From Pseudidiomarina andamanensis (GTDB lineage Bacteria; Pseudomonadota; Gammaproteobacteria; Enterobacterales; Alteromonadaceae): DNA of 32,000 bases. Positions within the stretch are counted from its first letter, which is position 1, and the number at the start of each line of letters is the position of its first letter. The notes below the pieces were generated by a model that made no database searches, was not told the origin of the DNA, and saw nothing but the letters and a program-made list of their open reading frames with translations. The stretch lies in the NCBI RefSeq assembly GCF_009734345.1, contig NZ_CP032551.1, forward strand, positions 2,250,001 to 2,282,000, written 5' to 3'. Below, piece after piece: positions 1 to 32,000 of this stretch. Position numbers and translations under genes: made by a program.

Positions 1-1
1 T

Positions 2-928
2 GAAGATAGCTTGATGCGGATGTTTGCGTCTGAGCGTATGGCGACCATGATGAAGCGTCTCGGTATGAAACGCGGCGAAGCAATTGAGCACCCGTGGGTT
101 AGCCGCGCAATTGAAAATGCGCAACGCAAAGTTGAAGGCCGTAACTTCGATATTCGTAAGCAATTGCTTGAATATGATGATGTTGCCAACGACCAACGTA
201 AAGTGGTGTATGAACAACGCAACGAGCTGCTTGATGAAGGCGATATCTCAGAAACCATCGAAGCGATTCGTGCTGACGTCATTGACCGTGTGATTAGCGA
301 GTACATTCCACCGCAATCACTTGTTGAATTGTGGGATCTTGAAGGTCTCGAAGAGCGCCTGCGTGCTGATTTCGCACTGCCATTGCCGATTCAGCAATGG
401 TTGGAAGAAGACGACAAGCTTCACGAAGAAATCCTGCGTGAGCGTATTCTTGATGAGCTAGTAAAAGCTTATAAAGACAAAGAACAGATGGTTGGCGAGC
501 AAGTGATTCGCCAGTTCGAGAAAACGATTATGCTGCAAAGCCTCGATATGCACTGGAAAGAGCATTTGGCGGCCATGGATCACTTGCGTCAAGGTATTCA
601 TTTACGCGGCTATGCGCAGAAGAACCCGAAACAAGAGTACAAGCGTGAGGCATTCGAACTGTTCGCTGAAATGTTAGAAGCATTGAAGCTTGAAGTGGTA
701 ACAATTCTGAGCAAAGTACGTGTTCGTGCGGAAGAAGATGTTGAAGCCGTTGAAGCGAAACGTCGCGCCGCCGAAGCTGCACAGCAAAAAGAATACCAAC
801 ACGAAGGCGCTGCCACCAGCGGCACTGAGCCATCGCCAGAGCAAGCTGCGGCTGCTCAGGTTGGTCGCAACGACCCATGCCCATGCGGTTCTGGAAAGAA
901 ATTTAAACAGTGTCATGGCAAAATCTAA
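2..928 (+). CDS. secA: Preprotein translocase ATPase SecA, C-terminal part (5' end lies outside the window)
   Basis: The frame is open from the window edge. The translation contains SecA-typical blocks ([42 protein letters not shown]) and the C-terminal zinc-binding tail [19 protein letters not shown]. Stop TAA at 926-928. Confidence 0.97.
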
Positions 929-1322
929 ACGCGTACACGTTGCCGTTGGGGTGATTCAAAACCCCGACGGCGATGTGTTTATTAGTCGTCGTCACGCCCA
1001 TCTTCATCAGGGCAACAAATGGGAATTTCCTGGCGGTAAAGTTGAAGCCGACGAGGATGTCTACCAAGCGTTGTGCCGTGAACTTTTCGAAGAATGCAAC
1101 ATTACGGTACAAGCCGCTGCACCATTCACCGCGATTAGCTTTGATTATCCTGACAAACAGGTGTTGTTAGACGTTTGGGTGGTCACTGAATTTGATGGAG
1201 CGGTACGTCAGCAAGAAGGGCAAGAATGGGCGTGGGTGCCTTTGCATCAACTTGATGCCTATCCGTTTCCTGAAGCCAACCAACCGATTATTGAACGGTT
1301 ACAAGCGCAAACCGCGCGTTAA
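915..1322 (+). CDS. mutT: 8-oxo-dGTP diphosphatase MutT (Nudix hydrolase)
   Basis: Nudix box [24 protein letters not shown]. The ATG at 915 gives a MutT-sized protein (135 aa) and overlaps the secA end by 14 nt. Position directly after secA matches E. coli. The upstream part of the 720..1322 ORF is just the alternate frame of secA. Confidence 0.9.
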
Positions 1323-1327
1323 ATTGA

Positions 1328-2101
1328 TTACGGGCAGAGTGCTAATTCGAATTCGACTTCTTCGTCGACTGAAGCTTTGCCGTTAATTGGCTCGTAGCGT
1401 AAAAAGCGAATACTGAAACGCTGTTTGTGACCAGAAATTACCGGGTAAGCGGGCAAATCGGCCGGCACACGAATACGTAATAAGCTAAGAGGTTCGGTGC
1501 TTTCTTGCAACAGACCATTTGGCGCGCTCACTGGCTGATAACGTGCCTGACCGCGCATGAGTTCTAACTCCAACAAGAGCCCATTTACCAGAATCTCCAG
1601 CTCAGACCACCAACGTGCGGTATCCGCATCGCGGATTTGCTGCGGTTGATGCAACCAAAAGTGCAATTGCGGCACATCGAAGTTACAGGTGCCACCAGGC
1701 ATCGCAAAGCGCTGACGAATTGCACTTAACAAGCGATCTTGCTTTAAGTTACTACCCACTCGGTTAATCGGTTGAATTGCCTGCAGCGCTTGATCGACGT
1801 GATTTAATGTTTGCTCTAAAGAATCTTGATTGACATCTGGGTGTTGAGCCCAAACTTTAAGCTGTGCCTTACGACGTTCGAGATCTTTTTGTACATCCGT
1901 ACGCACATCACTACGTTCACAAAGATCAAGAATCGAAAACAACGCACTAAAATATCGGGTGTAGTTCTGCAGCGTAACCGGCGTGTCAGGTTGCAACGCT
2001 TGCAGGATATGTTCCAGACGCAAATACGTACGCACCCGCTCAAGAAGCGGGTACTCATAAGCTATGGTTGCATGATTATTATTATTCATCTGCTCTATCA
2101 T
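1328..2101 (-). CDS. zapD: Cell division protein ZapD (YacF)
   Basis: The N-terminus YEYPLLERVRTYLRLEHILQAL resembles the E. coli ZapD N-terminus. Size (257 aa) and position downstream of coaE fit. An alternative start at the fifth codon (2089) is possible. Confidence 0.85.
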   Translation of the reverse strand: MIEQMNNNNHATIAYEYPLLERVRTYLRLEHILQALQPDTPVTLQNYTRYFSALFSILDLCERSDVRTDVQKDLERRKAQLKVWAQHPDVNQDSLEQTLNHVDQALQAIQPINRVGSNLKQDRLLSAIRQRFAMPGGTCNFDVPQLHFWLHQPQQIRDADTARWWSELEILVNGLLLELELMRGQARYQPVSAPNGLLQESTEPLSLLRIRVPADLPAYPVISGHKQRFSIRFLRYEPINGKASVDEEVEFELALCP

Positions 2102-2120
2102 AGCCGCTTATTCTGAAGTT

Positions 2121-2732
2121 TCAATGAGTTGACTGTTTTGCTAGTGCTAAACGTAAGTAAAGCTCGTGTAGCTTCTCAACTTGTGGTGTTAATTCTGATT
2201 CATCGCCTTCGTTGCGAATGATGTTATCTGCAGCCTGCAGGCGCTGTTCGCGTGAAGCTTGCGCGTTAATAATCGATTGCACTTGATCTTCACTTACATC
2301 ATCACGCTGTTGTGTACGCTGTAGCTGCGTCGCCTCGCTCACATCGATGACTAAAACACGGTCACATAGCTTGGTCAGACGGTTCTCAATCAGCAATGGT
2401 GCGGAAAGAATCACATACGGCGACTGCGCTTGGTGTAGCTGACTGAGAATTTGCTCTCGGATAAGTGGGTGGGTGAGGTCGTTCAACCAGTGTTTGTCTT
2501 CAGGGTGCTTAAAAATCCGCTCACGCAGCCAAGCACGATTCAGACTGCCATCATCCAGCAGGGCCTCTTTGCCGTAACGCGCTTCAACCGCTGTCAGTGC
2601 TTCGCCGCCCTTATCCATGATATGACGCGCAATCACATCGGCATCGACAATCACAATACCGTGCTGCTGAAATAAATTGGTGACCGTGGTTTTACCACTA
2701 CCAATACCACCAGTAACACCCACCACAAACAT
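2121..2732 (-). CDS. coaE: Dephospho-CoA kinase
   Basis: N-terminal P-loop VGVTGGIGSGKTT. Size is 203 aa and the position after pilD is conserved. The start ATG overlaps the pilD stop by 1 nt (TAATG). Confidence 0.93.
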   Translation of the reverse strand: MFVVGVTGGIGSGKTTVTNLFQQHGIVIVDADVIARHIMDKGGEALTAVEARYGKEALLDDGSLNRAWLRERIFKHPEDKHWLNDLTHPLIREQILSQLHQAQSPYVILSAPLLIENRLTKLCDRVLVIDVSEATQLQRTQQRDDVSEDQVQSIINAQASREQRLQAADNIIRNEGDESELTPQVEKLHELYLRLALAKQSTH

Positions 2733-3598
2733 TATCTAGCTACCCAATTGAGGTAGCCAGTAAGTAAAGACTCACCCCAAAACATAGCAATCACTCCACC
2801 GCAAATCAAAAACGGGCCAAATGGAATCGGTTGACCTTGCTTATTGCGGTTAAGCGTTTGCCACGCAATACCAATAACAGCACCGCTCGCTGCCGCAGCA
2901 ATAATGGTTACCGGTAAAAGTTGATAGCCGTGCCATGCGCCAAACGCTGCTAGTAGCTTAAAGTCGCCGTACCCCATGCCTTCCTTGCCGGTAAGCAATT
3001 TAAAGCCCCAGTAGACGCTCCAGAGGGCTAAATAGCCGGCCATAGCGCCAATGACAGCATCTTTTAGTGGCATATGACCGCTATACATCGCAAAACCCAG
3101 CCCTGTCCATAACATCAGGTAGGTCATTTGGTCAGGCAGTAGCATGTGATCAGCATCAATAAAAAACATGCTAATGAGCAAGCAAGCGAGGAATAAATAG
3201 ATAAATGTCGTGATGGTGAAACCTAAGTTCCAAACCACTACAGCAAAAATAATACCGGTTAGCAGCTCAATGGCTGGGTACCGCGCTGAGATCTTGGTAC
3301 CACAGCTACGACATTTCGCTTTTAGCACAAGCCAGCTAAGCACTGGAATATTGTCGTACCATTTAATTGGTGACTGACATTTCGGGCAATGCGAATTCGG
3401 CTTGGCGAGATTAAATGGCTCATGTTGTTCAGGTTCAACACCATTCACTTCAGCACATTCACGCTGCCACTGACGTTGCATCATGACCGGAAAGCGGCCA
3501 ATGACCACATTCAGAAAGCTACCAACCACAAGGCCTAGCAGCAAACCAAAAACCGTCACCCACCAAGTTTGCGCAGGGTAATCGACAACGAATTCCAT
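2732..3598 (-). CDS. pilD: Prepilin peptidase / N-methyltransferase PilD
   Basis: Cys pairs CPKCQ...CRSCG, the active-site region GMGYGDFKL, and multiple transmembrane segments. The start was chosen at MEFVV (ATG 3596-3598), just downstream of the pilC stop (3600-3602). The longer ORF from 3649 would overlap pilC. Confidence 0.93.
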   Translation of the reverse strand: MEFVVDYPAQTWWVTVFGLLLGLVVGSFLNVVIGRFPVMMQRQWQRECAEVNGVEPEQHEPFNLAKPNSHCPKCQSPIKWYDNIPVLSWLVLKAKCRSCGTKISARYPAIELLTGIIFAVVVWNLGFTITTFIYLFLACLLISMFFIDADHMLLPDQMTYLMLWTGLGFAMYSGHMPLKDAVIGAMAGYLALWSVYWGFKLLTGKEGMGYGDFKLLAAFGAWHGYQLLPVTIIAAAASGAVIGIAWQTLNRNKQGQPIPFGPFLICGGVIAMFWGESLLTGYLNWVAR

Positions 3599-3599
3599 G

Positions 3600-4826
3600 T
3601 TAGCTAACCACCTTACCGAGTGAGAAGATAGGTAAGTACATGGCAACAATCAAGCCACCAACAAGCACACCAATGACAACCATGATCATGGGCTCGAGTA
3701 GGGCGGTTAGGTTATCGACGAGGTCATCCACTTCACGTTCATAGATACTCGCAACTTTTGCCAACATATCGTCCAGTGAACCGGACTCTTCACCAATGAA
3801 CACCATTTGTTCAGCCAGGGTTGGGAATAAATCTTGCGATTGCATGGCCGTATTCATTTGCATACCCGAGGTTACTTCTTCACGAATGCGCAAAATGGCA
3901 TCACGATAAACAGCGTTCCCTGAAGCACCAGCTGCCGATTCGAGGGCGTTAATGAGCGGCACACCCGCAGCAAAGGTCGTCGAAAGTGTACGCGCAAAAC
4001 GCGCCACCGCAGCTTTATTCAAAATTTCTTTAATGACTGGAATTTTGAGTGAGTACGCATCGACTTTGTCGCGAAGTTTTTGACTTTTCGAATAGGCACG
4101 CTTAAACAACCAACCTGCGACAATAAACCCGGCGACCACGTATAAGAAATAAGCTTGGACAATCTCTGACAGTGTCACGACAAACTGTGTCATGGCAGGT
4201 AACTCAGCACCGAAATCTTTAAATACTGCTTCGAACTGAGGTACCACGAATACCAGCAAGATAATGGTCACAACAATCGCGACCACGATAACCGACGCCG
4301 GATAAACCAAGGCTTTTTTGATTTTCGCTTTAAGTGCTTCTGATTTTTCGCGGTAGGTCGCTATACGATCGAAAATGGTTTCCAAAGACCCTGATTGCTC
4401 ACCTGAATCAACAAGGTCACAGTACAAACTGTCGAAAACGTCTGGGTGTTTACGCAATGATGATGCGAATGGTGAACCGGCGGCGACATCGTTGGCAATG
4501 GTGAGCATGAGATCACGAATTTTCGGATTCTCAACACCTTTAGCAACCATCTCTAAAGATTGTAATAACGGCACGCCAGCACTTAACATGGTAGCGATTT
4601 GACGAGTAAATAGCGCGATATCACCACCGTTTATTTTCTTACCACCAAATAATGATTTACCTTTTTTCTTCACGCTCTTCGGCATCACGCCTTGGTCGCG
4701 AAGCTTTGCGCGAACGTGCTTGTCATTATCAGCGCGCATCACGCCTTTGACGCGTTGCCCACGCTTATTAATACCCGTCCAGGTAAACTCGGAAATTTCT
4801 TTGATGGCTTGTGGCTTTTTGGCCAT
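3600..4826 (-). CDS. pilC: Type IV pilus inner-membrane platform protein PilC
   Basis: 408 aa with a duplicated GspF/PilC-type domain architecture. It sits between pilB and pilD. Confidence 0.94.
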   Translation of the reverse strand: MAKKPQAIKEISEFTWTGINKRGQRVKGVMRADNDKHVRAKLRDQGVMPKSVKKKGKSLFGGKKINGGDIALFTRQIATMLSAGVPLLQSLEMVAKGVENPKIRDLMLTIANDVAAGSPFASSLRKHPDVFDSLYCDLVDSGEQSGSLETIFDRIATYREKSEALKAKIKKALVYPASVIVVAIVVTIILLVFVVPQFEAVFKDFGAELPAMTQFVVTLSEIVQAYFLYVVAGFIVAGWLFKRAYSKSQKLRDKVDAYSLKIPVIKEILNKAAVARFARTLSTTFAAGVPLINALESAAGASGNAVYRDAILRIREEVTSGMQMNTAMQSQDLFPTLAEQMVFIGEESGSLDDMLAKVASIYEREVDDLVDNLTALLEPMIMVVIGVLVGGLIVAMYLPIFSLGKVVS

Positions 4827-4857
4827 GACTGCACCTTTATTATTCTGATTATACTAA

Positions 4858-6555
4858 TTAGAAGTTGGTGACACGGTTGGCTTCTGCCAGGCTAATGGTA
4901 CCTTTTAATACTTTCAACAATGCCGACTGGCGTAATGAGTTAATGCCGTCTCGACGTGCCTGCTTCGCAATTTCTAGTGACGATGACCCCTGCATTATAA
5001 GGTCTGCAATGTTGTCTGTAATGGGCATAACTTCGTATACACCTGTACGACCTTTATACCCGCCGGTGCATTGATCGCAACCAACCGCCTTGAATATTTT
5101 CGCAGTCTTTACCTGTTCTTCAGAAAAGCCTTGGCGCAACATTTCTTCTTTCGGTAACTTTTCTTCATCTTTGCAAGTGTTACATAAACGTCTGGCAAGA
5201 CGCTGGGCAATAATCAGAGTCACCGAACCCGCAATGTTGTAAGATGGCACGCCCATGTTCATCAAACGTGTCAGTGTTTCCGCAGCAGAGTTGGTGTGCA
5301 AGGTTGAGAGAACTAAGTGACCGGTTTGTGCTGCTTTAATCGCAATTTCAGCGGTCTCTAAGTCACGAATCTCACCCACCATCACCACGTCGGGATCCTG
5401 ACGTAAGAAAGAGCGCAGTGCATCAGCGAAGGTTAAACCTGCTTTGACGTTAATCTGAACCTGGTTAATTCCCATCAAGTTAATTTCAACAGGGTCTTCC
5501 GCCGTTGAAATATTTCGTTCTGGGGTGTTCAAGATATTCAAACCGGTATAGAGCGAGACGGTTTTACCGGAACCTGTCGGACCCGTCACTAGAATCATGC
5601 CCTGTGGCTTTTCTAGAGCTTCTTCATAGAGCTTTTGCTGGTCGGGTTCATAACCCAATGATTCGATACCTATCATGGCTGCCGCAGCATCGAGTATCCG
5701 CAGTACGATTTTCTCGCCATACAACGTCGGCAGGGTACTGACCCGGAAATCAATCGCTTTATGTTTCGATAATTTGAGTTTAATACGACCATCTTGCGGT
5801 AATCGACGCTCGGCAATATCGAGCTGTGACATGACTTTTAAACGTGCAGCGATACGACCAGCGAGTTGCACTGGAGGTTTCGCAATTTCGTGTAACACGC
5901 CATCAATACGGAAACGAACCCGATACTCTTGTTCGTACGGCTCAAAGTGCAAATCCGATGCACCGCGTTTAATTGCATCAAGCAGCATTTTATTGATGTA
6001 GATAACAATAGGGGCATCGTTCTTCACATCGGCAGATACTGCACCACTATCATCTTGACGTTCGCCTTCGGCATCAATGTCACGAAGTTCTTGCTCGTCT
6101 TCGGCAGTAACGCCTAGTGCAGATGAGTCATTCTCAAGTACCGTATCAATTAACTTTTGTAGCTTGTTTTCTTCTACCAATACCGCTTCAGTTTGCATTC
6201 GAGTGCGAAACTGAAATTCATCAAGCGTTTCAATCCGTGTGGGATCCGAAACCGCCACGTACAGCACGCTGCCCCGCATGTACAGCGGTATCGCATGGTT
6301 CTTACGAATTAAGCGTTCATTGATAAATTCTTGCGGAATGTAATCAGGGTTAAAAGCGTCAAGATCGAGCCAAGGAGCGTTTGATTCGAGGTAACAAAAG
6401 TTGGCAAGTTCGCTTGGCGAAATAAGCTTCTGGTCAATTAAGCAGGCACTGAATGGAAGTTTATTTTCCCAAGCATACTCACTGCATTTGGTGAGTTTAT
6501 CTTCAGGGATGAGTTTGTCACGCAGCAACAGCGCCGCGAGGGAGTGATGCAGCAT
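4858..6555 (-). CDS. pilB: Type IV pilus assembly ATPase PilB
   Basis: Walker A GPTGSGKT, GspE-family motifs ([17 protein letters not shown]) and the tetracysteine CNTC...CDQC. Confidence 0.96.
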
Positions 6556-6582
6556 GATTTAATTTAACCTTCTTTAAAATGA

Positions 6583-6618
6583 AAGGCCTCAAACGATAGA
6601 CAACGTGTTTGAGGCCTT
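6583..6618 (-). terminator. Hairpin between pilA and pilB; candidate attenuator or terminator after pilA
   Basis: Perfect 12-bp stem aaggcctcaaac (6583-6594) / gtttgaggcctt (6607-6618). On the minus strand it is followed by ttcatttt. Confidence 0.6.
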
Positions 6619-6645
6619 AAACTACAAACCTATAATTAGAAACGC

Positions 6646-7170
6646 TTAGACAGCAGGATCTGGTTCTGCAGTTGTTTTAGGTGTTGTAGAACAACCATCT
6701 ACTCGCGAACCTTTGGTGAAGTCTGAACAACCGATAGTCCAGTTGAGGACACCACCACCAGTTGAAGCCTCTGGGCTGATAGTTACTTCAATTGGGGTTC
6801 CATCGACATCTACGGCTTCTAGAGTTGCAGTGATCAAACCACCTTGTACATCAGCTTCGGTTACGCCATTGACGTTATCGGTTGAAGTAATCGCCGGCGG
6901 GATAGGAGTCGGTGTACCGGCGACTGTAGAGCCGTCAGCAGCTGTTGAGTCAGGAATAGTCGCATTACAATTAGTCAACGCGCCATAAGTCTGGTAGCAC
7001 ATTGCCACAGTAGTTTTGTAGTTAGCCAACGCAGCTAAGCCAGTAGAAGCTTTTGCACGCTGGGTGTAGTCGCTGTACATAGGAATTGCAACAGCAGCCA
7101 AGATACCGATAATCGCAACAACGATCATCAATTCGATTAAGGTAAAACCTTTTTGAACTTGCGCTTTCAT
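6646..7170 (-). CDS. pilA: Type IVa major pilin PilA
   Basis: Short leader MKAQVQKG followed by [22 protein letters not shown] (G-1, F+1, E+5). C-terminal disulfide loop [13 protein letters not shown]. Position upstream of pilBCD. Confidence 0.93.
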
Positions 7171-7390
7171 GAAATATCTCCCGAAAGTAATTTCAACTTA
7201 TTAGTTATTGTAGTTGTCTAAAAGTAGCATCCAGATGCACTTCACCACTTGGATGGCCGCTTTACGGACCACTACAAGTCTTCTGCATCAGCCGAAAGAA
7301 CAAGTGGTTTTTGCTTTGACGACTTTCATCGGAAAGCTACTTCATCCACCAGACTTTAGCCTGCAGCCCCGCTATCCGCTGGTATTTTCC

Positions 7391-7407
7391 CGCAGGATAA
7401 ATGCCAG
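7391..7407 (-). promoter_or_regulatory. Candidate sigma-54 (-24/-12) promoter upstream of pilA
   Basis: The minus strand reads CTGGCATTTATCCTGCG. TGGCA and TGC have the exact GG-to-GC spacing of the YTGGCACGrNNNTTGCW consensus. It lies about 220 nt upstream of the pilA ATG. pilA is RpoN-dependent in Pseudomonas aeruginosa. Confidence 0.3.
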
Positions 7408-7542
7408 TTGGACCGGAGGTTTTGCGTCACCACCTCTCGGTGGCTTTGCCTTTTAAAGCATGCCTGGCAGCCAAGCCCATTGCTGGTGCTTAGTTGCACA
7501 TTGCAATACGAAAGATAGCAGAAGCTGACAATTCGTCAATAG

Positions 7543-8439
<897 letters not shown>

Positions 8440-8493
8440 TCAAATTGCGCTTATTGTAGGGCGACCGGCCACTTCCCACAAGGCGCTTCGCGA

Positions 8494-9123
8494 TTAATCG
8501 GCGTTGCGTAAAATTTCGCGGGTTTCTAACAAATACAATTCAAACAGTTTGTAATGTGTGGCGTTGAGTATTTGCGTGACATTCACACGCGATTTTTTCA
8601 GTTTATTCGCCAGTGCTTGATGCGTCATTGGCATAAATCGCAGGTAATAACTGAGTACTTGCGCTTGCGTTGTTGTTAACTGCGACATTAAGGCATCGGC
8701 GAACTTTGTTGTGAGCCTTAACCTCTCATTTATCTGCTCACTATCGGTCTGAATACCTAAGCGTTCTTTTTTAATTGCATTCAGCGCTCTCTCAGAAAGC
8801 TGTTCGGCAAGGCGTTTAACTGTCGAATGGTTATTTGATACTTGCGTGACCACACCCACGCCAATGCGTACATCCCAATCTTCTTGTTGCTGCTTGGATT
8901 TAAGAAATAAGCGCAGCAATAACGCAATTGTTATCGCTTGCGCGGCGTGTTCGGTTTCGATAACGAAGCGATTGCCCCGAAATACTTCATAAGAAAGTGG
9001 GATATAGTCATGAATCAGCCGCAACCCGAGTTCAATATGCGCACCAAGATGCCGGCGGCTATCAGCACTTTGATGGGGAGATTCAACGATATCTCCCATT
9101 AACACAGCAAATTGAGCAGACAT
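8494..9123 (-). CDS. Hypothetical protein, SatD-like N-terminal region with a C-terminal helix-turn-helix
   Basis: The N-terminal AVLMGDIVES and later FRGNRF motifs resemble the SatD family as I recall it. The C-terminal segment TQAQVLSYYLRFMPMTHQALANKLKKSRVNVTQIL looks like a wHTH. An AAGGA Shine-Dalgarno lies upstream of the ATG. The assignment is from memory, not a search. Confidence 0.45.
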   Translation of the reverse strand: MSAQFAVLMGDIVESPHQSADSRRHLGAHIELGLRLIHDYIPLSYEVFRGNRFVIETEHAAQAITIALLLRLFLKSKQQQEDWDVRIGVGVVTQVSNNHSTVKRLAEQLSERALNAIKKERLGIQTDSEQINERLRLTTKFADALMSQLTTTQAQVLSYYLRFMPMTHQALANKLKKSRVNVTQILNATHYKLFELYLLETREILRNAD

Positions 9124-9253
9124 GTGATGATTTCCTTAGTTTATTAGGTAATCAAATATAGTTACATGGAGAAAAGTAATCAAAATAAATTACTAAAAAC
9201 CGTCTTGCAATCAAAATTTAAAGTGGAAGAGCTTAATGAAATGGACTAATTTA

Positions 9254-9273
9254 ATTAAATCGTTCGATTTAAT
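9254..9273. promoter_or_regulatory. Perfect palindrome ATTAAATCG-tt-CGATTTAAT; candidate operator of the toxin-antitoxin operon
   Basis: 9-bp arms, ending 1 nt before the GGAG Shine-Dalgarno (9275-9278) of the antitoxin gene. Type II antitoxins typically autorepress through such dyads. Confidence 0.4.
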
Positions 9274-9283
9274 CGGAGTTAAC

Positions 9284-9544
9284 ATGAAGACGATCACCGC
9301 CAATGAAGCAAAAACACATTTCGGCGAACTCATTATGAGTGTGCAGAGTACTCCCGTAAGAATAAATAAGAACGGTAAGCCTGTTGCTGTGATGATGTCA
9401 GTTGAAGAATATGAATTAATTGAGCAAATGAAGCTCGAAGCATTGAAGGCAAGACTAAAGGCATCTGAAGAGCAAGCGCGAGCGGGTCTACTTCACGATG
9501 GAGAAACTGTATTTTCAGATATACTTGCTGGTAAATATGACTGA
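9284..9544 (+). CDS. Type II antitoxin, Phd/YefM family
   Basis: MKTITANEAKTHFGELI...PVRINKNGKPVAVMMSVEEYE is a typical Phd/YefM N-terminal domain. GGAG Shine-Dalgarno 6 nt upstream. Its TGA stop overlaps the toxin ATG (TGATG). Confidence 0.85.
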   Translation: MKTITANEAKTHFGELIMSVQSTPVRINKNGKPVAVMMSVEEYELIEQMKLEALKARLKASEEQARAGLLHDGETVFSDILAGKYD

Positions 9545-9831
9545 TGCTTCATTATAAATTTACGTCGTTAGCACTAGCTGATCTTGTCGAAATTCGGGAG
9601 TATACAGTTGGTCAATGGGGAGCATTAAAAACGAATAGTTACATTGACCAAATTGAATCGACAATAAAGCTTTTATGTGAATTTCCTCAACTAGGGAAAC
9701 TGAATACAAATTTAGATTCTAAATATCAGAGTTATCCGTTTGAGAGTCATATAATTTTTTACATGGTTGAACAAAACACCTTAGTCATTCACGCAATACT
9801 GCATCAACGTATGCTGCCAACGAGACTTTGA
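9544..9831 (+). CDS. Type II toxin, RelE/ParE family (ParE-like)
   Basis: 95 aa with a ParE-like pattern (LALADLVEIREY...FPQLGK...SYPFESHIIFY...LVIHAILHQRM). A 1-nt overlap couples it to the antitoxin gene. Confidence 0.85.
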   Translation: MLHYKFTSLALADLVEIREYTVGQWGALKTNSYIDQIESTIKLLCEFPQLGKLNTNLDSKYQSYPFESHIIFYMVEQNTLVIHAILHQRMLPTRL

Positions 9832-9839
9832 GATGATCT

Positions 9840-10388
9840 ATGATTAACAACGGCTGGCTAGAGAAAGCAACCAAGCGCGAATCGCCGCATGCCGATGAGC
9901 GACCGGATCCTGAAGACATTAGTTTACTGGTGGTTCACGGTATTAGTTTGCCGGCGGGCGAGTTCGGTGGCCCGTATATCGATGACTTATTTATGGGCAC
10001 ACTCGACAGCACGGCACACCCTGATTTCAAAATACTCGAAGGCTTGCGCGTTTCTGCACATTGTTTAATTAGACGCGATGGCGAGCTCCTTCAGTACGTA
10101 CCATTTCATCGTCGCGCTTGGCACGCAGGACGCTCAAACTATTGCGGCCGGCGCCGTTGCAACGACTTTAGTATAGGCATTGAACTTGAGGGAACCGATG
10201 ACCAGCCTTACACTAAAGCGCAATATGCTCGCTTAGCTGAAGTGGTCGAACATCTGCTGCAACACTACCCAGCGTTAACGCGGCATCGTATAGTAGGGCA
10301 CCAACATATTGCGCCGGTGCGAAAAACTGACCCAGGCCCGGCATTTGATTGGGCTTACTTCAAACAACTTGTTAGCGAAAGGGTATAA
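9840..10388 (+). CDS. ampD: 1,6-anhydro-N-acetylmuramyl-L-alanine amidase AmpD
   Basis: GWLEKATKRESPHADERPD...LLVVHGISLPAGEFGGPYIDDLF closely parallels E. coli AmpD. Amidase_2 motifs (RAWHAG) are present. Confidence 0.95.
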   Translation: MINNGWLEKATKRESPHADERPDPEDISLLVVHGISLPAGEFGGPYIDDLFMGTLDSTAHPDFKILEGLRVSAHCLIRRDGELLQYVPFHRRAWHAGRSNYCGRRRCNDFSIGIELEGTDDQPYTKAQYARLAEVVEHLLQHYPALTRHRIVGHQHIAPVRKTDPGPAFDWAYFKQLVSERV

Positions 10389-10390
10389 GC

Positions 10391-11173
10391 ATGTACTTGT
10401 TGGCAATATTGCTTGCATATTCATTAGAACGCACGCTAGAAATCACGCGCAATTTGCACTGGCGTCGTATTATTCTGCGCTGGCAACATTGGCAAGTAAG
10501 CAACACCAAACTTGAAGGCTGGCGCCAGAATGATCTGGGTTATGTTCTGTGGGCAATTATCCCAGCGCTATTGATCGGCTTTGTATTACTGCTGCTCGAT
10601 AACGTCTTATTGACCTTTGTAGTAAGCACCGCAGGTTTACTTAGCGCCATTCAAGCACCAGCTGCTCGCGCAGCATACAAAGCTTACTTGCAAGCAGAAC
10701 ATGATGAAGACGGCGCTGAGCAAGCAAAACAACTGAAACTGTTGCAGCAGGCTTCAGGTCGTCACGAAGCCGCACCAGTTGAACACCTTATTTTATGGAT
10801 ACACTTACGCCATTACTTCGCCGTGATGATTTATTTCGTCTTGCTAGGCGTGGCAGGCGCACTGGTTTACGCCACGCTACGCGACATGCGTCACAATAAG
10901 AGCCCTCGTTGGCAAGTTGTTCATCAAATTATCGATTGGCTACCAACACGCTTAATGACTTTAGGCTTCTTATTAGTGGGTAATTTCTCGAAAGCCGCAG
11001 CAACATGGCTGAACTCAGTGGGCAACAAACCACAAAACAACTTCATAGCCCTGACCAAAGTTGCTGAGCTTGCCGATGACCTCACTGCTCCGACCACCAC
11101 CGCACTCGTTAAGCGTAACTTCTTGTTATATATCGTTTTCGTGGCGTTATTGACGATTGGTGGTTGGCTGTAA
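10391..11173 (+). CDS. ampE: Regulatory inner-membrane protein AmpE
   Basis: 260-aa multi-transmembrane protein starting 2 nt after ampD. Position is conserved and the sequence is AmpE-like. Confidence 0.85.
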   Translation: MYLLAILLAYSLERTLEITRNLHWRRIILRWQHWQVSNTKLEGWRQNDLGYVLWAIIPALLIGFVLLLLDNVLLTFVVSTAGLLSAIQAPAARAAYKAYLQAEHDEDGAEQAKQLKLLQQASGRHEAAPVEHLILWIHLRHYFAVMIYFVLLGVAGALVYATLRDMRHNKSPRWQVVHQIIDWLPTRLMTLGFLLVGNFSKAAATWLNSVGNKPQNNFIALTKVAELADDLTAPTTTALVKRNFLLYIVFVALLTIGGWL

Positions 11174-11221
11174 GCGGAATCTGTTTGGTTTTTTCGCGTC
11201 ACTGATCTAAAATGCTGGTCT

Positions 11222-11235
11222 ATTGGTATGACCAA
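11222..11235. promoter_or_regulatory. PdhR operator (GntR/FadR-type dyad ATTGGT-AT-GACCAA core)
   Basis: ATTGGTATGACCAA matches the E. coli PdhR box (AATTGGTAAGACCAATT as I recall it). A TAAAAT -10-like hexamer lies about 10 nt upstream (11208-11213). Confidence 0.7.
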
Positions 11236-11245
11236 AAAGCAAAAG

Positions 11246-11317
11246 CGTTATTCGTTATTGGTTGCTCGTTACTCGAAGTACCACTGACGAATAACGACTA
11301 ACGAATAACCAGTAACG
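11246..11317. repeat. Short hairpin copy of the heptad-arm repeat family
   Basis: Left arm cgttatt cgttatt ggttgct cgttact cg, loop aagtaccactg, right arm acgaata acgacta acgaata accagta acg. Aligned as a stem, 24 of 30 positions match. Heptads are the same as in the elements at 30069, 31212 and 31756. Confidence 0.85.
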
Positions 11318-11325
11318 GGTTTTCT

Positions 11326-12081
11326 ATGACTTTCCAGCGCATACAACAGACCAAACTTTCCGATGTCATCATGGAGCGCATCGAAGCCATGATCGTCGAC
11401 GGCACGCTCGAAGCTGGAGCGCGGTTGCCGTCTGAGCGCGATCTCGCGGCACAGTTCTCGGTGTCACGCCCAAGTTTGCGCGAAGCCATTCAAAAACTCG
11501 AAGCGCGCGGCTTAGTTGAGCGACGTCAAGGCGGCGGTACGTACGTGTGCGATAACATGCAAGAGCGTGTTGCCGAACCTTTGCTAGACTTACTGGCGCA
11601 ACATCCAGAATCACAATTTGATTTGCTTGAGTTTCGTCATGCGCTTGAAGGCATCTCTTCTTATTATGCAGCGATGCGCGGCACGGCTACTGATATTGAA
11701 GCCATCAACGCAGCATTTGAGAAGCTACAGCAAGACCCCGGCGCGGAGCTTGCCGCACAGGCGCAGGCACTGACCGAGTTTAATTTGCGAATTACCGAAG
11801 CCTCGCACAATGTGATCCTATTGCACTTGGTACGCAGTATGCTGCCATTGTTGCAGAAAAATATTCAGCAAAACCTGCAGGACCTCGCGCACAAGCCCGG
11901 CGTCATGCAGCAGTTACATGAACATCGGCAGCAAATAGTTGCTGCCATCACGGCTGGTGAACCCGAACAGGCGCGAGAAGCTTGTCATCAGTTGCTAGCC
12001 TATATTGAACATGCGTTGCTCGCCTCGAATCGTGAACAATCACGAATTCAGCGTTCGCTACGCCGAACTCAGCAAGGGTAA
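11326..12081 (+). CDS. pdhR: Pyruvate dehydrogenase complex repressor PdhR (GntR/FadR family)
   Basis: KLSDVIMERIEAMIVDGTLEAGARLPSERDLAAQFSVSRPSLREAIQKLEARGLVERRQGGGTYV parallels E. coli PdhR. It lies directly upstream of aceE. Confidence 0.95.
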   Translation: MTFQRIQQTKLSDVIMERIEAMIVDGTLEAGARLPSERDLAAQFSVSRPSLREAIQKLEARGLVERRQGGGTYVCDNMQERVAEPLLDLLAQHPESQFDLLEFRHALEGISSYYAAMRGTATDIEAINAAFEKLQQDPGAELAAQAQALTEFNLRITEASHNVILLHLVRSMLPLLQKNIQQNLQDLAHKPGVMQQLHEHRQQIVAAITAGEPEQAREACHQLLAYIEHALLASNREQSRIQRSLRRTQQG

Positions 12082-12091
12082 GGACAGAAGT

Positions 12092-14765
12092 ATGACTGAC
12101 CATTTAAAAGACGACATCGACCCGCAAGAAACGCGCGAGTGGCTTGAAGCCCTCGAGGTCGTGTTGGAAGAAGACGGCCCCGAGCGTGGCCATTTCTTGC
12201 TTGAAAGTCTGATTGAGAAAGCGCGCCGCAGTGGTGCGTACTTGCCATATAACGCAACGACAGCGTACTTGAACACCATTCCAGCAAGCCAAGAGCCAAC
12301 CATGCCAGGCGACCGCACAATTGAAGCGCGTATTCGTGCGGCGATTCGCTGGAACGCTTTGGCAATGGTATTGCGTGGTTCGAAGAAAGAACTCGAGCTT
12401 GGCGGTCATATTTCAAGTTTCGCATCGTCGGCCATGTTATACGATGTCGGCTTTAACCATTTCTTCCGTGCACCGACTGATCAAGACGGTGGCGACTACC
12501 TGTTTGTTCAGGGCCACGTGTCGCCGGGAATTTATGCGCGAGCCTACTTGGAAGGTCGCATTAGCGAAGAGCAATTGAATAACTTCCGTCAAGAAGTTGA
12601 TGGTAAAGGCGTACCTTCTTATCCGCATCCACATTTGATGCCTGATTTTTGGCAGTTCCCAACGGTATCAATGGGCTTAGGTCCAATTCAAGCAATCTAT
12701 CAAGCACGCTATCTGAAATATTTAACTGATCGTGGCATTAAAGATTGCTCGAACCAACGCGTTTACTGCTTCTTAGGTGATGGCGAAGTCGATGAGCCAG
12801 AAAGCTTGGGTGCAATTGGCCTAGCAACGCGCGAAGGTCTCGATAACCTGACCTTCATCGTCAACTGTAACTTACAGCGTTTGGATGGTCCGGTACGTGG
12901 TAACGGTAAAATCATTCAAGAACTTGAAGGTACCTTCCGAGGCGCTGGCTGGGAAGTTATTAAAGTAATTTGGGGCCGTTACTGGGATCCATTGCTGTAT
13001 CGCGACACCGAAGGCAAGCTTGCACAAATCATGCAAGACAGCGTTGACGGTGAGTATCAGAACTATAAAGCAAAAGGTGGCGCGTATACCCGTGAGCATT
13101 TCTTCGGTAAAACAGAAGAAACCAAGGCCATGGTAGCGAACCTCACCGACGAAGATATCTGGCGCTTAAATCGTGGTGGTCACGACCCAATGAAAGTGTA
13201 TGCGGCTTATCATAAAGCAGTAAACACCAAAGGTCGCCCGCAAGTTATTCTTGCGAAAACCGTCAAAGGCTACGGTATGGGTGCCGCTGGTGAAGGTAAA
13301 AACATTGCCCACCAGGTGAAGAAAATGGATATGGACGCGATCAAACACTTCCGTGATCGTTTCAATATTCCAATCAAAGACAGCGAACTTGAAGATATTC
13401 CATTGTACAAGTTCCCAGAAGACAGCGACGAAATGAAGTACATGCGCGAGCGCCGTGAAGCGCTTGGTGGCTTCATGCCGAAGCGCCTGCCGAAAACTGA
13501 TGTTGAGCTCGAAATTCCGTCGCTGAAAGCATTTGAAGCCGTAACGAAAGGCTCAGGTGACCGTGAAATCTCAAGTACCATGGCATTTGTACGTGTGCTA
13601 ACGGCGTTGTTGAAAGACAAGAAAATTGGTCAACGTATTGTCCCAATTATTCCTGACGAAGCGCGTACTTTTGGTATGGAAGGCTTGTTCCGTCAAGTGG
13701 GTATTTACTCCAGCCAAGGCCAGAAGTATCAGCCGCAAGACGCTGATCAAGTTGCGTACTATCGCGAAGATAAGAAAGGCCAAGTATTGCAAGAAGGTAT
13801 CAACGAGCTTGGCGCAATGGCGTCATGGGTAGCAGCAGCAACCAGCTACTCAACCAACAATGAGCCGATGATTCCGTTCTACATCTATTACTCTATGTTT
13901 GGTTTCCAACGTGTGGGTGATTTGGTGTGGGCTGCAGGCGATAGCCAAGCGCGCGGCTTCTTGGTCGGTGGTACTGCCGGTCGTACAACCTTGAACGGTG
14001 AAGGTTTGCAGCACCAAGATGGTAGCAGCCATATCTTGTTTAACACGGTACCAAACTGTATTACTTATGACCCAACCTACGGTTATGAAGTAGCCGTTAT
14101 TGTGCAAGATGGCTTGCGCCGTATGTATGGTGAACAAGAAAACGTGTTCTACTATCTCACTGTTATGAACGAGAAACTACCAACAGCCAGAAATGCCAGA
14201 AGGTGTTGAAGAAGGCATTGTGAAAGGTATTTACGAGTTCGAAACTGTGAAAGCCTCAGGGAAAGCGAAAGGTGAAGTGCAATTGGTTGGCTCTGGCACC
14301 ATATTGCAGCAAGTTCGCGAAGCAGCGAAATTGTTGGCCGATGACTTCGGCATTACCGCTAAGGTCTACAGCGCCACCTCATTTAACGAATTGGCGCGTG
14401 ACGGTTATGACGTTGAGCGTTACAACATGTTGCACCCAGGTAAGAAGCAGAAAACTGCATATGTCACTGAGGTATTGAGCAAAGCGAAAGGCCCAACTAT
14501 TGCTGCAACGGATTACATGAAGCAATACGCTGACCAAATTCGTGCATGGGTGCCAACGCCTTATCGCGTGTTAGGTACTGATGGCTTCGGTCGTTCAGAT
14601 AGCCGTGAAAACTTACGTCGTCACTTCGAAGTGAACGCGCAATACATTGCTGTAGCTGCGCTGACTGAGCTGGCGAAAGCGGGCGATATCGATGCCAAGG
14701 TGGTTGAAAAGGCCATCAAAGATTTCGGCATTGATACCAATAAAATCAACCCACTGTACGCGTAA
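12092..14765 (+). pseudogene. aceE: Pyruvate dehydrogenase E1 component AceE; reading frame broken by a 1-nt insertion near 14174-14176 (true frameshift or sequence error)
   Basis: Two ORFs (12092..14209 and 14193..14765) together make a full-length AceE. The TPP motif GDGEVDEPES...NCNLQRLDG is in the first. The span is 2674 nt, i.e. 3n+1. Removing one A from gagAAAc restores ...MNENYQQPEMPEGVEEGIVKGIY, matching E. coli ...NENYHMPAMPEGAEEGIRKGIY. Confidence 0.9.
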
Positions 14766-14786
14766 GCAACGGGAGCGGAGGCAATA

Positions 14787-16526
14787 ATGGCAGATTTAAA
14801 AGAAGTAAAAGCCCCCGATGTGGGCGGTGATGAAGTTGAAGTCATCGAGATTCTAGTCAACAAAGGCGATAGCGTTGAAGCGGAAGATTCGCTAATTACC
14901 GTCGAGAGCGACAAAGCATCGATGGATATTCCCGCGCCATTTGCAGGCGTAATCGCCGAAATGAAAGTCAAAGTTGGCGACAAGATCAAAGAAGGCGACC
15001 TTTTAGCGATGTTTGAAGCCGCCGCCGAGTCGGTGTCTGACACCGCGCAAGCGGGGTCTGACACCCAATCTACCGGCTCAGCAGAAGAAGATGAATCACC
15101 AGCCGAAGCTGAATCAGCCGATGAAGGCAAGCCAGCCGACGAAGGCAAGCCAGCAAACAACGACAAGTCAGCAGGCGAGAAAAAGCTCATCGAAGTCACA
15201 GTCCCAGACATCGGCGAAGATGGTGAAGTTGACGTTATTGAGGTGCTCGTTAGCGAAGGCGACGAAATTAATGCTGAAGATGGCTTGATCACGCTCGAAA
15301 CTGACAAAGCAACCATGGACGTACCAAGCCCAGAAGCAGGTGTGGTGAAATCGGTGGAAGTGAAAGTCGGCGACAAAGTCAAACAAGGCTCACTCGTTGT
15401 AATGCTCGAAGTATCGACTGGCTTGGTGTCTGACACCGCGCCAGCGGGGTCTGACACCCAATCTCAAGGCTCAGCAGACGCAGAAAAATCTCCAGCCAAA
15501 GCCGATTCATCAGAATCAGGCAAGAGTGAAGACAAATCAGCAGAACGCAAACCGCCTGTCCCAGATCACCCGCTGGACAAGAAGTCTAAAGCGGAAGGCT
15601 TGGCGTATGCATCACCTGCGGTACGCCGCTTAGCCCATGAGTTCGGTGTTGATTTGAACCGAGTGAAAGGCTCAGGCCGCAAAGAACGCATCTTAAAAGA
15701 AGACGTGCAAGAGTATGTGAAGTACGAGTTGTCACGTCCAAAAGCAACTGCTTCAAGTGGCGTTGCACAAGGCGCTGGTGGCTTGCAAGTGATAGCGCCA
15801 CCGAAAGTTGATTTCAGTAAGTTTGGTGAAATTGAAGAAGTGCCATTAACGCGCATTCAGAAAATTTCAGGCCCGAACCTGCATCGCAACTGGGTGACTA
15901 TTCCACACGTTACGCAATTTGACGAAGCGGATATCACCGAGCTAGAAGCGTTCCGTAAGCAAGAAAACGAACTGCAAGCGAAGAAAAAAGACGGTGTGAA
16001 AATCACTCCGTTGGTATTCATCATGAAGGCTGTTGCCAAAGCATTGCGCGAGTATCCAGTATTTAACTCGTCGCTGGCTGAAGATGGCGAGCACCTCATC
16101 ATGAAGAAATACGTGCATATCGGTATTGCAGTGGATACGCCAAACGGATTGGTGGTTCCAGTGATTCGTGATGTTGATAAGAAAGGTATCTACGAACTGT
16201 CTGACGAATTACTTGAAATCAGTGCCAAGGCGCGTGATGGCAAGCTGAAAGCTCAAGACATGCAAGGCGGCTGTTTCTCAATTTCTAGCCTTGGTGGCAT
16301 CGGCGGTACAGCCTTTACACCAATTGTGAATGCGCCTGACGTCGCAATTTTGGGTGTGTCGAAGAGCGAAATGAAGCCGAAATGGAACGGCAAAGATTTC
16401 GAACCACGCTTGATGTTGCCGTTGAGCTTAAGCTATGACCACCGCGTGATTGATGGCGCTGTAGCTGCGCGCTTCAGTGTGTACTTAAGCGCAGTGCTTT
16501 CAGATATTCGCAAATTGGTTCTATAA
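14787..16526 (+). CDS. aceF: Dihydrolipoyllysine-residue acetyltransferase (PDH E2), two lipoyl domains
   Basis: Two lipoyl attachment motifs ([20 protein letters not shown]), E3-binding domain [16 protein letters not shown], and catalytic [12 protein letters not shown]. Confidence 0.96.
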
Positions 16527-16543
16527 ATTAAACAAATGAGCAC

Positions 16544-16573
16544 GGGGCTGTTATAATCAGCCCCAACGTTTTT
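16544..16573 (+). promoter_or_regulatory. aceF-lpdA intergenic hairpin with T-tract and an embedded TATAAT
   Basis: Stem ggggctg (16544-16550) / cagcccc (16558-16564). The loop ttataat contains TATAAT (16552-16557). It is followed by aacgttttt. Confidence 0.4.
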
Positions 16574-16595
16574 CCCGAATTCTAACGAGGTTGAT

Positions 16596-18020
16596 ATGAG
16601 CAAAGAAGTGAAGGCCCAAGTTGTCGTTCTCGGTGGCGGCCCAGGTGGTTACTCTGCAGCATTCCGTGCTGCTGACTTAGGTTTAGAAACCGTATTGGTT
16701 GAGCGCTACAGCACCTTAGGTGGCGTGTGCTTGAACGTAGGCTGTATTCCTTCAAAAGCTTTGTTGCACATTGCGAAGCACATTGAAGATGCCAAGCACA
16801 TGGGCGCTGAAGGCGTTGAATTCGGCGAGCCGAAAATCGACCTCGACAAAATTCGTACCCACAAAGAAAAAGTGATCGGTCAGTTAACCGGTGGCTTAGG
16901 TCAAATGTCGAAAATGCGTAAAGTGAAAGTTGTAAATGGCGTGGGCGAATTCGCCAGCGACAAGCAACTGAAAGTGAAAGACGCAGACGGCAACGAAACC
17001 GTGGTGAACTTCGAGCACGCAATTATCGCTGCTGGTTCACAATCAATTAAACTGCCATTTGTGCCGCACGACGATGAGCGCATTTGGGATTCAACCGATG
17101 CACTAGAACTGCCATTCGTACCAGGTCGCATGTTGATTTTGGGCGGCGGCATCATCGGTTTGGAAATGGGCTGTGTTTACAGCGCATTAGGTGCAAAAGT
17201 TGACGTGGTTGAAATGACCGAGCAACTGATTCCACCAGCAGACAAAGACATCATCAAAGCCTTCACCAAGTCGATTTCTAAGAAGTTCGACAACATCATG
17301 TTGAACACCAAAGCAGCGAAAGTTGAAGCGAAGAAAGATGGTATTCACGTGACTTTTGAAGGCGACAAAGCGCCTGAGAAACCAGTGAAATATGACGCGG
17401 TATTGGTTGCAGTAGGTCGTGCACCGAATGGTAAGAAGCTTGGCGCAGAAAATGCTGGCGTTAACGTGACTGACCGTGGCTTCATTGAAGTTGACAACCA
17501 AATGCGCACCAACGTGAAGAACATCTTCGCTATCGGTGACATCGTTGGTCAACCAATGTTGGCACACAAAGCGGTTCACGAAGGTCATGTAGCTGCCGAA
17601 GTTATCGCTGGTAAGAAGCACTTCTTCGATCCGAAAGTGATCCCTTCAATTGCTTATACGGATCCTGAAGTTGCATGGGCTGGCTTGACTGAGAAAGAAG
17701 CGAAAGAGCAAGGCGTTGAGTACGAAGCAGCCGTATTCCCATGGTCAGCTTCTGGTCGTGCGATTGCGCAAGGCGCAACCGACGGCTTCACCAAGTTGTT
17801 GTTCGATAAGAACAACCGCATCATTGGTGGTGCTATTGTTGGTTCTAACGCTGGTGAGTTACTCGGCGAAATCTGTTTGGCTATCGAAATGGGCTGCGAC
17901 GCAGAAGACATCGCATTGACCATTCACGCTCACCCAACCCTACACGAATCAGTTGGCTTGGCCGCAGAAGTGTTCGAAGGCTCAATCACCGACCTCCCGA
18001 ACAAGAAAGCGAAAAAGTAA
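16596..18020 (+). CDS. lpdA: Dihydrolipoyl dehydrogenase (E3)
   Basis: FAD motif GGGPGGYSAAFRAADLG, redox-active disulfide CLNVGCIPSK, and C-terminal HAHPTLHE. Confidence 0.97.
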   Translation: MSKEVKAQVVVLGGGPGGYSAAFRAADLGLETVLVERYSTLGGVCLNVGCIPSKALLHIAKHIEDAKHMGAEGVEFGEPKIDLDKIRTHKEKVIGQLTGGLGQMSKMRKVKVVNGVGEFASDKQLKVKDADGNETVVNFEHAIIAAGSQSIKLPFVPHDDERIWDSTDALELPFVPGRMLILGGGIIGLEMGCVYSALGAKVDVVEMTEQLIPPADKDIIKAFTKSISKKFDNIMLNTKAAKVEAKKDGIHVTFEGDKAPEKPVKYDAVLVAVGRAPNGKKLGAENAGVNVTDRGFIEVDNQMRTNVKNIFAIGDIVGQPMLAHKAVHEGHVAAEVIAGKKHFFDPKVIPSIAYTDPEVAWAGLTEKEAKEQGVEYEAAVFPWSASGRAIAQGATDGFTKLLFDKNNRIIGGAIVGSNAGELLGEICLAIEMGCDAEDIALTIHAHPTLHESVGLAAEVFEGSITDLPNKKAKK

Positions 18021-18029
18021 CTGCCAAAA

Positions 18030-18057
18030 CCCCGTGACTCACCTCACGGGGTTTTTT
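18030..18057 (+). terminator. Rho-independent terminator of the pdhR-aceEF-lpdA operon
   Basis: Stem ccccgtga / tcacgggg with loop ctcacc, followed by tttttt. Confidence 0.85.
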
Positions 18058-18212
18058 CTTTCCCCTCCTGAAATAATTTGCGACAAAAAATCTGCCGAAT
18101 GCGGTACTTCGCATAGCATTTGTGTTGTGAACAAATGACGCATGGCTTAAGGTAGAAAGGTTATTAAACATTTACTGACAAAGCGATTCGTCAATAAGAA
18201 AACGGGGAACCT

Positions 18213-20285
18213 ATGAACAAAGTAAGTACCATTGCGCTGAGCGTCGCGCTCGCGTTAGGTGTAGCTGCATGCTCACCACAACAATCAACTGAACAACAAA
18301 ACCAGCAGGCCAAGCAAGAGCAACCGCAGCAACAGCTAACGTCAGGCTTGCGTTTAGACGCTTTTAATACCGACGTGCGTCCACAAGATGACTTGTTCCA
18401 GTTCGTGAACGGCACTTGGTATGACAATACTGAAATGCCTGCAGATAAGTCACGCATCGGCTCTTTCTTAGAGTTACGTGAGCGCAACCAAGAACGTTTG
18501 CGTTCGCTCATTGAAACGGCAGCAGCGAAAGACGCTGAAGCGGGTTCGAATGCACAAAAAATTGGTGATTTCTTTAATAGCTATATGGACGTTGAAAAAC
18601 TCAACAGCCTTGGCTACACCCCAATTGCAGCGGATTTACAAGCGATTGCCCAAGTAGAAACTCACGCAGATGTCGTAGAGCGCTTTGCTGAACTGGCAAA
18701 AATCGGAGTGAGCGGTCCATTTGGTTTTTATGTTTATGGCGACAAAAAGAACCCTGATTACAACGCGTTGTACATGGGACAGTCAGGCTTGAGCTTGCCA
18801 GATCGTGACTATTATCTGAAAGACGAAGAGAAATTCGTTGAAATTCGTAACGCTTACAAGGCATACATCAAAGATGTCTTGGCACTAGTTGATTACGAGC
18901 AAGCGGAAGCCGCTGCTGATGCAATTTTAGAGCTTGAAACGAAAATTGCCGAGGCGCATTGGAGCCGAGTGCAAAGCCGTGACGCCGAAGCCACCTACAA
19001 TCCGAAAACTACCGAAGAAATGGTTGCGCTAATGGGTAGCTTTGATTTCCCAACATACGCGAAAATTACCGGTATTGATGTTGCTGACAAATATGTTGTT
19101 TCGCAACTGAGCTATTTTGAAACCTTTGGCGACATGTTCGACGATGTTAGCGTTGAAACGTGGAAACACTACATGACGTTACGTACTGTGAATCGTTTCG
19201 CATCCGTGTTAACCGAAGAAATTAACGATCGTAACTTTGCATTCTACGGCAAAGTATTACGTGGTACGCCAGAGCAAGAACCGCGTTGGAAGCGTGGTGT
19301 TGATGCTACCGATAACGCATTGGGCGAAGTACTCGGCCAACTTTATGTTGAAAAATACTTCCCACCAGCAGCCAAAGCGCGCATGGAAGAGCTCGTTGAT
19401 AATCTGATTGTTGCCTATGGCGAATCAATTAAAGATCTTGAGTGGATGTCTGAAGAGACTAAACAAAAAGCACTTGAAAAGCTTAGCAAATTCACGCCAT
19501 ACGTGGGTTATCCAAGTGAATGGCGTGATTATTCAGAACTGACTGTAACCGACGACAACTTGGTAGAAAACATCAAGCGTTCTTATGCGTTTGATTATCA
19601 AGAAAGCATCTCTGAAATCGGCCAACCGGTGAAAGAAGAAGATTGGGGCATGACACCGCAAACGGTGAACGCTTATTACAGCCCAGTGCGTAATGAGATT
19701 GTGTTCCCAGCAGGTATTTTGCAACCACCATTCTTTGATATGGATGCTGAAGATGCCGTGAATTACGGCGGTATCGGCGCGGTTATCGGTCACGAACTGG
19801 GTCACGGTTTCGATGACCAAGGTTCGAAGTATGACGGCGACGGTAACCTGAATAGCTGGTGGACGGATGGCGACCGCGAGGCATTTGATGCGCGTGGTGC
19901 TCAGTTGGCTGCTCAATATGACGGTTATGAAGTCATTCCTGAAACCTTCATCAACGGTAAATTAACCTTGGGTGAAAACATCGGCGACTTAGCAGGTTTG
20001 ACCATTGCTTACCGTGCTTACGTGAACTCACTAAACGGCAAAGAATCGCCAGTAATGGACGGTTTTACCGGTGAGCAACGCGTATTCTTAGGTTGGGCAC
20101 AGGTATGGAAAAACAAAGCACGTGACGAATTCGTTCGTAACCAAGTGCTGAGTGATCCGCACTCGCCAGCTGACTATCGTGTTAACGGCACCGTAGTAAA
20201 CATTCCAGCGTTCTACGAAGCCTTTGATGTGAAGCCAGGCGATGACTTGTACCTGCCGCCAGAAGAGCGCGTAACTATCTGGTAA
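18213..20285 (+). CDS. M13 family zinc metallopeptidase (PepO / endothelin-converting-enzyme-like), lipoprotein
   Basis: Lipobox LGVAAC, zinc motif VIGHELGHGFD, and NAYY and GENIGD motifs. 690 aa. Confidence 0.92.
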   Translation: MNKVSTIALSVALALGVAACSPQQSTEQQNQQAKQEQPQQQLTSGLRLDAFNTDVRPQDDLFQFVNGTWYDNTEMPADKSRIGSFLELRERNQERLRSLIETAAAKDAEAGSNAQKIGDFFNSYMDVEKLNSLGYTPIAADLQAIAQVETHADVVERFAELAKIGVSGPFGFYVYGDKKNPDYNALYMGQSGLSLPDRDYYLKDEEKFVEIRNAYKAYIKDVLALVDYEQAEAAADAILELETKIAEAHWSRVQSRDAEATYNPKTTEEMVALMGSFDFPTYAKITGIDVADKYVVSQLSYFETFGDMFDDVSVETWKHYMTLRTVNRFASVLTEEINDRNFAFYGKVLRGTPEQEPRWKRGVDATDNALGEVLGQLYVEKYFPPAAKARMEELVDNLIVAYGESIKDLEWMSEETKQKALEKLSKFTPYVGYPSEWRDYSELTVTDDNLVENIKRSYAFDYQESISEIGQPVKEEDWGMTPQTVNAYYSPVRNEIVFPAGILQPPFFDMDAEDAVNYGGIGAVIGHELGHGFDDQGSKYDGDGNLNSWWTDGDREAFDARGAQLAAQYDGYEVIPETFINGKLTLGENIGDLAGLTIAYRAYVNSLNGKESPVMDGFTGEQRVFLGWAQVWKNKARDEFVRNQVLSDPHSPADYRVNGTVVNIPAFYEAFDVKPGDDLYLPPEERVTIW

Positions 20286-20320
20286 GAGAATCTGGTAAGA
20301 GCTATTAGCAAGTAATAAAA

Positions 20321-20354
20321 CCCACTTCTGGTAATTACCCCAGAAGTGGGTTTA
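20321..20354 (+). terminator. Rho-independent terminator after the M13 peptidase gene
   Basis: 11-bp stem cccacttctgg / ccagaagtggg, followed by tttat. Confidence 0.75.
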
Positions 20355-20365
20355 TACTATCTGTC

Positions 20366-20734
20366 ATGCAAACATTATTGAAACTGATGATTATTGTAAG
20401 CCTATTGCTAGCGCCGTTCGCGGGGCAAGCAGGTGATGCTATGCCAATGTCACCAGCTCAATCAATGCATCAAATGTCTGATCATGATATGACTGACATG
20501 CACGGCAATCATGATTGTTGTGATACCGAACAGGCCCAAGTGACAGTAAGTGCACACTTGGAGTGTGATAATAGCTGTGGCGATTGCCAACATCATTGTA
20601 GTTCTTCAGCCAGTGGCCTGATTGCGGCTGTTCAGCTTGAACCCAATCTGACTATCTACGAGCAATGGCCACGCCTGCAAGCTGTGCCGTTGTCACGTCA
20701 AGAAGGCCAATTGCGCCCCCCAATGTCTGCCTAA
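20366..20734 (+). CDS. Small secreted Cys/His/Met-rich protein, CopL-like putative metal-binding protein
   Basis: Signal peptide MQTLLKLMIIVSLLLAPFAGQAG. Met/His tract MPMSPAQSMHQMSDHDMTDMHGNHD and Cys cluster CCD...C..C..C.HHC. The C-terminal LRPP motif resembles Xanthomonas CopL-type proteins as I recall them. It lies directly upstream of cusBA. Confidence 0.55.
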   Translation: MQTLLKLMIIVSLLLAPFAGQAGDAMPMSPAQSMHQMSDHDMTDMHGNHDCCDTEQAQVTVSAHLECDNSCGDCQHHCSSSASGLIAAVQLEPNLTIYEQWPRLQAVPLSRQEGQLRPPMSA

Positions 20735-20800
20735 TTAAAACTGGTTTCACGCAAGCAGCTTTGTTTGTGCGTTTTAATTATTATTTTGGCAGGTTATCTC

Positions 20801-22030
20801 ATGACAATTTTACGTTTACTAACCGCAGTACTGTGCTTCGCTTTGGTTGTGCCGCAAGGGCATGCGCAAGAGTTTGAGCTCAAACATGACCATAGCGAAC
20901 AGACCGAAAAATCGAAACAAGCCACTGAATATGTATGCCCAATGCATAGCCATATTGTGAGTGACGAGCCAGGCACATGCCCAATTTGTGGTATGGATCT
21001 TGAACCGCGTCAACGTCAAGAAGAGAAGTCGGTACAAGTTAGCGGCAGCATGCAGCAAAACCTCGCCATTCGCACCACCACCGTGCAATACGATACGCTC
21101 TGGCGCTATTACCCAACCATTGCGCAAGTGGCTTGGAACGACAATGCGCGCCACCATGTGCACGCCCGAGCGTCCGGCTGGGTTGAAAAGCTTTATGTAC
21201 GCAGCGAAGGCACACACGTACAACAAGGTGACCGCTTGTATGACATTTACAGTCGTGAGTTAGTGGTCGCGCAACAAGACTTATTACAAGTACTCAGCAA
21301 CGGCGCAGTGAATGGCCGATTATTGCGTGATGCGAAGCTACGCCTTGAGCTACTTGGCTTTGCCCCGCAGCTCATTAAGGAAATTGAGAAAACCCGTGAA
21401 ATCATGTACCGCGTGCCGGTTTTTGCACCGCAAGCTGGGGTGGTGACCGAACTGAATGTGGCCGAAGGCATGTATGTTGAGCCGGGCTTGGCTATGTTCA
21501 CGTTAACCGGCGACGAGAGTTTTTGGTTAATCGCCGATGTACCCGAGCGTTATAGTGATTGGCTGAGCGTTGGTGCCCCAGTTGATGTGACCTTGCCGCA
21601 AGCAAACTTAAACGCTTATGAAACCGAGATTGAGTACATTTATCCGTCACTCGATACACAAGCGCGCACACAACGCGTGCGAATTAAATTACCAAACAGC
21701 CAAGTCGGCAGTAATTTGTTGGTCGGAATGCAGGCTCAAGTTGAACTCTATGGCGGACCGAAGCGCGAAGCATTAACTGTTCCGCTTAGTAGCTTAATTG
21801 TGACCGGCGCCAATAATCGTGTCATGGTGAAAACCCACGACAATACCTTTGAGCAACGCGACGTTCATGTCGGTCTGGTGATTGGCGAGCAAGCAGAGAT
21901 ATTGCACGGTCTTGAAGAAGGCGAACAAGTGGTTGTGTCAGGGCAATTCTTGCTCGACTCTGAAGCGACCTTGTTAAATAGCCGTGCAACGGGTGAACAG
22001 GAGGCGACTGATGCTCACGCAAATCATTAA
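20801..22030 (+). CDS. cusB: Cu(I)/Ag(I) efflux RND periplasmic adaptor CusB, with an N-terminal heavy-metal-binding domain
   Basis: The start at MTILRLL gives a signal peptide. [24 protein letters not shown] is a metal-binding motif. The rest is an MFP barrel-sandwich-like sequence, and the gene sits immediately upstream of cusA. Confidence 0.9.
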
Positions 22031-25000
22031 TGCCTCACTGCGCAACCGCATGCTGGTATTGATTGCGGCGTTTCTTGCGGCATGGTTTGGTTGGCGCGCT
22101 ATGACCACCACGCCACTGGATGCTATTCCTGATCTTTCTGATGTACAGGTGATTGTTAAAACGAGTTATCCAGGACAAGCCCCTCAATTGGTAGAAGAAC
22201 AGGTAACTTGGCCGCTTGCGAATGTGATGCTGGCGGTTCCGGGCGCCTCAGAGGTGCGTGGTTACTCGTTTTTTGGCGATTCCTACTTATATATTCTGTT
22301 TGAAGACGGTACCGATATTTACTGGGCGCGCAGTCGTGTGCTTGAGTATTTAAGTCAAGCGCAACAACAACTTCCAACGGGAGTGACCCCGGAGTTAGGG
22401 CCCGATGCTAGTGGTGTAGGCTGGGTGTTCCAATATGTACTGACTGATCGCACTGGTAAACATGATCTTGGCCAACTGACCAGCTTACAAAACTGGTTTT
22501 TGAAACAAGAACTACAGAGCGTCAGCGGTGTATCTGAAATCGCAACGGTAGGCGGTATGGTACAGGCCTATCAAGTGGTGATTGAACCGCAACGCCTGCA
22601 GTCTTACGGGTTAACCATTACCGATATCCGCCAAGCAATACAAACCGCCAATCAAGAGGTGGGTGGCGGCATTGTGGAAATGGCTGAAGCTGAGTTTATG
22701 GTGCGCGGCACCGGATACATTCAGTCGCTAGACGATTTGCGTCAGTTGCCGTTGAACGTGCGTAGCGCTGCCGGCAGTGCAATTACTCTTGATGACGTGG
22801 CGACTGTGCGTCGCGGACCTTTGAGTCGTCGTGGCATTGCAGAATTGAACGGTGAAGGTGAAGTGGTTGGCGGTATTGTCGTGATGCGCCATGGCGAAAA
22901 TGCGCTAGCCACCATTGAACGTGTACGCGATAAGCTCAAAACGTTGCAACAAGGGCTGCCAGAAGGCGTCGAAATCACACCAGTGTACGACCGTTCGCAA
23001 CTGATCGAACGAGCAGTAGATAACTTAACCAATAAGCTCATTGAAGAAATGGCATTTGTGGCGCTTGTCACGGTGTTGTTTTTACTTCACATGCGCTCGG
23101 CATTGGTTGCCATTATTACGTTGCCGTTGGCCGTACTCATCAGCTTTATTGTCATGCGATGGTTAGGTATCAATGCCAACATTATGAGCTTGGGCGGTAT
23201 TGCTATCGCTATTGGTGCGCTTGTTGATGCAGCGATTGTGATGGTAGAAAACGCGCATAAACATCTCGAGCGTTATCGCGAGCAGCACGGTGACGAACCG
23301 CGAGGCGCTGAGCACTGGCAAGTCATGGCAAAGGCCACCGCAGAAGTAGGCCCTGCGCTATTCTTGTCGTTGCTGATTATCACCTTGAGTTTCGTGCCAG
23401 TATTTGCTCTAGAGCAGCAAGAAGGGCGTCTGTTTGCGCCACTTGCCTATACCAAAACCTTTGCCATGGCTGCTGCTGCATTACTGTCAATTACACTCGT
23501 GCCAGTGCTCATGGGCTACTTCGTTCGCGGTAAAATTATCAGTGAACAGCGCAACCCAATCACGCGTCTGTTGGTTGCTGTGTATCGTCCATTACTGAAC
23601 GTGGTATTGAACTGGCCGCGGTTTACTATTGTCATTGCAATACTGGCGGCGGTAAGTGCTTACTATCCGTACAGTAAGCTTGGCAGCGAGTTTATGCCAA
23701 CGATGCAAGAAGGCGATTTACTGTACATGCCGACAACGATGCCGGGCATTAGCCCCGCGGCGGTCGGCAAATTACTGCAACAAACCGATCGACTCATTAA
23801 GCAAGTACCTGAAGTCGATACCGTGTTTGGTAAAACAGGTCGTGCAGAAACGGCAACCGATCCAGCGCCGTTAACCATGTTGGAAACCACTATTCAGTTA
23901 AAGCCGCAAAGTGAATGGCGCGAAGGTATCACCATTCACGACATCATCGCCGAGCTTGATGCAACCGTGCGCGTGCCAGGCATTACCAATGCGTGGGTAC
24001 AACCGATCAAGACACGTATTGATATGCTCTCAACAGGGTTGAAAACGCCTCTGGGGTTAAAAATTGCGGGACCTGAATTAAGCGAAATTCAGCGTATTGG
24101 CGCTGATCTTGAACAACGTCTGCAAAACGTTAAGGGAATCAAATCTGTTTTTGCTGAACGCCCAGCGAGTGGTCGTTATATCGAAATTCGTCCTGATCTT
24201 ACCAAAGCGGCGCGTTACGGATTGAGTCAAGCGGATATTCAAACCGCCATTCAATTTGGTATCGGTGGTGCGACAATTGCAGAAACCGTTGAAGGGACTG
24301 AACGCTACCCAATCACGTTACGTTATCCACGTGCTGAGCGCGACCATGTTGAACGCTTGAAAACGCTACCATTGGTTAGTCAAGATGGCGCTTGGGTCAC
24401 GCTTGAGCAGGTTGCGAGTGTGGAAGTGACCGAAGGGCCGGCGATGATCCGTAGTGAAAATGCGCGTCCTACTGGTTGGATTTTCGTCGATGTTGCCGAT
24501 GATGTTGCCGTTAGTGATGTCTTAGCAGCGGCTCAACCTGTGGTGAGTGAGTACCAACTGCCACCGCGTTATAGCGTGAGTTGGTCGGGGCAGTATGAAT
24601 CGATTGAACGTGTACAAGCCAAACTCAAAGAAGTCGTACCGGTGACCCTCGCGGTTATTTTGATTTTGCTGTATCTGACATTCCGCTCATTTAAACAAGC
24701 GGTGTTGATTATGGCAACGTTACCACTCGCACTGGCTGGTAGCCTCTGGTTTATCTGGCTGCTTGGTTACAACCTATCGATTGCCGTCGTCGTCGGTATG
24801 ATTGCGTTGGCAGGCGTTGCCGCCGAGTTCGGCGTGGTGATGCTGTTGTATCTGAACAATGCATGGCGCGATAGTCAATCACGTTCTGAGCAAGGTTTGC
24901 ATGATGCGATTATGGAAGGTGCGGTACAACGAGTGCGCCCGAAGGCCATGACAGTGATCACCATCATTGCCGGGTTGCTACCAATCATGTTAACCCATGG

Positions 25001-25142
25001 TACCGGTAGCGAAGTGATGCAGCGCATTGCCGCACCAATGATCGGCGGCATGGTCGCCGCACCATTATTAAGCCTATTCGTGCTACCAGCTGTCTATTGG
25101 CTCTACCACCGTTACAAACTTCGAATAACCAATAACGTTTAA
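22011..25142 (+). CDS. cusA: Cu(I)/Ag(I) efflux RND transporter CusA
   Basis: ATG at 22011 with an AGGAGG Shine-Dalgarno 6 nt upstream. [33 protein letters not shown]...[27 protein letters not shown] closely parallels E. coli CusA. It overlaps the cusB end by 20 nt. Confidence 0.95.
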
Positions 25143-25891
25143 AGCAGCACTTGCCACCCTTGCGGTGGCTGAACCTCTCGAAGTTGTTTATGTACAGCAT
25201 CAGCCACATCGGGCTTCAAGTGATTAATCCAAACTCGGCGGGGCTGCTTATGCAGCCCTTCCAATAACTGCAAGCATAACTGCGGTGTAAGATGACAAGA
25301 CTGGTGGGCAATCGCTTCGAGCTCATTCGGAAATGAACATTCGAAAATGATGTCATCGAGCGAGCCTAGGGCGTTGATATTCTCAATCACGCTCTCGGCA
25401 TACCCCGTATCGGCCACAAACGCTGTGGTTTGGTTGTCTTTGCGAATAGCAAAACCGAACGTGGGTACGGTGTGATAGGTTCGAAATGGCTCGATGCACA
25501 CATCATCAATCCAAATTTGTTCACCGGCATTGATTTCTTGTAGACGCAACAGCGGTTTTTCTTTTGACGGCAACTCGCGCATATCCGGCCAAATCACCCA
25601 ATTAAAAACATGTTCGCGAATGGCTTCTAAGGTGTCCTGCGAGCCATAAACAGTAACCGGCGTACCAGCATCGGCAACATTAAATAGATTACCCAGCAAC
25701 ATCGGTAAACAGCAGATATGATCGCTGTGGCTATGGCTTAGAAAAATATGGCGCACCTGCTGCATTTGTTTCAGCAACAGTTGCGTGACGCCTGTACCGG
25801 CATCAATCAAGATCGATTCATTCACTTGCAAGCAAGTGCTGCCAGTGAGACCACCTAAGCCACCACTGGCACCTAACGCATGAATGTTCAT
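25139..25891 (-). CDS. MBL-fold hydrolase resembling class II 3',5'-cyclic-nucleotide phosphodiesterases; no signal peptide
   Basis: LGASGG...ILIDAGTGV...HIFLSHSHSDHI (HxHxDH) and IWPD...LP resemble COG5212/PDEase_II proteins as I recall them. The start ATG overlaps the RND stop (ATGA). Confidence 0.6.
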   Translation of the reverse strand: MNIHALGASGGLGGLTGSTCLQVNESILIDAGTGVTQLLLKQMQQVRHIFLSHSHSDHICCLPMLLGNLFNVADAGTPVTVYGSQDTLEAIREHVFNWVIWPDMRELPSKEKPLLRLQEINAGEQIWIDDVCIEPFRTYHTVPTFGFAIRKDNQTTAFVADTGYAESVIENINALGSLDDIIFECSFPNELEAIAHQSCHLTPQLCLQLLEGLHKQPRRVWINHLKPDVADAVHKQLREVQPPQGWQVLL

Positions 25892-28800
25892 TTAACGCGC
25901 ATCACCAAAGCATACATGACAGGAACCACCACCAAGGTTAACAGGGTGGCGAAGCCGAGGCCGAACATGATAACCACTGCCATGCTGACAAAAAAGTCGT
26001 CAAACAACAATGGGATCATACCAACAATCGTGGTTGCTGCCGTCATCGTAACTGGCCGCACGCGGCTGACTGAGGCATCGACCAAAGCCTGCAACGCCTC
26101 TTTGCCGGAGTGCAATTCCACGCGAACTTGCTCGAGTAACACCACGCCGTTCTTAATCAACATGCCAGATAGACTCAAGAAGCCGAGTAATGCCATAAAC
26201 CCAAACGGCTGATTCGTCAGTACAAGGCCTAAGGTGACGCCAATCACACTTAAAGGTACGGTAGTCCATAATACACCGGCCTGGCGAATCGAACTAAACA
26301 GCAGCACCGTGATGATAAACATCACTAAAAACGCCAGTGGCAGTGCTTGGAAGATAGCGCCGGTTGCTTTATTGGAGGCTTCAAACTCGCCGCCCCACGT
26401 CAGTTCATATCCGGCCGGTAATTCAATGGCTTCAATAGCCGGTCGAACACGTGCAAGCACCATAGCTGGAGTTTCTTCACCAAAAATATCATGATCAGCC
26501 ATCACCGTAATAGTGCGTTTGCGGTCGCGGCGTATAATCAAATTATCCTCTGCCAATAACGTCACGTCACGTACCACCTGACCTAATGGCACGTGCTGCT
26601 GTAACGCTGAGCTATACACTTGCAGTTCTTGCCAGTTATCGATATCGCTGCGCTCGTTGGCTGGCGCCCGCACAACAATCGGTAACAACTCCGTACCGTC
26701 GCGATAAACTCCAACAGTTTGCCCTGTGAAGTTACGTTTCAGTACATCGTCGACATCTGATTTGGTGATGCCAAGCCGGCGTGCTGCCGCTTCATTAAAA
26801 TCGGTTTCTAAAACTTTAGTACGCTGACGCCAGTTATCGCGCAAATTGCGAACGCCCGAGTCGTGCGCCAATACGTCTCGCGCTTGCGCGGCAAGTTGAC
26901 GTAACACAACGGGGTCTGGACCACTGAAACGCGCCTCAATCTTAGCGGTCTGCGTAGGGCCCATTTCGAGCGGCTTCATTTTGTACTCAACATCCGGCTG
27001 CTCAGCGCGCAAATAATCTTCGAAATCGAGCAGAATCTGCTCCAGTTGTTCTGTGTTTTGTGCCCGCAGAATCAGTTGGGCATAACTCTCATAGGATTTT
27101 TCCACCATATACGTGAGCGTAAAACGGGGGGCTCCCTGACCAATCGTTGCTGCCGAGAATACCAATCCTTCGTTGTCAGCTTTTTCATTTAGGTAGTGCT
27201 CAAGCTGTTTGACTTGCTGGGCTGTGGCACGAATGTCGGTGCCTTGCGGATACCACAAATCAATAAACGCCATGGGTGTCGTGCTTGGTGGAAAGAACGA
27301 TTGTTTAATGGTGGTGAAGCCATACCCAGCCACAACCAACAACAGCAACATCACCGCAATCGTGGTTTTGCGCCACGCTAAAAAACGGTGCAGCATCACA
27401 CGATAACCGCGAAACACCCAGTGGTTATAAACATGATCGTCGTCTTCTGGCTGTTCGCGAGCCGAGCGGGCGCGAGCGTCTTTGCGGAAAAGAATATTCC
27501 CTAAGAACGGCGTCAACGTAATCGCGGTAAACCAACTCAGCAGCAGTGAAATAAACAACACCCAAAACAGCGAGTTCGCGTATTCACCGCTGGCATCGCG
27601 AGACAGCCCAATTGGTGCGAACGCGATCACGGCAATAGCTGTGGCGCCAAGTAGCGGCCAGATATTCTGCTGCACAACATCACTAGCTGCTTGAATACGT
27701 GATAATCCACGGCGAACGCCAACCAGCATGCCTTCGGCAATCACAATCGCGTTGTCAACCAACATACCCAATGCAATGATCAACGCCCCGAGTGACACCC
27801 GCTGCAACTGAATATCCATTAAATACATAAAGATAAAGCTACCCAGTACCGTAATCAGCAGCACACCGCCAATGAGAACACCTGAGCGCAGGCCCATCGT
27901 TAGAAGTAGCGCAATAACCACAATCACAACTGCTTCAGCAAGATTGATGAGGAAATTATTGACCGAGTTATCAACTTCCGACGGTTGGTCATAAATTTTA
28001 TCAACCTGCATGCCCACCGGCTGTGCAAAGCGAAGCTCTTCAAGCTTCGCCATAACCCTCGCACCAACTTCAACCACGTTCACATCTTCAGCAAAAGACA
28101 ACGCCAGCCACAGCGAATCACGTCCGTTGTAACGCACTAAATGGGTTGGAATTTCTTGGTATTCGCGCGTTACCGTTGCCACGTCACGTAACAAGATACG
28201 CTCGTCGGCACCAGGGTTACTAATCATCAAATTCGCAAGTTCATCCACGCTGTCAAATTCGCCGCTGGTTTGTAGACGAATTCGCTCTTTGCCAACTTGC
28301 ACTCTGCCGGCGTCACTGACAGCATTTTGTGTCTGGAGTAGATTCACCAATTGTTGCGGGGGAATGCCGAAATTTGCGAGCTTTTCGCGCGAAACTTCAA
28401 CAATCACCTGCTCATTCTGCTTGCCGGAAACCATGACTTTGCCAACACCTTTCACCAGCACGAGTTCACGGCGCAAATAATCGGTGTAGTCAGCAATATC
28501 TTGATAACTATAACCGTCACCGCTAATCGCAAAGGTCATACCGTACACATCGGCAAAATCATCTTTCACCATCGGCTCGCCACTACCTGGCGGTAAGGTT
28601 TTGCGCGCATCATTCACCTTTCGGCGCAATTCATCCCATACCTGCGGCATTTGATGTTTGCGCAAGGTACTGTGCATCTCAATCATGATTTGGCTTAAGC
28701 CCGGCTGCGACACCGAGGTAACATGATCGACATAACTCAACTCTTGAATGGCATTTTCAAGCCGATAAGTGACTTCTTCTTCAACTTGTTGTGCAGTGGC

Positions 28801-28962
28801 GCCGTGGTACTGCGTAATCACCATCGCTTGTTTTAGCGTAAATTCAGGATCTTCTAATCGCCCAATATTTTGCAGAGCAACCAAACCACCTAAAAACAGA
28901 ATTAGCAACAGCATCCAACTGGTGGTGCTGCGCTTCATACTGAAGCGAGCAATATTTATCAC
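25888..28962 (-). CDS. HAE1-type RND efflux permease
   Basis: About 1024 aa with 12-TM RND architecture. The N-terminus (V)INIARFSMKRSTTSWMLLLILFLGG...IGRLEDPEFT is typical. The GTG start at 28962 was chosen because it overlaps the MFP stop (GTGA) behind an AAGGAG Shine-Dalgarno. The ATG at 28938 is an alternative. Confidence 0.9.
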   Translation of the reverse strand: MINIARFSMKRSTTSWMLLLILFLGGLVALQNIGRLEDPEFTLKQAMVITQYHGATAQQVEEEVTYRLENAIQELSYVDHVTSVSQPGLSQIMIEMHSTLRKHQMPQVWDELRRKVNDARKTLPPGSGEPMVKDDFADVYGMTFAISGDGYSYQDIADYTDYLRRELVLVKGVGKVMVSGKQNEQVIVEVSREKLANFGIPPQQLVNLLQTQNAVSDAGRVQVGKERIRLQTSGEFDSVDELANLMISNPGADERILLRDVATVTREYQEIPTHLVRYNGRDSLWLALSFAEDVNVVEVGARVMAKLEELRFAQPVGMQVDKIYDQPSEVDNSVNNFLINLAEAVVIVVIALLLTMGLRSGVLIGGVLLITVLGSFIFMYLMDIQLQRVSLGALIIALGMLVDNAIVIAEGMLVGVRRGLSRIQAASDVVQQNIWPLLGATAIAVIAFAPIGLSRDASGEYANSLFWVLFISLLLSWFTAITLTPFLGNILFRKDARARSAREQPEDDDHVYNHWVFRGYRVMLHRFLAWRKTTIAVMLLLLVVAGYGFTTIKQSFFPPSTTPMAFIDLWYPQGTDIRATAQQVKQLEHYLNEKADNEGLVFSAATIGQGAPRFTLTYMVEKSYESYAQLILRAQNTEQLEQILLDFEDYLRAEQPDVEYKMKPLEMGPTQTAKIEARFSGPDPVVLRQLAAQARDVLAHDSGVRNLRDNWRQRTKVLETDFNEAAARRLGITKSDVDDVLKRNFTGQTVGVYRDGTELLPIVVRAPANERSDIDNWQELQVYSSALQQHVPLGQVVRDVTLLAEDNLIIRRDRKRTITVMADHDIFGEETPAMVLARVRPAIEAIELPAGYELTWGGEFEASNKATGAIFQALPLAFLVMFIITVLLFSSIRQAGVLWTTVPLSVIGVTLGLVLTNQPFGFMALLGFLSLSGMLIKNGVVLLEQVRVELHSGKEALQALVDASVSRVRPVTMTAATTIVGMIPLLFDDFFVSMAVVIMFGLGFATLLTLVVVPVMYALVMRVK

Positions 28963-30050
28963 AGACCACGCTCCTTCACCCAAGGACGCACGCGCTGCTT
29001 GTCAGAAATGGCATGCACACCAGCAATGACAATTTGCTCACCTGCCTCAAGCCCTTCAATGATTTCTGCGCCGCGATTGGTTAGCGCACGTACGGTCACT
29101 TCACGCTGATTCACACGTTGCGTTTTTGCGTCATAAACCCAAACAAAATGGCCGTGCTCAGGTGCCTTTGTGCTTGGTGAGAACAATGCCGAGGTAGGCA
29201 CGATCAATGCCGCATCGCGTTGCTGAGAGACAGCCTGCGCATCAACGGACACCATCGCCGACATACCTGGCAATACATTCAGATTTTCTGGTGTTGGTAG
29301 GGTAAACACGACCTTGTAGGTGTTAGTAGCAGGATCCGCTGTGGTATCCCACTCTTTTAACGTCGCCTTAAATTTAAGCTCGGGCGCCGCTGCAAAAATC
29401 ACATCCGGCTGGTAATTCGTGTTGCGTTGAACACGAGCGAACAAACCTTCAGGCACCCGAATACTGACATCAATTGCATTGTTCATTTGTAACGTGGCAA
29501 TTGCCCGTTGCGGTTGCACGGTTTCATAGCGTTCCACAAAAACATGTGCAATGGTGCCTGCAAAAGGCGCTCGTAACTCGGTATACCGCACATTGGCTCG
29601 CGCTGTTTCGAGGTTTGCCCTTGCTACCTCTAAATTCGATTTCACTTCATCAAACTGTTGCGGAGAAATAACGCCTTGTTCTACCAAATTTTCAGTACGA
29701 CGAAATTGTGCCTGCGCCAACTCAAACCGCGCCTGAGCTTGGTCTAACACCAGCTGATAATCGGTCGGGTCAAGTTTGGCAATCAATTCGCCTTGCTTCA
29801 CTTCGTTACCAGCCTTCACCGGAAATTCAGTAATTTCACCACCAACTCGAAATGCCAATTGCGCGACCTGCGCAGCCTCTACCACCGCCGGGAATTGCCG
29901 TAAACGCTGGTCATCAGAAAAATTCACCGTATGAAGTTTCACTGGCTGCACAATTTCCTCGCGCGCCGCTGTCTCGGCGACATCACCGCAGCCAACGAGG
30001 TTAGCGAGCAGGGCGGCCACGCCGGTGAGTAGTAAAGCCTGAATACGCAT
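28959..30050 (-). CDS. RND efflux periplasmic adaptor (MFP), lipoprotein
   Basis: Lipobox LANLVGC. HlyD/MFP-like coiled-coil and barrel regions. AAGGAG Shine-Dalgarno upstream. Confidence 0.9.
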   Translation of the reverse strand: MRIQALLLTGVAALLANLVGCGDVAETAAREEIVQPVKLHTVNFSDDQRLRQFPAVVEAAQVAQLAFRVGGEITEFPVKAGNEVKQGELIAKLDPTDYQLVLDQAQARFELAQAQFRRTENLVEQGVISPQQFDEVKSNLEVARANLETARANVRYTELRAPFAGTIAHVFVERYETVQPQRAIATLQMNNAIDVSIRVPEGLFARVQRNTNYQPDVIFAAAPELKFKATLKEWDTTADPATNTYKVVFTLPTPENLNVLPGMSAMVSVDAQAVSQQRDAALIVPTSALFSPSTKAPEHGHFVWVYDAKTQRVNQREVTVRALTNRGAEIIEGLEAGEQIVIAGVHAISDKQRVRPWVKERGL

Positions 30051-30068
30051 AAATTCTCCTTGATTAAA

Positions 30069-30240
30069 CGTTATTCGTTATTCGTTAATCGTTATTCGTT
30101 AATCGTTATTCGTTAGTTTGGCTCGCTCGATAAATTAAATACGAATTAGCTCACTTCTGTGTGTGCTATTTTTTGTGTTTCGTGTTTCGTGTTTCGTGTT
30201 TTTGCTTTTTCGAATAACGAATAACCAATAACGATTAACG
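30069..30240 (+). repeat. Heptad-arm inverted-repeat intergenic element, copy A (full length)
   Basis: Left arm has 6.5 tandem CGTTAWT heptads (30069-30115). The core carries TTTGGCTCGCTCGATA, a 30-nt block shared with copy C, and GTGTTTC x4 (30175-30202). The right arm of AWTAACG-type heptads (30211-30240) is the inverted complement of the left arm. Confidence 0.9.
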
Positions 30241-30334
30241 CATTGTAGCCTTTCTCATATTAATTTATATTGAATTAATCTTGACTACATATTCAGATAA
30301 ACTTAATAAGATAGTGCCTTATGGATTGTGCCTT

Positions 30335-31207
30335 ATGAAAATACAGCAGCTACAAATGCTCAATGCGTTGAGTGAAACCGGCACATTGCAAGGAGCCGCT
30401 GAGCAGCTACACCGAACGCAAGCTGCTGTCAGTATGGCACTTAAAAAGCTTGAGGACGAGGCAGGTTTTCCGCTATTTGACCGTGATGGTTATCGTTTGA
30501 AGCTCACCGCTTTTGGCGAACAGTTTCTGCGACAGGCGCGAGAGGTACTCAGGCAACAGCAACGGCTTCAAAGTTTGACGCAACAACTGCGCGAAGGAGC
30601 CGAGCCGCTGCTGCGCATTTCCTATGATCATACCTGTGCTCCGGCGAGTTTATTTAAGGCAATGCGCGCCGTGCAAGAGCGTTATCCGGCAACCGATTTA
30701 TTACTCAATGGCGAAGCACAACTTCGTTCGTTGCGTGCCGTACGCGAAGGGGAAGCCGATTTGGCATTAACGCCATGGCTGCCAGTGTTTCGTCAACATG
30801 GCGACTTTGAAACCAAACTCGTGCGGCCCTTTGAACTGTTAGTGGCAATGTCGCCTAGTTTAGCCGCCAAATATGGTTTGCCTAAACAACGCCGAGACTT
30901 ACTCGATATCCCCATGCTCATGCCGCAAAATCAAGATGTCGGTATTAACCTCGATAGAATGATTCGGATGCCGGGGCAACAGCGCATACGCGTGAATGAC
31001 TCCATTGCACAACGTGAACTTCTTGTCGCTGGAATGGGGTGGGGCATTGTGCCTGGCGATATTATTGTGGATGAGCTGGCGCGCGGCGATCTGATTCGCA
31101 TCGACATTCCAGATTTCATTAATCAGGTTCATTTAGAGGTGCATTTGGTGCGTTCAGCAGAGCGAATCGCCGGCCCCGCCGCCCAAATAATTTGGGACCA
31201 CTTTTGA
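30335..31207 (+). CDS. LysR-family transcriptional regulator
   Basis: N-terminal HTH MKIQQLQMLNALSETGTLQGAAEQLHRTQAAVSMALKKLEDEAG and a LysR substrate-binding C-terminal part. It is divergent from the MFP-RND-MBL operon. The TTG at 30281 was rejected as the start. Confidence 0.9.
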   Translation: MKIQQLQMLNALSETGTLQGAAEQLHRTQAAVSMALKKLEDEAGFPLFDRDGYRLKLTAFGEQFLRQAREVLRQQQRLQSLTQQLREGAEPLLRISYDHTCAPASLFKAMRAVQERYPATDLLLNGEAQLRSLRAVREGEADLALTPWLPVFRQHGDFETKLVRPFELLVAMSPSLAAKYGLPKQRRDLLDIPMLMPQNQDVGINLDRMIRMPGQQRIRVNDSIAQRELLVAGMGWGIVPGDIIVDELARGDLIRIDIPDFINQVHLEVHLVRSAERIAGPAAQIIWDHF

Positions 31208-31211
31208 AGAG

Positions 31212-31360
31212 CGTTGTTCGTTATTCGTTAGTCGTTATTCGAAAAGCTAAACACGAAACACAAAGGCTAGCGCACAGAAAAACGAGTAAACTTGAATCAG
31301 AGCTATCGAGCGAGCCAAATTCACGAGTAACCAATAACGATTAACGAAAAACGAATAACG
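31212..31360 (-). repeat. Heptad-arm inverted-repeat intergenic element, copy B (inverted relative to A and C)
   Basis: Arms cgttgtt cgttatt cgttagt cgttatt cg ... cgagtaa ccaataa cgattaa cgaaaaa cgaataa cg. 31304-31319 is the exact reverse complement of 30117-30132. aaacacgaaacac is the reverse complement of the GTGTTTC array. Confidence 0.88.
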
Positions 31361-31363
31361 AAG

Positions 31364-31678
31364 TTAAACGAGTTTCTTCCAGATTAAACGCGGCTTCGGC
31401 TCTGGAATATAAATAGCGTAACCGAATTGTGTTCGAAGCTCCGTACCGCTGTTTTGCAAACTCAATAGAGATTCGCTTTTAATATCACTTGCGGTTTCGT
31501 TGCGAATGTCATTGCGCGCAACATCAACACTATGATCCCAGCTACCGACGGCGCGCTCTGCAGAATAAACAAAGCGATACACTTGCATATTAGCTGATTC
31601 AACAGATTCAGCTGCGACAGGTGCTGCAGATGTTATTGCTGCAGCTAAAAAAAGACCTTTCAAAATGGATGTGTTCAT
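31364..31678 (-). CDS. Hypothetical secreted protein (104 aa)
   Basis: ATG at 31678 gives a signal peptide MNTSILKGLFLAAAITSAAPVAAES. No family was recognised. The gene is flanked on both sides by repeat copies. Confidence 0.55.
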   Translation of the reverse strand: MNTSILKGLFLAAAITSAAPVAAESVESANMQVYRFVYSAERAVGSWDHSVDVARNDIRNETASDIKSESLLSLQNSGTELRTQFGYAIYIPEPKPRLIWKKLV

Positions 31679-31755
31679 GACTAATCCCCCCACGAGATGT
31701 CATGTATTAAGATAGTCTAAAACTGTGAAAGGTTTATGTCACAATTGTAAATAAT

Positions 31756-31891
31756 CGTTACTGGTTGTTCGTTATTGGTTATTCGTGTGCTTGGCTCTCT
31801 GGATAGATTAAATACGAATTAGCTCACTTCTGTGTGCGTTAGCTTTGGTGTTTCGTGTTTCGCTTTTTCGAATAACGAATAACGAATAACG
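31756..31891 (+). repeat. Heptad-arm inverted-repeat intergenic element, copy C
   Basis: Arms cgttact ggttgtt cgttatt ggttatt cg ... cgaataa cgaataa cgaataa cg. The 30-nt block 31807-31836 is identical to 30134-30163. GTGTTTC x2. Confidence 0.88.
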
Positions 31892-32000
31892 TTTTTGCAC
31901 TTCATTCACAGCTTTTATCGCAAAGATTGATGCATATATCCTCTTATGAATTTAATTCAGCCACAAAACCTCGTATAATTCCGCGCACTTTTAAACCGCA

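Follow-up and report, generated by a model that had tools for sequence, protein, structure and literature searches.

The window analysed here is a stretch of 32,000 nucleotides from Pseudidiomarina andamanensis, in which the repeats built from 7-nt units are either intergenic or located at the end of a protein-coding gene, and in which no rRNA gene was detected. The preliminary description of this DNA had recognised three full copies, A, B and C, the second of them inverted, and their positions and motifs were verified. Two further features were absent from its list, an arms-only hairpin (copy D) and a lone arm. The features are, by position and strand:

30069..30240, + strand: copy A, full element, made up of left arm, core, GTGTTTC array, junction and right arm
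30069-30117: copy A left arm, 7 CGTTATT-type units
30118-30170: copy A core
30171-30201: copy A GTGTTTC array, 4.4 units
TTGCTTTTT: copy A junction, between the GTGTTTC array and the right arm
30211-30240: copy A right arm, 4 AATAACG-type units
31212..31360, - strand: copy B, full element, inverted, occupying the space from the LysR stop codon (31207) to that of a 104-aa gene (31364)
31756..31891, + strand: copy C, full element, arms of 4 and 3 units
11246..11317, no strand assigned: copy D, arms-only hairpin without a core, 4 CGTTATT-type units, a 9-13-nt loop and 5 AATAACG-type units
25120..25140, - strand: lone AATAACG-type arm of ~2.5 units, without a partner arm, inside a gene end

Copy A is flanked by the starts of an RND-MFP gene (30050, - strand) and of the LysR gene (30335), and copy C lies upstream of both the 104-aa gene (start 31678, - strand) and the acnB leader. 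The earlier statement that the copies are strictly intergenic is true of A, B and C (3/3), and their orientation relative to neighbouring genes is inconsistent (A+, B-, C+). Copy D ends 9 nt before the start codon (11326) of a GntR/PdhR-like gene. The lone arm encodes the C-terminal ...KLRITNNV* of an RND pump gene (21984..25142), and its orthologue in the related locus L245 has 4 units; repeats of this class can add or replace C-terminal residues of genes. The window copies carry no ORF, and a scan for promoter and simple terminator consensus sequences found nothing within the elements.

When A, B and C are aligned, the mean column identity is 78%. As had been described, TTTGGCTCGCTCGATA at 30117-30132 in A is the reverse complement of 31304-31319 in B, a 30-nt block is identical between A (30134-30163) and C (31807-31836), and the GTGTTTC array varies in length, from 4.4 units in A to about 2 to 2.7 in B and C. 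The arms were expected to be able to pair into a long stem, and they are complementary at 85-91% over 21-49 nt; the predicted folds of the copies reach -42 to -57 kcal/mol on the stronger strand, with z values of -4 to -6.6. Tandem Repeats Finder (TRF) describes the arrays in the window as period 7 with 3-7 copies, and a generic period-7 detector gave a signal only within the elements. With two or fewer mismatches, CGTTAWTCGTTAWT matches the window 27 times, against 0.96 matches expected, and a stricter array finder reported 8 arrays in the window against 0-1 in shuffled sequences.

Comparison with relatives bears out the MITE-like mobile behaviour suggested earlier, in that copies come and go even within the genus. 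In L245 nothing occupies site B, and the flanking stop codons are 9 nt apart (TGAAAAACGAACTTA), so that a 148-nt block stands where L245 has a 9-nt spacer. The LysR protein of L245 is 98% identical, with a DNA identity of only 81-84%, and the empty site therefore dates to species-level divergence. Copy A is absent from L250, L251, L252, P. indica, P. salinarum and P. sediminum, and in L245 site A holds instead an element of the AGATATT type, a different heptad. Both of the empty sites that can be read carry AAAACGAA, and in six other Idiomarinaceae loci, from more distant species, A, B and C are all missing. P. marina has the same arms at site C around a different core, which belongs to the type found beside the IVP gene. 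Copy B is 97.3% identical to its P. marina counterpart, and the 30-nt block of A and C is also conserved in that species. The GTGTTTC array of copy A has 4 units, compared with 2 in P. marina, and such variation between orthologous copies fits the slippage that had been proposed. We infer mobility from this insertion polymorphism between species; since their DNA is only 81-87% identical, deletion in the relatives is a less likely alternative.

The two-arm pattern occurs in all three window copies and in at least 120 metagenome loci. Among the matches listed, the two-arm metagenome contigs range from 33 to 66% GC, the order of parts is constant on either strand, (CGTTATT)n-core-(AATAACG)m, and adjacent array pairs are of the '+-' kind in 92 cases and of the '-+' kind in 0. 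The core had been regarded as conserved, and A, B and C do share blocks within it, but it does not define the family, because cores are exchanged while the arms stay. Hybrid elements were seen, and identical modules recur in unrelated contigs. The absence of a target-site duplication, noted earlier for the window, extends to 91 elements, none of which has one; the longest direct repeat in the flanks averages 3.59 nt, and 3.65 nt in shuffled pairings. Convergent gene pairs are enriched as element sites (24 of 70, against a background of 17%), with the elements often 1-5 nt from both stop codons.

Several other candidate signals were discarded. A scan of a genome collection with the core/right-junction pattern returned 3 loci, the source genome not among them, and a Paludibacter match to the pattern was a chance GTGTTTC tandem. 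Matches of a degenerate four-heptad pattern in viral contigs were also due to chance and were uninformative. A left-flank target preference, 'AAnAnCG', is present in the four window copies, and no such pattern was seen in the flanks of the metagenome elements inspected. Readings of the heptads as parS, DnaA-box, ARG-box or CtrA-like sites were set aside, since the sequences do not match.

Rfam and full-text literature searches gave no match to a named family, as the preliminary description had anticipated. At gathering thresholds, Rfam covariance models had no match on the window elements or on 15 related loci, where there were sub-threshold chance matches only, and a literature search on the heptad strings found no relevant paper. 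The family to which the arms belong is widespread, and we could not find a description of it in the literature or in Rfam. For genome annotation, it adds a class of repeats that environmental bacteria carry in abundance and that Rfam lacks.

The view of the repeats as an orphan family was not upheld, because the same arms belong, in related genomes, to a cassette with a gene for the PF05635 '23S rRNA intervening-sequence protein'. The Idiomarinaceae loci L192, L253-256 and L307 have the arrangement rpsT-[CGTTATT arms]-PF05635 gene-[AATAACG arms]-murJ, in which the enclosed gene matches PF05635 with E about 1e-35. The gene-less hairpins, including the P. marina copy at site C, have arms and inner arms in common with this cassette; the window itself contains no PF05635 gene. 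Genes bracketed by two arrays are mostly ordinary genes between separate elements, and the only recurrent one is the four-helix-bundle gene.

The association is not confined to this heptad. We surveyed PF05635 genes in IMG/VR 'viral' contigs and four other contexts, which constitute a sample rather than a census. Of 34 unrelated loci, 22 have period-7 arrays no more than 300 nt from a PF05635 gene; the density of these arrays is 1.63/kb within that distance versus 0.23/kb elsewhere in the same loci. Periods of 5, 6, 8, 9 and 10 occur near these genes at 0-0.2/kb, period 8 being confined to one locus. In 11 of the 16 two-sided cases the consensus unit upstream of the gene is the exact reverse complement of the one downstream, and the same heptad is reused by other arrays of the same locus in 16 of 30 cases, versus 3%. 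Locus L257 provides a further PF05635 gene with period-7 arrays. The PF05635/TIGR02436 family is large, with more than 2000 homologues in one search (E <= 1e-15). Two homologues in the PDB, 2GSC and 2RLD, each contain 5 chains in their entry, and for the X. campestris protein a homopentameric assembly of four-helix bundles has been reported (PMC4990558). An old family, of unknown function since 1993, gains in the inverted arrays of 7-nt units a concrete, testable partner.

We conclude that A-D are probably gene-less (non-autonomous) derivatives of an intervening-sequence-like 'heptad foldback' element. Direct support comes from the anatomy of the elements, their abundance, their turnover between congeners, the lack of target-site duplications, the variation in unit number and the arms shared with the cassette. 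The element consists of two inverted 7-nt-unit arrays, 5'-(CGTTATT)n ... (AATAACG)m-3', around an exchangeable core, which may be missing (copy D), a non-coding module of ~90 nt (A, B, C) or, in the longer version, the PF05635/TIGR02436 gene. It would spread by inserting beside heptad-like AACGAA sequences through a duplication-free mechanism, and cores would be exchanged by later recombination between copies. Transcribed within neighbouring mRNAs, the arms would fold into a double-stranded RNA stem of 20-45 bp, which RNase III would cut, by analogy with the intervening sequences of 23S rRNA. A stem cut in this way could provide a transcript boundary, a terminator or a stabiliser between convergent genes (B), or a processed 5' leader (A, D). 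Copies are located in the 5' leader of an operon for RND efflux, between genes that converge, and 9 nt before the GntR/PdhR-like gene, and may therefore influence how these genes are expressed. The factor that recognises the heptad arrays may be the four-helix-bundle protein encoded by the gene-carrying copy; this 115-aa helical bundle is not known to have nuclease or recombinase activity, and it therefore cannot be the whole of the mobility machinery.

Some of the same observations would be expected of REP/REPIN-like elements mobilised, as hairpins of single-stranded DNA, by an HUH Y1 transposase (RAYT or IS200/IS605-type) encoded elsewhere. The hairpin architecture and missing duplications fit such elements, as do insertion beside a short motif that is also the end of the element itself (AACG), the intergenic positions, overrepresented where genes converge, and the lineage-specific expansion. 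We nonetheless think this origin unlikely. A REP is 20-40 nt long and has a conserved GTAG head, whereas each arm here is a run of tandem heptads; PF05635 is the one gene that we found between such arms; and no Y1 transposase was seen among the genes with Pfam labels in the sampled loci.

Conservation is a point in favour of elements that are not mobile at all. Copy B and the core of A are 97% identical between species, against 87% for neighbouring coding DNA, which could mean a host-level function instead of selfish spread. On this account the repeats arose in place as host regulatory DNA or RNA, serving to terminate transcription in both directions, to stabilise mRNAs or to bind a nucleoid or regulatory protein at arrayed sites, with heptads expanded by slippage and arms made symmetrical by template switching. 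The elements fit precisely into the space between two stop codons or immediately precede a start codon, their unit number varies, and TCGATAAATT in the core of A matches the high-affinity motif of H-NS. Such an origin is nevertheless difficult to reconcile with the same AT-rich heptad and polarity across the 33-66% GC contigs among the matches listed, with the 148-nt block that appears in the short spacer at site B, with exchanged cores, hybrid elements and identical modules in unrelated contigs, or with the inconsistent orientation to neighbouring genes, and we regard it as improbable.

The missing target-site duplications are evidence against a classical MITE, that is, an insertion sequence of the DDE-transposase kind that has been shortened by deletion and is mobilised through its terminal inverted repeats by cut-and-paste. 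This would account for the terminal inverted repeats, the small size, the intergenic location and the presence/absence polymorphism. However, 0 of 91 elements has a duplication, the ends are fuzzy and made of variable numbers of units, and the longer version carries a four-helix-bundle gene instead of a transposase. No transposase is present in the window, as had been reported, or among the genes called around the Idiomarinaceae loci, no relative of the elements that bears one came to light, and we consider a MITE origin very unlikely. It is equally hard to credit that the elements are small RNA genes, the core being a trans-acting sRNA and the arms its processing signals: the 30-nt block shared by A and C is kept in P. 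marina, and a small hairpin followed by U-rich GUGUUUC...CUUUUU occurs on one strand and likewise in a MAG element, but the elements contain no promoter-like site and no Rfam match, and the core is both dispensable (copy D) and replaceable (P. marina site C).

A broader proposal is more tentative. PF05635/TIGR02436 proteins may be sequence-specific binders of heptad-repeat nucleic acid, and may form, with inverted heptad arrays, one widespread and unrecognised class of selfish foldback elements, in which each lineage has its own heptad 'dialect', the 23S rRNA intervening sequences are the special case located in rRNA, and A, B, C and D are gene-less, MITE-like progeny acted on in trans. The proposal would unite 23S rRNA intervening sequences, scattered reports of 'heptamer repeats' and intergenic hairpins as one element type.

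These elements resemble several known systems in part. The likeness to the diversity-generating retroelement accessory protein Avd (bAvd) lies in weak matches of PF05635 proteins to the bAvd and DivGenRetAVD models, in the 5 chains of 2GSC and 2RLD and in the reported homopentamer of the X. campestris protein (PMC4990558); here, in contrast, there is no reverse transcriptase and no template/variable repeat pair, and the scores fall below the curated Avd thresholds. Eukaryotic foldback (FB) transposons likewise have long inverted arms made of variable numbers of short tandem repeats around a variable or absent centre, but they generate 9-bp target-site duplications and their sequence and associated proteins are unrelated. 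REP, BIME and REPIN sequences are also abundant intergenic hairpins, mosaics of two inverted units and a variable linker without target-site duplication, and in both systems a single-copy protein gene, RAYT in theirs, is flanked by the repeats that are dispersed elsewhere. They differ in being built on a single imperfect palindrome of 20-40 nt with a GT(A/G)G head, whereas our arms are tandem heptads without a GTAG head, and in the protein, an HUH transposase there and a four-helix bundle here.

The cyanobacterial STRR heptamer repeats are likewise intergenic tandem 7-nt arrays. With these and with the TAACTGA direct repeats of Beggiatoaceae, Cyanobacteria and Bacteroidetes (PMC4679880), the window arrays share variable copy number, patchy phylogeny, unknown function and a position that is often immediately beside start codons. 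The unit is CGTTATT here and TAACTGA, CCCCAGT and so on there. TAACTGA arrays, moreover, are nearly always direct repeats that share one orientation, upstream of genes (169 direct and 1 inverted sets in Maribeggiatoa), whereas the window arrays are inverted pairs around a core, and the TAACTGA paper makes no mention of a PF05635 link (PMC4679880).

A further likeness is to the 23S rRNA intervening sequences. These sit in helix 25 or 45 of 23S rRNA, whereas the window copies lie between protein-coding genes, are multi-copy and use the heptad CGTTATT, and RNase III excision would apply here by analogy. Gene-less intervening sequences also exist, as in Salmonella. In Leptospira and Coxiella burnetii a long terminal inverted-repeat stem surrounds an optional S23p/PF05635 ORF (PMC4990558), and in Coxiella tandem GACAGAT heptamers, variable in copy number among strains, lie in the stem region, where RNase III cuts at the first repeat (PMC4990558). 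As with the elements described here, the intervening sequences, which are sporadically distributed, have been proposed to be mobile or selfish (PMC4990558).

The window holds three full copies of the heptad-armed repeat, whose coordinates in the preliminary description proved exact when 29400-32000 was read, and two partial forms that it had overlooked:

30069-30240, copy A: seven CGTTATT/CGTTAAT units at the start and four reverse-complement units at the end
31212-31360, copy B: an inverted version of the copy A architecture
31756-31891, copy C: oriented as copy A
11246-11317, copy D (overlooked): a hairpin of arms only, 9 nt upstream of a GntR/PdhR-like gene
25120-25140 (overlooked): a lone arm of 2.5 units, encoding the C-terminus of an RND pump

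The core motif at 30117-30132 in A does match 31304-31319 in B, and the 30-mer said to be identical in A (30134-30163) and C (31807-31836) is so. Aligned, the three copies have a mean column identity of 78%. All six of their arms, and the GTGTTTC arrays, were resolved as period-7 arrays by Tandem Repeats Finder, which counted 4.4 GTGTTTC units in A and 2.7 in C, in agreement with the variable copy number first noted. A two-unit heptad pattern with up to two mismatches occurs 27 times in the window, against 0.96 expected, and a generic period-7 detector gave no signal there outside the elements. The arms had been thought able to pair as a long stem; they are 85-91% complementary and fold far more stably than shuffled sequences (copy A, -57.3 kcal/mol, z = -6.6).

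Arms can also supply coding sequence. The RND pump in the window ends ...KLRITNNV and a stop codon (25108-25142), the RND pump gene of the Idiomarinaceae locus L245 takes its stop codon from the 4-unit arm that it enters (4820-4851), and in locus L307 a PF05635 gene enters the right arm (5930-5972) via a CTTCGAATAAC junction that is also that of the RND pump. Other features of the window lie within or near the copies. A 14-nt tandem duplication at 30310-30337 (GATAGTGCCTTATG / GATTGTGCCTTATG), the second copy of which ends in the LysR start codon (ATG, 30335), is represented by a single 14-mer in Pseudidiomarina marina. Within the core of copy A, positions 30127-30136 read TCGATAAATT, which equals a high-affinity H-NS nucleation motif known from the literature and is conserved in neither B nor C. 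The 104-aa protein encoded between B and C (31364-31678, minus strand) has no Pfam match and, by eye, a hydrophobic, signal-peptide-like N-terminus. Elsewhere in the window, a c-di-GMP-I riboswitch aptamer (7359-7460, minus strand; Rfam RF01051, 57.7 bits against a gathering score of 35) is flanked by ORFs 6646-7170 and 7543-8409, both on the minus strand.

Homologues of the window LysR confirm that the host belongs to the Idiomarinaceae. A scan of the genome collection with a right-junction pattern retrieved P. marina PIM1 (L124) and a gammaproteobacterial MAG (L122). The P. marina locus is 86.7% identical to window positions 25866-31773 (5.9 kb) and has elements at the sites of A and B. Copy B is 97.3% identical between the two genomes, and copy A is 96.6% identical in the core (30118-30170) and 87.5% in the left arm, with two GTGTTTC units in P. 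marina and four in the window. P. marina retains the arms at site C around a different core, which lowers the identity of the whole elements to 44.8%. The MAG element combines window-type arms and the GTGTTTC/CTTTTTCG junction with yet another core. The high similarity of B and of the A core could reflect constraint, concerted evolution or recent transfer; both are more conserved than adjacent coding DNA, which counts against a view of the elements as selfish only, and host-level function or concerted evolution may account for it. Promoter-side intergenic flanks are also near-identical in the two genomes.

LysR-orthologue loci from seven other Idiomarinaceae provided the empty sites that the preliminary description had proposed to look for. 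A, B and C are all absent from the loci of L250, L251, L252, P. indica, P. salinarum and P. sediminum, in which the intergenic distance at site A is 108-183 nt. In L245, which is 81-84% identical to the window at the DNA level, the stop codons of LysR and the small gene lie 9 nt apart (TGAAAAACGAACTTA) at the position of the 148-nt element B. In both readable empty sites the junction holds AAAACGAA, a near-copy of the arm unit. Site A of L245 is occupied by a similarly built element of AGATATT/CGATATT heptads in the opposite orientation, and beside acnB lies a hybrid, its left arm of the AGATATT type and its right arm of the AATAACG type. The 104-aa gene is itself patchy: P. marina and L245 have it, P. 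sediminum may have a counterpart, and it is missing from P. indica, P. salinarum and L250-252, whose acnB directly follows LysR. The presence and absence and the replacement of elements at orthologous sites, together with the hybrid, indicate a turnover by gain, loss, replacement and recombination at the time scale of congeneric species. AGATATT/CGATATT constitutes a second heptad "dialect" in the genus, with hairpins at 9780-9915 and 16170-16263 in L245 and 12995-13066 in L253; the L245 hybrid adjoins a ~5-kb MacB/ABC/MFP gene cluster that is absent at window site C.

The two-arm pattern CGTTANTCGTTATTCG-N(80-110)-CGAATAAC matched all three window copies and at least 120 metagenome loci, and none in viral contigs. 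The metagenome matches listed come from contigs of 33-66% GC, all with the identical AT-rich unit, and therefore from many hosts. Where two arrays lie less than 300 nt apart in these matches, (CGTTATT)n precedes (AATAACG)m 92 times and the reverse order never occurs. The cores fall into several unrelated classes, each recurrent across contigs: window-like cores (L129, L206); cores with inner arms CGTGCGCTNCGCTGTTCGTCCG, the type at P. marina site C; CGCGGC...GCCGCG cores; cores with an additional outer inverted repeat; and the tiny loops of low-GC contigs. It is the arms, rather than the core, that define the family. In the low-GC class (L133, L134, L136, L139, L143, L164, L199, L225, L234) arms reach 30 units (210 nt) and enclose tiny perfect hairpins with GNA triloops or UUCG loops (GCGAAGC, GCGTAGC, GCCTTCGGC), motifs that form unusually stable DNA or RNA mini-hairpins. 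Across loci L122-L306 (metagenome and viral), 106 of 121 inverted heptad pairs combine a G+T-rich 5' arm with an A+C-rich 3' arm, and most pairs of units other than CGTTATT have more G than C in the 5' arm. Four contigs chosen for CGTTATT hairpins (L159, L162, L149, L236) also carry inverted pairs of GAGCAGG, GAGTTGA, GGTACAG and ATGTGCG; a single genome can thus host several dialects.

The intergenic location first described extends to the wider family. Among the matches listed, elements are over-represented between convergent genes (24/70, against 83/491 for intergenic regions overall), and frequently one occupies the whole gap between two stop codons, with 1-5 nt left on each side. The reported lack of target-site duplications was borne out on 91 of the elements listed, in which the longest direct repeat in the flanks averages 3.59 nt, compared with 3.65 nt in shuffled pairings. 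The missing duplications and a target that resembles the element's end fit a RAYT/REP-type mechanism, but among the genes labelled in the fetched loci there is no Y1 transposase, and the arms are not REP-like. The elements are unlikely to be sRNA genes, since they can lack the core or carry another in its place. The early suggestion of a MITE-like mobile unit stands as regards gain and loss between congeners; a DDE-type MITE is contradicted by the missing duplications. Regulatory DNA of purely local origin is contradicted by the 148-nt insertion relative to the L245 spacer, by one heptad unit in hosts of widely differing GC content, and by modules common to different contigs.

The same arms also enclose a gene. 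A screen of the collected loci for array-bracketed genes led to a 123-aa protein in L234/L186 with a homologue inside an element in L192. Both match PF05635, "23S rRNA-intervening sequence protein" (Pfam, E ~1e-35), and TIGR02436, "four helix bundle protein" (NCBIfam, E ~1e-33), with weak sub-threshold matches to DGR Avd; the homologous PDB entries 2GSC and 2RLD each contain five chains. The nearest homologues of the L192 protein are in Pseudidiomarina species and the L122 MAG. The order rpsT-PF05635 gene-murJ recurs in P. halophila (L253-255), Pseudidiomarina sp. QPJA01 (L256), L192 and L307, with CGTTATT units 5' of the gene and AATAACG units 3' of it; L307 has four units per side and the gene's stop codon lies within the right arm. 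The inner arms of the cassettes are the same as in gene-less hairpins such as those at P. marina site C and in L153 and L214, which thus look like gene-deleted cassettes. A PF05635 gene also lies next to murJ in an unrelated lineage, as murJ-IVP-x-tsaD-groES in anaerobic-digester loci L257-L262 (IVP, the PF05635 protein), beside the rpsT-IVP-murJ order of Idiomarinaceae L253-L256, L307 and L192; either chance or a preferred site may explain this.

PF05635 genes are associated with inverted arrays of period 7 specifically. In an unrelated anaerobic-digester organism, ~230 nt of CGTGAAT/CGTAAAT/CCGGAAA units precede the gene and ~220 nt of ATTCACG/ATTTACG units follow it. A generic period-7 detector was applied to 44 IMG/VR loci encoding PF05635 relatives, reduced to 34 by removal of near-duplicates. 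An array lies within 300 nt of the gene in 22 of the 34, and array density is 1.63/kb near the gene against 0.23/kb in the remainder of the loci; for periods 5, 6, 8, 9 and 10 it is 0-0.2/kb near the gene. Sixteen of all 44 loci have arrays on both sides (450-nt window), with consensus units that are exact reverse complements in 11. The heptad is locus-specific (TAGGGTG, TTGGCTG, CAACGTT, GAAGGAA, GGTAAGA, GAGAGTG), and arrays elsewhere in a locus share the gene-flanking unit (at least 6/7 match) in 16 of 30 cases, against 3% between loci. In the open-access papers and preprints searched we found no description of a general PF05635-heptad association or of dispersed gene-less heptad foldbacks, and there is a substantial chance that the association represents a new general principle.

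We propose that elements insert beside heptad-like AACGAA sequences by a mechanism that would leave no duplication, that slippage would alter the number of units, which does vary as first described, and that cores may be swapped by recombination between copies. In transcripts the arms would form double-stranded RNA open to RNase III, as in rRNA intervening sequences (IVS), and processing there would produce transcript boundaries in the case of B and processed leaders in that of A and D. More speculatively, the four-helix-bundle protein might read the heptad arrays as a trans-acting partner, in the manner of ring proteins that bind repeated RNA motifs.

The 23S rRNA IVS of Coxiella burnetii, the type locality of the PF05635 family, lends literature support to the protein-heptad association: two or three tandem GACAGAT heptamers, variable among strains, lie upstream of the S23p ORF, RNase III cleaves at the first of them, and the paper reviews the proposal that intervening sequences are mobile elements, with an ORF that may aid mobility (PMC4990558). 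The window elements are not at the location that defines an IVS and are therefore not classed as such, but they resemble intervening sequences in construction and probably also in the way they work.
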